Part shown: positions 1 to 64,000 of the stretch, piece by piece | How the letters are laid out: the number at the start of each line of letters is the position of its first letter | Numbering within the stretch: position 1 is the first letter of the stretch | Assembly: GCF_024700885.2 (NCBI RefSeq) | Contig: NZ_CP117016.1 | DNA from: Escherichia coli | GTDB lineage: Bacteria; Pseudomonadota; Gammaproteobacteria; Enterobacterales; Enterobacteriaceae | Length of the DNA: 64,000 nucleotides | Reading direction: 5' to 3' (one strand) | The notes under the pieces: model-generated | The model's input: only the letters and a program-made list of their open reading frames with translations | What the model was told of the DNA's origin: nothing | Database searches by the model: none | Made by a program: the position numbers and the translations under genes

Positions 1-222
1 GTACTTTCGGTAGAAGCAACAAATTGGAATCTTGGGAATAAGGATGGTTATCAGCAACGCGCAAAAACAGCAGCATTCCCTGCGGGAAATAGCTGGCATG
101 ACGTAAGACTGGATAATCAACAACATATTGATAAGGCACTTCCAGGAAGAATAGAACGTCGCTGCCGTGATGTTATGCGGATAATGCTACCGCTGGTGAA
201 GGAGCTGGCGAAGGCGTCTTGA
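1..222 (+). CDS. iap: 3' end (last 73 codons) of an M28-family aminopeptidase gene, probably iap; 5' part lies upstream of the window
   Basis: Frame 1 is open from position 1 to TGA at 220-222, giving ...VLSVEATNWNLGNKDGYQQRAKTAAFPAGNSWHDVRLDNQQHIDKALPGRIERRCRDVMRIMLPLVKELAKAS*. The WHD..D motif resembles the C-terminus of M28 peptidases such as Iap. Identity is by recall, not search. Confidence 0.55.
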   Translation, partial: VLSVEATNWNLGNKDGYQQRAKTAAFPAGNSWHDVRLDNQQHIDKALPGRIERRCRDVMRIMLPLVKELAKAS

Positions 223-323
223 TGGGTTTGAAATGATTACTCCCTTGCCTGCAGGAAATCAATGCCACCAGAAACAGAGTATAAAAAAGGGGTGCAGGAG
301 GCCAAACTTTAACAATTCAATAC

Positions 324-342
324 GCGGGGTTTTACCCCCGCG
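324..342 (-). terminator. GC-rich hairpin (CGCGGGG-loop-CCCCGCG) 6 nt downstream of hokX stop; putative hok mRNA terminator
   Basis: Perfect 7-bp GC stem read directly; on the minus strand it is followed by the U-containing tract GUAUUGAAUUGUU. Confidence 0.5.
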
Positions 343-348
343 TGGTGG

Positions 349-501
349 CTACTTCTTCGATTCGTAAGCGAGAACTGCCTTAAACTCCATACCACGTTCT
401 CTGATACTCAACTCACACAACGAGTCGCCTACCATCAGCGTGAATCCCAGTACTGTACAACACAGTACGATGATTGCCACAAGGGCATATTTTGTCAGCA
501 T
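349..501 (-). CDS. hokX: Hok/Gef-family type I toxin (50 aa), hokX-like
   Basis: Minus-strand ORF not in the ORF track (under 60 aa): [50 protein letters not shown]. Hydrophobic N-terminal helix plus the C..E..R.G..E.A...YES signature of Hok proteins; GGAGG 7 nt upstream of ATG; stop TAG at 349-351. Confidence 0.75.
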
Positions 502-765
502 GTCTTGCCTCCCTGCAAAGAAGAGACTAACATTCGAATTGCTTAGGTTCGAACGCTGGCCTCAGGTTGATAGAAATATCGCCTGGGGCTTTTGTCCATC
601 TGGAACCTCGCGAATGCTTAACGCCAGACAGCCTCAAGCACCCAACTCCATTCTATACCTGTTAATTCTCCCTGCGATGTTCACCTTTAAATGCCGGAAT
701 GCTGCTCGCAAAATAAAAACGCCCCCATCATTTCTGACAGAGGCGTTTAATTTATCCGGCAATAT

Positions 766-1500
766 TTACCCTTCGTGTAACCCACATTCCCTTTTTAAGC
801 CAAAGAAACGCGTTTCTTCTTCCGCCATGCCGGGTTCCCATTTACGGGTTGTATGGGTATCGCCCACCGATAAATATCCTTCGTCCCATAATGGGTGATA
901 TTTCAGGCCATGTTTTTGCAGGTACTGATAAATAGTTCGGTTATCCCAGTCGATAATCGGCAGCACTTTAAATACGCCACGCTGAATTGCCAGCACCGGT
1001 AAATTGGCGCGGCTGCCGGATTGTTCACGGCGCAGGCCAGCAAACCAGGTTTGCGCGTTAAGTTCTTTCAGCGCCCGGTTCATCGGTTCGACTTTGTTGA
1101 TGTCATTGTACTTTTCAATGCCTTCAACGCCCTGCTCCCACAGTTTGCCGTAGCGCGCTTCCTGCCAGGCGGCGCTTTCGGTAGCGCGGTACACTTTCAG
1201 GTTGAGCTTGAGTTTGTCCGTTAACTCGTCAATAAAGCGGTAGGTTTCCGGGAACAGATAACCCGTATCGGTCAGGATCACCGGGATATCCGGGTGAATC
1301 TGATTCACCAGATGCAGGCTCACCGCCGCCTGAATGCCGAAACTGGAAGAAAGTACATATTCACCGGGCAGATTATCCAGCGCCCAGGCAACGCGGCCTT
1401 CAGCATCCAGTTTTTCCAGTTCGGCGTTAGTTTCTGCCAGCGCCAGAATGCGATCTACCTTCGGCAGTTCGTTCAGGGCGTTTAGATCGAGTTTGGACAT
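766..1500 (-). CDS. cysH: phosphoadenosine phosphosulfate (PAPS) reductase
   Basis: ORF 766..1653 trimmed to internal ATG at 1500 (244 aa, [25 protein letters not shown]...); recognisable CysH sequence; first gene of the cysJIH arrangement read 3' to 5'. Confidence 0.95.
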
Positions 1501-1521
1501 AGATTCCTCACTGTTTGCCTT

Positions 1522-1558
1522 GCCTGATGCGACGCTCACGCGTCTTATCAGGCCTACA
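1522..1558. repeat. REP (repetitive extragenic palindrome) in cysI-cysH intergenic region
   Basis: GCCTGATGCGACGCTCACGCGTCTTATCAGGCCTACA, the typical E. coli REP palindrome. Confidence 0.7.
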
Positions 1559-1573
1559 AGACCGGGCTGATGG

Positions 1574-3286
1574 TTAATCCCACAAATCGCGCGCCGGATC
1601 GAGCACCGGGCGAATGATGCCCGCACGCACCGTAAAGTCGCCGAAGCCTTCACCCGCTTCGCGCTCTTTCGCCCAGCGCCCTATCAGTTCATCAAGCGAC
1701 GCCAGGATTTCCGGCTCGGTGATGTTTTCTTTATACATCCGTGGGATACGTGTCCCAATGCGGTTGCCGCCAAGATGCAGGTTGTAGCGACCCGGCGCTT
1801 TCCCCACCAGACCCACTTCCGCCAGCATCGCGCGACCACAACCGTTCGGGCAGCCTGTTACACGCATCACGATATGCTCATCGCTGACACCATGTTTCGC
1901 CATTAAATTATCGATGTTGTCGATAAAAGACGGCAGGAAACGCTCCGCTTCCGCCATCGCCAGCGGGCAAGTCGGGAATGACACGCAGGCCATTGAGTTT
2001 TCACGTTGCGGCGTGACGGCATTCATTAACCCGCTTTCTTTGGCGATCTTATCGATCTTCGCTTTCTCGCTTTCCGGCACTCCGGCGATGATCAGATTCT
2101 GGTTCGCCGTAATGCGGAAATCACCTTTGTGGATCTTCGCGATCTCCAGCAGGCCGGTTTTCAGCGGACGCCCAGGATAATCAAGGATACGACCATTTTC
2201 GATAAACAGCGTCAGATGCCAGTTATCATCAATGCCCTTAACCCAGCCAATACGATCGCCGCGTCCGGTGAACTCATACGGGCGGATCGGTTCAAATTTG
2301 ATCCCCGCGCGACGTTCAACTTCCGCTTTAAACGTCTCAACCCCTACGCGCTCCAGCGTGTATTTGGTTTTGGCATTTTTACGATCGGTTCGGTTACCCC
2401 AGTCGCGCTGAGTCGTCACGACGGCTTCTGCCACCGCCAGCGTATGCTCCAGCGGCAGATAACCAAACTCACTCGCCGTGCGGGCATAGGTTTTCTTGTT
2501 GCCGTGCTCGATGGAAAGCCCACCGCCCACCAGCAGGTTAAAGCCCACCAGCTTGCCGTTTTCGGCGATCGCCACGAAGTTCATGTCGTTGGCGTGCAGA
2601 TCGATATCGTTCTGCGGCGGGATCACTACCGTGGTTTTGAACTTACGCGGCAGGTAGGTCTGACCAAGGATCGGCTCTTCATCAGTAGTGGCGACTTTTT
2701 CCTGATCGAGCCAGATCTCCGCATACGCGCGGGTACGTGGCAGCAGATGTTCAGAGATTTTCTTCGCCCATTCATATGCTTCCGCGTGCAACTGCGACTC
2801 GTAAGGGTTCGAAGTGCACAGCACGTTACGGTTCATATCGTTGGCGGTCGCCAGCGCATCAAGACCGACCGAGTGCAGCATCTGGTGCACCGGTTTGACG
2901 TTCTTTTTCAGAATGCCGTGGAACTGGAACGTCTGGCGGTTGGTCAGGCGAATGCTGCCATAGATGGTGTTTTCACCGGCAAATTTATCGATCGCCTGCC
3001 ACTGTTTGGTGGTAATCACCCCACCCGGCAGACGACAGCGCAACAGCATTGCATGACGTGGCTCCAGCTTCTGTTCAGCACGTTCGGCGCGGATGTCGCG
3101 GTCATCCTGCTGATACATGCCGTGGAAGCGGATCAGCAGGAAGTTATCGCCCTTAAAGCCGCCGGTCAGACCGTCGTTTAAATCTTCCGCAATGGTGCCG
3201 CGCAGGTAGTTGCTTTCAAGCTTCATGCGCTCGGCGTCTGTCAGTTTTCCTTCGACCACTAAAGGCCCTGGATGTTTTTCGCTCAT
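1574..3286 (-). CDS. cysI: sulfite reductase hemoprotein (beta) subunit
   Basis: 570-aa [25 protein letters not shown]...; siroheme/4Fe-4S Cys motifs near the C-terminus ([25 protein letters not shown]). Confidence 0.95.
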
Positions 3287-5085
3287 TAGTAGACATCTCG
3301 CTGATAACGGCGCTCTACGCGCAGCTCACTTAAAAATTCATCCGCCGCTTCGGTGTCCATGCCACCAAATTCGGCAATCACTTCCAGAAGTGCCTGCTCA
3401 ACGTCTTTCGCCATGCGATTAGCGTCGCCGCAGACATAAATGTGGGCACCGTCATTGATCCAGCGCCACAGCTCCGCGCCCTGTTCGCGCAGTTTGTCTT
3501 GTACATAAACTTTTTCTTTTTGGTCGCGCGACCAGGCAAGATCGATGCGGCTCAATACGCCTTCTTTCACGTAGCGCTGCCACTCCACCTGGTAGAGGAA
3601 ATCTTCCGTAAAGTGCGGGTTGCCAAAGAACAGCCAGTTTTTACCTGGCGCTTCGTCAGCGGCGCGTTGCTGCATAAAGGCGCGGAACGGCGCGATGCCG
3701 GTGCCTGGGCCAATCATAATCACCGGGGTTTCCGGGTTGGCTGGCAGGCGGAAGTTATCGTTATGTTCGATAAAGACGCGGACTTCGCCCTCTTCTTCCA
3801 CGCGATCCGCGAGGAAGCTGGAGGCACCACCGGCACGGGCTCGGCCTTCCACGTCGTAACGCACCACACCAACGGTGACATGTACTTCGTTCTCGACTTC
3901 CGCCTGCGAGGAGGCGATGGAATACAGGCGCGGGGTCAGCGGGCGCAGCAGGTTAATCAGCGCTTCGGCATCCAGTTGCGCCGGAGAGAAACGCACCATG
4001 TCAACAATCGGCGTGGTCGCGGCGTAATGCTGTAACTTCGCTTTATCGCCCACCAGCGGCAGCAGCGTTTCGCTGCGGGTAAGCGTGGCGTAGTTCTCAA
4101 CAATATTCGCGGTGTTGACGGTGAGTTCAAAGTGCCACTGGAGCGCTTCGCTCAGGGTCAGCGTTTTGCCCTCAACGGTGACAGGTTCATCGCCTTTCAG
4201 CCACAGCAGTTCGACAAGTTCTTTCACCAGTGCCGGATCGTTCTGATACCAGATGCCCAGCGCGTCACCCGGCTGATAACGCAGGCCAGAGTCACCTAAG
4301 TCAATTTCGATATGGCGAACGTCTTTTTCAGAGTTACGCCCGGTAATTTTCTGGTTAACCGAAAGGCTCGCCACCAGCGGCGCGTCTTTGCTGTACGGGC
4401 TGGTGTGGATTTCATTTACCGCGCCAGTAGCGACGGATTGCGAAGGTGCCGCGACAGGCGCACGGGACTTCAGAACATCAACCACGCGGGCGCGCCACTC
4501 GCTGGCAGCAGCCTGGTATTCAACGTCGGCATCGACACGGTCGAGCAGGCGTTCACCGCCCAGTTCCGCCAGCTTGCTGTCAAAATCTTTCCCGGACTGG
4601 CAGAAAAATTCATAAGAGCTATCGCCGAGGCTAAACACGGCAAATGCAGTGTTTTCCAGCTTTGGCGCTTTTTTGGAGAACAGGAACTTATGCAGCGCGA
4701 CGGCTTCTTCCGGCGGTTCCCCTTCCCCTTGCGTTGACGTCACCACGATGAGCAGTTTTTCGCTGGCGATTTGTTTGAATTTATAGTCGCCCGCGTTCAC
4801 CAGCTTAACGTTCAGTTTTGCCGCTAATAAATCATCGCGTAATGCTTCAGCAACCCGGCGCGCATTGCCGGTTTGCGAAGCGGAGATAATAGTTATACCC
4901 GGCATTTCTGCGGCGGGCGCAGGCGTCGCTGCAAGCGCTGCAGGCTGCTGGTTGAGTACGCCCCAGAAATAGCCAGAAACCCAGGCAAGCTGGGTGGGAG
5001 TTAAATCGGTCGTGGCCGCCTGAAGGCGTGCCAGTTGCTCCGGGTTCAACGGAAGCAACGCGGAAGGTGGGACCTGTGTCGTCAT
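3286..5085 (-). CDS. cysJ: sulfite reductase flavoprotein (alpha) subunit
   Basis: 599-aa [25 protein letters not shown]...; flavodoxin-like plus FAD/NADPH reductase domains; stop overlaps cysI start. Confidence 0.95.
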
Positions 5086-5400
5086 GCGTCGTTATGTTCC
5101 AGTAAGCAAAGCTGTTTCTGCGCCCTGTCAGCGCCCATAAAACAGAAGAGAAGGTAAGGTTAACGGGGTGAACGGTGTGGATTAAAGACGGGATAGCGAT
5201 AACTAATAACCAAATCGACTAACCTGTTTTAGCAATAGTCTTTAACAACAAAACAGATTAACCAACCCAATGAAAAACAAATGAAATTAGCCAATCATTA
5301 AGATAAATTAGCGATTTTGCGCAACAAAGTCGTTTTAGATAATGCGAAAAAACAGCCTTTCCGGTACTCTACGGCGGTTTTATCGTCCTGTAGAGAAATT

Positions 5401-5766
5401 ATGATGTCCACCACGTTATTTAAAGATTTCACCTTCGAAGCCGCTCACCGCTTACCACACGTCCCGGAAGGGCATAAATGTGGTCGCCTGCACGGGCATT
5501 CCTTTATGGTGCGACTGGAAATTACCGGGGAAGTCGATCCGCATACGGGCTGGATTATCGATTTCGCTGAACTGAAAGCGGCGTTTAAGCCAACTTATGA
5601 GCGCCTCGATCACCATTATCTCAATGATATTCCAGGTCTGGAAAACCCAACCAGCGAAGTTTTAGCAAAATGGATTTGGGATCAGGTTAAACCGGTTGTT
5701 CCGCTGTTAAGTGCGGTTATGGTGAAAGAAACCTGCACCGCAGGTTGCATCTATCGCGGCGAATGA
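5401..5766 (+). CDS. queD: 6-carboxy-5,6,7,8-tetrahydropterin synthase (queuosine pathway)
   Basis: ORF 5317..5766 trimmed to ATG at 5401 (121 aa, [35 protein letters not shown]...); PTPS-family motifs. Confidence 0.9.
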
Positions 5767-5843
5767 TAAGAGTGTGTCGGCGGTCAATTTCCCTTAAGTA
5801 ACGCTATGTTAGGGTGTTGCGCTCTGGATATATGGGGCACGAC

Positions 5844-7115
5844 ATGGAAGACGACTGCGACATTATTATTATCGGTGCCGGCATTGCGGGCACCGCTTGT
5901 GCGTTACGCTGCGCGCGGGCAGGTTTATCCGTTCTGTTACTGGAACGTGCTGAAACCCCTGGCAGCAAAAATCTTTCTGGCGGGCGTTTATACACCCATG
6001 CGCTCGCGGAACTCCTCCCGCAATTTCATCTGACCGCGCCTCTTGAACGACGCATCACTCACGAAAGCCTTTCCCTGTTAACGCCGGATGGCGCAACGAC
6101 GTTTTCCAGCTTACAGCCCGGCGGAGAATCCTGGAGCGTATTACGTGCACGGTTCGATCCGTGGCTGGTTGCCGAAGCCGAAAAAGAAGGTGTCGAATGC
6201 ATCCCTGGTGCGACGGTGGATGCGCTGTATGAAGAAAACGGCAGGGTGTGTGGTGTCATTTGTGGTGACGATATTCTCCGCGCCCGTTATGTGGTGCTGG
6301 CAGAAGGTGCCAACAGCGTCCTGGCTGAGCGTCACGGGTTAGTGACTCGTCCTGCTGGCGAAGCGATGGCGTTGGGGATCAAAGAAGTGCTGGCGCTGGA
6401 AACATCCGCTATTGAAGAACGTTTTCATCTGGAGAATAACGAAGGCGCAGCGTTGCTGTTCAGCGGCGGAATCTGTGATGACTTACCCGGCGGCGCATTT
6501 CTTTATACTAATCAACAAACGCTCTCGTTAGGGATTGTTTGCCCGCTCTCTTCACTTACGCAAAGTCGTGTTCCAGCAAGCGAGCTGCTGGCTCGCTTTA
6601 AAACGCATCCGGCAGTGCACCCGCTTATCAAAAACACGGAATCACTGGAGTATGGTGCGCATCTGGTGCCAGAAGGTGGCTTGCACAGTATGCCAGTGCA
6701 ATACGCCGGTAACGGCTGGCTGCTGGTGGGCGATGCGTTGCGCAGTTGCGTCAATACCGGAATTTCCGTGCGCGGTATGGATATGGCGCTGGCTGGCGCA
6801 CAGGCGGCGGCACAAACGCTGATAAGCGCCTGCCTGCACCGCGAGCCGCAAAATCTGTTTCCGCTTTATCATCACAACGTCGAGCGCAGCCTGCTATGGG
6901 ATGTTCTACAACGTTATCAGCATGTTCCGGCGCTTTTGCAACGACCTGGCTGGTATCGGGCGTGGCCTGCGTTAATGCAGGATATTTCCCGTGATTTATG
7001 GGATCAGGGTGATAAACCTGTTCCGCCGCTGCGCCAGTTATTCTGGCGTCATTTACGTCGTCACGGCCTGTGGCATCTGGCGGGCGATGTTATCAGGAGT
7101 CTGCGATGTCTGTAG
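5844..7115 (+). CDS. ygcN: FAD-dependent oxidoreductase, FixC/ETF-QO-like
   Basis: ORF trimmed to ATG at 5844 (423 aa); N-terminal dinucleotide-binding motif DIIIIGAGIAG. Confidence 0.85.
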   Translation: MEDDCDIIIIGAGIAGTACALRCARAGLSVLLLERAETPGSKNLSGGRLYTHALAELLPQFHLTAPLERRITHESLSLLTPDGATTFSSLQPGGESWSVLRARFDPWLVAEAEKEGVECIPGATVDALYEENGRVCGVICGDDILRARYVVLAEGANSVLAERHGLVTRPAGEAMALGIKEVLALETSAIEERFHLENNEGAALLFSGGICDDLPGGAFLYTNQQTLSLGIVCPLSSLTQSRVPASELLARFKTHPAVHPLIKNTESLEYGAHLVPEGGLHSMPVQYAGNGWLLVGDALRSCVNTGISVRGMDMALAGAQAAAQTLISACLHREPQNLFPLYHHNVERSLLWDVLQRYQHVPALLQRPGWYRAWPALMQDISRDLWDQGDKPVPPLRQLFWRHLRRHGLWHLAGDVIRSLRCL

Positions 7116-7366
7116 CCCGTAATCTCTGGCGCGTTGCCGATGCGCCGCACATTGTTCCGGCTGACTCCGTTGAGCGCCAGACGGTACAACGGTTGATTAA
7201 CGCTTGTCCGGCTGGTCTTTTTTCGCTCACACCGGAAGGTGATTTACGCGTTGATTATCGCGGCTGCCTGGAGTGTGGCACCTGCCGTTTGCTGTGCGAC
7301 GAATCAACACTACAACAGTGGCGCTATCCGCCTTCCGGATTCGGCATCACCTACCGTTTTGGATAA
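7106..7366 (+). CDS. ygcO: ferredoxin-like protein, FixX-like
   Basis: ORF 7070..7366 trimmed to ATG at 7106 (86 aa, MSVARNLWRV...); Cys cluster CLECGTCRLLC; overlaps ygcN end by 10 nt. Confidence 0.8.
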   Translation: MSVARNLWRVADAPHIVPADSVERQTVQRLINACPAGLFSLTPEGDLRVDYRGCLECGTCRLLCDESTLQQWRYPPSGFGITYRFG

Positions 7367-7382
7367 ATAATAAGGATAATTT

Positions 7383-7958
7383 ATGCCCCTCTTACACCTG
7401 CTCCGCCAGAATCCGGTGATTGCTGCCGTTAAAGATAATGCCAGCCTGCAACTGGCAATCGACTCTGAATGCCAGTTTATTTCCGTGTTGTACGGCAATA
7501 TCTGCACCATTAGTCAAATCGTTAAAAAGATTAAAAATGCCGGAAAATATGCTTTTATTCATGTTGATTTGCTGGAAGGCGCGTCAAATAAAGAAGTGGT
7601 GATTCAGTTTTTGAAACTGGTGACAGAGGCGGACGGAATTATCAGTACCAAAGCCTCAATGCTGAAAGCAGCAAGAGCGGAAGGTTTTTTCTGTATTCAT
7701 CGCCTGTTTATTGTTGATTCAATTTCGTTTCACAACATTGATAAGCAAGTTGCGCAATCGAATCCGGATTGTATTGAGATCCTGCCAGGCTGTATGCCCA
7801 AAGTGCTGGGCTGGGTGACGGAGAAAATCCGCCAACCGCTGATTGCTGGCGGGCTGGTGTGCGATGAAGAAGATGCGCGTAATGCGATTAACGCAGGTGT
7901 CGTGGCGCTTTCCACCACGAATACCGGGGTCTGGACGCTAGCGAAAAAATTGCTTTGA
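7383..7958 (+). CDS. ygcP: GlpP-family (glycerol-3-phosphate-responsive type) transcription antiterminator-like protein
   Basis: 191-aa ORF, MPLLHLLRQNPVIAAVKDNASLQLAIDSECQFISVLYG...; AAGGA SD upstream; family assignment by recall. Confidence 0.8.
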   Translation: MPLLHLLRQNPVIAAVKDNASLQLAIDSECQFISVLYGNICTISQIVKKIKNAGKYAFIHVDLLEGASNKEVVIQFLKLVTEADGIISTKASMLKAARAEGFFCIHRLFIVDSISFHNIDKQVAQSNPDCIEILPGCMPKVLGWVTEKIRQPLIAGGLVCDEEDARNAINAGVVALSTTNTGVWTLAKKLL

Positions 7959-7993
7959 CGGGATAATCGTAACGAATTGAATTTGTGTGATTT

Positions 7994-8100
7994 GTAGGCT
8001 GCACGCCACATCCGACATTCAGCGCCTGATGCGACGCTTGACGCGTCTTATCAGGCCTACAAGTCCCCAGCCCAGAACCGTAGGCAGGATCATCCGGCAA
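7994..8100. repeat. REP/BIME cluster between convergent ygcP and ygcQ
   Basis: Contains GCCTGATGCGACGCTTGACGCGTCTTATCAGGCCTAC (8024-8059) plus flanking REP-like GTAGGC palindromes. Confidence 0.7.
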
Positions 8101-8104
8101 CACG

Positions 8105-8965
8105 TTATTGGCAATCTGCGTGAATGTTTGTCACCAGTGCCTCCAGCACCACTTTCCAGTCATCAACCACGCCAACATCTGCCTGTGAAAATACCGCTGC
8201 GCTGGCGTCATGATTAATCGCCACCACAAACTTGCTATTGCGTACGCCCGCCATTAACGCTGCTGCGCCGGAAGCGCCAACAACAATACACACCTCAGGT
8301 GCCAGCAGATGTCCGGAAATACCAATCACTTTTTCAGCATCAACGCCACCGTTCATCACTCGCGCCCGACTGTAGCCCACTTCGGCTCCCAGCTTTTCTG
8401 CCAGCATAGCGATTTCCTGGTTATCTGCCTCTCCGCCCTGCCCCACCACCAGCACCCGTCTGGCTTCAGCTAATGGGTCGCGGGTAACATTTTTCAGGTT
8501 TTCTATGCTAACCAGCCAGTCGGGAAGCGCACCTGGGACAATGTTCAGTTGCTGCATACCAGAGGGCAACGTGGCGTTTTTATCTGCTCCCGCCTGACGT
8601 GCCAGCGAAAGGCATAGCGGGCGTTTTTCTGTTTGCAGCGTCGCCGTTAGCGCATTTCCCCAGTGGGATTTGCGCACGCTTACGGTTGGAATATCTAACG
8701 AAGTCACCTGGCAGATGCTTGCACCATGTAAACGCCAGGCCAGCCGGGTCGACAGTTCATCGCCAAACGTTCCCGGCGGAAAGAGAACAACGTCCGCTGG
8801 CGTTCGCTGCCACTGTTCCACCAGCGCATCCAGCACCTGTTCCGCCACTACGGGCTGAGGTTCAATATGCCAGTGTGCCAGGGTACAACCGCTGAAATCC
8901 TGTTCTGCCAGCCAGCTCGCTATTGCGGCATTCTCCTGATTTATTGTCACAATTGCGATATTCAT
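8105..8965 (-). CDS. ygcQ: electron transfer flavoprotein alpha-subunit-like protein (FixB-like)
   Basis: ORF 8105..8998 trimmed to ATG at 8965 (286 aa, MNIAIVTINQENAAIASWL...). Confidence 0.85.
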   Translation of the reverse strand: MNIAIVTINQENAAIASWLAEQDFSGCTLAHWHIEPQPVVAEQVLDALVEQWQRTPADVVLFPPGTFGDELSTRLAWRLHGASICQVTSLDIPTVSVRKSHWGNALTATLQTEKRPLCLSLARQAGADKNATLPSGMQQLNIVPGALPDWLVSIENLKNVTRDPLAEARRVLVVGQGGEADNQEIAMLAEKLGAEVGYSRARVMNGGVDAEKVIGISGHLLAPEVCIVVGASGAAALMAGVRNSKFVVAINHDASAAVFSQADVGVVDDWKVVLEALVTNIHADCQ

Positions 8966-9741
8966 GGCTGCATCCTTTGGCGTAAATAGTCCTGCCATAG
9001 CTTTTGCGCTTTTTCTGCTACCGTTTGCCCATCAATCAGCGTCGCTCCGCGTTGTTGCTCTGCTCTTGCCAGTTGCAGACACTGCATCGCTGGCGATTCG
9101 GCAGCAACAGTTTTACGGATAATTTCTGCTTTCCCCGCCGCCATACGCTGGCGCATTCCCGGTACTGGCAAGGCCACTTCACCGCACTGACGCACGGCAA
9201 TCACCGCAGGCAAGCGAACCCGGCAACAGCGCAGCCCGTTTTCAGTACGCTGTTCGAGGGTGATAAACGGCGCGTCGAGAGTAAAACGCTCCACCTGGGT
9301 GAAGCAGGGCCAGCCCAGCATTTCCGCCAGCAAAAATGGCGTTTGCCCATTCTGCCCTTCGCTGCTTTGGCAGCCGGTAATTATCAGATCCAGCGGATTC
9401 TGACGCTGCCATTCGGCAATATGGCGAGCGACAAATTCCGGCGCAAAGCGCAGATCTGCCGCCGTCTCCAGCAATACAGCTTCCTCAAACCCAAGCGCCA
9501 TGAGATAGCGCAGCCAGTGCAACGCCCGTTCATCCCCCATGCTCAACGCGGTTAAGGACATCGACGTACCGTTTTTTCTCTGCGCCAACAGCAGCGCGGC
9601 GGCAGCCTGTTCATCAGCACCGAGTAAACTTCGCAGAAGCGAAACATCCGGTCCGCTATTACCCTGAGCCGCCGCCTGCCACTCTTTTTCCGCCAGCATT
9701 CCGGCATCCGGTTCGGCTTTAAACGCTAACAGAATGTTCAT
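8962..9741 (-). CDS. ygcR: electron transfer flavoprotein beta-subunit-like protein (FixA-like)
   Basis: ORF 8962..9747 (GTG-initiated in the track) trimmed to ATG at 9741 (259 aa, MNILLAFKAEPDAG...); stop overlaps ygcQ start by 4 nt. Confidence 0.85.
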   Translation of the reverse strand: MNILLAFKAEPDAGMLAEKEWQAAAQGNSGPDVSLLRSLLGADEQAAAALLLAQRKNGTSMSLTALSMGDERALHWLRYLMALGFEEAVLLETAADLRFAPEFVARHIAEWQRQNPLDLIITGCQSSEGQNGQTPFLLAEMLGWPCFTQVERFTLDAPFITLEQRTENGLRCCRVRLPAVIAVRQCGEVALPVPGMRQRMAAGKAEIIRKTVAAESPAMQCLQLARAEQQRGATLIDGQTVAEKAQKLWQDYLRQRMQP

Positions 9742-11056
9742 TCGCACCTCCTACATTTCCCGCCGCCACCAGCGGGAGTGCTTTGGTTTCTGGTGCCCAT
9801 AGCCAGGTCACAACAAAACCAACCAACAACACTGCCGCCAGGAGCATTAAGGTGACTTGCATTCCCCACTGCGCCAGCACCCACGGCAGCAGGCCAGTAC
9901 TTACCGCCGCCCCCAACCGACTCATGGCGGTGGCAAAACCGACGCCCAGCGAGCGAATGTCAGTAGGAAAACTTTCCGCAGGCAAAATGCCCACCAGATT
10001 ACTGACTGCCGAAATGGTGGTGCTGAAGAGAACAAAAAGCAGCAGCGTTAATGAACTGCCGGAAGGCAAACAAGCCATCACTACCAGCGTTGCCGCCAGC
10101 AGCAAAAAACTTCCCAGCAAAAATTTGCGATGTGCCAGCAGGTGCGTCAGAACTAATCCCAGCAGCGCACCCACAATTAACAACGCATTAAGCATCAGGC
10201 TAGCGGTCAACGCATCTTCCAGACCAATAGTCTGGGCGATAGTTGGCAGCCAGGTATAAATCACAAACCATGGGATTACGAGGCAGACAAAGAAGACGCT
10301 GTTAAACGCCGTGCGCCGCCAGTAGCGCGAAGAGAACAAGGTTTTGATGTGTTTATGGGTCGCCGTTGCCACTTCATCGCCCAGTAAAACATGGGGACCA
10401 AAATAGCGATGCACGATAGCGTGAGCTTCTGCAAAACGCCCCTGCCGCAGTAGCCAGCGTGGCGATTCTGGCGTTCCCCAGCGTAATAACGTAATCAACA
10501 ATGCGGGCAGAGCTGCCGATGCCAGCAGCCAGCGCCAGGCCTCCGGGCTTTCGCTAATAAAGTGATGTCCGGCAATACTTGCCAGCACATAGCCTACGGT
10601 CCACACCACGCTGAATGCGCCCAGCAAAATACCGCGATGGCGGCGCGGAGAAAATTCAGCCAGCAAGGTGTGGCCTACTGAGTAATCGCCTCCCAGACCA
10701 ATGCCGATCAAAATGCGCAGTCCAATAAGATGCTCTGGCGTGGTGGCAAAAAATTGTAAGAACGAAGCGAGCGTAATCAGCAAAAAGCTGAAGGTGAAGA
10801 TTTTTTGCCGACCAATATGGTCGGAGATCCACCCCAAAACCAGGCTACCGATAAACAGGCCAAGTAGCGCCGAGCCGCCAATCATTCCCGCCATAAACGG
10901 CGTCAGTTGCATGGCGGGTGTAAGCTGAATAATGGCGTAACCAATGACGCCGAGAACATAACCGTCGGTCAGGTGCGCGCCGAAAGTGAGCGCAGCAATT
11001 CGACAGTGAAAACGGTTAAGCGGTAAATCATCCATTCGCACCGGTGAAGTGTTCAT
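9719..11056 (-). CDS. ygcS: MFS transporter (sugar-porter type)
   Basis: ORF 9719..11149 trimmed to ATG at 11056 (445 aa, MNTSPVRMDDLPLNRFHCRIA...); multiple hydrophobic spans. Confidence 0.85.
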   Translation of the reverse strand: MNTSPVRMDDLPLNRFHCRIAALTFGAHLTDGYVLGVIGYAIIQLTPAMQLTPFMAGMIGGSALLGLFIGSLVLGWISDHIGRQKIFTFSFLLITLASFLQFFATTPEHLIGLRILIGIGLGGDYSVGHTLLAEFSPRRHRGILLGAFSVVWTVGYVLASIAGHHFISESPEAWRWLLASAALPALLITLLRWGTPESPRWLLRQGRFAEAHAIVHRYFGPHVLLGDEVATATHKHIKTLFSSRYWRRTAFNSVFFVCLVIPWFVIYTWLPTIAQTIGLEDALTASLMLNALLIVGALLGLVLTHLLAHRKFLLGSFLLLAATLVVMACLPSGSSLTLLLFVLFSTTISAVSNLVGILPAESFPTDIRSLGVGFATAMSRLGAAVSTGLLPWVLAQWGMQVTLMLLAAVLLVGFVVTWLWAPETKALPLVAAGNVGGANEHSVSV

Positions 11057-11086
11057 CTTTACCCCTTCATTGTCCGGTAATAAGAA

Positions 11087-11108
11087 CGGCTTCTCGCCTG
11101 AGAAGCCG
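11087..11108 (-). terminator. intercistronic hairpin between ygcU stop and ygcS start (possible partial terminator or processing site)
   Basis: 9-bp stem CGGCTTCTC/GAGAAGCCG with 4-nt loop; on the minus strand followed by UUCUUAUU. Confidence 0.3.
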
Positions 11109-11148
11109 AAAAGGCAACGCCCCTCATAGCGGAACGCTGCCTCACACA

Positions 11149-12603
11149 TTATTTTTCAATCGGATAGATAGTACCCGTATTCATAATGCCGTTAGGATCG
11201 AACTGTTTTTTCAGACCTTCCAGCAACGTCCACGCGCTGCCGTGTTCCAGTTTGCTCCAGTGAACGCGATGTTTACCAATACCGTGGTGGTGCACCATCG
11301 AACCGCCGAGGCGAATGGTTTCTTCGCAGATGATTTTGTTGAGCGGATTGTGGTACTTGTCGATTTCCTCTTCCGGCTTACAGTCGACAACGTTGTAGTC
11401 GTAAACGAAGTACATGTTGGTGCCGTTCTGGTAGCTGTGAGAGGAGTGACCGCCCAGCATGGTGATGTCGTCGGCGTGCGGGAACTCGGTACGAATACGG
11501 TTAATAACGCTTTCGTAGATTTCGTGGATGCAGCTCCAGCAGCCGGACACTTCGGTGGTAAAGCCCATGTTGCCGGTTTTGAGGATCTGCACACGTTCAG
11601 CGGCCACTTTATCCGGCCCCCAGTTCAGGTGATTAAACCAGGTTTCGATCAGCTTGCTGTCCACTCGCTGGCATTGCGGGTAACGTGCCACGATTTCCGC
11701 AATCCCTTCGCCTGTCGCCTTCGCAATGCGAGGGTTACCTTCAGCCATAAAGATCAGCACACATTTACCATCGGCAAAATGGGTGAAGTGTTGGGTGCCA
11801 TCTTCAGCGTCATACAAACGAGCGATCGACGGACGATACCCTTCCACCATGATTTCACGCAGGATGTTGAAGCCGGTTTTCATGTCTTCCAGGATATAGC
11901 CGTAGAAGAGGTTGTTTTCCGGGGTGAACTTAAAGATTTTCACAGTTACTTCAGTGATATAGCACAATGCACCTTCGTTGCCGATGATGATGTGACGAAT
12001 GTCCGGGCCTGCCGCGCGGCGTGGTACGTTTTTAATGCGTGTTACGGTGCCATCAGCCAATACTGCTTCCAGACCAACGACCATATCTTCGATTGCGCCG
12101 TAGAGTGTGGAGAACTGCCCGATACTGCGGGTTGCTACCAGGCCGCCCATCTGCGCCAGCGGCTTTGACTGCGGAGAATGCCCCGTGGTGTAACCTTTTT
12201 CACGCAACGCGTTTTCCAGCACCTCCAGCGGAACGCCACATTGCGCCGTCGCCTGCATATTCTCAATATCAATATTAATGATTTGATTCATGGCGGAGCC
12301 GTCGAGCACCACCGAGTTTTCCACAACGGTTTCCAGCCCACCTTCAGTGGCGGAAGCGCCGGTACGCGGCACACCGTTAATTTTGTGCGCATTCATAAAA
12401 TTCAGCACACGGGAGACTTGTTCTGTGGAACCGAGTTTTACGACCGCTGCCGGAATCGGCAAAGTATAAATACCATGAATATCCGGAAATTTACGAAAAC
12501 GGTCAATACTGTTTTTCTTTAATACTGTTTCATCGGTAATTACGCGATCTGCACCAACAATTTCCTTTAGCTGGTCGACAATCGCTGCGCGAGATAAAGA
12601 CAT
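11149..12603 (-). CDS. ygcU: FAD-linked oxidase (FAD-binding PCMH type; alkyl-DHAP synthase / D-lactate dehydrogenase-like)
   Basis: 484-aa ORF, MSLSRAAIVDQLKEIVGADRVITDETVLKKNS... Confidence 0.85.
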   Translation of the reverse strand: MSLSRAAIVDQLKEIVGADRVITDETVLKKNSIDRFRKFPDIHGIYTLPIPAAVVKLGSTEQVSRVLNFMNAHKINGVPRTGASATEGGLETVVENSVVLDGSAMNQIINIDIENMQATAQCGVPLEVLENALREKGYTTGHSPQSKPLAQMGGLVATRSIGQFSTLYGAIEDMVVGLEAVLADGTVTRIKNVPRRAAGPDIRHIIIGNEGALCYITEVTVKIFKFTPENNLFYGYILEDMKTGFNILREIMVEGYRPSIARLYDAEDGTQHFTHFADGKCVLIFMAEGNPRIAKATGEGIAEIVARYPQCQRVDSKLIETWFNHLNWGPDKVAAERVQILKTGNMGFTTEVSGCWSCIHEIYESVINRIRTEFPHADDITMLGGHSSHSYQNGTNMYFVYDYNVVDCKPEEEIDKYHNPLNKIICEETIRLGGSMVHHHGIGKHRVHWSKLEHGSAWTLLEGLKKQFDPNGIMNTGTIYPIEK

Positions 12604-12672
12604 AGTAATTCCTTCCTGATAATAAAAATGGAATAATCATTAATAAGAGAAAACAGAAACCACCGTTATGGA

Positions 12673-13458
12673 TTAGCGCACTAAATAACCGCCATCGACC
12701 ACTAATAAATGCCCGTTAACATAATTTGAAGCCGGACTTGCGAGGAATACGGCTGCGCCCATTAAATCCTGAGTATCGCCCCAACGGTTTGCCGGAATAT
12801 GATCAAGAACGCGCTGGTTAGTTTCTGGATTACTACGGGTCGCCAGAGTGATATCGGTAGCGTAATATCCCGGGGCAATACCATTCACCTGAATATTATA
12901 TTGACCTAATTCATCGCAATAGGCTTTGGTGAATCCGGCAAGAGCATGTTTAGTGGCAGAATAAGCAGGTGACCATTGTCCACCTAAGTAAGAGAACAAT
13001 GAACAGATATTAATGATTTTACCGCTTTTCTGCGGGATCATAATTTTTGCAGCTTCATAGCTTAACTCGAATGCGGCGGTCAGGTTCACATCAATCATTG
13101 GATCCCAGTCGGCACGACCGAAGTCCAGCACCTTATTCAGCTTACAAATACCGGCATTGTTAACCAGAATATCGACGGTACCGAAACGTTCGCAACAGGC
13201 GGCGATTATCTTCTGCGGCGCGCCTTTTGCGGTGATATCCACCTGCATGAAGTCTACTTCAACACCCTGTTTTTCAATCATTTCCTTTGTTTCGCCGTTA
13301 TCTTTGACGAAGCTTGGAATAAAGATATTTGCGCCTGCTTTGGCCAGCGCCATGGCAAATGCCTGGCCTAAACCGCTATTCCCGCCGGTAACAATTGCGG
13401 TTTTACCTTTCAGGGAGAAAAAATCCATTGAGAACGCATTGAGAGATTCGATTGACAT
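12673..13458 (-). CDS. ygcW: short-chain dehydrogenase/reductase (KduD-like)
   Basis: ORF 12673..13533 trimmed to ATG at 13458 (261 aa, MSIESLNAFSMDFFSLKGKTAIVTGGNSGLG...); Rossmann TGGNSGLG motif; GGAG SD 8 nt upstream. The longer ORF-track N-terminus is encoded by the leader terminator (poly-Phe from the T-run). Confidence 0.85.
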   Translation of the reverse strand: MSIESLNAFSMDFFSLKGKTAIVTGGNSGLGQAFAMALAKAGANIFIPSFVKDNGETKEMIEKQGVEVDFMQVDITAKGAPQKIIAACCERFGTVDILVNNAGICKLNKVLDFGRADWDPMIDVNLTAAFELSYEAAKIMIPQKSGKIINICSLFSYLGGQWSPAYSATKHALAGFTKAYCDELGQYNIQVNGIAPGYYATDITLATRSNPETNQRVLDHIPANRWGDTQDLMGAAVFLASPASNYVNGHLLVVDGGYLVR

Positions 13459-13482
13459 AGTTAGCTCCAATTTCCGTAAGGC

Positions 13483-13530
13483 AAAAAAAAAGAAAGGTAA
13501 CTTCCCCCGCGAGAGGGAAGTTACCTTTCT
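13483..13530 (-). terminator. intrinsic terminator in the 5' leader of ygcW (candidate attenuator)
   Basis: Perfect 16-17 bp stem (13491-13507 / 13514-13530, loop CGCGAG) followed on the minus strand by a run of 8-9 U, ending 24 nt upstream of the ygcW ATG. Confidence 0.6.
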
Positions 13531-13582
13531 CATTATCTCTGGTAACTGGAGATAATTTTTATCATAAGGGCATAATCGCTAA

Positions 13583-13598
13583 TGTGATCGTAATCACA
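13583..13598. promoter_or_regulatory. consensus CRP-binding site TGTGA-N6-TCACA in the ygcW/yqcE divergent region
   Basis: aaTGTGAtcgtaaTCACAgt read directly; both half-sites match consensus perfectly. Confidence 0.55.
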
Positions 13599-13704
13599 GT
13601 GTGATATTCGAATTGTCAAATAATTTTAAAAAGCAGAAGCGTGATTACTCTCACACAACACCACTGCTTTCCATGTTATTTCTTATTGCAATTACTAGAG
13701 ACCT

Positions 13705-13752
13705 GAGAAAAGTAATCCACCTGAAAGGGCGGCTTACTTTTCTCTTTTTTTT
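13705..13752 (+). terminator. intrinsic terminator in the 5' leader of yqcE (candidate attenuator)
   Basis: Perfect 11-bp stem GAGAAAAGTAA / TTACTTTTCTC (18-nt loop) followed by T8 (13745-13752), ending 24 nt upstream of the yqcE ATG. Confidence 0.55.
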
Positions 13753-13776
13753 GTCTATTACAAATGGGAATACGAT

Positions 13777-15054
13777 ATGCAACACAACTCATGTCGCCGT
13801 TGGATAACCCTCGCGATAATTAGTTTTAGCGGCGGCGTTAGTTTCGACCTGGCTTATTTACGTTATATTTATCAAATTCCCATGGCGAAATTTATGGGAT
13901 TCAGCAATACCGAGATAGGTTTAATAATGAGTACCTTTGGTATTGCGGCTATTATTCTTTATGCCCCCAGCGGCGTTATTGCCGATAAATTTTCACACCG
14001 CAAAATGATTACTTCCGCGATGATCATTACCGGATTACTGGGTCTGTTAATGGCAACATATCCACCGCTGTGGGTAATGCTCTGTATTCAGGTCGCCTTT
14101 GCGATAACGACGATTTTAATGCTGTGGTCGGTGTCGATTAAAGCCGCCTCGTTGCTGGGCGATCATAGCGAGCAAGGGAAAATTATGGGCTGGATGGAAG
14201 GGCTGCGCGGCGTCGGTGTAATGTCGCTGGCGGTGTTTACCATGTGGGTCTTTTCTCGCTTTGCACCGGATGACAGCGCCAGCCTGAAAACGGTCATTAT
14301 TATCTATAGTGTGGTTTACATTCTGCTGGGCATTTTGTGTTGGTTTTTTGTTAGCGATAACAACAACCTGCGCAATACCAATAACGAAGAAAAACATTCA
14401 TTCCAGCTTAGCGACATCCTGGCCGTTTTGCGCATCAGAACCACCTGGTATTGCAGCATGGTGATTTTTGGTGTCTTCACCATCTACGCCATTCTGAGTT
14501 ACTCCACCAACTATCTGACCGAAATGTACGGCATGTCGCTGGTGGCGGCGAGCTACATGGGGATTGTGATCAACAAAATCTTCCGCGCGCTGTGCGGCCC
14601 ACTTGGTGGCATTATCACCACCTACAGCAAAGTGAAATCCCCTACCCGCGTGATCCAAATCCTTTCCGTACTCGGCTTGCTGGCGTTAACTGCCCTGCTC
14701 GTCACGAACTCTAACCCGCAATCGGTCGCGATGGGGATTGGCCTGATTTTACTGCTGGGATTCACCTGTTACGCCTCACGCGGGCTGTACTGGGCCTGCC
14801 CTGGCGAAGCGAGAACACCGTCTTACATTATGGGCACCACGGTAGGTATTTGTTCGGTGATTGGATTCCTGCCGGATGTCTTCGTTTACCCGATTATCGG
14901 CTACTGGCAAGACACCCTGCCCGCTGCAGAAGCCTACCGCAATATGTGGCTGATGGGCATGGCGGCGCTTGCCATGGTGATCGTCTTTACCTTTTTGCTG
15001 TTCCAAAAAATTCGTACTGCTGATAGCGCCCCTGCTATGGCTAGCAGCAAGTAA
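13777..15054 (+). CDS. yqcE: MFS transporter
   Basis: 425-aa ORF, MQHNSCRRWITLAIISFSGG...; many hydrophobic spans. Confidence 0.85.
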   Translation: MQHNSCRRWITLAIISFSGGVSFDLAYLRYIYQIPMAKFMGFSNTEIGLIMSTFGIAAIILYAPSGVIADKFSHRKMITSAMIITGLLGLLMATYPPLWVMLCIQVAFAITTILMLWSVSIKAASLLGDHSEQGKIMGWMEGLRGVGVMSLAVFTMWVFSRFAPDDSASLKTVIIIYSVVYILLGILCWFFVSDNNNLRNTNNEEKHSFQLSDILAVLRIRTTWYCSMVIFGVFTIYAILSYSTNYLTEMYGMSLVAASYMGIVINKIFRALCGPLGGIITTYSKVKSPTRVIQILSVLGLLALTALLVTNSNPQSVAMGIGLILLLGFTCYASRGLYWACPGEARTPSYIMGTTVGICSVIGFLPDVFVYPIIGYWQDTLPAAEAYRNMWLMGMAALAMVIVFTFLLFQKIRTADSAPAMASSK

Positions 15055-15080
15055 GTCCAGAAAATTACAGGAGAAAAATC

Positions 15081-16559
15081 ATGTCGAAAAAATACATCAT
15101 AGGGATTGATGGCGGAAGTCAGAGCACAAAAGTGGTGATGTACGATCTGGAAGGTAACGTGGTTTGCGAAGGCAAAGGCTTATTACAGCCGATGCACACG
15201 CCAGATGCCGATACTGCAGAACATCCTGACGACGATTTATGGGCATCATTATGTTTTGCCGGTCACGATTTGATGAGTCAGTTTGCCGGAAATAAAGAAG
15301 ATATTGTCGGTATTGGTCTGGGATCCATCCGTTGCTGCCGTGCGTTATTGAAAGCCGATGGCACGCCAGCTGCGCCGTTGATTAGCTGGCAGGATGCTCG
15401 CGTTACACGCCCTTACGAACATACGAATCCTGACGTGGCATATGTCACCTCTTTTTCGGGTTATCTGACGCATCGCTTAACCGGCGAGTTTAAAGATAAT
15501 ATCGCCAACTATTTTGGTCAGTGGCCGGTGGATTATAAGAGCTGGGCATGGAGCGAAGAGGCTGCGGTAATGGATAAGTTTAATATCCCCCGTCATATGC
15601 TGTTTGATGTGCAAATGCCTGGCACCGTCCTCGGACATATCACACCACAAGCCGCGCTGGCGACACATTTCCCGGCTGGGCTGCCGGTTGTTTGTACCAC
15701 CAGTGATAAACCGGTAGAAGCACTGGGAGCCGGGTTACTGGATGATGAAACTACGGTAATTTCTCTTGGCACTTACATCGCGTTGATGATGAACGGCAAA
15801 GCACTGCCGAAAGATCCGGTAGCGTACTGGCCGATTATGTCTTCTATTCCGCAAACATTGCTGTATGAAGGTTACGGTATCCGCAAAGGCATGTGGACAG
15901 TGAGCTGGCTGCGCGACATGTTAGGCGAGTCGTTAATTCAGGATGCCAAAGCACAGGATCTTTCACCGGAAGATTTGCTCAACAAAAAAGCGTCTTGTGT
16001 GCCGCCTGGCTGTAATGGTCTGATGACGGTGCTGGACTGGCTGACCAATCCGTGGGAACCGTACAAACGCGGGATTATGATCGGCTTTGATTCCAGCATG
16101 GATTACGCATGGATATATCGTTCGATACTGGAAAGCGTGGCGCTGACGCTGAAGAACAATTACGACAATATGTGTAATGAAATGAATCACTTTGCAAAGC
16201 ATGTGATCATTACTGGCGGCGGTTCGAACAGCGATCTGTTTATGCAGATTTTTGCCGACGTGTTCAACCTTCCGGCACGCCGTAACGCCATTAATGGTTG
16301 TGCAAGTCTGGGGGCAGCGATTAATACGGCGGTAGGTCTGGGGCTATACCCGGATTACGCAACGGCTGTCGACAAAATGGTTCGCGTGAAAGATATCTTT
16401 ATGCCTGTTGAGAGCAACGCCAAACGCTACGACGCGATGAATAAAGGCATTTTCAAAGACCTAACCAAGCACACTGATGTGATCCTGAAAAAATCGTATG
16501 AAGTGATGCATGGTGAGCTGGGGAATGAAGATTCGATCCAGAGCTGGTCGAATGCGTAA
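15081..16559 (+). CDS. ygcE: FGGY-family carbohydrate kinase
   Basis: 492-aa ORF, MSKKYIIGIDGGSQSTKVVMYDLEGN...; N-terminal GIDGG sugar-kinase motif. Confidence 0.85.
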   Translation: MSKKYIIGIDGGSQSTKVVMYDLEGNVVCEGKGLLQPMHTPDADTAEHPDDDLWASLCFAGHDLMSQFAGNKEDIVGIGLGSIRCCRALLKADGTPAAPLISWQDARVTRPYEHTNPDVAYVTSFSGYLTHRLTGEFKDNIANYFGQWPVDYKSWAWSEEAAVMDKFNIPRHMLFDVQMPGTVLGHITPQAALATHFPAGLPVVCTTSDKPVEALGAGLLDDETTVISLGTYIALMMNGKALPKDPVAYWPIMSSIPQTLLYEGYGIRKGMWTVSWLRDMLGESLIQDAKAQDLSPEDLLNKKASCVPPGCNGLMTVLDWLTNPWEPYKRGIMIGFDSSMDYAWIYRSILESVALTLKNNYDNMCNEMNHFAKHVIITGGGSNSDLFMQIFADVFNLPARRNAINGCASLGAAINTAVGLGLYPDYATAVDKMVRVKDIFMPVESNAKRYDAMNKGIFKDLTKHTDVILKKSYEVMHGELGNEDSIQSWSNA

Positions 16560-16568
16560 GTGAGGAAG

Positions 16569-16591
16569 GCCGGGCGGGAAACTGCCCGGCC
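16569..16591 (+). terminator. GC-rich stem-loop just downstream of ygcE stop (possible terminator, no U-run)
   Basis: GGCCGGGC-GGGAAACT-GCCCGGCC, 8-bp stem. Confidence 0.4.
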
Positions 16592-16605
16592 TGAACATAC
16601 CTGAA

Positions 16606-16877
16606 TGGTTATCCCCGCTGACGCGGGGAACTCGCCAGTGCCTGGTCATATGTGTAACACCTATCCGGTTTATCCCCGCTCGCGCGGGGAACTCTTGCTG
16701 TATAGAGATTATCGGCGTGGGATTGTCGGTTTATCCCCGCTCGCGCGGGGAACTCGTTTGCGGCTTGCAAACATTTTAATGCGTATTCGGTTTATCCCCG
16801 CTCGCGCGGGGAACTCCCAGCCCGACACAAATAATGCAGCATTGCGCGCGGTTTATCCCCGCTCGCGCGGGGAACTC
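16606..16877 (-). CRISPR. orphan type I-E-like CRISPR array: 5 repeats (29 bp; leader-distal one degenerate, 28 bp) and 4 spacers of 32 bp
   Basis: Repeats at 16606-16633 (degenerate TGGTTATCCCCGCTGACGCGGGGAACTC), 16666-16694, 16727-16755, 16788-16816, 16849-16877, consensus CGGTTTATCCCCGCTCGCGCGGGGAACTC. Spacers: GCCAGTGCCTGGTCATATGTGTAACACCTATC; TTGCTGTATAGAGATTATCGGCGTGGGATTGT; GTTTGCGGCTTGCAAACATTTTAATGCGTATT; CCAGCCCGACACAAATAATGCAGCATTGCGCG. No cas genes in the window. Confidence 0.9.
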
Positions 16878-17040
16878 TCTAAACATAACCTATTATTAAT
16901 TAATGATTTTTTAAGCCAGTCACAATCTACCAACTTTACAGTATCACACAAACAACACATCTATTATGTTAAAGAGCACTTAATCCATTGATTGAAAAGG
17001 TAAATATTTAAAATAACTCTATACAAACTAAAATCTACCA
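16878..17040 (-). other. AT-rich CRISPR leader adjacent to the intact terminal repeat
   Basis: AT-rich sequence abutting the non-degenerate end of the array; extent approximate. Confidence 0.5.
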
Positions 17041-17216
17041 AACTCCGACGTAATAATTTTCACCTCAGAGAAAAATTAACGCCACAGAATTTGTAGAGAA
17101 TGACAATGATTAGTCCGGAATGGGCAAAATGGATGAGTTTTCAGAGGCGACAAAAAATATAAATGAGTGGAAGTCTTTACAGGTTCCACCCATTTATAAC
17201 GCATATAAATGTGTAA

Positions 17217-17888
17217 TCAGGCAATATTTAAATATTTATGTGTTTGCATCGACAAACGCCAGTTACGCGCAATGCAAGTTTCAATGCACAAACGTGTGGC
17301 ATCATCCTTTTGGCTAATCGGCTGCAGTGCAATGACTCGCGGTTTATCATCGGTCAGCGTCGCAAGCAATTCATCCAGTGCTTCGATATCACGTACGCGT
17401 CCAACTGGGTGTTTGATTTCGTTAGCTCGCTCCAGGGCTTGCGACAATACTTCATAACCACCACGCATATTTAGCTTTGGCGACACGGTGACCCAGGTAT
17501 TCGACGTACAACGCACTTCATGAGTACCGCTGGTTTCTATCTGGCAACTGAAACCGTTCTTTTCGAGCAGATCAGTTAGTGGCATCAAGTCATGAATACA
17601 AGGTTCACCACCCGTAATCACCACGTGACGCGCGGTGTATCCCTGACGACCGATGACTGCGAGTAAGTCTTCACTGCTTGCTGCTCCCCACTTATCACTC
17701 TCTTTCGTTTTACCCAGAATGCTGAAAAGGGAAACTTCCCGATCCTCAAGCTTTTCCCATGTGTGTTTGGTGTCGCACCAGGCACAGCCGACCGGGCATC
17801 CCTGTAAACGAATAAAAATGGCGGGAACGCCGGTAAAGTAACCCTCACCTTGCAGGGTCTGGAACATCTCGTTAATCGGGTACTGCAT
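17217..17888 (-). CDS. queE: 7-carboxy-7-deazaguanine synthase (radical SAM, queuosine pathway)
   Basis: 223-aa ORF, MQYPINEMFQTLQGEGYFTGVPAIFIRLQGCPVGCAWCDTK...; radical-SAM Cys motif. Confidence 0.9.
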   Translation of the reverse strand: MQYPINEMFQTLQGEGYFTGVPAIFIRLQGCPVGCAWCDTKHTWEKLEDREVSLFSILGKTKESDKWGAASSEDLLAVIGRQGYTARHVVITGGEPCIHDLMPLTDLLEKNGFSCQIETSGTHEVRCTSNTWVTVSPKLNMRGGYEVLSQALERANEIKHPVGRVRDIEALDELLATLTDDKPRVIALQPISQKDDATRLCIETCIARNWRLSMQTHKYLNIA

Positions 17889-18181
17889 AGCATTCTCTGT
17901 GAAGTGGATAATTGTTAATTATTGCAGATCCTGCCACAACAATCATGTCTTATTAACATTCTGTTACAGGCAGGTTTAAAGAAAAATGAGAAACAGATCG
18001 TTAATAATAAAAGGGAGTAACGTATTATGTCAGAAATAAATAAAGTAAAGGGATTTAATCATGTCAAAAACATTCACCAAAATTATACTTATTTTTTCTG
18101 TGTTCGTTTTTAATTATAACGAATCTCAAATTACCGATGCCGCCGTCAATTTATTTATCCAGCTTTAATGGGACATTTATA

Positions 18182-19054
18182 ATGCGCTATTTCATACCAA
18201 TATTCACATTCGTGTGTTCCTTTGTTGCAGCCCAACCAACTATTGTCCCATCATTACAGCAACAAGTTACGGATCTTACGAGTAGCTTAAACTCACAAGA
18301 AAAGAAAGAACTGACGTACAAGTTAGAATCTATTTTCAATAATACCCAAGTGCAAATTGCTGTATTAATTGTTCCCACAACCAAAGACGAGACAATTGAA
18401 AAATATGCTACACGGGTTTTTGACAATTGGCGTTTAGGAGATGCCAAACGTAATGATGGGATACTGATCATTGTTGCCTGGTCGGATCGTACTGTCCGCA
18501 TCCAGGTAGGTTATGGGCTGGAAGAAAAGGTAACCGATGCTCTGGCTGGAGATATCATCCGTAGCAACATGATACCCGCATTTAAACAACAAAAATTAGC
18601 TCAGGGATTAGAGCTAGCTATAAACGCTTTGAATAACCAACTCACTTCACAACACCAATATCCGGCTAATCCTTCAGAAATTGAATCAGCGTCTTCCAGT
18701 GATCATTATTACTTTGCTATTTTTTGGGTATTTGCAGTGATGTTCTTCCCTTTCTGGTTTTTTCATCAAGGCAGTAATTTTTGTCGCGCATGTAAAAGCA
18801 GTGTCTGTATTTCAGCAATCTATCTTTTAGATTTATTCCTGTTCTCCGATAAAACTTTTTCCATTGCTGTATTTTTCTTCTTTTTTACTTTCACCACCAT
18901 TATGGTCTTTACCTGTTTATGTGTACTTCAGAAAAAAGCATCTGGTAGAAGTTATCATTCAGACAACAGCGGTTCCGGTGGCGGCTCAAGTGGCGGCGGA
19001 TTTAGCGGCGGGGGCGGTTCTTCTGGCGGTGGCGGCGCGTCCGGTCGCTGGTAA
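18182..19054 (+). CDS. ygcG: TPM-domain membrane protein with Gly/Ser-rich C-terminal tail
   Basis: ORF 18137..19054 trimmed to ATG at 18182 (290 aa, [22 protein letters not shown]...); C-terminus [27 protein letters not shown]. Confidence 0.8.
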
Positions 19055-19063
19055 CTCAACCAT

Positions 19064-19095
19064 AAAAAATGCCAGCCCGAAGGCTGGCATTTTTA
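19064..19095. terminator. bidirectional intrinsic terminator between convergent ygcG and eno
   Basis: A-tract, 9-bp stem ATGCCAGCC/GGCTGGCAT with CGAA loop, then T-tract. Confidence 0.75.
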
Positions 19096-19113
19096 AATCA
19101 GATAAAGTCAGAC

Positions 19114-20427
<1,314 letters not shown>

Positions 20428-20499
20428 TCACTAGTTAAACTGAAACTCCAGACAAACAACGCGTACCCAGGGTACGCGTTGCCGTTCTAACTTTTTTAC

Positions 20500-22152
<1,653 letters not shown>

Positions 22153-22363
22153 TTAGGTTGAAAAGACGATGGAATAACCAGGACGGGAAAGCAGTATACC
22201 CGAACATGACCTGTGCCACAAACTTTCATTATCCCTCCTCTTCGCCAGCGCACTATTGAAATCAGGAGTGAGAAAATAGCCCCTTTGGGGTAAATGTTTT
22301 TGACGCAAATCAAGCGCTTGTCATTTAAAAATGACACAAATGGCGCTTGACCGCGTAATTCCC

Positions 22364-23155
22364 TTAGAGATCAATTTCCTGCCGTTTTACCTGTTGCCAG
22401 ACTTCTTCCATTGTTTCGAGGTCAACACCTGTCATTTCCAGTCCACGCGCGGCAACAATACGCTCCACTTCGCGAAAACGACGCTCGAATTTTTCGTTCG
22501 CTTTTTGCAATGCGATTTCCGCTTTTGTCCCTAAATGACGAGCCAGATTGACTGTGGCAAACAGCAGGTCACCCATTTCCTCCTCCAGTTTAGCCTGGTC
22601 GACAACAGCCTGCCGCGCTTCGTACATCACCTCATCGATCTCTTCGTAGACTTTATCGACTACCGGGCCAAGCGTCGTCCAGTCGAAGCCAACGTTGGCG
22701 CAACGTTTCTGGATTTTTTGTGCGCGCATTAAGGCGGGTAAACTACGAGGAATATCGTCCAGCGCCGAATGCTGCGCTTTTTGCGCGCGCTCTTCGGTTT
22801 TGATCTCCTCCCAACGGGCGAGAACTTCGCGGCTGTTTCCGGCAGAACTGTCAGCAAAAACATGCGGATGGCGACGTTCTAATTTATCGCTGATCGCGGC
22901 GCAAATATCATTAAAGTCAAAGCGCCCTTCTTCCTGGGCCATTTGTGCGTAAAACACCACCTGGAACAGCAGATCGCCGAGTTCACCGCGCAGATCGTCA
23001 AAATCTTCACGGGCAATGGCGTCCAGCACTTCGTAGGTTTCTTCAAGGGTGTAAGGCGCAATGGTGGCAAATGTCTGCTCTTTATCCCACGGGCAGCCGT
23101 TTTCCGGGTCGCGCAGGCGCTGCATAATAGTGAGCAAACGGTCGATTTGATTCAT
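22364..23155 (-). CDS. mazG: nucleoside triphosphate pyrophosphohydrolase MazG
   Basis: 263-aa ORF, MNQIDRLLTIMQRLRDPENGCPWDKEQTFATIAPY... Confidence 0.93.
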   Translation of the reverse strand: MNQIDRLLTIMQRLRDPENGCPWDKEQTFATIAPYTLEETYEVLDAIAREDFDDLRGELGDLLFQVVFYAQMAQEEGRFDFNDICAAISDKLERRHPHVFADSSAGNSREVLARWEEIKTEERAQKAQHSALDDIPRSLPALMRAQKIQKRCANVGFDWTTLGPVVDKVYEEIDEVMYEARQAVVDQAKLEEEMGDLLFATVNLARHLGTKAEIALQKANEKFERRFREVERIVAARGLEMTGVDLETMEEVWQQVKRQEIDL

Positions 23156-23225
23156 TGAATTGTCCTGAAAATTGCGGGTCTGTCAGGTGGAAACCTGTGA
23201 CCAGAATAGAAGTGAGTAAGTAACA

Positions 23226-23561
23226 CTACCCAATCAGCACGTTAATTTTGGCTTTAATGAGCTGTAATTCCTCTGGGGCAACCTTTCCTTTCTTCGTTGC
23301 TCCTCTTGCCCGCCAGGCGATACTTTTTACCTGATCAGCTAACGCTACGCCATCACGTTCCTGACCGGATAGAACAACTTCGAACGGATATCCTTTTGAT
23401 TGCGTTGTACAAGGAACACACAGACACATACCTGTTTTGTTGTTGTACATGAACGGACTCAGGACAACAGCCGGACGATGTCCGGCTTGCTCGCTACCTT
23501 TTGTCGGGTCAAAATCAACCCAAATCAGATCGCCCATATCGGGTACGTATCGGCTTACCAT
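23226..23561 (-). CDS. mazF: MazF toxin endoribonuclease
   Basis: 111-aa [40 protein letters not shown]... Confidence 0.95.
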   Translation of the reverse strand: MVSRYVPDMGDLIWVDFDPTKGSEQAGHRPAVVLSPFMYNNKTGMCLCVPCTTQSKGYPFEVVLSGQERDGVALADQVKSIAWRARGATKKGKVAPEELQLIKAKINVLIG

Positions 23562-23809
23562 TACCAGACTTCCTTATCTTTCGGCTCTCCCCAGTCGATA
23601 TTCTCGTGGAGGTTTTCCGGCGTGATGTCGTTGACCAGTTCAGCAAGCGTAAATACGGGCTCTTTACGCACTGGCTCAATAATTAATTTGCCATCCACCA
23701 GGTCAATCTTCACTTCATCATCAATATTCAGATTGAGCGCCTGCATTAACGTAGCCGGGATCCGCACCGCTGGTGAATTTCCCCAACGCTTTACGCTACT
23801 GTGGATCAT
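23561..23809 (-). CDS. mazE: MazE antitoxin
   Basis: 82-aa [36 protein letters not shown]...; stop overlaps mazF start. Confidence 0.95.
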
Positions 23810-23825
23810 AACCCTTTCCTCAAAC

Positions 23826-23876
23826 CGCTATCATATGTAGATACAGTATATATCAATCTACATTGTAGATACGAGC
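23826..23876 (-). promoter_or_regulatory. mazEF promoter/operator 'alternating palindrome'
   Basis: Minus-strand reading GCTCGTATCTACAATGTAGATTGATATATACTGTATCTACATATGATAGCGG matches the known MazE/MazF-bound palindromic operator. Confidence 0.7.
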
Positions 23877-23886
23877 TAATTTCGGC

Positions 23887-26121
23887 CTAACTCCCGTGCA
23901 ACCGACGCGCGTCGATAACGTCTGGCACCTGATTGAGTTTACCCAGCACGCGGCCCAGCACTTGCAGATTGTAAATCTCAATGGTCATGTCGATGGTCGC
24001 CAGTTGCTGTTTGGTGTCGCTACGGCTGGCAACGCCAAGTACGTTCACCTTCTCGTTGGCGAGAATGGTCGTGATATCACGTAACAACCCACTACGATCA
24101 TTAGCCACCACGCGGACCACCAGCGAATATCCGGCGGAGTAGCTCTCGCCCCATACCGCGTCAACAATGCGTTCTGGCGCATGGGAGCGCAGTTCCGCCA
24201 GTTGCTCACAGTCTGCACGATGCACTGAAATACCGCGTCCCTGAGTAATGAAACCAACAATTTCATCACCAGGAATCGGCTGACAGCAGCGCGCGATGTG
24301 GTGCATCAGGTTACCGACCCCTTCAACCACCACACGACCGTTATCTTTACTGCGGTTTTGCGGCGTATAGCTTTTTTGCTGAAGTTGCTTCAGCGCGGCG
24401 GCATCCTGCTCTTCGGCACTCGGCTTATTAAATTGCGATTGCAGGAAGTTCACCATCTGATTGAGACGGATATCCCCGCCACCAATTGCCGCCAGCAACT
24501 CGTCGACATCATTGAAGTTGTAACGCGGCAGCAGATGTTTTTCTGCTTCTTTCAGGCTGATCCCCAGATGTTCCAGCTCGTCGTCAAGGATTTGCCGCCC
24601 AGCCAGAATGTTTTTGTCACGGTCCTGTTTACGGAACCAGGCGTGAATTTTCGAACGCCCACGGCTGGTTGTGACGTAACCGAGGTTTGGGTTTAACCAG
24701 TCACGGCTGGGGTTCGGCTGTTTCTGGGTAATAATTTCAATCTGGTCTCCCATCTGCAGCTGGTAGGTGAACGGCACAATGCGCCCGCCTATTTTTGCCC
24801 CGATGCAGCGGTGCCCGACATCACTGTGGATGTGGTAAGCGAAGTCCAGCGGCGTTGATCCCGCAGGCAAATCAACGACGTCACCTTTCGGCGTAAAGAC
24901 GTACACCCGGTCGTCAAAGACCTGGCTGCGTACTTCGTCGAGCATTTCGCCGGAATCAGCCATCTCTTCCTGCCACGCAATCAGTTTACGCAGCCAGGCA
25001 ATTCGGTCTTCATGTCCCGAACGTGCGCCGCCAGCTGCCGCGCCCTCTTTATATTTCCAGTGCGCAGCAACACCCAACTCTGCATCTTCATGCATCTGTT
25101 TGGTGCGGATTTGGATCTCTACGGTTTTGCCACCTGGTCCCAGAACCACGGTATGAATAGACTGATAACCGTTTGGTTTCGGGTTAGCGACGTAATCGTC
25201 AAACTCATCCGGCAGGTGGCGATAGTGAGTGTGCACTATCCCCAGTGCGGCATAACAATCCTGTAAACGCTCGGCGACAATACGTACCGCACGCACATCA
25301 AACAGCTCATCGAAGGCGAGGTTCTTTTTCTGCATTTTGCGCCAGATGCTGTAGATGTGTTTCGGACGACCATACACTTCAGCTTTAACGCCTTCAGCTT
25401 TCATCTCAGCGCGCAGATGGCCGACAAACTCTTCGATATAGTGTTCGCGGTCGAGACGGCGTTCATGCAGCAGTTTTGCGATGCGTTTGTATTCGGTCGG
25501 GTGGAGATAACGGAAGCAGTAATCTTCCAGCTCCCATTTCAGTTGTCCAATCCCAAGACGGTTCGCCAACGGCGCGTAGATATTGGTGCACTCTTTTGCC
25601 GCCAGTACGCGTTCATCTTCCGGCGCGTCTTTTACTTCGCGCAGATGAGCAATACGCTCTGCCAGTTTGATGACCACGCAGCGAAAATCATCGACCATCG
25701 CCAATAACATCCGGCGAACGTTATCGACCTGTTCGGAGGAAACAGAATCGGTATGCGTCGCTTTCAGCTGGCGGATCGCCGCCATATCACGCACGCCGTG
25801 AATAAGGTTAACGACCGACTTACCGACGCACTCACGCAGCACATCTTCGCTGACTACGTTGGCATCCGCCAGAGGGAACAGCAGCGCCGCCCGCAGCGTG
25901 TCAATGTCCATACTTAATGTCGAGAGGATCTCCACCATCTCAACACCACGCCACAATAACAGACTGGCATCCGGATGCCCCTGCGTCTGTTGCAGACAAT
26001 ACGCCCAGGTTTCGGCTAAGCACTCACACGACTTCTGGCTGGTAATACCCAGACTTGCGATCCATTTTTCCGGATCAAATTCACCAGCCTTATTGATATG
26101 TGCACTTCTTACCGCAACCAT
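23887..26121 (-). CDS. relA: GTP pyrophosphokinase, (p)ppGpp synthetase I
   Basis: 744-aa ORF, MVAVRSAHINKAGEFDPEKWIASLGITSQKSCE... Confidence 0.97.
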   Translation of the reverse strand: MVAVRSAHINKAGEFDPEKWIASLGITSQKSCECLAETWAYCLQQTQGHPDASLLLWRGVEMVEILSTLSMDIDTLRAALLFPLADANVVSEDVLRECVGKSVVNLIHGVRDMAAIRQLKATHTDSVSSEQVDNVRRMLLAMVDDFRCVVIKLAERIAHLREVKDAPEDERVLAAKECTNIYAPLANRLGIGQLKWELEDYCFRYLHPTEYKRIAKLLHERRLDREHYIEEFVGHLRAEMKAEGVKAEVYGRPKHIYSIWRKMQKKNLAFDELFDVRAVRIVAERLQDCYAALGIVHTHYRHLPDEFDDYVANPKPNGYQSIHTVVLGPGGKTVEIQIRTKQMHEDAELGVAAHWKYKEGAAAGGARSGHEDRIAWLRKLIAWQEEMADSGEMLDEVRSQVFDDRVYVFTPKGDVVDLPAGSTPLDFAYHIHSDVGHRCIGAKIGGRIVPFTYQLQMGDQIEIITQKQPNPSRDWLNPNLGYVTTSRGRSKIHAWFRKQDRDKNILAGRQILDDELEHLGISLKEAEKHLLPRYNFNDVDELLAAIGGGDIRLNQMVNFLQSQFNKPSAEEQDAAALKQLQQKSYTPQNRSKDNGRVVVEGVGNLMHHIARCCQPIPGDEIVGFITQGRGISVHRADCEQLAELRSHAPERIVDAVWGESYSAGYSLVVRVVANDRSGLLRDITTILANEKVNVLGVASRSDTKQQLATIDMTIEIYNLQVLGRVLGKLNQVPDVIDARRLHGS

Positions 26122-26168
26122 CGTCCTCTCCTTTAGGGACCAGACCTGCCGAAATCGGCAAATCGCAA

Positions 26169-27470
26169 CTATTTAACGCGCGAGAAAAGTACCATCGATT
26201 CCAGATGTCCCGTGTGTGGGAACATATCCAGCATCGCCAGTCGCGCAATGGTATATCCTGCTTTTAATAACGCTTCGCTATCCCGAGCCAGCGTTGCAGG
26301 GTTACAGGATACATAAACTATACGAATAGGTTCCAGTTTTATAATTTGCTGCATAACACCTGCGGCACCTGCTCGCGCCGGGTCCAGCAACACTTTATCG
26401 AAGCCGTTTTTCGCCCACGGCTGCTTTGTGACATCTTCTTCAAGATTTTCGTGATAAAACGTCACATTGTGTAAGCCATTAAGACGCGCATTCTGCTGGC
26501 CTTTTTCCACCAGCGCCGGAACACCTTCTACACCCACCACACTGGCAGCTTGTGTCGCTAATGGCAGTGTAAAGTTGCCCATACCGCAGAACAAATCCAG
26601 TACGCGATCTTCAGGTTGCACATCCAGCCATTCCAACGCACGCGCTACCATTTTTTGGTTCACACCCGCATTGACCTGAATAAAATCGCGCGGGCTAAAA
26701 GTTAAGCGCAACCCGTTTGAGTCATACCAGGGCATCTCACCAGCGACGGTTTCGAGTATCTCACTATCGGGGGCGAGATACAGATCCAGGCCTTCAGAAT
26801 GCGAAAAGCGTTCCAGTTTTTCGCGATCAGCCGAACTTAGCGGTGCGGTATGGCGCAAAATCATCAGCGTGCCGCTGGTTGCCTGTACCAGTTCAACATG
26901 ACCAAGATGGCGCATAGCTTGTAAGCTGTCCAGGCATGCCCTGACTTTGGGCAGCAATGCTTCAAGTTGGGGCACTAAAATGGGGCATTGTTTAACGTCG
27001 ACAATGTCACTGGAGCCCGCTTTGCGAAACCCCATCTGAAGTTGCTGTGTTTTCGGTAAGTAGTTCAGACTTAAACGCGCGCGACGGCGATAGCCCCAGG
27101 GAACATCGGCGATCACTTCAGAGACTTCGTGTTTCATTAATCGGGCGAGTGCCGCACTTTTGCTTCGCTGCTGTAAATCCACGCTGGCGTGTTGTTGCTG
27201 ACAGCCGCCGCATACGCCAAAATGAGGGCAGCGTGGCGTTTCGCGTTCCGGGCTATCGCTTAACCGGCGCACGACTTTAGCGCGGGCGTATTGTTTTTTA
27301 TCTTCAGTAACAGTAACTTCCGCGTTTTCCTGTGGCAATAATCCAGGAATAAATAACGCTTTGCCGTTATGTCGTGCCACGCCCTGACCAAAAGAGTCGA
27401 GGTCGTTGACTGAAACAGTTATGATCTGACGCGTCGTCGTGCGTCGTTTTGCAGAGTAGAATTGCGCCAT
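26169..27470 (-). CDS. rlmD: 23S rRNA (uracil1939-C5)-methyltransferase
   Basis: 433-aa [40 protein letters not shown]...; TRAM plus SAM-MTase with Fe-S Cys. Confidence 0.92.
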
Positions 27471-27526
27471 TGGCGAGACTTTCTCAATTTAACAGTGTGA
27501 CCTTAATTGTCCCATAACGGAACTCC

Positions 27527-30283
27527 ATGACCAACTACAGCCTGCGCGCACGCATGATGATTCTGATCCTGGCACCGACCGTCCTTATTGGTTTATTGCT
27601 GAGTATCTTTTTCGTTGTGCATCGCTATAACGACTTGCAGCGTCAACTGGAAGATGCCGGAGCCAGCATTATTGAGCCGCTTGCAGTTTCTACTGAATAT
27701 GGCATGAGCCTGCAAAATCGCGAATCTATCGGTCAGTTAATAAGCGTACTGCATCGTCGCCATTCCGATATTGTTCGCGCGATTTCGGTTTATGATGAAA
27801 ATAATCGACTCTTTGTCACCTCCAATTTTCATCTTGATCCCTCATCAATGCAGCTCGGCAGCAACGTGCCGTTTCCTCGCCAGCTCACTGTCACCCGTGA
27901 CGGCGATATTATGATCCTCCGCACGCCGATTATTTCTGAGAGTTACTCCCCCGACGAATCGCCCAGTAGCGATGCCAAAAATAGTCAAAATATGCTGGGA
28001 TATATTGCGCTGGAGCTGGATCTTAAATCGGTTCGCTTGCAGCAATATAAAGAGATCTTTATTTCCAGCGTGATGATGCTGTTTTGTATCGGTATTGCGC
28101 TTATTTTTGGCTGGCGCTTAATGCGCGATGTAACCGGTCCGATTCGCAATATGGTGAATACCGTCGACCGCATCCGTCGCGGGCAACTCGACAGCCGGGT
28201 GGAAGGATTTATGCTCGGCGAGCTGGATATGCTGAAAAACGGTATCAACTCGATGGCAATGTCGCTGGCTGCTTATCACGAAGAGATGCAGCACAATATC
28301 GACCAGGCGACGTCCGATCTGCGTGAAACGCTGGAGCAGATGGAAATTCAGAACGTTGAGTTGGATCTGGCGAAAAAGCGCGCCCAGGAAGCGGCGCGTA
28401 TTAAATCCGAGTTTCTTGCAAATATGTCACACGAGCTGCGTACACCACTGAATGGTGTTATTGGCTTTACCCGCCTGACGCTGAAAACAGAATTAACACC
28501 AACACAGCGCGATCACCTGAATACGATTGAACGTTCGGCAAATAATTTGCTGGCAATTATTAATGATGTTCTCGACTTCTCGAAACTGGAAGCAGGTAAG
28601 CTGATTCTGGAAAGTATTCCATTCCCACTACGCAGCACGCTGGATGAAGTCGTTACCCTGCTGGCACATTCTTCTCACGATAAAGGGTTGGAACTGACGC
28701 TCAATATTAAGAGCGACGTGCCCGATAACGTGATCGGCGACCCACTGCGATTACAGCAAATCATCACTAACCTGGTGGGGAATGCAATTAAATTCACCGA
28801 GAATGGCAACATTGATATTCTGGTAGAAAAACGTGCGCTGAGTAATACTAAAGTGCAGATTGAAGTGCAGATTCGGGATACCGGCATTGGTATTCCTGAA
28901 CGCGATCAATCGCGCTTATTCCAGGCCTTCCGACAGGCTGATGCCAGTATTTCCCGCCGTCATGGTGGCACCGGGCTGGGGCTGGTGATTACACAAAAAC
29001 TGGTTAATGAAATGGGCGGCGATATTTCGTTCCATAGCCAGCCGAATCGCGGTTCAACTTTCTGGTTCCACATTAATCTCGATCTGAACCCGAACATTAT
29101 TATCGAAGGGCCATCCACCCAGTGCCTAGCCGGCAAGCGCCTGGCCTATGTCGAACCAAACTCCGCAGCAGCGCAATGCACGCTGGATATTTTAAGTGAA
29201 ACGCCGCTGGAAGTGGTTTATAGCCCAACGTTCTCCGCGCTGCCTCCCGCGCATTACGACATGATGTTGTTAGGCATCGCGGTGACCTTCCGCGAGCCGT
29301 TAACAATGCAACATGAGCGATTAGCGAAAGCGGTATCGATGACCGATTTCCTGATGCTGGCACTTCCTTGCCATGCACAAGTCAATGCTGAAAAACTTAA
29401 GCAAGATGGTATCGGCGCGTGTCTGCTGAAACCATTAACACCTACGCGCCTGTTACCTGCCCTGACGGAATTTTGTCATCACAAACAAAACACGCTTTTG
29501 CCTGTAACCGATGAAAGTAAGCTGGCAATGACAGTCATGGCGGTTGATGACAACCCCGCTAACCTGAAACTTATCGGCGCATTGCTGGAAGATATGGTGC
29601 AACATGTGGAACTTTGCGATAGCGGGCATCAGGCGGTTGAACGGGCGAAACAGATGCCGTTCGATTTGATCTTAATGGATATTCAAATGCCGGACATGGA
29701 CGGCATTCGGGCCTGCGAACTCATCCACCAGCTCCCCCATCAGCAACAAACGCCAGTTATCGCGGTAACGGCGCATGCAATGGCCGGGCAAAAAGAGAAG
29801 CTGCTTGGCGCAGGGATGAGCGATTATCTGGCGAAACCGATTGAAGAAGAGCGATTGCATAATTTGTTGTTGCGCTACAAGCCTGGCAGCGGTATTTCCT
29901 CTCGCGTCGTGACGCCCGAAGTCAACGAAATTGTGGTGAACCCGAATGCGACCCTCGACTGGCAACTGGCACTACGCCAGGCAGCAGGAAAAACCGATTT
30001 AGCGCGCGATATGCTGCAAATGTTACTCGATTTCCTGCCTGAAGTTCGCAACAAAGTTGAGGAACAGCTGGTTGGAGAAAACCCGGAAGGCCTGGTTGAT
30101 TTGATTCATAAACTGCATGGCAGTTGCGGCTATAGCGGTGTGCCGCGTATGAAGAATCTCTGCCAACTGATCGAACAACAGCTACGTAGCGGTACTAAAG
30201 AAGAAGATTTGGAGCCGGAGCTGCTGGAACTGTTGGACGAGATGGATAATGTAGCGCGCGAAGCCAGCAAAATTCTCGGGTAA
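27527..30283 (+). CDS. barA: hybrid sensor histidine kinase BarA (partner of UvrY)
   Basis: 918-aa [40 protein letters not shown]...; HisKA H-box (SHELRTPLN), receiver and Hpt domains. Confidence 0.95.
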
Positions 30284-30351
30284 CGGACGTCTTGTCGAGT
30301 AGCAATCGGCTTTTTATGACGCTGGTTTCAGATTGGTGACAAAGTGCCTGT

Positions 30352-30392
30352 GTTTATTCCGGATGCGGCGTTAACGCCTTATCCGGCCTACA
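30352..30392. repeat. REP element downstream of barA
   Basis: CCGGATGCGGCGTTAACGCCTTATCCGGCCTAC palindrome. Confidence 0.65.
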
Positions 30393-30476
30393 AAACCAAT
30401 TAAATTCAATGAATTAAAAAGTATGTTGGCCTGATACGTAGCGCAACAGGCAATTTTGCGTTTGGCATCAGTCTCA

Positions 30477-30510
30477 AACCGGCTCCTGACAGAGCCGGTT
30501 TTGGTTTTCT
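30477..30510. terminator. intrinsic terminator between barA and gudD (convergent)
   Basis: 9-bp stem AACCGGCTC/GAGCCGGTT with 6-nt loop, followed on the plus strand by TTGGTTTTCT; lies 6 nt from the gudD stop. Confidence 0.6.
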
Positions 30511-30513
30511 GTC

Positions 30514-31854
30514 TTAACGCACCATGCACGGACGCTTGTTATCGAACGTCCAGCCAGGAATCAGATACTGCATTCCCATTGCATCGTCACGCGCGCCAAG
30601 CCCGTGTTTCTGATACAGCTCGTGGGCTTTCATCACCTGATCCATATCGATTTCTACGCCCAATCCTGGTTTTTGCGGCACCTGTACCAGCCCGCCTTTG
30701 ATCTCAAACGGTTCTTTGGTCAGACGCTGATTGCCTTCCTGCCAGATCCAGTGCGTATCAATAGCAGTAATTTTACCCGGTGCAGCAGCGGCTACATGGG
30801 TAAACATCGCCAGGGAAATATCGAAGTGGTTGTTAGAGTGTGAACCCCAGGTCAGGCCAAATTCATGGCACATTTGCGCCACACGTACCGAACCTTGCAT
30901 CGTCCAGAAATGCGGATCCGCCAGCGGGATATCAACGGATTGTAACGAGAGCGTATGGCCCATCTGCCGCCAGTCGGTGGCGATCATATTGGTTGCAGTC
31001 GGCAGACCTGTCGCGCGGCGGAACTCTGCCATCACTTCACGCCCGGAAAAACCTTGCTCCGCACCACACGGATCTTCTGCATAAGCCAGCGAACCTTTCA
31101 GGTATTTACCGATTTTAATCGCTTCGTTCAGCGACCAGGCACCGTTAGGATCGAGGGTAATACGCGCCTGCGGGAAGCGTTGCGCCAGTGCCACAATAGA
31201 TTCTGCTTCTTCTTCCCCGGCCAGTACACCGCCCTTCAGTTTGAAATCGTTGAAGCCATATTTTTCATATGCCGCTTCCGCCAGGCGCACCACCGCATCC
31301 GGCGTCATCGCTTCTTCGTGACGCAGGCGATACCAGTCACATGAGTCATCCGGCTGGCTTTGATACGGCAGCGGTGTGGCTTTGCGATTACCGACGAAGA
31401 ACAGATAACCGAGCATTTCGACTTCGCTACGCTGTTGACCATCGCCCAGCAGCGATGCCACGTTAACCCCCAGATGCTGCCCCAGCAGATCCAGCATTGC
31501 CGCTTCTATCCCGGTAACCACATGAATAGTGGTCCGCAGGTCAAATGTCTGCAAACCGCGCCCGCCGGCATCACGATCGGCAAATGTATTACGCACCAGC
31601 GTCAGAACGTTTTTGTATTCACCCAGCGTTTTACCCACCACTAGCGGAATCGCATCTTCCAGCGTTTTACGGATTTTCTCGCCGCCGGGAATTTCCCCTA
31701 CGCCGGTGTGACCAGAATTATCTTTGATAATCACAATATTACGCGTGAAGAACGGTGCGTGTGCACCACTCAGATTCATCAGCATACTGTCATGGCCCGC
31801 CACCGGGATGACCTGCATTTCAGTAACAACAGGCGTCGTAAATTGAGAACTCAT
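30514..31854 (-). CDS. gudD: glucarate dehydratase
   Basis: ORF trimmed to ATG at 31854 (446 aa, [23 protein letters not shown]...); enolase superfamily. Confidence 0.93.
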
Positions 31855-31874
31855 ATTTATGTCCTTTTTCAAAA

Positions 31875-33215
31875 TCAATGACGGCCGAAAACGGGACGTT
31901 TACGGTCAAAGGTCCAGCCGGGGATCAGGTACTGCATCGGGCCCGCGTCGTTACGCGCACCGCCAGGCAGACGTTTATAGGCCTCATGCGCCTTTTGTAC
32001 CTGCTCCCAGTCCAGTTCCACGCCCAGACCGGGCGCATCAGGAACTGCAATTTTTCCGTTTTTAATCTCCAGCGGATTTTGGGTCAGGCGACAATCTCCC
32101 TCCTGCCAAATCCAGTGGGTATCGATAGCGGTAGGATTACCCGGTGCCGCCGCACCCACATGGGTAAACATCGCCAGAGAGATATCAAAGTGGTTGTTGG
32201 AATGACAGCCCCAGGTCAGCCCCCAGTCGTCGCAAAGCTGCGCCACGCGGACTGCACCGGAAAGCGTCCAGAAGTGCGGATCGGCAAGTGGAATATCTAC
32301 TGCATTGAGCATTACCGCATGACCCATTTCACGCCAGTTGGTGGCGATCATGTTAGTCGCGACGGGCAAGCCGGTCGCCCGCCGAAACTCCGCCATCACT
32401 TCACGACCGGAGAAACCCTGTTCTGCGCCGCATGGATCTTCGGCATAGGTAAGAACATCATTCAGCCCTTTGCACAAAGAAATGGCTTCATCAAGCAGCC
32501 ATGCACCGTTGGGATCAACGGTAATCCGCGCATCCGGGAAGCGTTTCTTCAATGCACGAACAGTGTCGATTTCTTGCTCGCCAGGTAACACTCCGCCCTT
32601 AAGTTTGAAATCTTTAAAGCCATAACGATCCTGTGAAGCTTCCGCCAGACGCACAACGGCTTCGCTGTTCATCGCTTTCTGATGGCGCAACTGATACCAC
32701 TCATGGTTGCCCGGCGTATTTTCCAGATAAGGAAGATCGGTTTTGGTCCGATCACCGATATAAAACAGATAACCGAGGACGGTAATAGCCTCGCGTTGCT
32801 TGCCTGGCCCCAACAGTTCGCAGACCGGAACATTCAGCGCCTTACCTAGCAGGTCAAGCAAGGCGGCTTCCAGCGCCGCCACGGCATTAACGCGCAATTC
32901 AAAAGTCCAGGCACCTTTGCCGAAGGTATCAAAATCGGCTGCCTGATTACCTTTATGCACCTGCTGAACCACTTTATTCAGGCGCGCAACTTCCTGGCCC
33001 AACACCATCGGAATAGCATCGACAAGCGTCTGATAAATCACCTCTCCGCCTGGCGCTTCACCAATGCCGGTATGCCCGGCGTTATCGGTGAGTACCACAA
33101 TATTGCGAGTGAAATATGCGTTATGCGCCCCACCAATATTAAGCAACATGCTATCGTGCCCGGCGACCGGAATGACTTTCATATCAGTAATAACAGGACT
33201 GGATTGTGTCGTCAT
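31875..33215 (-). CDS. gudX: glucarate dehydratase-related protein
   Basis: 446-aa [34 protein letters not shown]...; paralogue of gudD. Confidence 0.93.
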
Positions 33216-33216
33216 C

Positions 33217-34569
33217 TTATTGCCCCGCGACAGGTTTCAGCTCGATACGCTTGATATCGCCCACCAGCACCAGGTAGCTCAGTACCGCGATTAAGGCATG
33301 AACACCAACATAAATCAGCGCCCCATTAAACGAGCCAGTCGTGCCAACGATATAACCAATTGCGATTGGCGTGACGATGCCAGAAATGTTACCGAACATG
33401 TTGAACAGGCCACCGGAAAGACCGCTGATCTCTTTTGGCGCGGTATCTGCCATTACTGCCCAACCCAGCGCCCCGATGCCCTTACCGAAGAAGGCCAGCG
33501 CCATAAAGCCGATGATCATCCACTCAACGTTGACGTAGTTGCAGAACACCATCACCATCGACAGCAACATGCCCATTACGATCGGTGTTTTACGCGCAAT
33601 GTTCAGCGATCCCGTGCGGCGCATCAGCCAGTCGGAAATAATCCCACCCAGCACACCGCCGATAAAACCGCAAACCGCCGGAACGGAAGCCACAAAGCCC
33701 GCTTTCAGAATCGACATCCCGCGTGCCTGCACCAGATAAACCGGGAACCAGGTAATAAAGAAGTAAGTCAGGGCGTTGATACAGTACTGACCGATATAAA
33801 CGCCGATCATCATCCGTGACCCTAGCAGCTGTTTGATCTGCCCCCACTTCACGCTGAACGGTACTTTAACTTTGGTGTTTTGCTGATCCATATTGATCAG
33901 CGCGCCACCCGCGGCGATGTACTCCAGCTCTTTCTGATTTACACCCGGATGTTGATTTGGCTCGTGGATGACTTTCAGCCAGAAAAAGCTGATGACAATG
34001 CCCAGACCGCCCATAAAGAAGAAGACGTGTGACCAGCCCACTTCATGAGTCAGCCAGCCCATAATCGGCGCGAAGATCACCGTTGCGAAGTATTGAGCGG
34101 AGTTAAAAATAGACACCGCCGTTCCCCTTTCCTGCGCCGGAAACCAGGCCGCAACAATGCGACTGTTGCCGGGGAAAGATGGCGCTTCAGCAAGCCCGAC
34201 CAGGAAGCGCAGAGTAAACAGGGCAACGATAATGCCGAATCCACTAAAAATATCGACGAAGCCTTGCAGCAAGGTAAACATCGACCAGATAAAGATCGAC
34301 CAGAAGTAGACGCGTTTTGAACCAAAACGATCCAGCAACCAACCACCAGGGATCTGTCCGATAACATAAGCCCATGAGAAAGCAGAGAACACATAGCCCA
34401 TTCCCACGGGATCAAGGCCGATATCTTTGGCCATTTCCGAACCGGCAATAGAAAGCGTAGCGCGGTCGCCGTAGTTGAAGGATGTGACGATAAACAACAT
34501 CACCACTATCCAGTAACGAGCATTTGTGCGTTTTTCCACACTGCTCGCAGCCTGACTTAAAGAACTCAT
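33217..34569 (-). CDS. gudP: glucarate/galactarate MFS transporter
   Basis: 450-aa [42 protein letters not shown]... Confidence 0.93.
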
Positions 34570-35003
34570 TGTTGCACTCCTGAAAATTCGCGTTAGCCAC
34601 GCTCACTCTGGACTGCGACATCGCCAGGAAATCAGAGGTGACGTAGGGTGTTTTTTGCCGTTTTTATAGGTCGTTCGCCGAATACGGCGCGTGTTTATAT
34701 CTGGCAATAGCAGTATAAAAAGCGCGCCATAGCGGCTCACCGTGCAACAACACAACATTAATGCGTTCAATGAGGCCCGATTTTGGCATTAGCCCTGGAC
34801 GGTGGAATCCACTTCACGGAAATGAAAACAAGAACAAGAAAGGAAGGGTTAAAACGAAGAAATAAAGAAGAGTATGAAATGGATCGCTTGACTCCAGGCA
34901 AACGCCAGTAAAAATCCGCGCTATGAAGCAGTTTTTACTGGCATTTGCCTGAAAAGATTCGATTCAGCACCGCTAAAACGGCATTTACCGCTCGCTGAAC
35001 GTA

Positions 35004-35453
35004 TCAGGACAACAGCGTGCCCCAATGTTCGACCCACGGATTTGATTCCGTTTCCGGTTCCGGGTTCTCACTGGCGTCAATCAACAGCATTTCTCCCACC
35101 CGCTGAGCGCTCTGTTCCTGCAACAAGGCATCGAACTGTTTGCCGCCATTGCAGAAATTCACATAACTACTGTCGCCGAGCGCAATCACGCCATAACGCA
35201 GATTCGGCTGGAAGCCCAGGGTATCTTTAATTCCCTGAAAGAGCGGCACAATGCTATCAGGAAGGTCGCCCTGCCCGGTCGTGGACGTAACCACCAGAAC
35301 ATACTTATTCTGATAGGGCAGCCAGTCGCTTAATTCAGGATCTTCAAATACCGTTGCTTTGTGGCCCTGCGCGGTCAGAATTGCTTCCGCTTCTTCCGCC
35401 ACTAACAGCGAATTTCCGTACATAGTGCCCACAAAAATACCAATTTCCGCCAT
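35004..35453 (-). CDS. yqcA: flavodoxin-like protein
   Basis: 149-aa [39 protein letters not shown]... Confidence 0.9.
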
Positions 35454-35470
35454 ACCGTTTTCTCCCTGGA

Positions 35471-36253
35471 TTAGGAACTTATCTCTCCATCCTGACCCGA
35501 TGGCGCACTGAACTCAACCCTTTCATTTTCAGGAAGCAGACCCCGCCAGCCAAATTGTGATAACGCCTGCATCCAGGTGCCGTCCAGGCCCGCGTGAATA
35601 GTCAACGGCTCGCCAGTAAAAGGATGCGTCAATGACAACTGACTGGCATGCAGCATTAACCGCTGAAGGCCAAAATGTTCAGCACCGCTGCGATTCTGGC
35701 GTAAATCACCATGTTTGCTGTCGCCAATAATCGGATGGCGCAAATGGGCAAGATGGCGACGGAGCTGGTGCTTGCGTCCGGTTTTCGGCTCCAGTTCCAC
35801 CAGGCCGTAGCGCGTGGTCGGGTAACGTCCGGTCGCTACCGGCATTTCTACGGTCGCCAGACCGCGATAATGCGTCACTGCTGGCTGTGGGCCTTTATCT
35901 TCGCGAGCAAATTTATCAGCGATTTTGTCCAGTTCTTCCACCAGTGGATAATCCAGAACTGCTTCTTCCATCAACCAGCCGCGCACAATCGCATGGTAAC
36001 GTTTCTGGATTTGGTGCTGTTCAAACTGTTGTGCCAGCAGCCGTCCGGCCTCGCTGGATAATCCCATCAACAACACACCAGAAGTTGGTCGGTCCAGACG
36101 ATGAGCAGTAAACACATGCTGGCCTATCTGGTCACGCACGGTTTGCATGACCACTACTTTCTCGTCGCGATCCAGCCAGCTGCGGTGAACCAGCCAGCCG
36201 GAGGGTTTATTTACCGCAACCAGCCATTCATCCTGATAGAGTATTTCCAGCAT
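35471..36253 (-). CDS. truC: tRNA pseudouridine(65) synthase
   Basis: 260-aa [28 protein letters not shown]...; RluA-family HRLDRPTSG motif. Confidence 0.92.
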
Positions 36254-36582
36254 TAGCTCGCATCATCCGCAAAAAGAGCATCCAGTTTTTCCAGCTCAGC
36301 CAGAATAAGCGCGCGTTGCGGGTGGTCCGTCGCCAGCGCCATTTCATAATAGGGAGCAACGGCAAAAGCACCCGGTAACGGCTGGTTGTTTTCTAACAAA
36401 TCGTGCATTCGCGGGATCAGCACCCACTGCAACCACTCCAGTGGTTCCATGGTGTCCATAAAGAACGGTTGGGTACTATTAAATTGATGCGGCTGGGGTT
36501 CATCGTTTCGCCAGTGCTGATGTTCACGCAGTAACGCTTCAAGCGCCTGCAACTGGAAACGAACGCGGTCATGAGTGGTCAT
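36253..36582 (-). CDS. yqcC: DUF446-family protein
   Basis: 109-aa ORF, MTTHDRVRFQLQALEALLREHQHW...; stop overlaps truC start. Confidence 0.85.
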   Translation of the reverse strand: MTTHDRVRFQLQALEALLREHQHWRNDEPQPHQFNSTQPFFMDTMEPLEWLQWVLIPRMHDLLENNQPLPGAFAVAPYYEMALATDHPQRALILAELEKLDALFADDAS

Positions 36583-36624
36583 AAAGCAACCTCAATAAGA
36601 AAAACTGCCGCGAAGGATAGCAGG

Positions 36625-36993
36625 AATAAAAAAAGGGAGCACTGTATTCACAGTGCTCCCGGTTCGTTTCGCAGCATTCCAGCTACTTTTGTTGCTCCCT
36701 GCTCATCCTTGACAACTTTTCCTCTGGCCTTGCGGCCAATCGTTCATCCTGAACTATTGCTTCCTGCTCACACCACCCCGATGTGATACTTCATCCTGAA
36801 GTGTCCCTGGCCTTCCTGACCCACCGAATCATCCTGACCGGTTCTCATTCTCCATCCTGGAGGTGTCCTTTAACGCGTCCTGCGTCATCCTCTTCGCTTC
36901 ATCCAGAAGCCTTTCCCTGAAACACCATCCTGGTGTGTCCTTCAGAAGTGTCATCATCCTGATGTTCACTTCGTTGTCTGACTCCCTGTCGAC
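36625..36993 (-). ncRNA. csrB: CsrB small RNA (CsrA-sequestering)
   Basis: Minus-strand transcript of about 369 nt from GUCGACAGGGAGUCAGACAACGAAGUGAACAUC (5' end at 36993) to hairpin GGGAGCACUGUGAAUACAGUGCUCCC plus U-run (36627-36660). At least 8 exact CATCCT (AGGAUG in the RNA) plus many more CAGGA/AGGA motifs on the plus strand. Confidence 0.95.
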
Positions 36994-37166
36994 GAAGATA
37001 GAATCGTCTTTTTCGCGAAGTCTTACAAGGCGCTTACAGACAATGCCTTAAGGAAAATTTCATATGAAAGTTAAGAATTGACAAGCAATATATTGATTTT
37101 AAATGAAAATAACGATTCTTATCTTTTTAAGTATTCGCTTATTTCCTGGCGATCTCCTACAGAGTC

Positions 37167-37184
37167 TGTAAGAGATCTCTCACA
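37167..37184. promoter_or_regulatory. UvrY-box inverted repeat upstream of csrB
   Basis: TGTAAGAGATCTCTCACA, perfect 18-bp palindrome about 175-190 bp upstream of the csrB 5' end. Confidence 0.75.
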
Positions 37185-37203
37185 ACCAGATGGGGTATTT
37201 GGA

Positions 37204-37749
37204 TTACAGAAGAGGCTTAAGTTGATTAAGGAATTCCGCAAGATTTGAGGCTAAATGCGTCCGTTTACGTGTTCCCAGCGTCTCTTTGCACACTTCACCG
37301 GAGAGATTACACACCGAGATCACCTCTAACTCTTCTTCCAGCGTCGCGATAAATAGCGTGGGCGGCAATTTTAGCCTTTTCTGAGTCACCAGATGACCAA
37401 TCAGATTTTCCTGCACCCGACGGAAGTCGTCTTCACTCCAGGTTTGCAGCAATGTCAGTTTGATATCGCCAAACTGCGCGTGCATATCCCCGGCAAACTG
37501 AGTCGTATAAAAGGTATGAATTGTGGGTTGTATCACAAGATCAAAAGCGCGTTCAACCGCGTTTACATTTTGTTCCCCGGTAAACGGCTGGGGTTGCCAG
37601 TATACGGCATCTTCGGTGGTTGAAATAATGCACGGTGAAGGAACGCCGTACAGTTCCTCACTCAACGGCCAGCTTTTATGCTCTTCATGCCACGCATCGC
37701 AGTAGCGTGCAGTAAAATCTTTCAGGGCTTGTGCGGTCAAATCGTCCAC
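37204..37749 (-). CDS. syd: SecY-interacting protein Syd
   Basis: 181-aa [38 protein letters not shown]... Confidence 0.92.
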
Positions 37750-37816
37750 TAATTTCTCTCTTCACCTAAACCAGATACACTTGTCGTTTAGTTTATCTGG
37801 TTTATGACGGTGAAAC

Positions 37817-38665
37817 ATGTCTTCTTATGCAAACCATCAGGCACTTGCGGGCCTGACTCTTGGAAAATCAACCGATTACCGGGATACCTATGACGCCAGC
37901 CTACTGCAAGGCGTTCCGCGTAGTCTGAATCGCGATCCGCTGGGTCTGAAAGCGGATAACCTGCCTTTTCACGGTACGGATATCTGGACGCTGTATGAAC
38001 TTTCCTGGCTGAATGCGAAAGGTTTGCCGCAGGTCGCCGTCGGTCATGTTGAACTTGATTACACCAGCGCAAATCTGATTGAGTCGAAGAGTTTTAAGCT
38101 CTATCTCAACAGTTTTAACCAGACGCGTTTTAATAACTGGGATGAGGTGCGCCAGACGCTGGAGCGCGACTTAAGCACTTGCGCCCAGGGTAAGGTTAGC
38201 GTGGCGTTATATCGTCTTGATGAACTGGAAGGCCAACCGATAGGTCATTTCAATGGCACTTGCATTGATGACCAGGATATCACTATCGATAACTATGAAT
38301 TCACTACTGACTATCTGGAGAATGCCACCAGTGGCGAAAAAGTAGTAGAAGAGACGCTCGTCAGCCACCTGCTGAAATCAAACTGCCTGATCACCCATCA
38401 ACCAGATTGGGGATCGATCCAAATTCAGTATCGTGGACGCCAAATTGACAGAGAAAAACTGCTGCGTTACCTGGTTTCTTTCCGTCATCACAACGAGTTC
38501 CACGAACAGTGCGTGGAACGCATCTTTAATGACCTGTTACGCTTCTGCCAGCCAGAGAAATTGAGCGTTTACGCACGTTATACCCGTCGTGGCGGTCTGG
38601 ACATTAACCCGTGGCGCAGTAATAGCGATTTTGTCCCATCGACCACAAGACTGGTTCGGCAATAA
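37817..38665 (+). CDS. queF: NADPH-dependent 7-cyano-7-deazaguanine (preQ0) reductase
   Basis: 282-aa [38 protein letters not shown]... Confidence 0.93.
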
Positions 38666-38776
38666 ATTTTTTCTCAATTTTGCGTGCTGGATTCACGCAG
38701 AAGGTTGTGAAAGGTCATCAGGCAGGGCTATTGTAATCAAAGGGAATGACGATATTCGTCCCATAAGGAGTTTTTC

Positions 38777-40141
38777 TTGATTACACATATTAGCCCGCTT
38801 GGCTCCATGGATATGTTGTCGCAGCTGGAAGTGGATATGCTTAAACGCACCGCCAGCAGCGACCTCTATCAACTGTTTCGCAACTGTTCACTTGCCGTAC
38901 TGAACTCCGGTAGTTTGACCGATAACAGCAAAGAATTGCTGTCTCGTTTTGAAAATTTCGATATTAACGTCCTGCGCCGTGAACGCGGCGTAAAGCTGGA
39001 ACTGATTAATCCCCCGGAAGAGGCTTTTGTCGATGGGCGAATTATTCGCGCTTTGCAGGCCAACTTGTTCGCGGTTCTGCGTGACATTCTCTTCGTTTAC
39101 GGGCAAATCCATAACACCGTTCGTTTTCCCAACCTGAATCTCGACAACTCCGTCCACATCACTAACCTGGTCTTTTCCATCTTGCGTAACGCTCGCGCAC
39201 TGCATGTCGGTGAAGCGCCAAATATGGTGGTCTGCTGGGGCGGGCACTCAATTAACGAAAACGAGTATTTGTATGCCCGTCGCGTCGGGAATCAGCTGGG
39301 CCTGCGTGAGCTGAATATCTGCACCGGCTGTGGTCCGGGAGCGATGGAAGCGCCGATGAAAGGCGCTGCGGTCGGACACGCACAGCAGCGTTACAAAGAC
39401 AGTCGTTTTATTGGTATGACAGAGCCGTCGATTATCGCCGCTGAACCGCCTAACCCGCTGGTCAACGAATTGATCATCATGCCGGATATCGAAAAACGTC
39501 TGGAAGCGTTTGTCCGTATCGCTCACGGTATCATTATCTTCCCTGGCGGTGTGGGTACGGCAGAAGAGTTGCTGTATTTGCTGGGAATTTTAATGAACCC
39601 GGCCAACAAAGATCAGGTTTTACCATTGATCCTCACCGGCCCGAAAGAGAGCGCCGACTACTTCCGCGTACTGGACGAGTTTGTCGTGCATACGTTGGGT
39701 GAAAACGCGCGCCGCCATTACCGCATCATCATTGATGACGCCGCTGAAGTCGCTCGTCAGATGAAAAAATCGATGCCGCTGGTGAAAGAAAATCGCCGCG
39801 ACACAGGCGATGCTTACAGCTTTAACTGGTCAATGCGCATTGCGCCAGATTTGCAAATGCCGTTTGAGCCGTCTCACGAGAACATGGCTAATCTGAAGCT
39901 TTACCCGGATCAACCTGTTGAAGTGCTGGCTGCCGACCTGCGCCGTGCGTTCTCCGGTATTGTGGCGGGTAACGTAAAAGAAGTCGGTATTCGCGCCATT
40001 GAAGAGTTTGGTCCTTACAAAATCAACGGCGATAAAGAGATTATGCGTCGTATGGACGACCTGCTACAGGGTTTTGTTGCCCAGCATCGTATGAAGTTGC
40101 CAGGCTCAGCCTACATCCCTTGCTACGAAATCTGCACGTAA
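38777..40141 (+). CDS. ppnN: nucleotide 5'-monophosphate nucleosidase (LOG family)
   Basis: 454-aa [37 protein letters not shown]...; also known as ygdH. Confidence 0.9.
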
Positions 40142-40150
40142 TCTCCCTCC

Positions 40151-40185
40151 CCCGGTGACGTTTGTTGCCGGGTTTTCTCGTTTTT
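40151..40185 (+). terminator. putative intrinsic terminator after ppnN
   Basis: 9-bp stem (two G-U pairs) CCCGGTGAC/GTTGCCGGG with GTTT loop, followed by TTTTCTCGTTTTT. Confidence 0.5.
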
Positions 40186-40696
40186 GGTCACATACCCATC
40201 AATTTATTTCATTTGTTATATGAATGTTTCTTACCACCCTCACGCGATAAATATCATTACAGTTAATATGTCATACAATTTATGTTGTAACGCAAACGTT
40301 TCCCTATTTTCATAAACCACATTTTATCGCTATGAAAAAGAAATTATCGCCATGATTAACTAAAAGTATTGATTTTTTCAGTTCAACCTACATATATTGC
40401 GCGCCCCGGAAGAAGTCAGATGTCGTTTAATGGGCAAATATTGCCCTTAAATTCTCTTTTACTTTTGATTTACAGAGTAAAGCGTTGGGATAATCTATCT
40501 TCCAAGTAGATTATTGTATTTGAGATCAAGATCACTGATAGATACATAACTTGTGTGTATCTTTCCGCCCTCAAATTATTACGGCGGTAAATGATTAAGC
40601 CATCGCCGATAGACAGATTTCATTTTTACGGTCAGGCACCTTCCCGGGCTGAACTGGCTAAAAGCTGAATTATTTGCATTCCTCCAGGAGAAATAG

Positions 40697-41986
40697 ATGG
40701 AAACGACTCAAACCAGCACGATTGCGTCGAAAGACTCTCGTAGTGCCTGGCGCAAGACAGACACCATGTGGATGCTGGGCCTTTACGGCACGGCAATCGG
40801 CGCGGGCGTGCTGTTCCTGCCAATCAACGCCGGTGTTGGCGGTATGATCCCGCTGATCATCATGGCTATCCTTGCGTTCCCGATGACATTTTTTGCACAC
40901 CGCGGCCTGACTCGCTTCGTACTGTCTGGTAAAAACCCAGGCGAAGACATCACCGAGGTTGTAGAAGAACACTTTGGTATTGGCGCAGGTAAACTGATTA
41001 CCCTGCTCTACTTCTTCGCTATCTACCCGATCCTGCTGGTTTATAGTGTGGCAATCACCAATACAGTTGAAAGCTTCATGTCTCACCAGCTGGGTATGAC
41101 ACCACCGCCGCGTGCGATTCTGTCGCTGATCCTGATCGTGGGTATGATGACCATCGTTCGCTTTGGTGAGCAGATGATCGTTAAAGCGATGAGTATTCTG
41201 GTATTCCCGTTTGTTGGCGTACTGATGCTGCTGGCTCTGTACCTGATCCCGCAGTGGAACGGCGCAGCACTGGAAACGCTGTCTCTGGACACTGCATCTG
41301 CAACCGGAAACGGTCTGTGGATGACCCTGTGGCTGGCAATTCCGGTAATGGTGTTCTCGTTCAACCACTCTCCGATCATCTCTTCTTTCGCCGTTGCGAA
41401 GCGTGAAGAGTACGGCGATATGGCAGAACAGAAATGCTCGAAGATCCTGGCATTCGCACACATCATGATGGTGCTGACCGTAATGTTCTTCGTCTTCAGC
41501 TGCGTACTGAGCCTGACTCCGGCAGACCTAGCTGCGGCTAAAGAGCAGAACATCTCGATTCTGTCTTACCTGGCTAACCACTTTAACGCACCGGTTATCG
41601 CGTGGATGGCTCCGATTATCGCGATTATCGCTATCACCAAATCCTTCCTCGGCCACTACCTGGGCGCACGTGAAGGCTTCAACGGTATGGTGATTAAATC
41701 TCTGCGTGGTAAAGGTAAGTCTATCGAAATCAACAAGCTGAACCGTATCACTGCGCTGTTCATGCTGGTAACGACCTGGATTGTTGCCACCCTGAACCCG
41801 AGCATCCTGGGTATGATTGAAACCCTGGGCGGCCCAATCATCGCGATGATCCTGTTCCTGATGCCGATGTACGCAATTCAGAAAGTACCGGCAATGCGTA
41901 AGTACAGCGGTCACATCAGCAACGTATTCGTTGTCGTGATGGGTCTGATTGCAATCTCCGCAATCTTCTACTCTCTGTTCAGCTAA
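40697..41986 (+). CDS. sdaC: serine transporter
   Basis: 429-aa [45 protein letters not shown]... Confidence 0.95.
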
Positions 41987-42043
41987 GTCCTTTCGCGCCG
42001 CTTTCGGGCGGCGCTTCCTCCGTTTTAACGCGATGTATTTCCT

Positions 42044-43411
42044 ATGATTAGCGTATTCGATATTTTCAAAATCGGCATTGGCCCTTCCAGTTCTCATACC
42101 GTTGGACCAATGAAAGCGGGTAAACAATTTACCGACGATCTGATTGCCCGTAACCTGCTTAAAGACGTGACCCGCGTGGTGGTTGACGTGTACGGCTCGC
42201 TCTCTCTGACCGGTAAAGGCCACCACACTGATATCGCCATTATTATGGGCCTGGCGGGTAACCTGCCGGATACCGTGGATATCGATTCCATCCCTGGTTT
42301 TATTCAGGATGTGAATACTCATGGTCGCCTGATGCTGGCAAATGGTCAGCATGAAGTGGAGTTCCCGGTTGATCAGTGCATGAACTTCCATGCCGACAAC
42401 CTTTCTCTGCATGAAAACGGTATGCGCATTACCGCGCTGGCGGGCGATAAAGTCGTTTACAGCCAGACTTACTACTCTATTGGCGGTGGCTTTATCGTTG
42501 ATGAAGAGCATTTTGGCCAGCAGGATAGCGCACCGGTTGAAGTTCCTTATCCGTACAGTTCAGCAGCCGATCTGCAAAAACATTGTCAGGAAACCGGGCT
42601 GTCACTCTCTGGCCTGATGATGAAAAACGAGCTGGCGCTGCACAGCAAAGAAGAGCTGGAACAGCACCTGGCGAACGTCTGGGAAGTCATGCGCGGCGGT
42701 ATTGAGCGCGGTATTTCTACCGAAGGCGTGTTGCCTGGCAAACTGCGCGTACCACGCCGTGCTGCGGCACTACGCCGGATGCTGGTCAGCCAGGATAAAA
42801 CCACCACTGACCCGATGGCGGTTGTTGACTGGATCAACATGTTTGCACTGGCAGTGAACGAAGAGAACGCTGCTGGCGGTCGCGTGGTGACTGCGCCGAC
42901 TAACGGTGCGTGCGGGATTATCCCGGCTGTGCTGGCGTACTACGATAAGTTTATCCGCGAAGTGAACGCTAACTCACTGGCTCGTTACCTGCTGGTAGCC
43001 AGCGCCATTGGTTCTCTTTATAAGATGAACGCGTCGATTTCTGGTGCCGAAGTGGGTTGCCAGGGTGAAGTTGGCGTGGCGTGCTCAATGGCGGCGGCTG
43101 GTCTGGCAGAACTGTTAGGCGCAAGCCCGGCGCAGGTGTGCATCGCGGCGGAAATCGCCATGGAGCACAACCTCGGTCTGACGTGTGATCCGGTTGCTGG
43201 ACAGGTCCAGGTGCCATGCATCGAGCGTAACGCCATTGCGGCAGTAAAAGCGGTGAACGCCGCACGTATGGCGCTGCGCCGTACCAGCGAGCCGCGCGTC
43301 TGCCTCGATAAAGTTATCGAAACCATGTACGAAACAGGTAAAGATATGAACGCCAAGTACCGCGAAACCTCTCGCGGCGGCCTGGCAATGAAGATCGTTG
43401 CCTGCGATTAA
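42044..43411 (+). CDS. sdaB: L-serine dehydratase 2
   Basis: 455-aa ORF, MISVFDIFKIGIGPSSSHTVGPMKAGKQFTDDL... Confidence 0.95.
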   Translation: MISVFDIFKIGIGPSSSHTVGPMKAGKQFTDDLIARNLLKDVTRVVVDVYGSLSLTGKGHHTDIAIIMGLAGNLPDTVDIDSIPGFIQDVNTHGRLMLANGQHEVEFPVDQCMNFHADNLSLHENGMRITALAGDKVVYSQTYYSIGGGFIVDEEHFGQQDSAPVEVPYPYSSAADLQKHCQETGLSLSGLMMKNELALHSKEELEQHLANVWEVMRGGIERGISTEGVLPGKLRVPRRAAALRRMLVSQDKTTTDPMAVVDWINMFALAVNEENAAGGRVVTAPTNGACGIIPAVLAYYDKFIREVNANSLARYLLVASAIGSLYKMNASISGAEVGCQGEVGVACSMAAAGLAELLGASPAQVCIAAEIAMEHNLGLTCDPVAGQVQVPCIERNAIAAVKAVNAARMALRRTSEPRVCLDKVIETMYETGKDMNAKYRETSRGGLAMKIVACD

Positions 43412-44278
<867 letters not shown>

Positions 44279-44284
44279 CGGCGT

Positions 44285-44314
44285 GCCGGATACGCCGCAA
44301 ACGTCGCATCCGGC
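44285..44314. repeat. REP-like palindrome between convergent xni and fucO
   Basis: GCCGGATACGCCGCAAACGTCGCATCCGGC. Confidence 0.6.
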
Positions 44315-44332
44315 ATTATCACATCAGCGCAT

Positions 44333-45481
44333 TTACCAGGCGGTATGGTAAAGCTCTACAATATCCTCAAGCGTTGCTTCACGCGGGTTGCCACCGGTAC
44401 AAACATCATCCAGTGCCGCCTGAGCCAGTGCCGGAATGTCTTCCTTGCGTACACCAACATCACGCAAATGTGGCGGAATACCGACATCACGGTTGAGAGC
44501 AAACACCGCTTCAACAGCGGCATTACGCGCCTCTTCCAGGCTCATACCTTCCACTTTCACGCCCATAACGCGCGCTATATCGCGGTACTTCTCACCGGTA
44601 AAGTCAGCGTTATAGCGCATGACATGCGGTAACAGGATGGCGTTCGCAACACCGTGTGGAGTGTTGTAAAACGCGCCCAGTGGATGCGCCATACCATGCA
44701 CCAACCCTAACCCAACATTCGAGAAGCCCATACCCGCAACATACTGCCCGAGCGCCATTTCTTCTCCGGCATCCTTATCACCAGCAACCGATCCTCGCAG
44801 CGCCCCAGCAATGATTTCAATCGCTTTAATGTGCAGTGCATCGGTTAGCGCCCACGCGCCACGGGTAATATACCCCTCAATAGCATGAGTGAGCGCATCG
44901 ACACCCGTCGCGGCTTTCAGCGCTGGAGGCATACCATCCATCATGTCAGCGTCAATAAACGCCACCTGCGGGATATCATGCGGATCAACGCAAACAAACT
45001 TGCGCCGTTTCTCTTCGTCAGTGATCACGTAGTTAATGGTCACTTCTGCCGCAGTGCCTGCTGTGGTGGGGATTGCCAGAATCGGTACACTGGGTTTATT
45101 GGTCGGGGAAAGCCCTTCCAGGCTACGCACATCGGCAAACTCCGGGTTGTTGCTGATAATGCCAATCGCTTTACAAGTATCCTGTGGAGAACCACCACCA
45201 ATAGCGATCAGGTAATCCGCGCCGCTATTCTGGAATACACCGAGCCCTTCTTTGACGACAGTAATTGTTGGGTTGGGCACTACGCCGTCGTAAATCGCCC
45301 ATGCCAGCCCTGCAGCATCCATCTTATCGGTCACTTTTGCCACCACGCCGCATTGCACCAGCGTTTTATCGGTGACGATCAGAGCCTTCTGATAACCACG
45401 GCGTTTCACCTCATCGGTTAAAGCTCCAACAGCACCCCGACCAAACCATGCCGTTTCGTTCAGAATCATTCTGTTAGCCAT
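44333..45481 (-). CDS. fucO: lactaldehyde reductase (L-1,2-propanediol oxidoreductase)
   Basis: ORF trimmed to second Met (382 aa, MANRMILNETAWFGRGAVGALTDEVKRRGYQKALIV...). Confidence 0.95.
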   Translation of the reverse strand: MANRMILNETAWFGRGAVGALTDEVKRRGYQKALIVTDKTLVQCGVVAKVTDKMDAAGLAWAIYDGVVPNPTITVVKEGLGVFQNSGADYLIAIGGGSPQDTCKAIGIISNNPEFADVRSLEGLSPTNKPSVPILAIPTTAGTAAEVTINYVITDEEKRRKFVCVDPHDIPQVAFIDADMMDGMPPALKAATGVDALTHAIEGYITRGAWALTDALHIKAIEIIAGALRGSVAGDKDAGEEMALGQYVAGMGFSNVGLGLVHGMAHPLGAFYNTPHGVANAILLPHVMRYNADFTGEKYRDIARVMGVKVEGMSLEEARNAAVEAVFALNRDVGIPPHLRDVGVRKEDIPALAQAALDDVCTGGNPREATLEDIVELYHTAW

Positions 45482-45508
45482 CATCCTTCTCCTTGTTGCT
45501 TTACGAAA

Positions 45509-46156
45509 TTACTCTTCAATCCGTAACCCGTAGGTTTTGAATTTCTCCAGCACTACGGCAATCTCTTCATCGCTCAGCACTGGCACCGGGTCCGTAATCG
45601 CCAGGGTCGTCAGGTAAAGTTGCGCCAGCACTTCAACTTCATGCGCCAGCCATAACGCTTTCTCCAGATTCACCTCACAAGCGATAAGCCCATGATGTTG
45701 TAACAAAGTTGCCTTACGATTTTTGAGAGCCAGCGCAACATGTTCAGAAAGTTCGCGTGTTCCAAAGGTCGCATAAGGCGCGCAAGGAATAGAATTACCG
45801 CCAGCCGCCGCAATCATGTAGTGAATAGCGGGGATTGGTCGGTTAAGAATAGAAACTGCCGTGCAATGAACGGCATGATTGTGAACAACCGCGTTGGCAT
45901 CCGGTCTGCTTTGATAGGCCGCCATATGGAAACGCCATTCGCTTGAGGGGAGCTTTCCTTCCTCATGTTTACCGTTGCCATCAATAAAGACAATATGCGA
46001 CTCCGTCAGTTTTTCATATGGAATACCTGTAGGCGTAATCAGCATCCCATCCTGATAACGTACACTGACGTTACCCGCTGTCCCCTGGTTCAGTCCCAGG
46101 CGGGTCATTTCCAGGCAAGTGTCAATAATCTGACGAGCAAGTTTATTTCGTTCCAT
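45509..46156 (-). CDS. fucA: L-fuculose-phosphate aldolase
   Basis: 215-aa ORF, MERNKLARQIIDTCLEMTRLGLNQGTAGNVSVRYQDG... Confidence 0.95.
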   Translation of the reverse strand: MERNKLARQIIDTCLEMTRLGLNQGTAGNVSVRYQDGMLITPTGIPYEKLTESHIVFIDGNGKHEEGKLPSSEWRFHMAAYQSRPDANAVVHNHAVHCTAVSILNRPIPAIHYMIAAAGGNSIPCAPYATFGTRELSEHVALALKNRKATLLQHHGLIACEVNLEKALWLAHEVEVLAQLYLTTLAITDPVPVLSDEEIAVVLEKFKTYGLRIEE

Positions 46157-46702
46157 TAGCTACCTCTCTCTGATTCAAAACAGGGCAATAATGTTGTTCC
46201 TTTCACACTATTGAATTAGCCGTTTAATTACCCACCATCTTCTTCCTGATTAACCAGAAAGAAATTCACAAGCTTATATTTTGTGACCTGGTTCAACTAA
46301 TCACAGTAAATAACTGCAAGTTCTCTTTTTATAACCCTATTAAAAATGACCGCTCTTAAAAATATTTATCAAAACGGTCATTTTTTTATTCACCCAAGCC
46401 AGAAATGCCCGTTTTCGGCACAAACAATTAATACGGTCATCAGGTTTGTGTTTTTTATGATTTATTTTCTGAAACGGGCATGAAATTTCGATTATTAAAG
46501 TGATGGTAGTCACATAAAGTCACCTCCCAGCTAATAAGTGTGACCGCCGTCATATTACAGAGCGTTTTTTATTTGAAAATGAATCCATGAGTTCATTTCA
46601 GACAGGCAAATATTCACTGATATGAAGCCCGAACTCGCTGGTTTTGCACTTTTGAAAACATAACCGATTACGTGCTTAAGCTTCTGAACCTAAGAGGATG
46701 CT
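46157..46702. promoter_or_regulatory. divergent fucAO / fucPIKUR control region
   Basis: 546-bp AT-rich intergenic region between divergently oriented fucA and fucP; individual CRP/FucR sites not resolved. Confidence 0.5.
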
Positions 46703-48019
46703 ATGGGAAACACATCAATACAAACGCAGAGTTACCGTGCGGTAGATAAAGATGCAGGGCAAAGCAGAAGTTACATTATTCCATTCGCGCTGCTGTGCTC
46801 ACTGTTTTTTCTTTGGGCGGTAGCCAATAACCTTAACGACATTTTATTACCTCAATTCCAGCAGGCTTTTACGCTGACAAATTTCCAGGCTGGCCTGATC
46901 CAATCGGCCTTTTACTTTGGTTATTTCATTATCCCAATCCCTGCTGGGATATTGATGAAAAAACTCAGTTATAAAGCAGGGATTATTACCGGATTATTTT
47001 TATATGCCTTGGGCGCTGCATTATTCTGGCCCGCTGCAGAAATAATGAACTACACCTTATTTTTAGTTGGCCTATTTATTATTGCAGCTGGATTAGGTTG
47101 TCTGGAAACTGCCGCAAACCCTTTTGTTACGGTATTAGGGCCGGAAAGCAGTGGTCACTTCCGCTTAAATCTTGCGCAAACATTTAACTCATTTGGCGCA
47201 ATTATCGCGGTTGTCTTTGGGCAAAGTCTTATTTTGTCTAACGTGCCACATCAATCGCAAGACGTTCTCGATAAAATGTCTCCAGAGCAATTGAGTGCGT
47301 ATAAACACAGCCTGGTATTATCGGTACAGACACCTTATATGATCATCGTGGCTATCGTGTTACTGGTCGCCCTGCTGATCATGCTGACGAAATTCCCGGC
47401 ATTGCAGAGTGATAATCACAGTGACGCCAAACAAGGATCGTTCTCCGCATCGCTTTCTCGTCTGGCGCGTATTCGTCACTGGCGCTGGGCGGTATTAGCG
47501 CAATTCTGCTATGTCGGCGCACAAACGGCCTGCTGGAGCTATTTGATTCGCTACGCTGTAGAAGAAATTCCAGGTATGACTGCAGGCTTTGCCGCTAACT
47601 ATTTAACCGGAACCATGGTGTGCTTCTTTATTGGTCGTTTCACCGGTACCTGGCTCATCAGTCGCTTCGCACCACACAAAGTCCTGGCCGCCTACGCATT
47701 AATCGCTATGGCACTGTGCCTGATCTCAGCCTTCGCTGGCGGTCATGTGGGCTTAATAGCCCTGACTTTATGCAGCGCCTTTATGTCGATTCAGTACCCA
47801 ACAATCTTCTCGCTGGGCATTAAAAATCTCGGCCAGGACACCAAATACGGTTCGTCCTTCATCGTTATGACCATTATTGGCGGCGGTATTGTCACTCCGG
47901 TCATGGGTTTTGTCAGTGACGCGGCGGGCAACATCCCCACTGCTGAACTGATCCCGGCACTCTGCTTCGCAGTCATCTTTATCTTTGCCCGTTTCCGTTC
48001 TCAAACGGCAACTAACTGA
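46703..48019 (+). CDS. fucP: L-fucose:H+ symporter
   Basis: 438-aa ORF, MGNTSIQTQSYRAVDKDAGQSRSYIIPFALLCSLFFLWAVANNLND... Confidence 0.95.
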   Translation: MGNTSIQTQSYRAVDKDAGQSRSYIIPFALLCSLFFLWAVANNLNDILLPQFQQAFTLTNFQAGLIQSAFYFGYFIIPIPAGILMKKLSYKAGIITGLFLYALGAALFWPAAEIMNYTLFLVGLFIIAAGLGCLETAANPFVTVLGPESSGHFRLNLAQTFNSFGAIIAVVFGQSLILSNVPHQSQDVLDKMSPEQLSAYKHSLVLSVQTPYMIIVAIVLLVALLIMLTKFPALQSDNHSDAKQGSFSASLSRLARIRHWRWAVLAQFCYVGAQTACWSYLIRYAVEEIPGMTAGFAANYLTGTMVCFFIGRFTGTWLISRFAPHKVLAAYALIAMALCLISAFAGGHVGLIALTLCSAFMSIQYPTIFSLGIKNLGQDTKYGSSFIVMTIIGGGIVTPVMGFVSDAAGNIPTAELIPALCFAVIFIFARFRSQTATN

Positions 48020-48051
48020 ACATATTTTCCGAATAAAGTGAGGAATCAGTA

Positions 48052-49827
48052 ATGAAAAAAATCAGCTTACCGAAAATTGGTATCCGCCCGGTTATTGACG
48101 GTCGTCGCATGGGTGTTCGTGAGTCGCTTGAAGAACAAACAATGAATATGGCGAAAGCCACGGCTGCACTGCTGACCGAGAAACTGCGCCATGCCTGCGG
48201 AGCTGCCGTCGAGTGTGTCATTTCCGATACCTGTATCGCGGGTATGGCTGAAGCCGCTGCTTGCGAAGAAAAATTCAGCAGTCAGAATGTAGGCCTCACC
48301 ATTACGGTAACGCCTTGCTGGTGCTATGGCAGTGAAACCATCGACATGGATCCAACCCGCCCGAAAGCCATTTGGGGCTTTAACGGCACTGAACGCCCCG
48401 GCGCTGTTTACCTGGCTGCGGCTCTGGCAGCTCACAGCCAGAAAGGCATCCCGGCATTCTCCATTTACGGTCATGACGTTCAGGATGCCGATGACACATC
48501 GATTCCTGCTGATGTTGAAGAAAAACTGCTGCGCTTTGCCCGTGCCGGTTTGGCCGTCGCCAGCATGAAAGGTAAAAGCTATCTGTCGCTGGGCGGCGTT
48601 TCGATGGGTATCGCCGGTTCCATTGTTGATCACAACTTCTTTGAATCCTGGCTGGGAATGAAAGTCCAGGCGGTGGATATGACCGAACTGCGTCGCCGTA
48701 TCGATCAGAAGATTTACGACGAAGCCGAACTGGAAATGGCGCTGGCCTGGGCTGATAAAAACTTCCGCTATGGCGAAGATGAAAATAACAAACAGTATCA
48801 ACGCAATGCCGAGCAAAGCCGCGCAGTTCTGCGCGAAAGTTTACTGATGGCGATGTGTATCCGCGACATGATGCAAGGCAACAGCAAACTGGCCGATATT
48901 GGTCGCGTGGAAGAATCACTTGGCTACAACGCCATCGCTGCGGGCTTCCAGGGACAACGCCACTGGACCGATCAATATCCCAATGGTGACACCGCCGAAG
49001 CGATCCTCAACAGTTCATTTGACTGGAATGGCGTGCGCGAACCCTTTGTCGTGGCGACCGAAAACGACAGTCTTAACGGCGTGGCAATGCTAATGGGTCA
49101 CCAACTCACCGGCACCGCGCAGGTATTTGCCGATGTGCGTACCTACTGGTCACCAGAAGCAATTGAGCGTGTAACGGGGCATAAACTGGACGGACTGGCA
49201 GAACACGGCATCATCCATTTGATCAACTCCGGTTCTGCTGCGCTGGACGGTTCCTGTAAACAACGCGACAGCGAAGGTAACCCGACGATGAAGCCACACT
49301 GGGAAATCTCTCAGCAAGAGGCTGACGCTTGCCTCGCCGCTACCGAATGGTGCCCGGCGATCCACGAATACTTCCGTGGCGGCGGTTACTCTTCCCGCTT
49401 CCTTACCGAAGGCGGCGTCCCGTTCACCATGACCCGTGTCAACATCATCAAAGGCCTGGGCCCGGTACTGCAAATCGCGGAAGGCTGGAGCGTTGAGTTA
49501 CCGAAGGATGTGCATGACATCCTCAACAAACGCACCAACTCAACCTGGCCAACCACCTGGTTTGCACCGCGCCTCACCGGTAAAGGGCCGTTTACGGATG
49601 TGTATTCGGTAATGGCGAACTGGGGCGCTAACCACGGGGTTCTGACCATCGGCCACGTTGGCGCAGACTTTATCACTCTCGCCTCCATGCTGCGTATCCC
49701 GGTATGTATGCACAACGTTGAAGAGACCAAAGTATATCGTCCTTCTGCCTGGGCCGCGCACGGCATGGATATTGAAGGCCAGGATTACCGCGCTTGCCAG
49801 AACTACGGCCCGTTGTACAAGCGTTAA
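48052..49827 (+). CDS. fucI: L-fucose isomerase
   Basis: 591-aa [39 protein letters not shown]... Confidence 0.97.
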
Positions 49828-49935
49828 TATATTACTCCCTGATGTGATGCCCGGTCGCTCCGGCTACCGGGCCTGAACAAGCAAGAGTGGTTAGCCGGAT
49901 AAACAATGTTATCCGGCTATATTGCAGGAGCGATT

Positions 49936-51354
49936 ATGAAACAAGAAGTTATCCTGGTACTCGACTGTGGCGCGACCAATGTCAGGGCCATCGCGGTTAA
50001 TCGGCAGGGAAAAATTGTTGCCCGCGCCTCAACGCCTAATGCCAGCGATATCGCGATGGAAAACAACACCTGGCACCAGTGGTCTTTAGACGCCATTTTG
50101 CAACGCTTTGCTGATTGCTGTCGGCAAATCAATAGTGAACTGACTGATTGCCACATCCGCGGTATCGCCGTCACCACCTTTGGTGTGGATGGCGCTCTGG
50201 TAGATAAGCAAGGCAATCTGCTCTATCCGATCATTAGCTGGAAATGTCCGCGAACAGCAGCGGTAATGGACAATATTGAACGGTTGATCTCCGCACAGCA
50301 GTTGCAGGCTATTTCTGGAGTCGGAGCCTTTAGTTTCAATACGTTATATAAGTTGGTGTGGTTGAAAGAAAATCATCCACAACTGCTGGAACGCGCGCAC
50401 GCCTGGCTCTTTATTTCGTCGCTGATTAACCACCGTTTAACCGGCGAATTCACTACTGATATCACGATGGCCGGAACCAGCCAGATGCTGGATATCCAGC
50501 AACGCGATTTCAGTCCGCAAATTTTACAAGCCACCGGTATTCCACGCCGACTCTTCCCTCGTCTGGTGGAAGCGGGTGAACAGATTGGTACGCTACAGAA
50601 CAGCGCCGCAGGAATGCTCGGCTTACCCGTTGGCATACCGGTGATTTCCGCAGGTCACGATACCCAGTTCGCCCTTTTTGGCGCTGGTGCCGACCAAAAT
50701 GAACCCGTGCTCTCTTCCGGTACATGGGAAATTTTAATGGTCCGTAGCACCCAGGTTGATACTTCGCTGTTAAGTCAGTACGCCGGTTCGACCTGCGAAC
50801 TGGATAGTCAGGCAGGGTTGTATAACCCAGGTATGCAATGGCTGGCATCCGGCGTGCTGGAATGGGTGAGAAAACTGTTCTGGACGGCTGAAACTCCCTG
50901 GCAAATGTTGATTGAAGAGGCTCGTCTGATCGCGCCTGGCGCGGATGGCGTGAAAATGCAGTGTGATTTATTGTCGTGTCAGAACGCTGGCTGGCAAGGA
51001 GTGACGCTTAATACCACGCGGGGGCATTTCTATCGCGCGGCGCTGGAAGGGTTAACTGCGCAATTACAGCACAATCTACAGATGCTGGAAAAAATCGGGC
51101 ACTTTAAAGCCTCTGAATTATTGTTAGTCGGTGGAGGAAGTCGCAACACATTGTGGAATCAGATTAAAGCCAATATGCTTGATATTCCGGTAAAAGTTCT
51201 CGACGACGCCGAAACGACCGTCGCAGGAGCTGCGATGTTCGGTTGGTATGGCGTAGGGGAATTTAACAGCCCGGAGGAAGCTCGCGCGCAGATTCATTAT
51301 CAGTACCGTTATTTCTACCCGCAAACTGAACCTGAATTTATAGAGGAAGTGTGA
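49936..51354 (+). CDS. fucK: L-fuculokinase
   Basis: ORF 49906..51354 trimmed to ATG at 49936 (472 aa, [32 protein letters not shown]...); the 482-aa form from 49906 cannot be excluded. Confidence 0.9.
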
Positions 51355-51355
51355 A

Positions 51356-51778
51356 ATGCTGAAAACAATTTCGCCGTTAATTTCTCCCGAACTATTGAAA
51401 GTGCTGGCAGAGATGGGACATGGAGATGAAATTATTTTTTCCGATGCTCACTTTCCCGCCCATTCGATGGGACCGCAGGTGATCCGCGCTGATGGCCTGT
51501 TGGTGAGCGACTTGCTCCAGGCGATTATCCCATTATTTGAGCTGGACAGTTATGCACCGCCGCTGGTGATGATGGCGGCGGTAGAAGGTGACACTCTCGA
51601 TCCTGAAGTAGAACGACGTTACCGTAATGCGCTTTCACTACAAGCCCCGTGTCCTGACATCATCCGCATCAATCGTTTTGCGTTTTATGAACGGGCACAA
51701 AAAGCCTTTGCGATCGTTATCACAGGCGAACGAGCGAAGTACGGGAATATTCTTTTAAAAAAAGGGGTAACACCGTAA
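51356..51778 (+). CDS. fucU: L-fucose mutarotase
   Basis: 140-aa [40 protein letters not shown]... Confidence 0.95.
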
Positions 51779-51835
51779 TCTCATACCGGTACGCCCGCAC
51801 GACGCGGGCGGTTATCGAATGATGGGGTGAAAAAT

Positions 51836-52567
51836 ATGAAAGCGGCACGCCAGCAAGCGATAGTCGACCTGCTGCTGAACCATACCAGCCTGACCACGGA
51901 AGCTCTTTCTGAACAGCTAAAGGTCAGTAAAGAAACCATTCGTCGCGATCTCAATGAATTACAGACGCAGGGTAAAATTCTGCGCAATCATGGGCGCGCT
52001 AAATATATCCACCGTCAAAATCAAGACAGTGGCGATCCCTTTCACATCCGGCTGAAAAGCCATTATGCGCATAAAGCAGATATCGCGCGCGAGGCGCTCG
52101 CGTGGATTGAAGAAGGGATGGTGATAGCCTTAGACGCCAGTTCAACCTGCTGGTATCTGGCACGCCAGTTGCCTGACATCAACATTCAGGTCTTCACCAA
52201 TAGCCATCCGATTTGCCATGAACTCGGTAAACGCGAACGCATTCAACTGATCAGTTCCGGTGGCACACTTGAGCGCAAATATGGCTGTTACGTCAATCCC
52301 TCGCTGATTTCCCAACTTAAATCGCTGGAAATCGATCTGTTTATTTTTTCTTGTGAAGGGATCGATAGCAGCGGTGCACTGTGGGACTCCAATGCCATCA
52401 ACGCTGATTACAAATCGATGCTATTAAAACGTGCCGCGCAATCGTTGTTATTGATTGATAAAAGTAAATTTAATCGTTCAGGGGAAGCCCGCATCGGGCA
52501 TCTGGATGAGGTAACGCACATTATTTCTGATGAGCGCCAGGTTGCAACTTCTTTGGTAACAGCCTGA
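51836..52567 (+). CDS. fucR: DeoR-family transcriptional activator of the fuc regulon
   Basis: ORF trimmed to ATG at 51836 (243 aa, MKAARQQAIVDLLLNHTSLTTEALSEQLKVSKETIRRDLNEL...). Confidence 0.93.
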   Translation: MKAARQQAIVDLLLNHTSLTTEALSEQLKVSKETIRRDLNELQTQGKILRNHGRAKYIHRQNQDSGDPFHIRLKSHYAHKADIAREALAWIEEGMVIALDASSTCWYLARQLPDINIQVFTNSHPICHELGKRERIQLISSGGTLERKYGCYVNPSLISQLKSLEIDLFIFSCEGIDSSGALWDSNAINADYKSMLLKRAAQSLLLIDKSKFNRSGEARIGHLDEVTHIISDERQVATSLVTA

Positions 52568-52610
52568 CGGAAAGGGTAGCAGGCCGGAGACGACGCCCCG
52601 GCCTTGCCTG

Positions 52611-53711
52611 TTATCGCTCGTCGCGACGACCACCCACCGCAGCCCAGATACGGCGGACGTGCACCGTCACTTCTTCGCGATCGTGATACAACTGCCGCGC
52701 CTGGATCTGAGCATTTATGCCATGTTCATCAAGCTGTGCCTGAATATACGCCAGATTGTGTGACACTTCTTCGTAGCGTTTTTTCATCGGCAGTTTGAGG
52801 TTGAAAATGGTTTCACGACACCAGCCATTAACCAGCCACTGCGCCATCAATGCCGCAACTTTCGCCGGTTTTTCAACCATATCGCATACCATCCAGGAGA
52901 TATTGCTGCGCGTCGGACGGAATTTGAAACCGTCTTCCCGCAGCCACGTCACCTGCCCGGTATCCATCAGACTTTGCGCCATCGGGCCGTTGTCGACGGA
53001 ATAAACCCACATGTTGCGCTTCACCAGTTGGTAGGTCCAGCCGCCAGGGCAAGCGCCTAAATCCACCGCCCACATCCCGTTCGCCAGGCGTTCATCCCAC
53101 TCATCCGCAGGAATAAACACATGAAATGCCTCTTCCAGTTTGAGCGTGGAACGACTCGGCGCATCTGCCGGAAATTTCAGGCGCGGAATGCCCATATAGA
53201 ACGGCGAATTATTGTTGCTGTATGAGTAACCGGTATAGCAGCAGCCTGGTGCAATAAAGAATACATGCACAACCGGACGCTTCGGCGTTTCATAGTTCGC
53301 CAGCACACCCGCATCACGCAAGGCAGCGCGTAGCGGCACGGTGAATTTACGGCAGAATTTCAGCAACTCTTTGCTTTCGTTGGTATCGGCAACTTCAACA
53401 CGCAGTTCACCGCCCTTCTCTACTACGCCCTGTAACATACCGACAATGGGGGTAATACGATCTTCAGGCGGCAAATGCTGCAGGAGTTCCCCCACCACAA
53501 ACCACTGGCGGGCAAAAATTAATGAACTGAACGGCAGCTCACGGATTAACTTATCGCCATCATCAGGTTGATAACATTCATAAATGACATAACCCGCATT
53601 CTCTTTCACGCGGGCAAAACCGAAAATTTCCCGCTGACCGGCTTTATCGGTAATTTCTGCGGCGCACTCTTTTTCAAAGCCCGGACGGCACAGCAATACA
53701 ACCTTATTCAT
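52611..53711 (-). CDS. rlmM: 23S rRNA 2'-O-ribose C2498 methyltransferase
   Basis: 366-aa [38 protein letters not shown]... Confidence 0.92.
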
Positions 53712-54099
53712 GACTTACGCCCTTGCGCTTTAAACGGATAGCACCAATTAACATTAACGCCCAGCCCGCAAGGAAGCTCACGCCGCCAACTGGTGTGACA
53801 AACGCCCACAAACGCAGATGGGACAGCGCCAGGCAATAAAGGCTGCCGCTGAACAGCACCGTGCCTAACGCGAGGAAAACGCTACTCCAGTAAAACCAGA
53901 TACTGATGCGACGCTGCATTGCCACCGCCAGACCTAAGATCGCCAGCGTGTGGAACGCCTGGTATTCGAGACCGGTCTGGATCCAGCCCATCTCAACGGC
54001 CCCCATGGTTTTACTTAACACATGCGCGCCAAAAGCGCCCAGAGCCACAAAAATGAAGCCGCTAATGGCGGCAAAAATCAGCATAAAACGGCTGGTCAT
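53704..54099 (-). CDS. ygdD: DUF423 inner-membrane protein
   Basis: 131-aa [33 protein letters not shown]...; overlaps rlmM start by 8 nt. Confidence 0.88.
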
Positions 54100-54117
54100 G
54101 GTCGTACCCTACGTAAA

Positions 54118-55035
54118 TTATTGTTCATAACGAAAGCGGAATTTTTCTTGTTCAGCAGCGGCTTTCGCCAGGATCCATTGGCGAAAGGCGGCTATTTTAC
54201 CCAGTTCTGCCTGGCTGTCATGACAAACCAGATAAAAAGCGTTTTTACTGACCAGAACATCATTAAACGGGCAAACAAGACGTCCGGCCTCAATTTCAGA
54301 TTGCGCCATCACGTTATTTGCCAGCGCCACTCCCTGCCCGTGGATAGCCGCTTGCAGCACCATGGCGCTATGGCTAAAAATTGGCCCTTGCTGAACGTTG
54401 ATATGATTTAACCCCAACTGTCGGGTATATGTCTGCCAGTCACGACGCGACGCATCATGTAATAACGTATGTTTAGCCAGATCTTCCGGGGTCTTCAAGG
54501 GTTTTTCGCCAGTCAGTAGTAGCGGCGAACACACCGGCAATAAATATTCGGCGTACAGTTTTTCCACCCGTAGCCCCGGCCAGTTGCCCCGACCATAAAA
54601 TATCGCCACATCAACATCATCCGCCAGCTTATCTTCCTGACGATCAACCGCCTGGATTCGAACGTCAATTCCCGGATAAGCTGAATTAAAGCTGGAAAGT
54701 CGCGGAACCAACCAATGAATGGCGAAACTGGGGAGTAAACTGACCGTCAACGCCCCCTTGGCGCTACGGGCCTGGAGTTTACGCGTCGCTTCGGTTAATT
54801 GCGAAAATATCTCTTTGATATCGAGGAAATAGCTTTGACCTTCCTCGGTCAGCAGGAGTGAACGATTACGGCGGCGGAACAGTTTTAGCCCCAGAAAATC
54901 CTCAAGAGACTTGATTTGATGACTTACTGCGGCCTGGGTCACAAAAAGCTCTTCTGCTGCGCGAGTGAAACTTAAATGGCGTGCTGCGGCATCAAAAACT
55001 CGTAAGGCATTTAGCGGTGGTAATCGTTTAGACAT
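54118..55035 (-). CDS. gcvA: LysR-type regulator of glycine cleavage genes
   Basis: 305-aa ORF, MSKRLPPLNALRVFDAAARHLSFTRAAEELFVTQAAVSHQIK... Confidence 0.95.
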   Translation of the reverse strand: MSKRLPPLNALRVFDAAARHLSFTRAAEELFVTQAAVSHQIKSLEDFLGLKLFRRRNRSLLLTEEGQSYFLDIKEIFSQLTEATRKLQARSAKGALTVSLLPSFAIHWLVPRLSSFNSAYPGIDVRIQAVDRQEDKLADDVDVAIFYGRGNWPGLRVEKLYAEYLLPVCSPLLLTGEKPLKTPEDLAKHTLLHDASRRDWQTYTRQLGLNHINVQQGPIFSHSAMVLQAAIHGQGVALANNVMAQSEIEAGRLVCPFNDVLVSKNAFYLVCHDSQAELGKIAAFRQWILAKAAAEQEKFRFRYEQ

Positions 55036-55128
55036 GGCTTTTAAACTTTGATGTTAAATGAATTTAACAATTAGATCACACTGTGTAACCTATTAGTTTT
55101 TTTAATCTGAGCCATTATAAATTGTCCG

Positions 55129-55157
55129 TTGAGCTTCTACCAGCAAATACCTATAGT
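55129..55157 (+). promoter_or_regulatory. gcvB promoter (TTGAGC-17-TATAGT)
   Basis: -35 TTGAGC at 55129-55134 and -10 TATAGT at 55152-55157; the recognised gcvB 5' end follows 7 nt later. Confidence 0.6.
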
Positions 55158-55163
55158 GGCGGC

Positions 55164-55369
55164 ACTTCCTGAGCCGGAACGAAAAGTTTGATCGGAATGC
55201 GTGTTCTGGTGAACTTTTGGCTTACGGTTGTGATGTTGTGTTGTTGTGTTTGCAATTGGTCTGCGATTCAGACCATGGTAGCAAAGCTACCTTTTTTCAC
55301 TTCCTGTACATTTACCCTGTCTGTCCATAGTGATTAATGTAGCACCGCCTAATTGCGGTGCTTTTTTTT
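55164..55369 (+). ncRNA. gcvB: GcvB small RNA
   Basis: ACTTCCTGAGCCGGAACGAAAAGTTT... with GU-rich TGTGATGTTGTGTTGTTGTGTTTGCAATTGG region, ending in terminator AGCACCGCCTAATTGCGGTGCTTTTTTTT; divergent from gcvA. Confidence 0.93.
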
Positions 55370-55385
55370 ACCTTGCGATCGCGAA

Positions 55386-55613
55386 TTACTGATCCAGTTC
55401 GACCATCTCTTTCACGTCAGTACGGTTGATCTGCTGTTTGTTGCCATTAGCGTCTTTATACGAAATCATACCGGTATCGTTATCAGTCTGTGGTTTGCCG
55501 TCAGAGACGATGGTACGTCCGTCATTGGTGTGCATCACATAGTTCGAACCGGAACAGGCGCTCAGGGCAAAAGTCAGCATACAGGCAGAAATAATTGCGG
55601 CAGTCTTTTTCAT
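55386..55613 (-). CDS. ygdI: DUF903-family lipoprotein
   Basis: ORF trimmed to second Met (75 aa, [33 protein letters not shown]...); lipobox LSAC. Confidence 0.88.
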
Positions 55614-55804
55614 CATCTTCTCCTTAAAGCGATTAATAAATCTTAATAGTATTGATTAACAGGCTAAAATTAACGCCTAACACTATTCAGCATATGTTAC
55701 TGACGCGGCTTCGCCAGGATATCCAGATAATTCTGATGGTTAGCACTCTCCTTGTATCAAAGTGAATTTTGCGTCACGATCGGTTCATCAAGCCGAGGAG
55801 TACC

Positions 55805-57010
55805 ATGAACGTTTTTAATCCCGCGCAGTTTCGCGCCCAGTTTCCCGCACTTCAGGATGCGGGCGTCTATCTCGACAGCGCCGCGACCGCGCTTAAACCT
55901 GAAGCCGTGGTTGAAGCCACCCGACAGTTTTACAGCCTGAGCGCCGGAAACGTCCATCGCAGCCAGTTTGCCGAAGCCCAACGCCTGACCGCGCGTTATG
56001 AAGCTGCGCGAGAGAAAGTGGCGCAATTACTGAATGCATCGGATGACAAAAATATCGTCTGGACGCGCGGCACCACTGAATCCATCAACATGGTGGCACA
56101 ATGCTATGCGCGTCCGCGTCTGCAACCGGGCGATGAGATTATTGTCAGCGTGGCAGAACACCACGCCAACCTCGTCCCCTGGCTGATGGTCGCCCAACAA
56201 ACTGGAGCCAAAGTGGTGAAATTGCCGCTTAATGCGCAGCGGTTGCCAGATGTCGATTTGTTGCCGGAACTGATTACTCCTCGTAGTCGGATTCTGGCGT
56301 TGGGTCAGATGTCGAACGTGACTGGCGGTTGCCCGGATCTGGCACGAGCGATTACCTTTGCTCATTCAGCCGGGATGGTGGTGATGGTTGATGGTGCTCA
56401 GGGGGCGGTGCATGTCCCCGCAGATGTTCAGCAACTGGATATCGATTTCTATGCTTTCTCTGGTCACAAACTGTATGGCCCGACGGGTATCGGCGTGCTG
56501 TATGGCAAATCAGAACTGCTGGAAGCGATGTCACCCTGGCTGGGTGGCGGCAAAATGATTCACGAAGTGAGTTTTGACGGCTTCACGACTCAATCTGCGC
56601 CGTGGAAACTGGAAGCCGGAACGCCAAATGTCGCTGGTGTCATAGGATTAAGCGCGGCGCTGGAATGGCTGGCAGATTACGATATCAACCAGACTGAAAA
56701 CTGGAGCCGTAGCTTAGCAACGCTGGCGGAAGATGCGCTGGCGAAACGTCCAGGCTTTCGTTCATTCCGCTGCCAGGATTCCAGCCTGCTGGCCTTCGAT
56801 TTTGCTGGCGTTCATCACAGCGATATGGTGACGCTGCTGGCGGAGTACGGTATTGCCCTGCGGGCCGGGCAGCATTGCGCTCAGCCGCTACTGGCAGAAT
56901 TAGGCGTAACCGGCACACTGCGTGCCTCATTTGCGCCATATAATACAAAGAGTGATGTGGATGCGCTGGTGAATGCCGTTGACCGCGCGCTGGAATTATT
57001 GGTGGATTAA
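55805..57010 (+). CDS. csdA: cysteine desulfurase CsdA
   Basis: ORF 55769..57010 trimmed to ATG at 55805 (401 aa, [35 protein letters not shown]...). Confidence 0.93.
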
Positions 57011-57453
57011 TGACGAACCCGCAATTCGCCGGACATCCGTTCGGCACAACCGTAACCGCAGAAACGTTACGCAATACCTTCGCACCGTTGACGCAATGGG
57101 AAGATAAATATCGCCAGTTGATCATGCTGGGGAAACAGCTTCCGGCTTTGCCAGACGAGTTAAAAGCGCAGGCTAAAGAGATTGCCGGATGCGAAAACCG
57201 CGTCTGGCTGGGATATACCGTGGCTGAAAACGGTAAAATGCACTTCTTTGGCGACAGCGAAGGGCGCATTGTGCGCGGCCTGCTGGCGGTGTTGTTGACT
57301 GCCGTTGAGGGGAAAACCGCCGCCGAATTGCAGGCACAGTCGCCGCTGGCATTGTTTGATGAGCTGGGATTGCGTGCGCAGCTTAGCGCCTCACGCAGCC
57401 AGGGGTTGAATGCGTTAAGCGAGGCGATTATCGCTGCGGCGAAGCAGGTTTAA
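57010..57453 (+). CDS. csdE: sulfur acceptor protein CsdE
   Basis: 147-aa [40 protein letters not shown]...; start overlaps csdA stop. Confidence 0.93.
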
Positions 57454-57464
57454 GCACAGAACCA

Positions 57465-57496
57465 GGTCGGATAAGACGTTCGCGTCGCATCCGACC
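57465..57496. repeat. REP-like palindrome between convergent csdE and tcdA
   Basis: GGTCGGATAAGACGTTCGCGTCGCATCCGACC. Confidence 0.6.
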
Positions 57497-57503
57497 TGAT
57501 TGT

Positions 57504-58310
57504 TTACCCCTGACGCGCCGCTTTCGCCATCATCTTCTTCAGCGCATGAGAAACCGCAACAAAACCAAAGGTGGCGGTCACCATCGTCGCAGCACCAAAT
57601 CCAGATGCACAATCCATTCGCTTTGGCCCTTCCGCCGTAGCTTTCATTGCACAGACCGTGCCATCTGACTGCGGGTACACCAGCGCTTCGGTAGAGAACA
57701 CGCAATCCACGCCGAGCTTACCTTTGCTGTTTTTCACTACGCCAAAATCGCTTTTCAGGCGCTCGCGCAACTTCGCCGCCAGCGGGTCCTGAATCGTTTT
57801 CGCCAGATCGGTAACCTGAATCTGCGTCGGGTCAATCTGCCCACCCGCGCCACCAGTCGTGACCAGCGGGATTTTATTGCGCCGACAATAAGCAATCAGC
57901 GCCGCTTTGGGCCGTACGCTATCAATGGCATCAATCACGTACGAATAACCCACGCTCATATACTGCGCTACGTTATCCGGCGTCACGAAATCATCCACCA
58001 CCGTTACACGGCACTCCGGGTTAATCTGGCGAATACGCTCCGCCATAACTTCCGCTTTTGCCAGCCCAACGTTATCGCGCAGGGCATGAATTTGCCGATT
58101 GGTATTGGTGACGCACACATCATCCATATCGATAAGCGTGATTGCGCCAATCCCCGTGCGCGCCAGCGCTTCCGCCGCCCAGGAACCGACACCGCCAATA
58201 CCGACCACACAAATATGCGCGTCAGCAAACAGTTGCAACGCTTTTTCACCATACAGACGCGCTGTGCCACCAAAACGCTGACGCCATGCATCACTAATTA
58301 CCACAGACAT
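57504..58310 (-). CDS. tcdA: tRNA threonylcarbamoyladenosine dehydratase (ThiF/MoeB-like)
   Basis: 268-aa ORF, MSVVISDAWRQRFGGTARLYGEKALQLFADAHICVVGIGGVGSW... Confidence 0.92.
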   Translation of the reverse strand: MSVVISDAWRQRFGGTARLYGEKALQLFADAHICVVGIGGVGSWAAEALARTGIGAITLIDMDDVCVTNTNRQIHALRDNVGLAKAEVMAERIRQINPECRVTVVDDFVTPDNVAQYMSVGYSYVIDAIDSVRPKAALIAYCRRNKIPLVTTGGAGGQIDPTQIQVTDLAKTIQDPLAAKLRERLKSDFGVVKNSKGKLGVDCVFSTEALVYPQSDGTVCAMKATAEGPKRMDCASGFGAATMVTATFGFVAVSHALKKMMAKAARQG

Positions 58311-58385
58311 AGCACCTCAGAATAAAAAGGGCGAGGTTATCCCTCACCCTGTCGTATCCGTAAAAACGGCATACAGAATATCACA

Positions 58386-59483
58386 TCAGCCGCTAAAGAC
58401 GTTACCTGCGCCCGGAGCCGTTTTCAGCACCCAGACACGTCCATAGTGGTTGTACCAACCTGCGCGGTGCCCGGCTTCCGGCCCAATCCCTTGATAGATA
58501 TCGAAGTGTTGGCCTTTGATTGCGCCACCGACATCCAGCGCCACCATCAGACGCAATTCGTACTGACCGTTAAATTTGCCGTTATTATCCAGCAGCGGCA
58601 CTTCTGCCAGCAAGGTAGTACCTGGCGGAATAATTGAACGATCGGAGGCAACAGAAGCACGGCCAACCAGCGGCACCGCACTTGCCCCTTTCACCGGTGC
58701 AAAAGATTGCGGTTTAAAGAAAACGAAAGACGGGTTCTGTTCCAGCAGCTCGCGAACCTCGGCTTCACTGTGTGTTTCACCCCAGTGACGAATCGCCTGC
58801 ATCGACATATCTTCTTTTTTCACTTCGCCACGGTCGATCAGCACCTTACCAATGCTGCGATATGCATGACCGTTTTTCCCTGCATAGCTGAAAAAGTTAA
58901 GCGGACTGCCATCACCAAAGTCGATATAACCACTACCCTGCACATCCATAATGAAGTTATCCATCAGGGAGTTACTGTAAGCGAGAATATATTTATCACT
59001 CAATGCCCCCGCGTAGATCTCCGCACGAGACGGCAGACGACCACGTTTTGGCGGCATACGGTAAATCGGATACTGAAACTCGCCCTGGCGGGTATGGCGC
59101 GCCTGAATTACCGGCGTGTAATAGCCTGTAAACTGCACGTTACCATAGTTGTCGGCACCTTCCATCTGCCAGGCATCAATGCCGAACTGGCGCATATTGC
59201 GGGTATCACCGCCTGCGCGCAGCCACTCTTGCACCGCGTTATAAACATTACTCTGGTTGCCATACAGACGCGGTGACGAATTACGGATATGGTTAATTTG
59301 CTCGGCAAAATCACCGGCGTTAATCGGCGCGCCAACGGCATCTGGCTGGTTCACCAGAGAGAAAGGCTGGGTAAATTTCCCGTCTTTATATTGCTGTCCG
59401 CGATCGGTTGGTTTGGAAGAGCAGGCGGCAAGCATTGCCACAACCGTGCCCATAAGAAGGTACTTTACCCAACGTCCTTTCAT
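58386..59483 (-). CDS. mltA: membrane-bound lytic murein transglycosylase A
   Basis: ORF 58386..59765 trimmed to ATG at 59483 (365 aa, MKGRWVKYLLMGTVVAMLAACSSKPTDRG..., lipobox LAAC); the longer ORF runs antisense through the tRNA genes. Confidence 0.93.
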   Translation of the reverse strand: MKGRWVKYLLMGTVVAMLAACSSKPTDRGQQYKDGKFTQPFSLVNQPDAVGAPINAGDFAEQINHIRNSSPRLYGNQSNVYNAVQEWLRAGGDTRNMRQFGIDAWQMEGADNYGNVQFTGYYTPVIQARHTRQGEFQYPIYRMPPKRGRLPSRAEIYAGALSDKYILAYSNSLMDNFIMDVQGSGYIDFGDGSPLNFFSYAGKNGHAYRSIGKVLIDRGEVKKEDMSMQAIRHWGETHSEAEVRELLEQNPSFVFFKPQSFAPVKGASAVPLVGRASVASDRSIIPPGTTLLAEVPLLDNNGKFNGQYELRLMVALDVGGAIKGQHFDIYQGIGPEAGHRAGWYNHYGRVWVLKTAPGAGNVFSG

Positions 59484-59650
59484 TGTTCTCTTCTTCAGGT
59501 TAAAAAATAAGGCGCAACGAAGATAACAAACCGCCGCGTTTAATGAAATGAGCAGCCTCTCCCTGACGCAAATTTTGCACAAAAAATAGGCTTTAGTGAT
59601 TTGTTTTTGTTCAAAATCATGCCGAATCCGTGATCGGGGTAAAAAAAAGG

Positions 59651-59678
59651 TTGCATGAAAACGCGAGCGGAGTATAGT
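59651..59678 (+). promoter_or_regulatory. promoter of the tRNA-fMet triplet (TTGCAT-16-TATAGT, GC-rich discriminator)
   Basis: -35 TTGCAT at 59651-59656, -10 TATAGT at 59673-59678, then GCGCATCCACGG before the first tRNA; A-tract immediately upstream. Confidence 0.65.
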
Positions 59679-59691
59679 GCGCATCCACGGA

Positions 59692-59768
<77 letters not shown>

Positions 59769-59801
59769 ATTAAAATTTGATGAAGTAAAGCAGTACGGTG
59801 A

Positions 59802-59878
<77 letters not shown>

Positions 59879-59910
59879 ATCAAATTTGATGAAATAAAGC
59901 AGTACGGTGA

Positions 59911-59987
<77 letters not shown>

Positions 59988-59994
59988 ATTATTG

Positions 59995-60020
59995 AACACC
60001 CTAACGGGTGTTTTTTTGTT
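59995..60020 (+). terminator. intrinsic terminator of the tRNA-fMet operon
   Basis: Stem AACACCC/GGGTGTT with TAAC loop followed by T-run TTTTTTTGTTT. Confidence 0.8.
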
Positions 60021-60061
60021 TCTGGTCTCCCATAAAAAAAGCGCCATTCAGCGCCTTTTTA

Positions 60062-61315
60062 TCATCCCCTTCTCGCCAGCGTCGCCCCATCGGCAAAATA
60101 CGCTTTAATCCCCGCAAGAATAGACTCCGCAACTTCCTGCTGGAAAGTCGCCGTTTTCAGTTTACGTTCTTCCTCAACGTTACTGATAAACGCCGTTTCG
60201 ACCAGAATGGAGGGAATATCTGGTGCCTTTAGTACGGCAAACCCGGCCTGTTCAACCTGATTTTTATGCAGCTTGTTGATTTTACCGAGCTTATTCAGCA
60301 CCGCTTTACCAAACTTCAGGCTGTCGGCAATGGTCAGCGACTGCACCATATCGAACATGGTGTGGTCGACATAGCGGTCACCGCTTTTGCTCACGCCACC
60401 AATCAAGTCCGAGGCGTTCTGGGTTTGTGCCAGATATTTTGCCGCAGTACTGGTTGCACCTTTGGTTGAGAGCGCAAACACAGAGGAACCGCTCGGCTGA
60501 CGGCTGGTAAAGGCGTCGGCATGGATAGAGACAAACAGGTCAGCCCGCTGTTTCTGGGCTTTTGCTACGCGCACTTGCAACGGAATGAAGATGTCTTCAT
60601 TGCGCGTCATGTACACCTTCATATTGCCCTCTTTCTCGATCAGAGAGCGCAGACGGCGAGCTATTTGCAATACCACGTCTTTTTCGCGCGTTTTGTATTT
60701 CCCCACCGCACCGGAGTCTTCGCCACCGTGGCCAGGGTCAAGCATAATGACAATCGGACGATCGCGCCCTGCTTTACCCGGTTGTGGACCACTTTGTGCT
60801 GGCGGCACCTGCTTTTCGAGGTCGCCTTTGTTGTAATCCTCCAGCAGCGCCAGCAGCGGGTCCTGCATATCCTGTGCATTGGCCGGATAGAGGTCCATCA
60901 CCAGACGCTCTTTAAACCCGGCGACCGGTGCAAGGGCAAACAGCTGCGGTTTTACGTTTTGCTTTAATTCAAAAACCATGCGTACGGTTTGCGGGTCAAA
61001 TTGCCCGACGCGCGCCGACTTGATGAACGGGTCGTCTGCACGAATTTGTGCCGCCATCCCCTTGAGTACCGAGTTCAGGTTTACATCTTCGATATCCACC
61101 ACCACGCGTTCCGGGTTACTCAACGCGAACTGCTTATATTTCAGCTGACGATTTGATTCTACCGTCACGCGGGTGTAGCTGGACGCAGGCCAGACGCGCA
61201 CCGCCACGACCTGGCTGACCGCAGCCAGACTGACCTGACTTACGCTCAATAGCCACATGGCACCCGCGCCTTGCAGTAAACGACGACGGCTGATTGCAGT
61301 GTTGGATCCTGACAT
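60062..61315 (-). CDS. amiC: N-acetylmuramoyl-L-alanine amidase AmiC
   Basis: ORF 60062..61405 trimmed to ATG at 61315 (417 aa, [31 protein letters not shown]..., twin-arginine signal). Confidence 0.93.
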
Positions 61316-61497
61316 GCCTCTCCCGAGCAAAAGAAATCTAAGCTGTGTAACAAGTAAACGACTAATTTGACCGGAAACTTTAGCGAAAGACGCATAATCT
61401 GTCATCTAATAAACGGTAAACATTCTTTTTATATTCACGGCATTACTGATAAAAAAGTCGCTCTCGCATAAAATTTACACTTGCACCCTGCGAAAAA

Positions 61498-61536
61498 ACA
61501 GAATAAAAATACACTAATTTCGAATAATCATGCAAA
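61498..61536. promoter_or_regulatory. two tandem ARG boxes (ArgR operator) upstream of argA
   Basis: ACAGAATAAAAATACACT (61498-61515) and TTCGAATAATCATGCAAA (61519-61536), separated by 3 bp; each differs from the TnTGAATwwwwATTCAnw consensus at 2-3 positions. Confidence 0.55.
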
Positions 61537-61546
61537 GAGGTGTGCC

Positions 61547-62878
61547 GTGGTAAAGGAACGTAAAACCGAGCTGGTCGAGGGATTCCGCCATTCGGTTCCC
61601 TATATCAATACCCACCGGGGAAAAACGTTTGTCATCATGCTCGGCGGTGAAGCCATTGAGCATGAGAATTTCTCCAGTATCGTTAATGATATCGGGTTGC
61701 TGCACAGCCTCGGCATCCGTCTGGTGGTGGTCTATGGCGCACGTCCGCAGATCGACGCAAATCTGGCTGCGCATCACCACGAACCGCTGTATCACAAGAA
61801 TATACGTGTGACCGACGCCAAAACACTGGAACTGGTGAAGCAGGCTGCGGGAACATTGCAACTGGATATTACTGCTCGCCTGTCGATGAGTCTCAATAAC
61901 ACGCCGCTGCAGGGCGCGCATATCAACGTCGTCAGTGGCAATTTTATTATCGCCCAGCCACTGGGCGTCGATGACGGCGTGGATTACTGCCATAGCGGGC
62001 GTATCCGGCGGATTGATGAAGACGCGATCCATCGTCAACTGGACAGCGGTGCAATAGTGCTAATGGGGCCGGTCGCTGTTTCAGTCACTGGCGAGAGCTT
62101 TAATCTGACCTCGGAAGAGATTGCCACTCAACTGGCCATCAAACTGAAAGCTGAAAAGATGATTGGTTTTTGCTCTTCCCAGGGCGTCACTAATGACGAC
62201 GGTGATATTGTCTCCGAACTTTTCCCTAACGAAGCGCAAGCGCGGGTAGAAGCCCAGGAAGAGAAAGGCGATTACAACTCCGGTACGGTGCGCTTTTTGC
62301 GTGGCGCAGTGAAAGCCTGCCGCAGCGGCGTGCGTCGCTGTCATTTAATCAGTTATCAGGAAGATGGCGCGCTGTTGCAAGAGTTGTTCTCACGCGATGG
62401 TATCGGTACGCAGATTGTGATGGAAAGCGCCGAGCAGATTCGTCGCGCAACAATCAACGATATTGGCGGTATTCTGGAGTTGATTCGCCCGCTGGAGCAG
62501 CAAGGTATTCTGGTACGCCGTTCTCGCGAGCAGCTGGAGATGGAAATCGACAAATTCACCATTATTCAGCGCGATAACACGACTATTGCCTGCGCCGCGC
62601 TCTATCCGTTCCCGGAAGAGAAGATTGGGGAAATGGCCTGTGTGGCAGTTCACCCGGATTACCGCAGTTCATCACGGGGCGAGGTTCTGCTGGAACGCAT
62701 TGCCGCTCAGGCGAAGCAGAGCGGCTTAAGCAAATTGTTTGTGCTGACCACGCGCAGTATTCACTGGTTCCAGGAACGTGGATTTACCCCAGTGGATATT
62801 GATTTACTGCCCGAGAGCAAAAAGCAGTTGTATAACTACCAGCGTAAATCCAAAGTGTTGATGGCGGATTTGGGGTAA
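61547..62878 (+). CDS. argA: N-acetylglutamate synthase
   Basis: ORF 61481..62878 (TTG-initiated in the track) trimmed to GTG at 61547 (443 aa, (M)[38 protein letters not shown]...). Confidence 0.93.
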
Positions 62879-62890
62879 GCGATGAAAATC

Positions 62891-62931
62891 GTCGGATGCG
62901 ACATGCGTAACACTCGTGCGTCGCATCCGGC
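62891..62931. repeat. REP-like palindrome between convergent argA and recD
   Basis: GTCGGATGCGACATGCGTAACACTCGTGCGTCGCATCCGGC. Confidence 0.6.
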
Positions 62932-62939
62932 AATTACGT

Positions 62940-64000
62940 TTATTCCCGTGAACTAAACAACGCCGCCAGACCACTGCGCCGCTCAGTACGCGTGGCGATT
63001 GCCGCACTCAAAATACGCTCATCGGCATACAGAGACAAACGTCGACGCGCGCGGGTTACCGCAGTGTAAACCAGCTCTCGTGTTACTACCGGCGTGCGTT
63101 GGCTCGGTAAAATCAACGCCGCATGGTCGAACTCCGATCCCTGCGATTTATGTACCGTCATCGCCCACGTAGTTTCGTGCTCTGGCAAGCGACTCGGTTG
63201 CACAGACTTAATATTGCCGTCCGGCATCGCAAACCAGACGCGCGTCCCCTGCCCACGATCCAGAGCGATACCGATATCGCCATTAAACAACCCAAGCGCG
63301 CTGTCATTACGGGCAATCATCACCGGTCGGCCTTCGTACCAACGAGAGTGCGGATTACGATGAATTTTGCGCTTCTGTTGCATAAACTGCTCAATTCGCT
63401 CATTCAGTCCAGCCACGCCAAACGGCCCTTCCCGCAGGGCGCACAAAAGCTGGTACTCATTGAACGCCTGAATGATTAAATCCGGCTCGGCACGCGCTTG
63501 CAGCAGATCCAGATAACGTCCGTAACCCGCAAGAGCTTCCTCAAGCATCGCAATATAATCTTCGCCGCTCTGTAAAAGCCGTTTTTCGATATCAGAAAAA
63601 TCCTGCTGAAAAACGGTTTTCACTGCCGTTTTATCACCACGGTTGATCGCCGCAGCTAACTGACCAATGCCAGAATCGCTGCCGAAACGATAGCTTTTTT
63701 GCAGCAGGCAGAGACTGTCGCGCAAAGATGCCGCTTCTGTGCCAGTTCCTGACGGAACGTGAGTTCCCGTCAGGCGGCTCAACTGCCCGGCACGCTCGGC
63801 GGTAAAGCCGGCATTGGCATAAGCGCAGATATCGCCCAGCACAGCCCCAGCCTCAACCGAGGCCAGTTGATCACGATCGCCGAGAAAGATCACTCGCGCA
63901 TGATCGGGCAAGGCGTCGATCAGTCTCGACATCATAGGCAGATCGATCATTGACGCTTCATCTACCACCAGCACATCAAGATGCAGCGGGTTACCGGCAT
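62940..64000 (-). CDS. recD: RecBCD exonuclease V alpha subunit RecD, C-terminal part (N-terminus beyond window end)
   Basis: Minus-strand frame open to the window edge; C-terminal helicase motifs (...[48 protein letters not shown]...); stop at 62940. Confidence 0.9.

What the first reader, a model, noticed from the sequence alone, without database searches (positions are those of the whole stretch)
16606..17040. Orphan I-E-type CRISPR array (4 spacers) with leader but no adjacent cas genes
Five repeats (consensus CGGTTTATCCCCGCTCGCGCGGGGAACTC; the ygcE-proximal one degenerate) separate four 32-bp spacers, with an AT-rich leader on the queE side. With no cas genes in 64 kb the array is probably immunologically inert unless cas genes exist elsewhere, but the spacers are a record of past encounters and a strain-typing marker. 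Orphan arrays have also been proposed to act against acquisition of cas genes when spacers match them.
Basis: partly seen in the sequence, partly recalled or inferred. Interest (0 to 1): 0.5.

Follow-up and report, generated by a model that had tools for sequence, protein, structure and literature searches.

The report
Leftover E. coli CRISPR array, no cas
This is the well-known second CRISPR array of Escherichia coli (between ygcE and queE), a real four-spacer record of past phage encounters in a lineage that has lost its cas genes; it is genuine but ordinary.

Summary
Four exact 29-nt type I-E repeats plus one degenerate terminal repeat (16605-16877) separate four 32-nt spacers. A conserved AT-rich leader lies on the queE side.

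The locus is the E. coli CRISPR-II array in its fused "CRISPR2.2-3" form. The window also contains the place where the I-E cas operon and the CRISPR2.1 array normally sit (iap to cysH, window 1-780). Only hok/sok is there. The same empty junction occurs in 1105 of 5426 complete E. coli genomes.

Thirty complete genomes carry the identical array. Twenty-nine of them show no match to I-E cas1 or cas3 anywhere. One (GmM066) gives unexplained extra matches.

Three of the four spacers trace to phage genes:
- S2: exact 32/32 match with an AAG PAM, in a terminase large-subunit gene.
- S3: exact 32/32 match with an AAG PAM, in a Mu Gam-like gene.
- S1: 29/32 match to a prophage tail-fibre gene, all three mismatches synonymous.

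No spacer matches a cas gene or the host. The array is best read as a frozen, probably inert relic of I-E immunity, and this configuration has already been described (Almendros 2014). Low interest.

The parts
16605..16633 (-). Terminal (leader-distal) degenerate repeat, ATGGTTATCCCCGCTGACGCGGGGAACTC on the + strand
   Evidence: It matches the array repeat at 24/29 positions. It corresponds to the ygcE-proximal terminal repeat of K-12 CRISPR2.2, with the same ygcE-side flank and the same body as far as GGGGAAC; the last two bases differ (CTC here, CAT in K-12).
16634..16665 (-). Spacer S1 (oldest); crRNA sense GATAGGTGTTACACATATGACCAGGCACTGGC
   Evidence: It matches the tail-protein gene of Stx2k phage phiSTEC1575 and prophage tail-fibre genes of about 39 E. 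coli genomes at 29/32. All three mismatches are synonymous. The flank is AAA, and AAG would be synonymous. The cas-less strain 2012C-4221 shares this spacer with one SNP.
16666..16694 (-). Repeat 2 (exact)
16695..16726 (-). Spacer S2; crRNA sense ACAATCCCACGCCGATAATCTCTATACAGCAA
   Evidence: Exact 32/32 match preceded by AAG in metagenome contig ULSO01042213.1, inside a terminase large-subunit gene flanked by small terminase, portal and head-protease genes. The same spacer is the leader-proximal spacer of CRISPR2.1 in 4 of 4 inspected cas-E2 genomes and occurs in the arrays of about 70 genomes.
16727..16755 (-). Repeat 3 (exact)
16756..16787 (-). Spacer S3; crRNA sense AATACGCATTAAAATGTTTGCAAGCCGCAAAC
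   Evidence: Exact 32/32 match preceded by AAG in IMG/VR contig IMGVR_UViG_2713896897_000016. It lies inside a Mu Gam-like gene next to exonuclease, excisionase and integrase genes, which marks a temperate phage.
16788..16816 (-). Repeat 4 (exact)
16817..16848 (-). Spacer S4 (newest); crRNA sense CGCGCAATGCTGCATTATTTGTGTCGGGCTGG
   Evidence: No target was found in phages, plasmids, E. coli genomes, IMG/VR or GTDB representative genomes.
16849..16877 (-). Repeat 5, leader-proximal (exact)
   Evidence: As RNA it forms a 7-bp stem with a GCGA loop at -15.1 kcal/mol, the same energy as the K-12 repeat with its GCCA loop.
16878..17216 (-). CRISPR2.3-type leader and the rest of the intergenic region up to the queE stop codon. 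It is AT-rich, and the array is read from here towards ygcE.
   Evidence: It aligns along its full length with the K-12 CRISPR2.3 leader with few differences (3 in the ~180 nt nearest the repeat, more further out) and only loosely with the CRISPR2.1 leader. G+C is 27-30%. The promoter is inferred from the literature on K-12, cited in PMC3903273. A simple consensus scan found no sigma-70 site on the - strand.
1..780 (.). Empty canonical CRISPR-I / cas-E site: iap 3' end (1-222, +), hok (349-501, -), sok-family RNA match (486-643), then the cysH 3' end
   Evidence: Rfam sok match at 111.7 bits. Annotation of strain 1190. Sequence. In K-12, NCTC9080 and O157:H7 the CRISPR2.1 array and eight cas genes lie between iap and cysH. 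The same junction is found in 1105 of 5426 genomes.

Best explanation
This is the chromosomal CRISPR-II array of E. coli, in the fused 'CRISPR2.2-3' form, located between ygcE and queE/ygcF. It is a genuine type I-E array.

How it was built: Cas1-Cas2 inserted spacers at the leader end. This is shown by 32-nt spacers whose exact phage protospacers carry the AAG PAM, and by the leader-proximal repeat allele being copied into every later repeat.

Why it is orphaned: the lineage now lacks the I-E cas operon and the CRISPR2.1 array at their fixed site between iap and cysH, about 16 kb away and inside this window.

What follows (inferred): the conserved leader may still drive a pre-crRNA. Without Cas6e it cannot be processed, without Cascade and Cas3 it cannot interfere, and without Cas1-Cas2 it cannot grow. 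The array is therefore a frozen, immunologically inert relic. It is useful as a lineage marker and could be re-armed only if a cas-E module were regained by recombination.
For: Anatomy:
- Exact repeats with 61-nt spacing; none expected by chance.
- The repeat differs from the K-12 CRISPR2.1 repeat at one loop base and folds identically.
- The terminal repeat corresponds to the K-12 CRISPR2.2 terminal repeat (same ygcE-side flank; it differs only in its last two bases), and the leader is the K-12 CRISPR2.3 leader.

Genuine adaptation:
- S2 and S3 have exact 32/32 protospacers preceded by AAG, in phage TerL and Mu Gam-like genes.
- S1 matches prophage tail-fibre genes at 29/32 with only synonymous differences.

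Loss of cas:
- iap, hok/sok and cysH are contiguous in the window, where K-12, NCTC9080 and O157:H7 carry eight cas genes.
- No Cas protein matches the window.
- 29 of 30 genomes with the identical array have no cas1/cas3 match of either E. coli variant anywhere, and no E. coli plasmid has one.

Frozen state:
- The identical array is present in 30 genomes from humans, chickens, dogs, a marsupial and water, including serotypes O166:H15 and O7:H15.

Already known:
- PMC3903273 describes CRISPR2.2-3, cas-less CRISPR-I arrangements with hok/sok, and conserved CRISPR2.3 leaders in strains lacking cas-E.
Against: - Inertness is inferred, not measured. No expression or interference data exist for this lineage.
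- One genome with the same array (GmM066) gives two extra matches whenever cas1/cas3 pieces are in the query, although its canonical site is empty. A cas module elsewhere cannot be excluded for every member, nor for the window's own genome.
- The cas test used only 400-450-nt pieces of cas1 and cas3 from the two E. coli variants. A very divergent I-E system would be missed.
- A simple consensus scan found no sigma-70 promoter on the transcribed strand of the leader.
Confidence: 0.88

Rival explanations
1. The array is not orphaned in function. I-E Cas proteins encoded elsewhere in the genome, at a non-canonical site or on a mobile element, process its transcript and use its spacers.
For: GmM066, one of the 30 genomes with the identical array, shows two extra matching places whenever cas1/cas3 pieces are included in the query, although its iap-cysH site is empty. 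cas-E modules are known to be exchanged by recombination in E. coli (PMC3903273).
Against: The other 29 genomes show a single place, which is the tag sequence itself, and so have no cas1/cas3 match. No plasmid among the 20,395 records matches. No Cas protein matches the 64-kb window. The array is identical in all 30 genomes, so there is no sign of ongoing acquisition.
Confidence: 0.06
2. The array is kept as an anti-cas 'vaccination'. Its spacers target cas genes and block uptake of a CRISPR-Cas system, as proposed for orphan I-F CRISPR4 arrays of E. coli.
For: None here beyond the orphan status. RR1 (I-F-type) arrays of uropathogenic E. coli do carry spacers against I-F cas genes (PMC12736100).
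Against: A search with the four spacers against 5426 E. coli genomes at E<=1 hit only CRISPR arrays and prophage tail genes, in 140 records. A cas match would have hit thousands. The longest local matches to the K-12 and O157 cas operons are 11-12 nt, which is chance level. Three spacers have phage structural or recombination genes as targets.
Confidence: 0.01
3. The array transcript has a non-immune role, for example as a regulatory RNA that pairs with a host mRNA, or as a structured spacer element between the convergent genes ygcE and queE. It would be retained for that reason.
For: The array and leader persist unchanged across a widespread lineage without cas. The repeats form stable hairpins.
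Against: No spacer matches the window beyond 12-13 nt. None matches any other place in the genomes that carry the array, where each has a single place. Related cas-less genomes keep only one repeat (PCN033) or a different spacer set (2012C-4221), so the content is not conserved. No Rfam family matches. Persistence is explained by clonal descent.
Confidence: 0.03

Closest known systems
E. coli K-12 CRISPR-II locus (CRISPR2.2 plus CRISPR2.3, ygcE-ygcF/queE)
   Same: Same chromosomal site, orientation and leader (3 differences in the ~180 nt nearest the repeat). The degenerate terminal repeat next to ygcE corresponds, differing only in its last two bases. The 29-nt repeat and 32-nt spacers are the same.
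   Different: K-12 has two arrays separated by about 0.5 kb of AT-rich DNA; here there is one fused array (CRISPR2.2-3). The repeat ends in CTC as in K-12 CRISPR2.1 (K-12 CRISPR2.3 has CAC) and carries a loop change, GCCA to GCGA. All spacers differ. K-12 has the cas operon 16 kb away; this lineage does not.
cas-less CRISPR-I arrangements of E. coli with hok/sok retained (Almendros et al. 2014, mBio, PMC3903273)
   Same: iap, hok/sok and cysH are contiguous, with no cas-E genes, no CRISPR2.1 array and no CRISPR2.1 leader. The CRISPR2.3 leader is still conserved at the other locus.
   Different: Nothing essential. In a 237-strain uropathogen survey, the ygcE-queE array (RR4) was seen only in cas-E-positive groups (PMC12736100). 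A multi-spacer CRISPR-II array in a cas-less background is therefore the less common combination.
Orphan I-F CRISPR4 arrays of E. coli with anti-cas spacers (Almendros et al. 2016, recalled from my own knowledge; compare RR1 spacers in PMC12736100)
   Same: A chromosomal array that persists without its cognate cas genes.
   Different: It has a different repeat type (28-nt I-F) and a different locus (clpA-infA), and its spacers target I-F cas genes. Here no spacer targets any cas gene.

Membership tests
Type I-E CRISPR array (E. coli 'type 2' repeats) | A 29-nt partly palindromic repeat that matches the E. coli I-E consensus and forms the Cas6e-type hairpin | tested here: met
   28/29 identity to the K-12 CRISPR2.1 repeat. 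It forms a 7-bp stem at -15.1 kcal/mol, the same as K-12, and the only change is in the tetraloop.
Type I-E CRISPR array (E. coli 'type 2' repeats) | Regular repeat-spacer period (61 nt) with unique 32-33-nt spacers | tested here: met
   Spacing is 61, 61, 61, 61 nt, with four different 32-nt spacers.
Type I-E CRISPR array (E. coli 'type 2' repeats) | AT-rich leader at one end and a degenerate repeat at the other | tested here: met
   The leader aligns along its full length with the K-12 CRISPR2.3 leader and has 27-30% G+C. The terminal repeat matches at 24/29.
Type I-E CRISPR array (E. coli 'type 2' repeats) | Spacers derived from mobile elements, with protospacers flanked by the I-E PAM (AAG / AWG) | tested here: met
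   S2 and S3 have exact protospacers preceded by AAG in phage TerL and Mu Gam-like genes. S1 matches a tail-fibre gene at 29/32. S4 has no target.
Type I-E CRISPR array (E. coli 'type 2' repeats) | Transcription from the leader and Cas6e processing into 61-nt crRNAs | not testable with these tools
   No expression data are available. The consensus promoter scan found no - strand site.
[quoted passage not shown] | Cognate cas3-casABCDE-cas1-cas2 operon present | tested here: not met
   The canonical iap-cysH site is empty in the window. tblastn with 16 Cas proteins against the window gave no hit. 29 of 30 genomes with this array have no cas1/cas3 match.
Orphan array (no cognate cas anywhere in the genome) | Absence of I-E cas genes in the whole genome of the source strain | tested here: inconclusive
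   This was shown only by proxy, through near-identical complete genomes: 29 of 30 are negative and GmM066 is anomalous. The source genome itself is not available.
Anti-cas orphan arrays (CRISPR4-like) | At least one spacer that matches a cas gene | tested here: not met
   there are no matches beyond 11-12 nt to the E1 or E2 cas operons, and no cas hits in 5426 genomes.

The most novel reading that the evidence does not exclude
The orphan array may be a dormant but ready memory that is re-armed when a cas-E module returns. GmM066 may be a natural case of this, with cas1/cas3-like DNA at a non-canonical site. Separately, two observations might reflect transfer of spacer-repeat cassettes between the two I-E arrays or between strains, rather than independent acquisition: the identity of spacer S2 with the newest CRISPR2.1 spacer of about 70 cas-E2 genomes, and the rare GCGA-loop repeat allele shared by cas-positive and cas-less lineages.
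Probability: 0.15. Interest if true: 0.35.

Novelty: already known. Interest (0 to 1): 0.1.

Why it matters
It matters little beyond correct annotation. The finding confirms that this lineage belongs to the roughly one quarter of E. coli genomes without I-E cas genes. One search found 4009 of 5426 with a match, which leaves 1417 without. The lineage still keeps a CRISPR-II array. The four spacers are a stable clonal marker, identical in 30 complete genomes from several hosts and serotypes. They also add two exact, PAM-flanked phage targets to the sparse list of traced E. coli spacers, in line with the reported bias towards temperate phages (PMC10910852). If a cas-E module were regained, S2 and S3 would immediately specify interference. 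That is a modest, testable point about how long immune memory outlives the machinery.

Tried and rejected
1. Tandem Repeats Finder did not report the array, because the spacers make the 61-nt units too dissimilar. The repeat finder and the pattern search did report it.

2. Rfam gave no CRISPR-repeat or other family at the locus, only chance-level hits.

3. The first chimeric query (ygcE plus array plus cas pieces) gave 4-6 'places' in the array-bearing genomes, which looked like hidden cas genes. A local BLAST showed the extra places are out-of-register self-alignments of the array. Repeating the search with a repeat-free tag gave 1 place in 29 of 30 genomes.

4. Spacer S4 had no target in phages, plasmids, E. 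coli genomes, IMG/VR or GTDB representative genomes.

5. The 22-nt core of S2 is absent from IMG/VR. It was found only in a metagenome contig.

6. The anti-cas and self-targeting ideas were rejected.

7. The location of the extra cas-like matches in GmM066 could not be obtained, because the search lists only the best place per record.

8. The simple promoter scan found nothing on the transcribed strand of the leader. This scan is weak evidence either way.

Full report
**Observation**

The sequence at 16605-16877 is a textbook CRISPR array. The 29-nt unit CGGTTTATCCCCGCTCGCGCGGGGAACTC occurs exactly at 16666, 16727, 16788 and 16849. No occurrence is expected in 100 dinucleotide-preserving shuffles of the window, even with three mismatches allowed. 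A fifth, degenerate copy (24/29) lies at 16605-16633, 45 nt after the ygcE stop codon. The four intervening 32-nt sequences are all different.

On the queE side the G+C content drops to 27-30%. RefSeq annotates 'CRISPR' at exactly these coordinates in E. coli strain 1190, whose chromosome is 99.99% identical to the window over all 64 kb. Only trivial coordinate corrections are needed.

**Identity of the locus**

The flanking genes are ygcE (15081-16559, +) and queE/ygcF (17217-17888, -). This is the CRISPR-II locus of E. coli. Comparison with K-12 shows three things:
- The degenerate terminal repeat and the GC-rich hairpin before it correspond to the ygcE-proximal end of K-12 CRISPR2.2: the hairpin and flank are identical, and the repeat differs only in its last two bases.
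- The 339-nt region from the first repeat to queE aligns along its full length with the K-12 CRISPR2.3 leader. There are only 3 differences in the ~180 nt nearest the repeat, and more further out. It aligns only loosely with the CRISPR2.1 leader.
- The window therefore holds the single fused form that Almendros et al. (2014, PMC3903273) call CRISPR2.2-3.

The repeat orientation and the leader position mean the array is read on the - strand, from queE towards ygcE. S4 (16817-48) is therefore the newest spacer and S1 (16634-65) the oldest.

The repeat differs from the K-12 CRISPR2.1 repeat at one base, which lies in the hairpin tetraloop (GCCA to GCGA in RNA sense). The predicted 7-bp stem and its energy (-15.1 kcal/mol) are unchanged.

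**Is it orphaned?**

The window shows more than that. In K-12, NCTC9080 and O157:H7, the CRISPR2.1 array and the eight I-E cas genes lie between iap and cysH. The window starts inside iap:
- Bases 1-222 are the iap 3' end.
- Next come a hok gene (349-501, - strand) and an Rfam sok match (486-643, 111.7 bits).
- cysH follows directly.

The fixed chromosomal site of the cognate cas operon is thus present in the window and is empty. The same junction, aligned end to end, occurs in 1105 of 5426 complete E. coli genomes. Overall, 1417 of 5426 have no match to I-E cas1 or cas3 of either E. coli variant, and no plasmid has one. tblastn of all 16 Cas proteins (K-12 and O157 variants) against the window gives nothing at E<=0.01.

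To ask whether cas genes sit elsewhere, I used the 30 complete genomes that carry the identical four-spacer array. I searched them with a chimeric query made of a repeat-free tag from this locus plus pieces of cas1 and cas3 from both variants.
- Twenty-nine genomes give a single matching place, which is the tag itself.
- An earlier version of the test seemed to show extra matches. These were out-of-register self-alignments of the array.
- One genome, GmM066, gives two extra places in both tests, although its iap-cysH site is empty. I could not locate these matches.

**What the spacers say**

- S3 has an exact 32/32 match in an IMG/VR contig, immediately preceded by AAG, the canonical I-E PAM. 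The match lies inside a Mu Gam-like end-protection gene next to exonuclease, excisionase and integrase genes, which marks a temperate phage.
- S2 has an exact 32/32 match preceded by AAG in a metagenome contig. It lies inside a terminase large-subunit gene flanked by small terminase, portal and head-protease genes.
- S1 matches the tail-protein gene of Stx2k phage phiSTEC1575, 17 IMG/VR contigs and prophage tail-fibre genes of about 39 E. coli genomes, at 29/32. The three mismatches are all synonymous in the gene's frame. The flank is AAA, one synonymous change away from AAG.
- S4 has no target in any collection searched.

No spacer matches a cas gene. The search of 5426 genomes returned only arrays and prophage tail genes, and the longest local matches to both cas operons are 11-12 nt. 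No spacer matches the host elsewhere either. The bias towards temperate-phage targets agrees with a recent survey of E. coli spacers (PMC10910852).

**History (inferred)**

New I-E repeats are copied from the leader-proximal repeat. This is established knowledge of I-E adaptation, from my own knowledge. All four full repeats here carry the rare loop allele, while the terminal repeat does not. This fits at least three acquisitions (S2-S4) after that allele appeared, and so a period when Cas1-Cas2 were present.

The allele, together with this leader, is exact in only 46 of 5426 genomes:
- It is in all 13 full repeats of the cas-E1-positive strain 06-00048.
- It is only in the leader-proximal repeat of the cas-less strain 2012C-4221, which shares S1 with one SNP.
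- It is in the single repeat of PCN033.

The array is now identical in isolates from humans, chickens, dogs, a marsupial, lake water and seawater, including serotypes O166:H15 and O7:H15. That is what a frozen array in a clonally spreading lineage should look like. Loss of the cas module by recombinational replacement of the iap-cysH segment is the mechanism proposed for E. coli by Almendros et al.. I did not test it here.

**Mechanism and rivals**

The best-supported reading is a genuine I-E array that has outlived its cas genes. It may still be transcribed from its conserved leader, but it can be neither processed, used nor extended. Inertness is inferred, not shown.

The rivals are weak:
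- Cas proteins supplied in trans: 29 of 30 proxy genomes are negative.
- Anti-cas vaccination: no spacer matches a cas gene.
- A non-immune RNA role: no host matches, and the spacer content is not conserved in related cas-less strains.

**Comparison with what is known, and novelty**

Every element has been described: the locus, the fused CRISPR2.2-3 form, the conserved CRISPR2.3 leader in strains lacking cas-E, and the cas-less iap-hok/sok-cysH arrangement (PMC3903273). A 2025 survey of 237 uropathogenic strains found the ygcE-queE array only in cas-E-positive groups (PMC12736100). A four-spacer CRISPR-II array in a cas-less background is therefore the less common combination, but it is not a new kind of thing.

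Verdict: real, correctly interpreted, already known, low interest.

Noticed in passing
window 16695-16726 (spacer S2); L003 20001-20032; L027, L028 and L029 1501-1532: Spacer S2 is identical to the leader-proximal (newest) spacer of the CRISPR2.1 array next to K-12-type cas2e in all four genomes inspected, and it occurs in the arrays of about 70 complete genomes. There it is flanked by GCCA-loop repeats; here it is flanked by GCGA-loop repeats and sits in the other array. This means either independent acquisition of the same terminase protospacer or short-patch transfer between arrays.
   Followed up: partly
NZ_CM183652.1 (GmM066), location unknown; L006 covers its empty iap-cysH site: One of the 30 genomes with the identical array gives two extra matches whenever I-E cas1/cas3 pieces are in the query, although its canonical cas site is empty. 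It may carry a cas module at a non-canonical chromosomal site.
   Followed up: partly
window 16666-16877 (repeats); L025 19391-20151; L026 20001-20029: The rare repeat allele with a GCGA tetraloop (a GNRA-type sequence) instead of GCCA is exact, together with this leader, in only 46 of 5426 genomes. It fills a 13-spacer array in a cas-E1-positive strain, but it is only in the leader-proximal repeat of a cas-less strain that shares spacer S1.
   Followed up: partly
window 349-643: A Hok/Gef toxin gene (349-501, - strand) and an Rfam sok-family RNA match (486-643, 111.7 bits) sit exactly at the junction left by the missing cas operon, between iap and cysH. K-12 retains only sokX at this position.
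   Followed up: partly
window 16568-16591: A GC-rich inverted repeat (GGCCGGGC ... GCCCGGCC) lies between the ygcE stop codon and the terminal repeat and is identical in K-12. No T-run follows it on either strand, so it is not a canonical intrinsic terminator.
   Followed up: no
window 36625-36984 (-), 55164-55369 (+), 59692-59984 (+): Rfam finds CsrB sRNA, GcvB sRNA and three tandem tRNA genes, which are annotated tRNA-Met in strain 1190. All are at their expected syntenic positions.
   Followed up: no
window about 18027-18168 (strain 1190 locus_tag CNQ48_RS05515): The small gene between queE and ygcG, which is yqcG in K-12, is annotated as a frameshifted pseudogene in this lineage.
   Followed up: no

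Follow-up and report, generated by a model that had tools for sequence, protein, structure and literature searches.

The window analysed here, a 64,000-nucleotide stretch of the Escherichia coli chromosome that differs from strain MLI114 by one mismatch over its 64 kb, carries on its minus strand the genes relA (GTP pyrophosphokinase, 744 aa; 23887–26121, with its TAG stop at 23889–23887), mazE (antitoxin, 82 aa; 23561–23809), mazF (ACA-specific endoribonuclease toxin, 111 aa, K93 allele; 23226–23561) and mazG (nucleoside triphosphate pyrophosphohydrolase, 263 aa; 22364–23155). The last three are identified by their open reading frames (ORFs), by Pfam and NCBIfam matches and by identity to K-12. 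The relA ORF, the neighbour upstream of mazE, is annotated as such in the near-identical genome NZ_CP117013.1 and in K-12, from which it differs by one nonsynonymous and 75 synonymous changes (comparison over positions 22200–26200). All four genes have the lengths of their K-12 counterparts, bearing out the original prediction that mazE, mazF and mazG are intact and lie directly downstream of relA. The relA stop and the mazE ATG are separated by 77 nt, and the mazF stop and the mazG ATG by 70 nt. The overlap of mazE and mazF, predicted to be one codon, is in fact a single base (23561), shared by the TAA stop and the ATG start in the sequence TAATG and annotated likewise in K-12. The 1,601-bp locus finds a match in 5,425 of 5,426 complete E. 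coli genomes, and wherever the match is full-length the annotation reads relA, mazE, mazF, mazG. A 146-aa plus-strand ORF (23400–23840), antisense to mazE and mazF, is a mechanical reading frame, and nothing was found to support its status as a gene.

The antitoxin MazE is 100% identical to K-12 MazE and to the MazE chains of PDB entries 1MVF and 1UB4 (2MRU is also matched), and it scores 52.9 bits against Pfam PF04014 and 196 bits against the NCBIfam equivalog NF007312 (cut-off 113). It has an AbrB-type DNA-binding N-terminal domain and binds MazF through a C-terminal tail that is disordered. Its gene, encoding this AbrB/MazE swapped-hairpin domain, stands directly upstream of the toxin gene, and the TAATG junction is of the kind expected to permit translational coupling. 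MazF shares 110 of 111 residues (99%) with its K-12 counterpart, the sole difference being T93K, and matches PDB entries 3NFC, 5CK9, 5CR2 and 1UB4, with 110/111 identity to the first two. Its scores of 84.5 bits against Pfam PF02452 (cut-off 23.1) and 227 bits against NCBIfam NF007386 (cut-off 120) place it within the PemK/MazF fold and the curated MazF equivalog; all three Maz proteins exceed their NCBIfam equivalog cut-offs. The essential residues of MazF, which in E. coli numbering we take to be E24, R29 and T52, are all retained, and among 60 MazF orthologues they are found in 60, 59 and 59 sequences, respectively. Arg29 and Thr52 correspond to R25 and T48 of B. subtilis MazF, and the role of these equivalents is described in PMC10893535; our literature search on the two residues in the E. 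coli protein yielded only indirect support, via the B. subtilis and S. thermophilum equivalents. An E24A variant of MazF is represented by PDB 9PME.

MazG is identical to the K-12 protein at 260 of 263 residues (98.9%), differing by E106G, S109R and Q117E. Pfam PF03819 is matched in two stretches, corresponding to two MazG domains, and the NCBIfam models NF007113 (369 bits, cut-off 208) and TIGR00444 (418 bits, cut-off 148) are both exceeded, with structural matches to PDB 3CRA and 3CRC. The six acidic active-site residues (E171, E172, E175, E192, E193 and D196; PMC10014863) are unchanged relative to K-12, as would be expected of a tandem-domain nucleoside triphosphate pyrophosphohydrolase. 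Just past the mazG stop, a terminator-like hairpin (22303–22356, minus strand) is followed by UUUGCGUC. The RNA fold of the surrounding 22285–22370 reaches −25.1 kcal/mol (z = −3.64), a stability that none of 200 shuffled sequences attained, and the hairpin presumably acts as a terminator. The mazF–mazG spacer gave no significant fold (z = −0.22), and no known RNA family in Rfam matches anywhere in 22364–23900.

Upstream of mazE lies the mazEF operator, an alternating palindrome on the minus strand. The 50-nt ‘cab’ MazE operator oligonucleotide of Zorzini et al. 2015 (PMC4333400) matches positions 23826–23875 without a mismatch, within one base of the predicted extent (23826–23876), and is matched in none of 100 shuffles. 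The palindrome core, ATCTACA-N-TGTAGAT-N13-ATCTACA, occurs once in the window and never in shuffled sequence. Within the operator, arm c occupies 23864–23870, the middle arm 23856–23863, the ATATAT core of site a 23848–23853 and arm b 23835–23842; an inverted-repeat search shows that the middle arm pairs either with arm c or, alternatively, with arm b. The whole operator is identical to that of K-12, and its palindrome core is invariant across seven E. coli alleles. According to the literature, the operator overlaps promoters P2 and P3, and their placement here follows published positions because a consensus promoter scan did not recover either. Near mazE the scan returned one match only, an implausible ATGATA-18-TATGAT that overlaps the start codon.

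A Fis-like site (23873–23887, minus strand) adjoins the operator on its upstream side. The K-12 sequence, GGCCGAAATTTGCTC, fits GNNYRWWWWWYRNNC, which we take to be the Fis consensus, and it probably corresponds to the published FIS site; the window reads GGCCGAAATTAGCTC, in which a T-to-A change at 23877 relative to K-12 breaks the match. Searched on both strands against a background of 14 matches per 128 kb, the consensus is matched by K-12 and three other alleles and is unmatched in the window and in alleles L008 and L009. Since the match is broken, the promoter of this lineage might be activated differently across growth phases. On the opposite strand lies the antisense RNA aMEF (ameF, b4844; 23521–23920). 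Its position is carried over from K-12, whose annotation has the ncRNA at 7052–7451 of the K-12 locus sequence, and adding an offset of 16469 gives the window coordinates; its function is described in PMC8749433, and it is not an Rfam family. A putative aMEF promoter, TTGCTC-17 nt-CAAAAT, can be read within mazF at 23487–23515, its hexamers being recognized from the sequence alone, and the plus-strand segment containing it (23485–23530) is the same as in K-12.

With these features in place, the locus is almost certainly the canonical chromosomal type II toxin–antitoxin system mazEF (chpA) of E. coli, occupying its customary place between relA and mazG. The system at this site is already known: its structures have been solved and its operator mapped, and its literature, contested in part, spans decades. 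The copy in the window is very probably intact and functional, since MazE, MazF and MazG are 100, 99 and 98.9% identical to their K-12 counterparts, the operator is identical and T93K falls at a variable position. The original prediction of a likely functional pair is thus upheld, and alignment with characterized MazEF shows the MazF catalytic residues unchanged.

Where that prediction went too far was in treating mazE, mazF and mazG as a three-gene module. Alignment by blastn with the ST131 strain PS_131_S11 places breakpoints at window positions 23196 and 23887 and so delimits a 690-bp accessory mazEF cassette (23197–23886, minus strand), defined by its absence from mazEF-less E. coli. In such genomes, relA directly adjoins mazG, and the cassette is replaced by a 53-bp spacer that contains a hairpin (−28.9 kcal/mol, z = −5.6). 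This 53-mer is present in 1,001 of the 5,426 complete E. coli genomes, exactly once in each, which rules out a dispersed REP element; the mazEF-positive genomes number 4,415. The indel boundaries leave mazG outside, so that it is not co-inherited with mazEF, and the 1,001 genomes that retain relA–mazG without the pair indicate that mazG is independent of it. The mobile unit is therefore mazEF alone, with mazG belonging to the core relA–mazG operon, in agreement with a 2020 review (PMC7167474) that describes relA–mazG as an undisturbed bicistronic operon in strains without mazEF.

The steps by which the system would work are known from K-12 and are carried over to the window copy by near-identity (99–100% for MazE and MazF). 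MazF dimers would shut down translation by cutting single-stranded RNA at ACA, and the disordered C-terminal tails of one MazE dimer would serve to neutralize two MazF dimers. The AbrB-type N-terminal domain of MazE is expected to bind the adjacent operator sites c, a and b, repressing P2 and P3, with MazF enhancing this binding. As MazE would be the labile partner, a stop in synthesis would free MazF. MazF may also cleave its own mRNA, and aMEF may further modulate mazEF expression. The downstream NTP pyrophosphohydrolase gene mazG is predicted to be co-transcribed, with mazEF placed as an accessory cassette in the intercistronic spacer of the core operon.

The linkage of the cassette to relA appears to be purely physical. 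Physical linkage and co-transcription of mazEF with relA are documented in the literature, and the predicted coupling to the stringent-response gene holds as far as adjacency is concerned, but not as a functional link, none being established according to PMC7167474. Adjacency to relA is not in itself evidence for functional coupling. One possible, if doubtful, reading is that selection favours the cassette chiefly for phage defence (abortive infection), or that it simply persists as a selfish element (addiction), and that the response to starvation stress is not its main role. Deletion of mazEF raises P1 infection loads (PMC7167474), the phage T4 protein Alt ADP-ribosylates MazF (PMC4803016), and the patchy occurrence of the cassette within E. 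coli would suit an accessory or mobile element. However, a PADLOC scan found no defence model matching MazE, MazF or MazG at E ≤ 0.001, the cassette carries no mobility genes and is located in a housekeeping operon and not in a defence island, and the sequence does not discriminate between the proposed roles.

A wiring of mazE–mazF–mazG as one module into the stringent response is unlikely. It would have ppGpp made by RelA stop mazEF transcription, so that MazE decays and MazF acts, after which MazG, inhibited by the MazEF complex, lowers ppGpp. This published model goes back to Aizenman 1996 and Gross 2006 and is summarized in PMC4803016 and PMC8749433, and the arrangement of the locus is compatible with it: the genes are neighbours on one strand, the relA–mazE spacer shows no terminator-like fold (z = −0.14) and a hairpin is found only past mazG. 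Against it stands the retention of relA–mazG without mazEF in the 1,001 genomes. The 2020 review, moreover, recognizes no established functional link between mazEF and its neighbouring cistrons, describes the ppGpp-related models as mutually contradictory and reports that deletion of five toxin–antitoxin systems, mazEF included, causes no fitness defect (PMC7167474). The same source places a parDE system of Salmonella in the same spacer, which suggests a hot-spot for insertions and not a co-adapted function.

Having assigned the locus to canonical mazEF, we can describe the copy in the window as a rare lineage allele, distinguished by MazF K93, MazG G106/R109/E117 and one SNP in the Fis-like site. 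Codon 93 of mazF (23283–23285) reads AAG in place of the K-12 ACA, so that one of nine ACA sites in mazF is lost; the remaining counts (two in mazE, eight in mazF and 11 in mazG) lie at the means of synonymous-codon shuffles and give no signal of ACA depletion or enrichment. Among the 5,426 complete E. coli genomes, just 24 contain the 41-mer that carries the K93 allele. Lysine is nevertheless the most frequent residue at this position among the 60 MazF orthologues (K in 23, T in 10 and R in 10), and, since E24, R29 and T52 are also kept, K93 is unlikely to inactivate MazF. Elsewhere in the species, MazF substitutions occur at conserved positions, such as C48Y, which alters a residue shared by all 60 orthologues, and frameshifted natural alleles of mazF and mazE exist (P0033 and P0007), showing that certain strains do undergo decay of the locus. 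The nucleotide diversity of mazE appears very low (π = 0.003, against 0.014–0.023 in the other coding segments compared), which may conceivably reflect constraint from the overlapping antisense RNA aMEF, and MazF seems to show an excess of amino-acid variants.

Whether these differences matter for regulation is a more speculative question. It is very unlikely that K93, the lost ACA self-cleavage site and the broken Fis consensus together shift the regulatory set-point of mazEF and make this allele a natural autoregulation variant; were that so, Fis activation in exponential phase would be reduced and the self-decay of mazF mRNA by MazF slightly lowered. Least credible of all is a pair that is sequence-intact but attenuated and effectively silent, with T93K weakening MazF or altering its binding by MazE and the SNP at 23877 cutting expression through loss of the Fis-consensus match: the confinement of the allele to so few genomes would suit it, as would the substituted and frameshifted alleles elsewhere in E. 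coli, which fit recurrent relaxed selection, but position 93 most often holds K and frequently R, the catalytic and other highly conserved MazF residues are unchanged, MazE and the operator are the same as in K-12, and variability of the Fis-like stretch in three of seven alleles suggests weak constraint and not a decisive role. For the canonical mazEF pair identified here, the value of the analysis lies in a clean annotation, in which the size of the overlap, the mobile unit, the meaning of the relA adjacency and the T93K substitution have been corrected or added. As for the SNPs particular to this lineage, they could at best furnish a small natural-variation study.

The closest known system is the K-12 locus itself (chpA; b2784–b2781), which has the same gene order, strand, gene lengths, TAATG overlap and spacers, and the same flanks, with rlmD and barA upstream and pyrG and eno downstream. 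Nucleotide identity is 97.4% to MG1655 over a 13.6-kb aligned stretch and 97.1% to K-12 DH10B across the 1,601-bp locus, a divergence of about 2.6–2.9% that includes the MazF, MazG and 23877 differences described above. The mazEF-less operon, represented here by ST131 PS_131_S11 and in the literature by UTI89 (phylogroup B2), has orthologous and syntenic relA and mazG genes, and homology restarts precisely at the stop codon of relA on one side and, on the other, 41 nt before the mazG ATG; it differs in having the single-copy spacer with its strong hairpin where the window has the cassette. More distant are Kid/Kis (PemK/PemI) of R1/R100 and ChpBK/ChpBI of E. coli, which, like MazEF, combine a PF02452 toxin with an AbrB-type antitoxin in antitoxin-then-toxin order. 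Kid (PDB 1M1F) is matched at E = 4e-9, and the ChpB and ChpS models score 55.6 bits (cut-off 129) and 34.6 bits (cut-off 101), sub-threshold values that mark distant paralogues. Unlike mazEF at relA–mazG, these systems lie in other genomic contexts and are governed by other operators.

Judged by its sequence, the window consists entirely of E. coli chromosome. Its alignment to strain MLI114 (NZ_CP117013.1) spans the full 64 kb and shows a single mismatch, and 5,425 of 5,426 complete E. coli genomes contain a match to a 1,601-bp locus query. The six-frame ORF list places on the minus strand relA (23887-26121, 744 aa), mazE (23561-23809, 82 aa), mazF (23226-23561, 111 aa), mazG (22364-23155, 263 aa), pyrG (20500-22137, 545 aa) and eno (19114-20412, 432 aa), a gene set and order annotated identically in MLI114 and K-12 MG1655. 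Every element named in the original prediction, namely mazE, mazF, mazG, the operator and the relA neighbour, is found. The spacers measure 77 nt between relA and mazE and 70 nt between mazF and mazG, while the overlap of mazE and mazF, described as one codon, is actually 1 nt (base 23561, within the stop/start TAATG), as in the K-12 annotation.

The three reading frames are intact, as had been proposed, and their products align closely with the characterised proteins. MazE is 100% identical to that of K-12, MazF carries a single change (T93K) and MazG three (E106G, S109R and Q117E). Pfam recognizes MazE_antitoxin, PemK_toxin and two MazG domains, and the NCBIfam equivalog scores far exceed their cut-offs for MazE (196 bits against 113), MazF (227 against 120) and the NTP pyrophosphohydrolase (369 against 208). 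Structures in the PDB match these sequences exactly or almost exactly (1UB4, 1MVF, 2MRU, 3NFC, 5CK9, 5CR2 and 3CRA). The MazG substitutions all lie outside the first MazG domain match (Pfam best stretch 27-100) and away from the acidic active-site residues E171, E172, E175, E192, E193 and D196 (PMC10014863), which are unchanged.

The T93K change was examined in an alignment of 60 MazF orthologues, 57-99% identical, collected by protein search. Column 93 holds K in 23, T in 10, R in 10 and Q in 5 of them, other residues being rarer, so lysine is the commonest state of the family and the K-12 threonine a minority one. E24 is conserved in 60/60, R29 in 59/60 and T52 in 59/60 orthologues, and the window MazF keeps all three; the equivalents of the Arg and Thr form the essential catalytic pair of the Bacillus subtilis and S. 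thermophilum MazF toxins (PMC10893535). With these residues in place and K93 common in the family, the catalytic-residue check reveals no inactivating change, and the window MazF is very probably an active toxin. Within E. coli the K93 allele is rare, the 41-mer centred on the codon being found in 24 and its K-12 counterpart in 3,613 of 5,426 genomes, and these 24 are approximately the same set as the 25 genomes whose identity across the entire locus is 99% or more. Two substitutions convert codon 93 from ACA to AAG, leaving eight ACA triplets, the MazF recognition triplet, in the mazF mRNA compared with nine in K-12; since the ACA counts of mazE, mazF and mazG do not depart from the expectation of synonymous-codon shuffles, this loss is given no weight.

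The operator proves both real and specific. The published 50-nt 'cab' fragment used in work on MazE binding (Zorzini et al. 2015, PMC4333400) matches 23826-23875 with 0 mismatches, against 0 matches in 100 shuffles. Its core, ATCTACA-N-TGTAGAT-N13-ATCTACA, occurs once in the window, and a repeat search found the middle arm (23856-23863) to be complementary to both 23864-23870 and 23835-23842, the double complementarity that defines the 'alternating palindrome'; the ATATAT core of site 'a' lies at 23848-23853. Between 23876 and the mazE start the sequence equals that of K-12, the sole change in the 77-nt spacer being T to A at 23877 (minus strand).

This substitution falls in a Fis-like site (23873-23887). 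The K-12 15-mer GGCCGAAATTTGCTC, whose first base is also the final base of the relA stop codon, fits on both strands the degenerate Fis core consensus GNNYRWWWWWYRNNC, which has a background of 14 matches per 128 kb. The SNP alters position 11 of the 15-mer and the match is lost in the window. Of the five further alleles examined, L008 and L009 lack it as well, their 15-mer being broken at a different position; K-12 and the three other alleles keep it. The identity of the 15-mer with the published Fis site, and any effect of the SNP, are putative.

Coordinate transfer from the K-12 annotation, where the antisense RNA ameF/aMEF (b4844) lies opposite the mazF 5′ end, all of mazE and the promoter, positions it at 23521-23920 on the plus strand. 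The plus strand at 23485-23530 is identical to K-12 and contains TTGCTC-17-CAAAAT, a plausible promoter; published work describes aMEF as a stimulator of mazEF expression (PMC8749433). A hairpin past the mazG stop (22303-22356, z = -3.6) is plausibly the operon terminator.

Among seven alleles (the window, the K-12 locus and L005-L009), a sample too small for a firm conclusion, nucleotide diversity is 0.0034 for mazE, 0.0143 for the last 314 nt of relA, 0.0145 for mazF, 0.0210 for the 77-nt relA-mazE spacer and 0.0228 for mazG. The value for mazE, which aMEF overlaps entirely, is thus about 4-fold below those of mazF and the relA 3′ end and nearly 7-fold below that of mazG. The palindrome core is invariant and MazE shows one change (A19T), while four of the seven alleles each bear a different MazF change: T93K, C51Y (O111:H8), C48Y (strain 99-3311, at a cysteine invariant in the 60 orthologues) and M9T+S80R. 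There are hints here of an antitoxin gene and operator held constant while the toxin drifts. Frameshifted mazE/mazF products are also present in public E. coli genomes (P0007 and P0033 of the protein search): one is a 193-aa frameshifted MazE running into the MazF frame, and another a MazF frameshifted past residue 79, with 28 member sequences. In the public assembly of ST131 strain PS_131_S11 a frameshift is annotated for pyrG (L002:3562-5200); pyrG encodes CTP synthase and is normally essential, and this frameshift probably reflects faulty sequencing or assembly rather than biology.

Elsewhere in the window, a CRISPR array (16605-16877, between queE and ygcE; annotated 'CRISPR' in MLI114) comprises five 29-nt type I-E-like repeats and four spacers with a 61-nt periodicity. 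It could be an orphan array in this strain, because the interval between cysH (ORF 766-1653) and iap, where K-12 carries the type I-E cas operon, is without cas genes (window 1-1700). A 50-aa Hok/Gef-family hok ORF (349-501, minus) and the sok antitoxin RNA (486-643, minus; Rfam, 111.7 bits) lie there instead. Full-length CsrB (36625-36984, minus; 382.9 bits) and GcvB (55164-55369, plus; 198.4 bits) sRNAs occur in their usual E. coli context, three near-identical tandem tRNA-Met genes with 110-nt spacing lie at 59692-59984 (plus; tRNA-Met in the MLI114 annotation), and the counterpart of the K-12 cell-envelope stress protein gene yqcG, at about 18027-18168, is a frameshifted pseudogene in the MLI114 annotation.

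From sequence identity with the characterised K-12 system, we infer a mechanism as described in its literature (PMC4333400, PMC8749433, PMC4803016, PMC7167474). MazF would act as an ACA-specific endoribonuclease, neutralised by the C-terminal tails of MazE and able to cleave its own mRNA; MazE, with the help of MazF, would repress P2 and P3 at sites c, a and b, Fis would activate transcription, and MazG would hydrolyse NTPs. PADLOC models gave no match to MazE, MazF or MazG. The physiological role of mazEF is disputed in the literature (PMC7167474); the candidates are programmed cell death, reversible stasis, phage exclusion and selfish persistence, among which the sequence does not discriminate.

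The designation of mazE-mazF-mazG as one module is not supported: it is mazEF alone that comes and goes as a unit within E. coli. In about one-fifth of E. coli genomes the locus query is matched over its mazG portion only, and relA has mazG as its immediate downstream neighbour in mazEF-less genomes such as ST131 PS_131_S11 and RMDEC465. Similarity between the window and such a genome breaks off right at the relA stop codon (23887) and picks up again at 23196, 41 nt ahead of the mazG start codon (ATG). The intervening 690 bp (23197-23886), comprising the Fis-like site, operator, mazE, mazF and 29 nt past the mazF stop, are replaced by a 53-bp spacer (L002:2448-2500, and L010). This 53-mer is present in 1,001 complete E. 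coli genomes, all keeping relA-mazG, and mazEF in about 4,415, the two being mutually exclusive. These boundaries and this distribution therefore identify mazEF alone as an accessory unit, and mazG is part of a core relA-mazG pair. The 53-bp spacer forms a strong hairpin immediately past the relA stop codon (-28.9 kcal/mol, z = -5.6), while the window's relA-mazE spacer has no significant fold (z = -0.14). With a single copy per genome in the 1,001 genomes, the 53-mer does not qualify as a dispersed REP element.

The locus has previously been described in full detail, and the original prediction stands as an observation with one small correction and is partly supported as an interpretation. 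Its coupling of mazEF to relA is upheld as physical linkage only, because no functional link with other cistrons has been demonstrated in the literature, where ppGpp-based models of mazEF activation are mutually contradictory (PMC7167474); co-transcription is taken from the literature only (PMC8749433, PMC4803016, PMC7167474). The accessory nature of mazEF is likewise described there: strains without mazEF, such as UTI89, have relA-mazG as an uninterrupted bicistronic operon, and in Salmonella a parDE system occupies the same relA-mazG spacer (Fraikin et al. 2020, PMC7167474).

Follow-up and report, generated by a model that had tools for sequence, protein, structure and literature searches.

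The barA and csrB genes of Escherichia coli: identity, regulatory region and chromosomal neighbourhood

The locus that carries barA and csrB in the 64,000-nucleotide stretch of the E. coli chromosome analysed here (the window) is very probably the canonical BarA/UvrY-CsrB arm of the Csr system of this bacterium, lying in its normal chromosomal place, with a proximity of the two genes that reflects an inherited gene order. This circuit is already known and belongs to the best-studied regulatory circuits of bacteria; the analysis mainly confirms the annotation, with little importance beyond that. In this regard, the original prediction, which had spoken of a known circuit and of a proximity merely worth noting, chose an appropriate level of claim. 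The region from position 27000 to 37800 matches several E. coli strains at 100% identity, and 5412 of 5426 complete genomes contain it unbroken. No result speaks against this identification. The distance between the barA stop codon and the 3′ end of csrB, previously estimated as within 7 kb, amounts to 6341 bp (6.3 kb). The features of the locus are collected in Table 1.

The mechanism of the circuit is drawn from the literature. BarA, a tripartite kinase of the membrane that combines an sCache sensor with a HAMP domain and the phosphorelay His302-Asp718-His861, would sense protonated short-chain carboxylates at the end of exponential growth and phosphorylate UvrY, whose gene lies outside the window. 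Phosphorylated UvrY (UvrY-P) would then bind an 18-bp near-palindrome centred at -182.5 upstream of csrB, and IHF, bound around -100, is thought to bend the DNA in such a way that UvrY-P is brought to the weak csrB promoter. The CsrB RNA produced (369 nt; most of its 22 GGA motifs lie in loops or single-stranded regions) would finally sequester CsrA dimers, an activity established in the literature for the CsrB of K-12.

Table 1. Features of the barA-csrB locus (window coordinates; negative numbers are positions relative to csrB)
Feature	Position	Strand	Basis
relA and rlmD, divergent from barA	23887..27470	-	ORFs, annotation
barA, tripartite hybrid sensor histidine kinase, 918 aa	27527..30283	+	ORF; RefSeq annotation
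gudD-gudX-gudP, glucarate/galactarate catabolism operon	30514..34569	-	RefSeq annotation, mapped
yqcA (flavodoxin), truC (tRNA pseudouridine-65 synthase), yqcC (DUF446)	35004..36582	-	Annotation; yqcC by Pfam DUF446
TGCTATCCT, extended -10-like motif, then GC-rich stretch, in the spacer between csrB terminator and yqcC start	36604..36612	-	Sequence
csrB sRNA gene, 369 nt by K-12 annotation	36625..36993	-	Rfam RF00018
csrB intrinsic terminator	36625..36660	-	Terminator scan; last helix of the Rfam model
TATCTT, best -10-like hexamer, abutting the annotated csrB 5′ end	36994..36999	-	Sequence reading
Two TGTAAG half-site-like motifs, about -45..-40 and -34..-29	37022..37038	-	Sequence
AATCAATATATTG, match to the IHF core consensus WATCAANNNNTTR, -105..-93	37086..37098	-	Regular expression
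TGTAGGAGA, extra UvrY half-site, 5 bp downstream of the inverted repeat	37153..37161	-	Sequence; described in PMC4682653
UvrY-P binding site, 18-bp near-palindrome TGTGAGAGATCTCTTACA on the csrB strand	37167..37184	-	Matches footprinted site (PMC4682653)
syd (SecY-interacting protein), upstream neighbour of csrB	37204..37749	-	Pfam Syd, annotation

Identity of barA and csrB

The product of barA matches the NCBIfam equivalog NF008318 over residues 1-917 (1623.9 bits against a cut-off of 890) and contains all six Pfam domains, in the order sCache_4, HAMP, HisKA, HATPase_c, Response_reg and Hpt. A close-up view of the phosphorelay residues, whose numbers we take to be those of the BarA literature, places His302 (within HELRTPLN), Asp718 and His861 (within HKLHGS) in the expected motifs. 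Equivalog, domains and RefSeq annotation altogether bear out the assignment of this gene to barA, which had been advanced from the sequence.

The identification of csrB had been made to depend on the CsrB covariance model, and the match is strong: Rfam RF00018 aligns over its full length (model positions 1-356 of 356) from 36984 to 36625 on the minus strand, with 382.9 bits against a gathering score of 71 (E = 2.2e-111). The coordinates originally proposed, 36625-36993, equal those of the 369-nt K-12 annotation. Moreover, the csrB strand comprises 8 AGGATG, 9 CAGGA, 14 AGGA and 21-22 GGA motifs (22 in the 369 nt), in agreement with the at least 8 AGGAUG plus CAGGA/AGGA repeats noticed earlier, and AGGATG occurs on average about 0.1 times per 360 nt of the window. 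The opposite strand has no AGGATG, no AGGA and just 2 GGA, so that the GGA enrichment is one-stranded. In the MFE fold of the RNA, 17 of the 22 GGA motifs are predicted to be fully unpaired and 9 to lie in hairpin loops, and the structure line of RF00018 likewise shows AGGA in successive loops. In the terminator, a GC-rich stem of 11 bp (36660-36635), 7 of whose pairs are GC, precedes a T7 tract (TTTTTTT).

Regulatory region upstream of csrB

The 18-mer at 37167-37184, which reads TGTAAGAGATCTCTCACA in its window-strand form, coincides base for base with the UvrY site upstream of E. coli csrB, so that the UvrY box had been correctly recognized; at the identical K-12 sequence, BarA-dependent binding of phosphorylated UvrY was found by ChIP-exo, ChIP-PCR and DNase I footprinting (PMC4682653). 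It is the sole match in the window even when up to 3 mismatches are allowed (0.05 expected by chance). The location and nature of the site were therefore right, but not its description as a perfect palindrome: self-complementarity holds for 16 of the 18 positions and fails where the A at position 4 meets the C at position 15, and the inverted repeat was in fact termed 'nearly perfect' by Zere et al. 2015 (PMC4682653). Its computed centre is -182.5 from csrB, and the phospho-UvrY site upstream of E. coli csrB was reported to be centred at -183/-182 (PMC4682653). Of 35 regions upstream of csrB, 27 carry an identical inverted repeat, and its centre ranges from -180.5 to -185.5 across genera. Such a conservation of both the 16/18 asymmetry and the -182.5 position fits strict geometric constraints on UvrY/IHF-mediated activation. 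A TGTRRGAGA-type motif also occupies the place of the extra half-site in most of the 35 regions. The BarA/SirA-CsrB system of Salmonella has the same TGTGAGAGATCTCTTACA, centred at -182/-181, and a putative IHF site (PMC4682653), and its csrB gene is likewise found between yqcC and syd (PMC1488887).

Closer to the gene, activation of csrB has been reported to require IHF (PMC4682653), and the two TGTAAG-like motifs fall in the promoter-proximal region of UvrY crosslinking, which extends from -56 to +25 by ChIP-exo and where a TGTAAG half-site was mentioned, without an in vitro footprint (PMC4682653). A consensus scan of 36200-37300 gave no strong sigma-70 promoter for csrB, which fits an activator-dependent promoter; a consensus promoter was dropped and only the hexamer TATCTT noted. 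As TATCTT ends at -1 of the annotated start, the true 5′ end of csrB may be located a few nucleotides downstream.

Gene order across species and the weight of proximity

The same genes, with the same 18-bp inverted repeat at the same position, are found in E. coli K-12 (barA, b2786; csrB, b4408), and the K-12 gene order relA-rlmD-barA-gudDXP-yqcA-truC-yqcC-csrB-syd-queF is also that of the window. The yqcA-truC-yqcC genes lie directly downstream of csrB on the same strand, and gudD-gudX-gudP constitute a variable spacer separating barA from the csrB block. Among 34 species with linked loci (33 loci of Enterobacteriaceae-type genera and that of Pantoea stewartii, in a set that contains no Salmonella locus), csrB is found 1669-9455 bp (1.7-9.5 kb) downstream of barA and always on the opposite strand, a spacing that varies because gudDXP and other inserts are present or absent depending on the species. 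Wherever csrB was found, it lies within the order yqcA-truC-yqcC-csrB-syd; relA-rlmD-barA persists as far as Moritella and Alcanivorax, in almost every locus whose upstream DNA is long enough. The first block adjoins the second, with a variable insert between them, in Enterobacteriaceae and in some Erwiniaceae at least. Five loci from Erwiniaceae stop at yqcA or truC, just before csrB would be expected, and were taken as uninformative rather than counted as negatives.

On the other hand, nhmmer, AGGA-density scans and Rfam gave no CsrB within 10 kb of barA in Yersinia, Rahnella, Rouxiella, Edwardsiella and Moritella, and were also negative for CsrB near barA in Ca. Pantoea persica; modest AGGA peaks at two loci are not CsrB. 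The adjacency of barA and csrB is, in summary, a conserved synteny of Enterobacteriaceae and at least one member of the Erwiniaceae that Yersiniaceae and Hafniaceae lack. Kulkarni et al. 2006 (PMC1488887) pointed out that csrB and syd stay linked, and discussed this context without reference to barA. In Y. pseudotuberculosis, BarA/UvrY also acts through CsrB (PMC6153318) and csrB is also next to syd, between YPTB3010 and syd (PMC1488887), but barA is YPTB0750 (PMC6153318), and by these published locus tags both genes are far apart, unlike in E. coli. The Yersinia nurmii locus, for its part, has no CsrB within 10 kb of barA.

The GacS/GacA-RsmY/RsmZ system of Pseudomonas and the VarS/VarA-CsrB/C/D system of Vibrio follow the same logic: a tripartite kinase is paired with a FixJ-type regulator, a palindromic box lies upstream, and sponge RNAs rich in GGA titrate CsrA/RsmA. 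To our knowledge, the sensor gene is not adjacent to the sRNA genes in either of them. The sRNA genes of these bacteria occur at several scattered loci, such as rsmZ next to rpoS/fdxA (PMC1488887 Table 1).

Since the signal travels through a diffusible regulator encoded elsewhere and relatives have the genes unlinked, the closeness of barA and csrB is most likely a family-level synteny without an evident mechanistic role. Moreover, the absence of the adjacency in Yersiniaceae and Hafniaceae indicates that the circuit does not need it. An alternative would be that the linkage of barA and csrB, perhaps together with relA, is kept by selection. Possible benefits are a matched replication dosage, the inheritance of sensor and output together on a single recombined fragment, or a co-translational insertion of BarA into the membrane that tethers the region near the place where UvrY is phosphorylated. 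In this line, the linkage was found in all 34 informative Enterobacteriaceae-type and Pantoea stewartii loci despite the remodelling of a 1.7-9.5 kb spacer, and the circuit has a third gene nearby, relA, two genes away from barA; ppGpp activates csrB (PMC4682653). As it is retained in every Enterobacteriaceae-type locus with enough downstream DNA, despite repeated gain and loss of the intervening genes, a weak selection for linkage could exist. However, selection appears improbable in view of a signal carrier, UvrY, that is diffusible and encoded elsewhere, a second target, csrC, outside the window, the lack of CsrB within 10 kb of barA in Yersinia, Rahnella, Rouxiella and Edwardsiella, and a circuit that works in Y. 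pseudotuberculosis with both genes far apart. A further argument against it is numerical: in a 5-Mb genome, the 15 pairs formed by about six core Csr loci give a probability of a few percent that one pair falls within ~7 kb by chance. Gene order in the core genome of Enterobacteriaceae tends to be stable, so that the mere retention of a linkage is no more than expected.

A shade less probable still is the more specific idea that the linkage (with relA included) is non-neutral, either nearby synthesis and membrane insertion of BarA or a matched replication dosage sharpening the CsrB response. The distance between sensor and target genes would then be a tuned parameter of an orphan two-component system, and linkage shown to be selected would illustrate, on a modest scale, how the position of a gene can tune a signalling pathway. 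A 2023 'spatiotemporal' paper on BarA deals with polar recruitment by HflKC, not with gene position, and a paper on the CsrB of Rahnella offers no map position of use.

Differences from K-12 and the spacer behind csrB

The 621-bp intergenic region between yqcC and syd differs from K-12 at 6 positions, all of them strain-level SNPs. Two are among the 369 positions of csrB, where an A replaces C in the second GGA context and another A replaces G in the terminator stem, and four fall in an AT-rich patch (about -100 to -87) that includes the IHF consensus. That the motif-rich region and the palindrome are a product of chance or degenerate (csrB having decayed in this strain, for instance, or its box having lost function), has a negligible probability and is, as far as sequence can tell, already refuted by a full-length, high-scoring covariance match, a UvrY box, extra half-site and terminator that are identical or intact, a csrB substitution that makes the terminator stem fully Watson-Crick, and four upstream SNPs of which two hit N positions, where the IHF consensus is degenerate, and the other two come just downstream of this consensus, while no support for such a decay was found among the differences from K-12.

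The start codon of yqcC is located 42 nt past the annotated 3′ end of csrB and ~50 nt past the terminator stem, a short gap that had suggested co-transcription. What the comparative data add here is a conserved promoter-like element directly behind the csrB terminator, which in the window reads TGCTATCCT and is a candidate promoter of yqcC-truC-yqcA, outside the BarA-CsrB circuit itself. The presence of a conserved extended -10-like motif and a GC-rich stretch in the spacer makes an independent yqcC promoter more likely than csrB read-through driving yqcC-truC-yqcA, which is less favoured. The motif, TGnTAYNCT, is found in the csrB-yqcC spacer of 30 of the 34 species, against 0.01 expected per 140 nt.

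The barA and csrB genes of the window

The window comes from the E. coli chromosome. The region that holds barA and csrB (window 27000-37800) is 100% identical to E. coli strain MLI114 and several other strains, and is kept in one piece, defined as at least 80% of the stretch held contiguously, at 95-100% identity in 5412 of 5426 complete E. coli genomes. In RefSeq, K-12 and the identical locus share the gene order relA(-) rlmD(-) barA(+) gudD(-) gudX(-) gudP(-) yqcA(-) truC(-) yqcC(-) csrB(-) syd(-) queF(+). The barA call of the original prediction was confirmed by its reading frame, by a complete tripartite architecture (sCache_4, HAMP, HisKA, HATPase_c, receiver and Hpt), with His302, Asp718 and His861 each within the expected motif, and by the BarA equivalog model (1623.9 bits; cut-off 890).

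Features of the barA-csrB region (promoter positions counted from the annotated csrB 5' end, 36993)
Feature	Position	Strand	Remarks
barA	27527-30283	+	ORF, 918 aa
Extended -10-like motif TGCTATCCT, then GC-rich stretch TCGCGGC	36604-36612	-	Between csrB terminator and yqcC start codon at 36582
csrB	36984-36625	-	Rfam RF00018, whole model
Two TGTAAG motifs	near -45 and -34 of csrB		Inside promoter-proximal UvrY crosslinking region; published element (PMC4682653)
IHF-consensus match AATCAATATATTG (candidate)	37086-37098 (-105 to -93)		Between the two UvrY crosslinking regions; published element (PMC4682653)
Extra half-site TGTAGGAGA	37153-37161		5 bp downstream of inverted repeat; published element (PMC4682653)
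UvrY 18-mer TGTGAGAGATCTCTTACA (csrB-strand reading)	37167-37184	-	Exact match to published site

The sRNA gene predicted at 36625-36993 coincides with the 369-nt csrB of the K-12 annotation, and comparison with the CsrB covariance model, named beforehand as a possible refutation, gave 382.9 bits (gathering score 71). The claim of at least eight exact AGGAUG motifs plus repeats was borne out by counts on the csrB strand (8 AGGATG, 9 CAGGA, 14 AGGA and 22 GGA), in comparison with no AGGATG, no AGGA and two GGA on the opposite strand and a window average of ~0.1 AGGATG per 360 nt. In the predicted minimum-free-energy fold, 17 of the 22 GGA would be fully unpaired and nine would lie in hairpin loops, and the 3' end carries a strong intrinsic terminator. 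Behind it, a TGnTAYNCT motif occurs in the csrB-yqcC spacer of 30 of 34 species (0.01 expected per 140 nt), and its copy in the window is probably a promoter of yqcC-truC-yqcA, whose GC-rich 'discriminator' hints at stringent control.

The UvrY box and the csrB promoter region

The 18-mer upstream of csrB, originally described as a perfect palindrome and as the recognised UvrY site, agrees base for base with the phospho-UvrY site that Zere et al. 2015 (PMC4682653) located there in E. coli, using ChIP-exo together with DNase I footprinting, and its computed centre, -182.5, compares with the published -183/-182. It is unique in the window even at up to three mismatches (0.05 expected). The word 'perfect' does not hold, since only 16 of its 18 positions are self-complementary; the published description is 'nearly perfect' (PMC4682653).

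Of 35 upstream regions of csrB compared, taken from ~33 species, 27 have the identical 18-mer and the others a version with one to three changes; its centre lies between -180.5 and -185.5 (-182.5 in 21), and most regions contain a third half-site of the TGTRRGAGA type downstream of it. Both sequence and geometry of the box are thus under purifying selection. The G/A asymmetry behind the 16/18 figure is kept across these regions, and in two species (L023 and L044) the whole box is flipped with its centre unmoved at -182.5, so that the csrB strand reads TGTAAGAGATCTCTCACA; the asymmetry is retained, whereas the direction it faces relative to the promoter varies. The flip also occurs in part in L046 and L029. 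The latter, an uncultured Enterobacteriaceae MAG, bears two tandem full-length csrB copies (L029 15983-17029; Rfam 251 and 256 bits), each with its own box at about -183; with 250 nt of upstream DNA included, the copies share ~520 of 611 aligned positions, and the duplicated unit comprises promoter and gene together.

A simple scan found no consensus sigma-70 promoter for csrB, in keeping with transcription that depends on an activator. Immediately next to the annotated +1 is TATCTT, the hexamer most like a -10 element, and the true 5' end may therefore sit a few nucleotides downstream. Six positions of the 621-bp yqcC-syd intergenic region differ between the window and K-12, two of them in csrB and four in an AT-rich patch around the IHF consensus; outside this cluster the csrB upstream sequence is identical to K-12. 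The four clustered SNPs fall within 13 bp (37080-37092, about -100 to -87), two at N positions, where the consensus is degenerate, and the other two immediately beyond the match on its downstream side.

The barA-csrB interval across species

In barA loci fetched with 10-kb flanks, one genome per species, csrB was located by nhmmer, AGGA-density scan and Rfam, and neighbouring genes by tblastn. In 34 species (33 loci of Enterobacteriaceae-type genera plus Pantoea stewartii), csrB follows barA on its downstream side, invariably in the opposite orientation, at 1669-9455 bp (median ~7.3 kb), a distance that depends on the content between barA and yqcA. The gudDXP genes are carried by E. coli and by most Citrobacter and Enterobacter; E. 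albertii, Pluralibacter gergoviae and strain RIT691 lack them and have only 1.7-2.8 kb between barA and csrB.

This barA-yqcA interval (window 30284-35003; L004, L022, L023, L030 and other loci) is an indel hotspot: Citrobacter sp. R56 also lacks gudDXP, Kluyvera, Shimwellia and Mangrovibacter keep gudD alone, and some Citrobacter and Cedecea carry extra inserts. In P. gergoviae, a ~1 kb insertion (L022 14442-15496), starting with short GTTTATTTC-type repeats, interrupts the otherwise tight csrB-yqcC spacing.

The sole full-flank Enterobacteriaceae locus without csrB (L006) stops just past the yqcC start, and five further Erwiniaceae loci are uninformative on csrB because they end at yqcA or truC. 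A search of the 10-kb flanks of barA found no CsrB in Yersinia nurmii, Rahnella, Rouxiella, Edwardsiella, two Moritella and Ca. Pantoea persica. The DNA downstream of barA contains OmrA/B-family sRNAs in Ca. Pantoea persica (L057 17109-17216 and 18918-18994) and the rncO leader in Edwardsiella (L037 16362-16542), so the neighbours of barA on that side differ there.

Two gene blocks and their junction

The order relA-rlmD-barA, with barA divergent (window 23887-30283), is conserved in nearly all fetched loci (L003-L058) with enough upstream DNA, from E. coli out to Moritella and Alcanivorax, so that the linkage of a stringent-response gene to the gene for the Csr sensor is ancient; csrB is reportedly activated by ppGpp (PMC4682653). 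This block is much older than the barA-csrB adjacency, and the csrB-syd linkage was previously noted by Kulkarni et al. 2006 (PMC1488887). We read the adjacency as the junction of two older blocks; Enterobacteriaceae have it in common with at least one Erwiniaceae member, and it has since been retained, as has most of the core gene order of both families.

The BarA signal is carried by UvrY, which is diffusible and encoded outside the window, and also reaches csrC, encoded elsewhere. In Y. pseudotuberculosis, barA is YPTB0750 (PMC6153318), the csrB gene is flanked by YPTB3010 and syd (PMC1488887), and the BarA/UvrY-CsrB circuit works with the two genes unlinked. We see no mechanism that would require the two genes to be close, and relatives manage with them apart; it is very improbable that weak selection through dosage, co-inheritance or membrane tethering keeps them linked. 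By a posteriori arithmetic, taking about six core loci of the Csr system and hence 15 pairs in a 5-Mb genome, the chance of one pair within 7 kb is a few percent. The original observation, offered as a known circuit whose proximity is simply worth noting, is correct and already known; its sole error is the word 'perfect' for the palindrome.

Other RNA genes of the window are GcvB (55164-55369, +; 198.4 bits), a chromosomal hok/sok-type locus with an Rfam sok antitoxin RNA match (486-643, -; 111.7 bits), presumably agreeing with the hokX/sokX neighbourhood of K-12, and a tandem array of three tRNA-Met (CAT) genes spaced ~110 bp apart (59692-59987, +), which we take to be the metZWV initiator-tRNA cluster.

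Follow-up and report, generated by a model that had tools for sequence, protein, structure and literature searches.

The palindrome between yqcA and gudP of Escherichia coli is most likely a terminator-like RNA hairpin with a stem lengthened in Escherichia

In the 64,000-nucleotide stretch of Escherichia coli DNA analysed here (the window), the genes yqcA (flavodoxin; 35004-35453, stop codon 35006-35004) and gudP (33217-34569) are both read from the - strand and are separated by a 434-bp spacer (34570-35003) that carries no RefSeq annotation. The neighbouring genes gudD, gudX, gudP, yqcA, truC, yqcC and csrB, all on the - strand, were named from the RefSeq annotation of identical E. coli DNA and from K-12. 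Among 5,426 complete E. coli genomes, 5,422 have the spacer at 99-100% identity. It contains the longest local inverted repeat of the whole window, with arms GGCAAACGCCAGTAAAAA (34897-34914) and TTTTTACTGGCATTTGCC (34932-34949; both given on the + strand) on either side of a 17-nt spacer. A preliminary description of this DNA had reported 18-bp near-perfect arms with N17 and a single mismatch, placed within the 434-bp gudP upstream region and downstream of yqcA; re-reading the arms confirmed this (17/18 complementary) and the RefSeq gene names agree with the placement. Pairing reaches beyond the arms first described, as the extended stem (34892-34954, - strand) comprises 27 bp (23 outer and 4 inner pairs) with one bulge and a folding energy of about -40 kcal/mol, and weaker complementarity continues out to 34880-34966. 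In transcript sense the order is yqcA stop codon, hairpin, gudP: the stem starts 49 nt past the yqcA stop and its 3' foot lies 322 nt before the gudP ATG.

The palindrome is real and non-random. A search of the 64 kb for the arm (up to three mismatches) returned two copies only, against 0.10 expected by chance, and none of 100 shuffled sequences gave two matches. The arms hardly vary across 5,425 E. coli genomes, in which the element is single-copy (median 1, maximum 2 places per genome). Several identities were considered and rejected. A dispersed repeat (REP, ERIC or MITE) or the end of a mobile element was dismissed, the element being single-copy in E. coli and having no second copy in the window. 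A known RNA family was likewise discarded, with Rfam 15 giving CsrB alone over 33000-37500 and six orthologous loci; this small RNA, known and annotated in K-12, was recovered at full length at 36625-36984 (- strand, 383 bits). A small open reading frame over the 5' arm in E. coli (GTG...TAA, 11 codons) has its frame broken by an indel in Citrobacter. A potential + strand promoter over the arm (TTGACT-16-AAAAAT) is a single match of the kind that shuffled sequences also give (0.6 expected), and its start would fall in the loop. Other sizeable inverted repeats of the window lie at 13491-13530, 13705-13744 and 63572-63623, one of them with 16-nt perfect arms (AGAAAGGTAACTTCCC / GGGAAGTTACCTTTCT) and an 8-nt spacer and the other two with arms of 16-17 nt.

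As transcribed from the - strand, the element consists of a 5' arm GGCAAAUGCCAGUAAAAA (34932-34949) whose last five bases form an A-run, a centre CUGCUUCAUAGCGCGGA (34915-34931) that varies in sequence even within Escherichia, and a 3' arm UUUUUACUGGCGUUUGCC (34897-34914). Folding of the 53-nt hairpin was strand-dependent: the - strand RNA reached -32.6 kcal/mol (z = -8.5, with none of 200 shuffles as stable) and the + strand RNA -26.0 kcal/mol (z = -5.9). At the single position where the arms fail to match, the - strand RNA has a U.G wobble and the + strand RNA a C.A mismatch. A similar bias was seen among relatives, with 18 sense-strand G.U cells versus 2 A.C cells in the six Escherichia rows of the alignment, and 67 versus 40 in all 29 rows. 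Two population variants read within E. coli consist of a loop change (34920) and the change of a C-G pair to U.G (34941). The G.U asymmetry together with these wobble-compatible variants points to an RNA stem on the yqcA/gudP sense strand, as a symmetric DNA site predicts neither.

The centre of the - strand RNA reads GUAAAAA-CUGC-UUCAUAGC-GCGG-A-UUUUU-AC, i.e. an A-run, a short stem-loop and a U-run. The A5 and T5 runs are the loop-proximal ends of the arms. The inner stem pairs CUGC (34931-34928) with GCGG (34919-34916) across an 8-nt loop; it is followed, after a bulged A (34915), by the U5 run (34910-34914), which directly adjoins the inner stem on its 3' side and pairs with the A-run once transcribed. 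Complementarity then runs for 13-18 nt beyond the A- and U-runs. The preliminary description had noted that no clean U-run follows the palindrome on either strand. This holds only if the whole 18-nt arm is taken as the stem, which is how the run came to be overlooked, and fails for the inner stem, which is followed by T5 at 34914-34910. Its remark that the palindrome did not look like a simple terminator must also be revised, since an A-run/stem/U-run core is embedded in the arms and orthologues show that core to be terminator-like. An A-run/U-run pair can thus conceal a terminator within a longer palindrome.

As a terminator, the E. coli core is weaker than typical. The tail score of its U5 run is 3.9 (3.1-4.7 in the orthologues described below), and the stem available before the U-run (CUGC/GCGG, 4 bp, 8-nt loop) is worth about -3.9 kcal/mol (-3 to -9 in orthologues). 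The E. coli hairpin was not called in a scan with consensus terminator features, and this silence, with the weak inner stem, suggests that termination may be inefficient or partial. Most of the stability of the fold comes from sequence transcribed after the U-run. RNA folded to position 34905, a few bases past the U-run, gives a hairpin of about 14 bp, three to four pairs of which come from the extra bases, and only the read-through RNA forms the 27-bp stem of about -40 kcal/mol. Apart from this hairpin, nothing substantial between the two genes in E. coli looks like a terminator. It has the sense orientation of yqcA, downstream of its stop codon, and the G.U bias favours this same strand. Adams et al. 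2021 (PMC7815308) tabulate only strong Term-seq ends, and for K-12 2,914,915-2,924,161 they list no 3' end other than that of csrB. The gene yqcA may be poorly expressed, and given this selectivity the blank speaks neither for nor against termination.

A scan with YqcA recovered 80 loci from Enterobacteriaceae, 71 of them with gudP downstream. Of the gudP-linked loci, 21 carry a hairpin at the same position with a different inner stem and conserved flanks. The carriers are Escherichia, Salmonella, the Citrobacter koseri/amalonaticus/sedlakii group, Raoultella, Superficieibacter and a few others. Inner stems of the orthologues include CCUUUC/GAAAGG, CCCUU/AAGGG, ACCGCU/AGUGGU and CCGC/GCGG, each preceded by an A-run and followed by T4-T7, and the consensus scan called the Citrobacter hairpin (L006) terminator-like on both strands and that of Superficieibacter (L063) on the sense strand. 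In the 21 intact sequences, 75.7% of the cells were paired versus 32-51% with the partner slid by one to three columns, five of the six inner-stem pairs had changed on both sides, and the pair 17-49 occurred as A-U in seven sequences, C-G in seven and U-A in three. Pair-count and pair-type measures did not rise above shuffles, which ignore kinship among these related sequences. We regard the covariation as moderate support for pairing, as judged from the alignment. A covariance model built on the orthologues matched 21 loci on the sense strand at E<0.01 (20 training sequences and one new locus, L046), with three more weak matches, and found no other credible site; over all loci, the remainder of the window and the gar locus, further matches were weak (E 0.016-0.1) and lay within barA (one) and, in the two Atlantibacter loci L052 and L057, upstream of yqcA. 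The other suggestion of the preliminary description, an RNA structural element, is supported by the strand-asymmetric fold, the pairing kept while inner stem and loop change, and the covariation of 17-49.

Elsewhere the spot is differently occupied. The Kosakonia/Phytobacter group retains the A-run and has lost the sense-strand T-run. In loci lacking the hairpin, the place after yqcA is taken by GC-rich hairpins with a T-run or by REP-like repeats. REP-like GCCGGGTAAGGCG...CCCGGC sequences fill the spacer in Enterobacter and the C. freundii group. In genomes other than those of Escherichia, the yqcA stop is followed at once by a G+C-rich hairpin of the CCCTCCCCCTACCGGGAGGG type (L006 3451-3470, L019, L063 3458-3479 and others), so that most other genera have two hairpins in tandem, the conserved one being the second element there. 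Where an insertion parts yqcA from gudP, the lineage is one without the hairpin anyway.

Between the hairpin and gudP lie several conserved blocks. The predicted proximal gudP promoter, AATGTTGTGTTGTTGCACGGTGAGC-N17-TATACT (34712-34763, - strand; -10 at 34717-34712), is separate from the palindrome, and its block is conserved in all genera, hairpin-less ones included. At the counterpart of E. coli 34717-34712, the scan also returned a promoter-like GTGAGA-17-TATACT in L006 and L063, so that roughly 215 bp lie between the hairpin and the likely gudP promoter further downstream. The proximal blocks at 34712-34830 (TTTTCATTTCCGTGAAG, GGGCTAATGCC, AATGTTGTGTTGTTGCACGGTGAG and TTTATACT) are present in all genera. 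Just downstream of the hairpin, at 34871-34891 (GTCAAGCGATCCATTTCATAC on the - strand), stands a block GTCAAGCGA...TTTCA(C/T)AC which is the best conserved part of the distal spacer, with TCAAG.GA invariant in 29 loci. The GTCAAGCGA block also occurs in hairpin-less genera, always 310-336 nt from the gudP ATG, and by eye resembles a CRP-like site (AGCGA-N6-TCA(C/T)A). A small G+C hairpin, CGCCGAATACGGCG (34676-34689), is found in the putative gudP leader. On the + strand the scan flagged it as terminator-like, and conservation is high in the part of the leader that follows it. An origin of the distal region by duplication of the gudP promoter and leader was rejected, as direct and inverted local alignments stayed within the shuffle range.

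The preliminary description had proposed that the palindrome might serve as a protein-binding operator for the sugar-diacid regulator of the gud genes. A DNA operator for a dimeric gud regulator, CdaR or another factor, would account for a palindrome in the gudP upstream region, palindromes being typical operators, and in Citrobacter and Salmonella GCCAGTAA-like words occur at four places in the spacer, the surroundings of the predicted gudP start among them. In Rogers et al. 2015 (PMC4551912), the fragment used as a CdaR biosensor spans the whole spacer; it is compatible with an operator role and does not discriminate. The distribution of the palindrome, however, runs against this proposal. 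Conservation of the arms across gudP orthologue leaders, which the description had put forward as a check, was patchy, the covariance model matching only 21 of the 71 loci (24 with the weak matches). About 47-50 of the 71 gudP-yqcA loci thus lack the palindrome (in Enterobacter, the C. freundii group, Leclercia, Lelliottia, Buttiauxella, Trabulsiella, Pluralibacter, Atlantibacter and others, gudP adjoining yqcA in all of them), yet these genera all keep the proximal promoter blocks TTTTCATTTCCGTGA, TGCACGGTGAG and TTTATACT. In the garP-garD control region (374-bp spacer), the best arm match was 12/18 and the covariance model found nothing (L081). The arm bases also shift jointly (CCAG/CTGG, CCTG/CAGG, CCCG/CGGG) while other GCCAGT words in the spacer are fixed, and such joint changes are a signature of pairing rather than of base-specific recognition. 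Usual operators are far smaller than these arms of 18-23 bp and their 17-bp spacer, the centre of the palindrome sits some 215 bp upstream of the predicted gudP -10, and the wobble-compatible asymmetry favours RNA. The literature searched describes no CdaR motif, footprint, site or gudP start. The element therefore resembles the operators of the CdaR regulon (gudPXD, garPLRK, garD) in being a palindrome upstream of gudP, but differs from them in not being conserved with gudP, in its absence from the gar region, in its covarying arms and in its atypical size and promoter distance. Judged from sequence comparison, a CdaR operator is not supported, because the palindrome is missing from about two-thirds of the gudP loci and from garP-garD, and we consider an operator for CdaR or another gud regulator at this place highly improbable.

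Elements controlling gudP are better sought in the proximal blocks at 34712-34830 and in the GTCAAGCGA block than in the palindrome. One further candidate is ATTTCTTCGTTTTAACCCTTCCTTTCTTGTT (34833-34863), which aligns with ATTTCTGCGTTTAAACTCCTGACATTCTTATT (L081 5174-5205, upstream of garD in K-12) with a score of 32 (shuffle mean 21.2, maximum 30); the two are possibly shared control DNA of the CdaR regulon. Upstream of garP, a TTGCAC-N24-TATACT arrangement with the same spacing as at gudP was noticed by eye. As an element common to gudP and garP it was rejected, the alignment not exceeding shuffles.

The palindrome is most likely a terminator-like RNA hairpin at the 3' end of yqcA whose stem has been lengthened in Escherichia. 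More specifically, it is probably an intrinsic terminator of the bidirectional type that marks the 3' end of truC-yqcA and shields gudPXD from upstream read-through. In the sense-strand RNA of yqcA and gudP, the A-run, short stem-loop and U5 run would together constitute such a Rho-independent terminator, with 34910-34914 as the expected release point, and we infer that RNA polymerase stops at this U-run in E. coli. The truC-yqcA transcript would then end at the hairpin, about 95 nt past the yqcA stop, and the hairpin would insulate the glucarate-inducible gudPXD operon, the promoter of which is predicted about 200 bp further downstream. The long stem may act mainly as a 3' protective hairpin, with termination perhaps only partial. 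For annotation, the element offers a probable 3' boundary of the truC-yqcA unit.

The layout matches that of known bidirectional intrinsic terminators in the A5 run, stem-loop and U5 run of E. coli, placed in sense orientation shortly past a stop codon, and in orthologues with variable stems and T4-T7, that of Citrobacter being called on both strands. Unlike the usual terminators, the E. coli stem at the U-run has only 4 bp and complementarity continues for 13-18 nt to give the 27-bp stem. With REP/BIME elements the hairpin shares a stable palindromic structure between co-directional genes, and REP-like sequences occupy the same spacer in Enterobacter; it differs from them in being single-copy in E. 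coli. The yqcA 3' hairpin is best explained as an ordinary, hitherto unannotated instance of a well-known kind of element.

The added stem length is a derived trait of Escherichia. Five other Escherichia lineages were sampled: in four of these, as in the window, the full stem reaches -33 to -40 kcal/mol, the exception being L001 (about -27 kcal/mol), in which it has partly decayed. In other genera it ranges from -11 to -28 kcal/mol, and the outermost pairs (columns 5-61, 7-59 and 9-57 of alignment A2) are found in Escherichia only. When two Escherichia versions were compared, the loop differed at most positions and the arms were kept. The extension may have arisen as a by-product when a quasi-palindrome underwent template switching, or it may have been selected for an action on read-through RNA. 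The former possibility leads to the suggestion that the E. coli hairpin is a relic without present function, i.e. an old terminator with arms perfected by a template-switch mutation. The weak inner stem, the loss or decay of the hairpin in many genera in which gudP stays and the origin of the extra outer pairs in clustered changes that lie mostly on the 3' side are in line with a relic. However, the arms hardly vary, whether among 5,425 E. coli genomes or between divergent lineages of Escherichia in which the loop differs at most positions, and the variants found sit in the loop or are wobble-compatible, so that we think a functionless relic unlikely.

The long stem could alternatively serve in RNA processing or stability, forming only when transcription reads through, in which case RNase III would cut yqcA from gudP and trigger decay. 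RNA ending just past the U-run is predicted to have a hairpin of about 14 bp, versus the 27 bp and one bulge of the read-through RNA, which attain the substrate length of RNase III (at least 20 bp, about two helical turns) in Escherichia only. The derived extension has been kept across the five sampled Escherichia lineages, if partly decayed in L001, while the loop has been free to vary, and the intergenic parts of E. coli transcripts are enriched in RNase III sites (PMC6212723). The extension is nevertheless absent outside Escherichia and could have arisen by template switching rather than by selection, which makes cleavage by RNase III an unlikely role for the stem, albeit one compatible with termination, the two not being exclusive. 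A combination of both is conceivable but improbable, in the form of a two-state element in which RNA stopped at the U-run would keep a short protective hairpin, and the 27-bp duplex of read-through RNA would be cut by RNase III or would otherwise silence or uncouple gudP. The conserved CUGAAUCG element could share this logic of two-state insulation.

In the retroregulation of phage lambda by sib/tI, an RNase III site is completed only in the read-through RNA. The yqcA hairpin likewise has a terminator core nested in a longer potential duplex, the 3' half of which exists only in RNA passing the U-run, a likeness of layout only. Should the long Escherichia stem indeed act only on read-through RNA, it would provide a chromosomal example of retroregulation, and a two-state element, if real, would be a chromosomal analogue of lambda sib that keeps the inducible glucarate operon tight.

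The hairpin might instead terminate a small RNA, derived from the yqcA 3' UTR or from a promoter of its own, in which CUGAAUCG... would pair with the gudP ribosome-binding region, or it might be a 3' ligand of the ProQ type. Just upstream of the hairpin, CTGAATCG(A/T)GTTAGC is kept in about 20 loci (e.g. L006 3522-3542 and L019 3530-3552; the E. coli counterpart lies at 34955-34968), and its Citrobacter and Salmonella copies show complementarity to GCTAAC(G/A)CGAAAATTCAGGAG at the start of gudP, with a duplex z of about -3 (p<=0.01). ProQ-bound mRNA 3' ends such as cspE-3' and malM-3' typically have an A-rich motif 5' of the terminator hairpin that pairs with the U-tail (PMC7367173), and the yqcA hairpin resembles them, in sequence, by its A-rich 5' side facing the U-tail. 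In E. coli, however, complementarity to the gudP start was no better than in shuffles (z = -0.3), the inverted match over the whole spacer stayed within the null range, no promoter was found upstream of the hairpin, no Rfam family matched and the literature searched never mentions yqcA together with gudP or with a terminator. We therefore hold a small RNA or ProQ ligand at this place to be very unlikely. The CTGAATCG element could, on the strength of this complementarity, be an anti-RBS or a small RNA seed in Citrobacter and Salmonella, for which it is a lead, and is no explanation for the window. In the same two genera, CUGAAUCGUGUUAGC is a candidate pairing stretch for the gudP (gudT) leader.

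Rearrangements have also touched the locus. In E. coli 2014C-4135 (L086), the sequence leaves the reference right after GGAGTCAAG, at the counterpart of window position 34887, which indicates that an insertion or a rearrangement has its breakpoint shortly past the hairpin. The gudPXD genes have been deleted in several lineages (E. albertii L015, and L049, L053, L066, L010 and L018), in which yqcA then adjoins barA, and in E. albertii and others with this deletion the hairpin was deleted too. In two of them the deletion joins the 5' half of the hairpin region to gud coding DNA, namely the 3' end of gudD in L010 and an unassigned gudX/gudD-type stretch in L018.

Follow-up and report, generated by a model that had tools for sequence, protein, structure and literature searches.

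The fucI-fucK spacer of Escherichia coli holds two stable stem-loops within the fucPIKUR operon, which raises the question of what these hairpins are and whether they act on fucK translation, on the stability of the operon mRNA, or not at all. We addressed this in a stretch of 64 kb of E. coli DNA, hereafter the window, in which fucI (L-fucose isomerase; 48052..49827, + strand) is the upstream cistron, taken from the open reading frame list and carrying this name in the annotation of K-12 and of further E. coli records, and fucK (L-fuculokinase, 472 aa; 49936..51354, + strand) is the downstream cistron with the start codon ATG at 49936 as in RefSeq. The spacer from the fucI stop (49827) to the fucK ATG (49936) measures 108 nt, and was found in 5422 of 5426 complete E. 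coli genomes at a coverage of at least 80%. The gene context and the fucPIKUR operon are as described in the original prediction.

The first hairpin, HP1 (49849..49872, + strand, 24 nt), consists of a GC-rich outer stem of 7 bp with the arms GCCCGGT (49849-55) and ACCGGGC (49866-72), a 1x1 mismatch and an inner stem of 2 bp. It is followed by an A-rich linker of 19 nt (CTGAACAAGCAAGAGTGGT; 49873..49891, + strand), unpaired or weakly paired in the folds, and by the second hairpin, HP2 (49892..49919, + strand; core 49894-49917), in which the arms GCCGGATAA (49894-902) and TTATCCGGC (49909-17) enclose the loop ACAATG and two further pairs (TA/TA) extend the helix to a perfect 11-bp stem with a 6-nt loop. 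The 3' feet of the hairpins lie at about 49873 for HP1 (K-12 2937405) and about 49920 for HP2 (K-12 2937452). HP1 folds at -18.2 kcal/mol (z -3.2) and HP2 at -16.7 kcal/mol (z -5.8). For the spacer as a whole the folding energy is -45.5 kcal/mol (z -4.45), a stability reached by 0 of 200 shuffled sequences, and either inverted-repeat pattern is found a single time in the window, where 0.00-0.01 would be expected. In a context of 216 nt the stems are paired with probabilities of 0.93-1.0, except for the two terminal pairs of HP2 (0.83 and 0.74). Two stem-loops far more stable than chance were therefore confirmed at the predicted places, as was the distance of 18 nt between the end of the HP2 core (49917) and the fucK ATG. 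An outer helix in the minimum free energy structure (49831-49837 / 49885-49891) was rejected, as two of three natural substitutions in it break pairs. A weak 5-bp helix with the Shine-Dalgarno sequence in its loop (49921-49925 / 49930-49934, AUUGC/GCGAU, -2.6 kcal/mol) lacks conservation beyond Escherichia and is probably of no importance. A promoter scan of the E. coli fucI-fucK spacer called none, and an Rfam 15 scan at a permissive threshold returned only two matches at chance level (E 1.7 and 6.2), neither of which lay on the hairpins.

The origin of the hairpins became apparent from the orthologous spacers, which we extracted from the fucK neighbourhoods of 43 Enterobacteriaceae species. 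The spacers of Klebsiella, Citrobacter, Salmonella and some Raoultella carry a canonical inverted REP pair (BIME), for example GCCCGGTGGCGCAAGCTTACCGGGCCTAC - linker - GTAGGCCGGATAAGCGCAGCGCCATCCGGC, and in some Citrobacter the first REP unit is replaced by the z2-type GCCTGATGGCGACGCTGACGCGTCTTATCAGGCCTAC. In a MAFFT alignment of 31 orthologous spacers, HP1 fell on GCCCGGTGGCGCAAGCTTACCGGGCCTAC and HP2 on GTAGGCCGGATAAGCGCAGCGCCATCCGGC, arm for arm, with HP2 aligned to GTAGGCCGGATAAG..CCATCCGGC of the other genera and the 19-nt linker to the BIME linker, and the 3' boundary was constant in almost all genera (ATCCGGC-N7-8-GGAG-ATG). Moreover, an nhmmer profile built from 25 non-Escherichia spacers only matched the E. 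coli fuc spacer colinearly over model positions 2-75 (49848-49918; 14.7 bits, E 1.2e-3), a score of marginal significance that is reinforced by the orthologous position. The same profile matched the canonical REP and BIME elements of the window, which serve as internal positive controls: a y unit with a degenerate partner and a long AT-rich linker at 30357-30453 (E 5e-6), a z2 unit with a truncated partner at 8022-8103 (E 2e-4), and a single z2 REP at about 1520-1583. The alignment and the colinear profile match together indicate that HP1 and HP2 are the two halves of a BIME, arranged as iREP - 19-nt linker - REP in colinearity with the canonical pairs of the 25 orthologous spacers, and extragenic as expected of such elements, between the tandem genes fucI and fucK. 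On this comparative basis HP1 is a decayed iREP half of the z1-like 'GCCCGGT..ACCGGGCCTAC' class and HP2 a decayed y-type REP half, and the hairpins are a degenerate BIME, that is, a decayed member of a well-known kind of repeat and not a private fuc signal, an identity that the original prediction had overlooked. The K-12 RefSeq record annotates no REP at the spacer, yet it carries no repeat features whatever across 50 kb that hold canonical REPs, and its silence is therefore uninformative. Among the papers searched, none combines fucI, fucK and REP.

The decay is evident from the features by which E. coli REPs are recognised. These are described as imperfect palindromes of 30-40 nt with a GTAG 5' of the foot, in which GTAG and a two-base stem mismatch are both needed for binding and cleavage by TnpA_REP, and in which a GC-to-TT change that makes the palindrome perfect abolishes TnpA_REP activity (Ton-Hoang et al., PMC3333891). 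HP2 has GTTA in place of the 5' GTAG tag, where the orthologues of other genera have GTAG/CTAC in the alignment, it has lost the inner GC stem, and the ancestral AA/CC stem mismatch is now AA/TT, i.e., two A-T pairs, which by sequence is the same kind of change as that in the TnpA_REP-inactivating mutant. HP1 has CTGAAC in place of the CTAC tag and retains the 1x1 mismatch. Neither hairpin thus carries the tag or reaches the length of a 30-40-nt imperfect palindrome (24 nt for HP1; 24-28 nt, and perfect, for HP2), and binding of TnpA_REP to them is predicted to be lost. Nor are they repetitive: each hairpin was found by blastn at a median of one place per E. coli genome, and an intact z1-like query at a median of two, for example in the BIME between pheP and ybdG. 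Given the loss of the tags and of the HP2 mismatch, the E. coli hairpins are probably immobile, single-copy fossils; still, judged from the alignment, the hairpins themselves are kept, and the stem of HP2 is even tightened, despite the lost mobility signals.

Two insertion sequences have nevertheless found the hairpins. IS1397 is stated to insert specifically into REP/PU targets in a passage of PMC1525189 that cites Clément 1999 and Wilde 2001/2003. In strain BH100 (NZ_CP025251; locus L054, 304-1735), a 1432-bp IS1397 is inserted in HP2 at 49908-49911 with a 4-bp duplication of GTTA, presumably separating fucK from the operon promoter. The four other IS1397 copies that were sampled, from four other genomes, all interrupt the loop of a canonical y or z REP, with duplications of 3-4 bp, at 13-18 nt from the stem foot, and the distance is similar in HP2. 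That IS1397 entered HP2 despite the lost GTAG tag suggests that it recognises the palindrome foot and hairpin rather than the tag. As only one such insertion was seen, and BH100 carries at least 40 copies of IS1397, it is supportive, not decisive, for the REP identity. In strain 13KWH46 (NZ_CP019250; locus L050, about 2170-3525), an IS3-family element with the ends TAGACTGGCCCC...GGGGCAAATCCA, unrelated to the IS1397 copy by blastn, occupies the HP1 loop with a 5-bp duplication of CTCCG (window 49858-49862); from its ends we take this element to be IS2. A further variant was seen in the metagenome contig OBCN01000910.1 (locus L065, 4121-4237), the spacer of which measures 117 nt, with 26 nt (GATAGAGCAGATTGCCTTGCTTATCT) in place of the 17 nt that form the 5' arm and loop of HP2. 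Its breakpoint lies exactly at the GTTA used by IS1397 in BH100; a rearrangement, a template switch at the palindrome or faulty assembly could each have produced this variant.

Retention of the stems was examined in 13 distinct Escherichia alleles, comprising E. coli lineages, E. albertii, two cryptic-clade genomes and metagenome contigs. Every stem cell is paired (259/259). The 11 pairs of HP2 are invariant and three of its six loop positions vary, while HP1 shows three one-sided stem changes (49866 A>G in O157:H7, 49872 C>T and 49868 C>T), all of which give G.U pairs on the + strand and A.C mismatches on the other strand. Over the 13 alleles, variable sites make up 3/40 of the stem positions, 5/12 of loops and bulges and 11/56 elsewhere, a contrast between stems and the rest that is weak (Fisher p about 0.02-0.05, for the first eight sequences and a handful of sites). 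No two-sided, compensatory covariation was found among the 13 alleles, because divergence within Escherichia is too low. These substitution patterns agree with, but do not prove, a constraint that acts on the hairpins as RNA of the sense strand.

Conservation in other fuc operons, named in the original prediction as a check, was examined in the 43 orthologous fucI-fucK spacers, all of which fold into a stable hairpin (43/43), with differing sequence families. In the REP-free spacers of Raoultella terrigena, Enterobacter spp., Kluyvera, Symbiopectobacterium and Kosakonia, a single GC hairpin followed by a T-run on the + strand lies 7-10 nt past the fucI stop and about 22 nt before the fucK ATG, and a terminator scan called three of the three such hairpins that were tested, on the + strand. 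Loci of this hairpin-plus-T-run kind (L024, L025, L040, L043, L018, L023, L017 and L028; about 2453-2480) have spacers of 51-86 nt. In two Citrobacter genomes (L011, 2318-2500; L044, 2383-2500), the spacer contains a longer element with the ends CCCTAAATAATTCGAGTTGCAGGA ... TGAAATATGACGGGTAT, which match the ERIC/IRU consensus, so that we take it to be ERIC/IRU-like and a third kind of palindromic repeat at this site. Single units occur as well: E. whittamii retains the HP1 homologue (first unit) only and C. sedlakii the HP2 homologue (second unit) only. Since every spacer has a hairpin, the position is always filled, and no fewer than three sequence families, unrelated to each other, supply the hairpin. 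Gain or loss of a U-tract has been suggested to turn protective stem-loops into intrinsic terminators and back (Dar & Sorek 2018, PMC6061677), and the turnover across genera at the fucI-fucK site, as read from the spacer sequences, fits this suggestion. Reduced translation of the upstream gene is reported for REPs less than 16 nt from its stop (PMC12306157). With its start 21 nt past the fucI stop, HP1 is outside this range; many other genera have their first REP at 4-14 nt from the stop. Two records call for caution on their labels. A 382-bp contig filed under Agrococcus sp. (L046) encodes a FucK fragment 98% identical to that of E. coli, and is therefore likely a contamination, and a locus filed as Serratia marcescens (L009) has a Citrobacter/Klebsiella-type fuc spacer with a FucK that is 85% identical, and may be mislabelled.

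Having identified the hairpins as a decayed BIME, we considered what they may do. The original prediction proposed that they modulate fucK translation or mRNA stability, and the first of these ideas was not supported by the position of the Shine-Dalgarno sequence AGGAG (49926..49930, + strand). HP2 ends 8 nt before the Shine-Dalgarno sequence in the core numbering used above, and both this sequence and the ATG are outside the hairpin. The modelled cost of opening 49922-49950 is 5.6 kcal/mol for the native spacer, 6.5 kcal/mol with HP2 deleted and 7.8 kcal/mol with both hairpins deleted, and it is thus no higher in the presence of HP2; in the ensemble model it amounts to 8.7-11.2 kcal/mol when one HP2 arm is freed. 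With the Shine-Dalgarno sequence outside HP2 and these opening costs, HP2 is predicted not to occlude the fucK ribosome-binding site, and if anything it would insulate the site by keeping its own arms from pairing with it. The short distance to the start codon, which could suggest a translational operator that abuts the ribosome-binding site and lowers or tunes initiation, or a platform for an sRNA or protein, is by alignment inherited from the ancestral REP position and common to genera with different REP sequences, with GGAG at the same spacing in nearly all of them. In favour of an sRNA platform, overexpression of Spot 42 is reported to lower fucI and fucK mRNA, and region III of Spot 42 (CGUAAUCG) is complementary over 8 bp, with one G.U, to CGAUUAUG (window 49931-49938), which spans the fucK start codon. 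The duplex (-11.4 kcal/mol) is, however, not above background, since 28% of random windows pair as well, and it does not involve the hairpin; region-wise Spot 42 duplexes were no better than background even for the reported fucI target, and the method is without power here. Overall, an operator role of HP2 in fucK translation appears improbable. Within the Spot 42 match, O157:H7 carries the substitution T49935C. An in-frame upstream ATG in the HP2 loop (49906..49908; open reading frame 49906..51354, 482 aa) was also considered as the fucK start and rejected, as it is not conserved (ATA in E. albertii, in a region unconserved in other genera) and the RefSeq start is 49936.

The second idea fared better. 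In RNA-seq data of K-12 MG1655 grown on fucose (RPKM, three replicates; PMC6410053 Table S2), values were 9957/10783/12930 for fucP, 10507/13627/13529 for fucI, 3281/4645/4920 for fucK, 3257/4884/4769 for fucU and 246/281/340 for fucR. Hence fucP and fucI are about equal at roughly 12,000 RPKM and fucK and fucU about equal at roughly 4,300 RPKM, with fucI/fucK ratios of 3.2, 2.9 and 2.75 in the respective replicates, and an approximately 3-fold step falls exactly at the fucI-fucK spacer. The spacer of K-12 MG1655 differs from that of the window at two positions, both unpaired. In the same data set, a drop of about 15-fold from fucU to fucR coincides with a GC-rich 7-bp hairpin without a U-tract in the fucU-fucR spacer (51792-51810; CGCCCGC-ACGAC-GCGGGCG), where the fold of the stretch as a whole is no better than that of shuffled sequences (z -1.2).

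REP elements are known for such effects. REP325 (yjdMN) acts both as a partial Rho-dependent terminator and as a stabiliser of upstream mRNA, tandem gene pairs that contain REPs show upstream-biased expression, and the effects depend on context, with weaker expression bias for less canonical REPs (bioRxiv 2026.03.23.713779). In addition, stem-loops without a U-tract define the 3' ends of Rho-dependent transcripts that resist PNPase and RNase II (Dar & Sorek 2018, PMC6061677). The idea of an effect on mRNA stability thus fits the REP derivation of the hairpins, with the known upstream stabilisation and partial termination, and the 3-fold drop at the spacer. By analogy, HP1 and HP2 are most likely a REP-type 3' barrier and/or a partial attenuator for the fucPIKUR mRNA. 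The transcribed BIME remnant would fold as two independent hairpins within this mRNA, which would block the 3'->5' exonucleases PNPase and RNase II and may also promote partial termination, probably with the help of Rho, with the result that the fucP-fucI segment would accumulate about 3-fold above fucK-fucU. The identity as a decayed BIME, the conserved hairpins and the 3-fold step in K-12 are shown by the data, and from these we infer that the hairpins may cause the step, with decay barrier and attenuation as the candidate routes; the expression data are correlative, and a 3-fold step could also arise within fucK, from less efficient translation or from sites for RNase E or Rho. The Term-seq tables of Adams 2021 list 3' ends in fucP and fucR and none in the spacer, for cultures in which the fuc operon was uninduced. 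Taken as a whole, the reading of a decayed BIME with retained hairpins that leaves the upstream fucP-fucI mRNA about 3-fold above fucK-fucU is, in our opinion, reasonably probable.

This reading has to be weighed against others that start from the same hairpins. The spacer might be a neutral fossil, i.e., a decaying BIME without a role that persists because too little time has passed, with another cause for the 3-fold step. REPs are repeats of a selfish or semi-selfish nature, the family signatures are missing from the E. coli copies, overall divergence of the Escherichia spacer is low (98% mean column identity), and the lack of two-sided covariation and the single units left in E. whittamii and C. 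sedlakii point the same way. Against this, the substitutions avoid the stems, the three that fall in stems keep pairing on the mRNA strand only, and HP2, once its inner stem had gone, turned the AA/CC mismatch into two A-T pairs. In genera without REPs the site is taken by unrelated hairpins, and the mRNA step coincides with the spacer. We therefore hold a neutral fossil to be possible, if rather doubtful. The strand on which the stem substitutions pair also bears on a role at the DNA level such as has been proposed for canonical BIMEs, namely binding of gyrase, IHF or DNA polymerase I, or service as a TnpA_REP substrate: the substitutions pair only as G.U in the + strand RNA and leave A.C mismatches on the other strand. 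Canonical BIMEs are indeed reported to bind these proteins (PMC3333891, PMC1525189), and two IS elements have used the hairpins as targets; in E. coli, however, the features that define protein recognition (GTAG tag, stem mismatch and inner stem) have been lost, and the linker is short, unlike the IHF-bearing L linker of BIME-1 (PMC3333891), so that a DNA-level role is very improbable.

The hairpins might also be intrinsic, Rho-independent terminators inside the operon, and a hairpin with a T-run is called in the same spacer of Raoultella, Enterobacter, Kluyvera and Symbiopectobacterium. In E. coli, HP2 is followed by TATATT. Against a terminator, there are only 4 T in the 7 nt after HP2, and HP1 is followed by CTGAACAAG; the tails after the two hairpins (CUGAACAAG and UAUAUUGCA) thus contain no U-rich tract, and a terminator scan of 49500-50300 called none. 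As fucK and fucU are moreover still at about one third of the fucI level, intrinsic termination at the E. coli hairpins is hardly credible.

A more far-reaching proposal than the decayed BIME with retained hairpins is that the element has been domesticated. Mobility features would have been lost while selection kept both hairpins, with a re-tightened HP2 stem, as a bipartite intercistronic module in which HP1 caps the 3' end of the fucPI mRNA and HP2 is the protective 5' stem-loop of a fucKUR fragment cut in the A-rich linker, the two together setting the 3:1 stoichiometry. We put this forward tentatively and consider it rather unlikely in this full form. If domestication were true, other genera would have filled the same site with devices that can replace one another (canonical BIME, intrinsic terminator, ERIC-like element), a case of natural turnover between terminators and REPs, and a corollary would be that IS1397 recognises the palindrome foot, not the GTAG tag. 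The low level of fucK and fucU mRNA relative to fucP and fucI on fucose has been held responsible for the overflow of fuculose from engineered strains (PMC6410053). Across the Enterobacteriaceae, the fucI-fucK site offers a compact natural series of canonical BIME, decayed BIME, single REP, terminator-like hairpin and ERIC-like element, which could be used to compare how such devices set expression ratios within an operon. An unannotated structured spacer of a textbook operon is in this way explained in ordinary terms, as a degenerate REP pair with an ordinary and well-known type of role. Nothing here would surprise a specialist, and only two points are mildly unusual, the retention of hairpins after loss of the mobility signals and the exchange of one hairpin device for another, between genera, at a single place in the operon.

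Among known systems, the BIME (y, z1 and z2 REPs of E. coli in the nomenclature of Gilson, Bachellier and Ton-Hoang) is the closest relative. The fuc hairpins share with it two GC-rich inverted palindromes with a short linker between tandem genes, they sit at the orthologous position of genuine BIMEs in sister genera, they keep the foot sequences GCCGGATAAG...ATCCGGC and GCCCGGT...ACCGGGCC, and HP2 has received one IS1397 insertion, in BH100. They differ from a REPIN, a REP doublet that forms one long hairpin, as the E. coli halves fold separately in both the minimum free energy structure and the ensemble, whereas several orthologues (L012, L020, L021 and L039) do fold as a single hairpin of 24-31 bp.

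The intercistronic REPs of malE-malF and hisJ-hisQ act as stabilisers or attenuators of mRNA. Like these and REP325, the fuc hairpins lie just past a highly expressed cistron and are accompanied by upstream-biased mRNA at about 3:1; unlike REP325 with its twelve hairpins, the fuc element has two, derives from a degenerate REP, and has a putative role. The terminator-like hairpins of Raoultella, Enterobacter, Kluyvera and Symbiopectobacterium occupy the same position and strand as those of E. coli and presumably do the same job, but are single hairpins of unrelated sequence followed by a T-run. Finally, the fuc hairpins resemble the 3' stem-loops without a U-tract of PMC6061677 in being stable, with energies like those of terminator stems and no U-tract after them, and differ from them in lying inside an operon and not at its end; the switching between such stem-loops and hairpins with a U-tract that PMC6061677 predicts is seen across genera at the fuc site.
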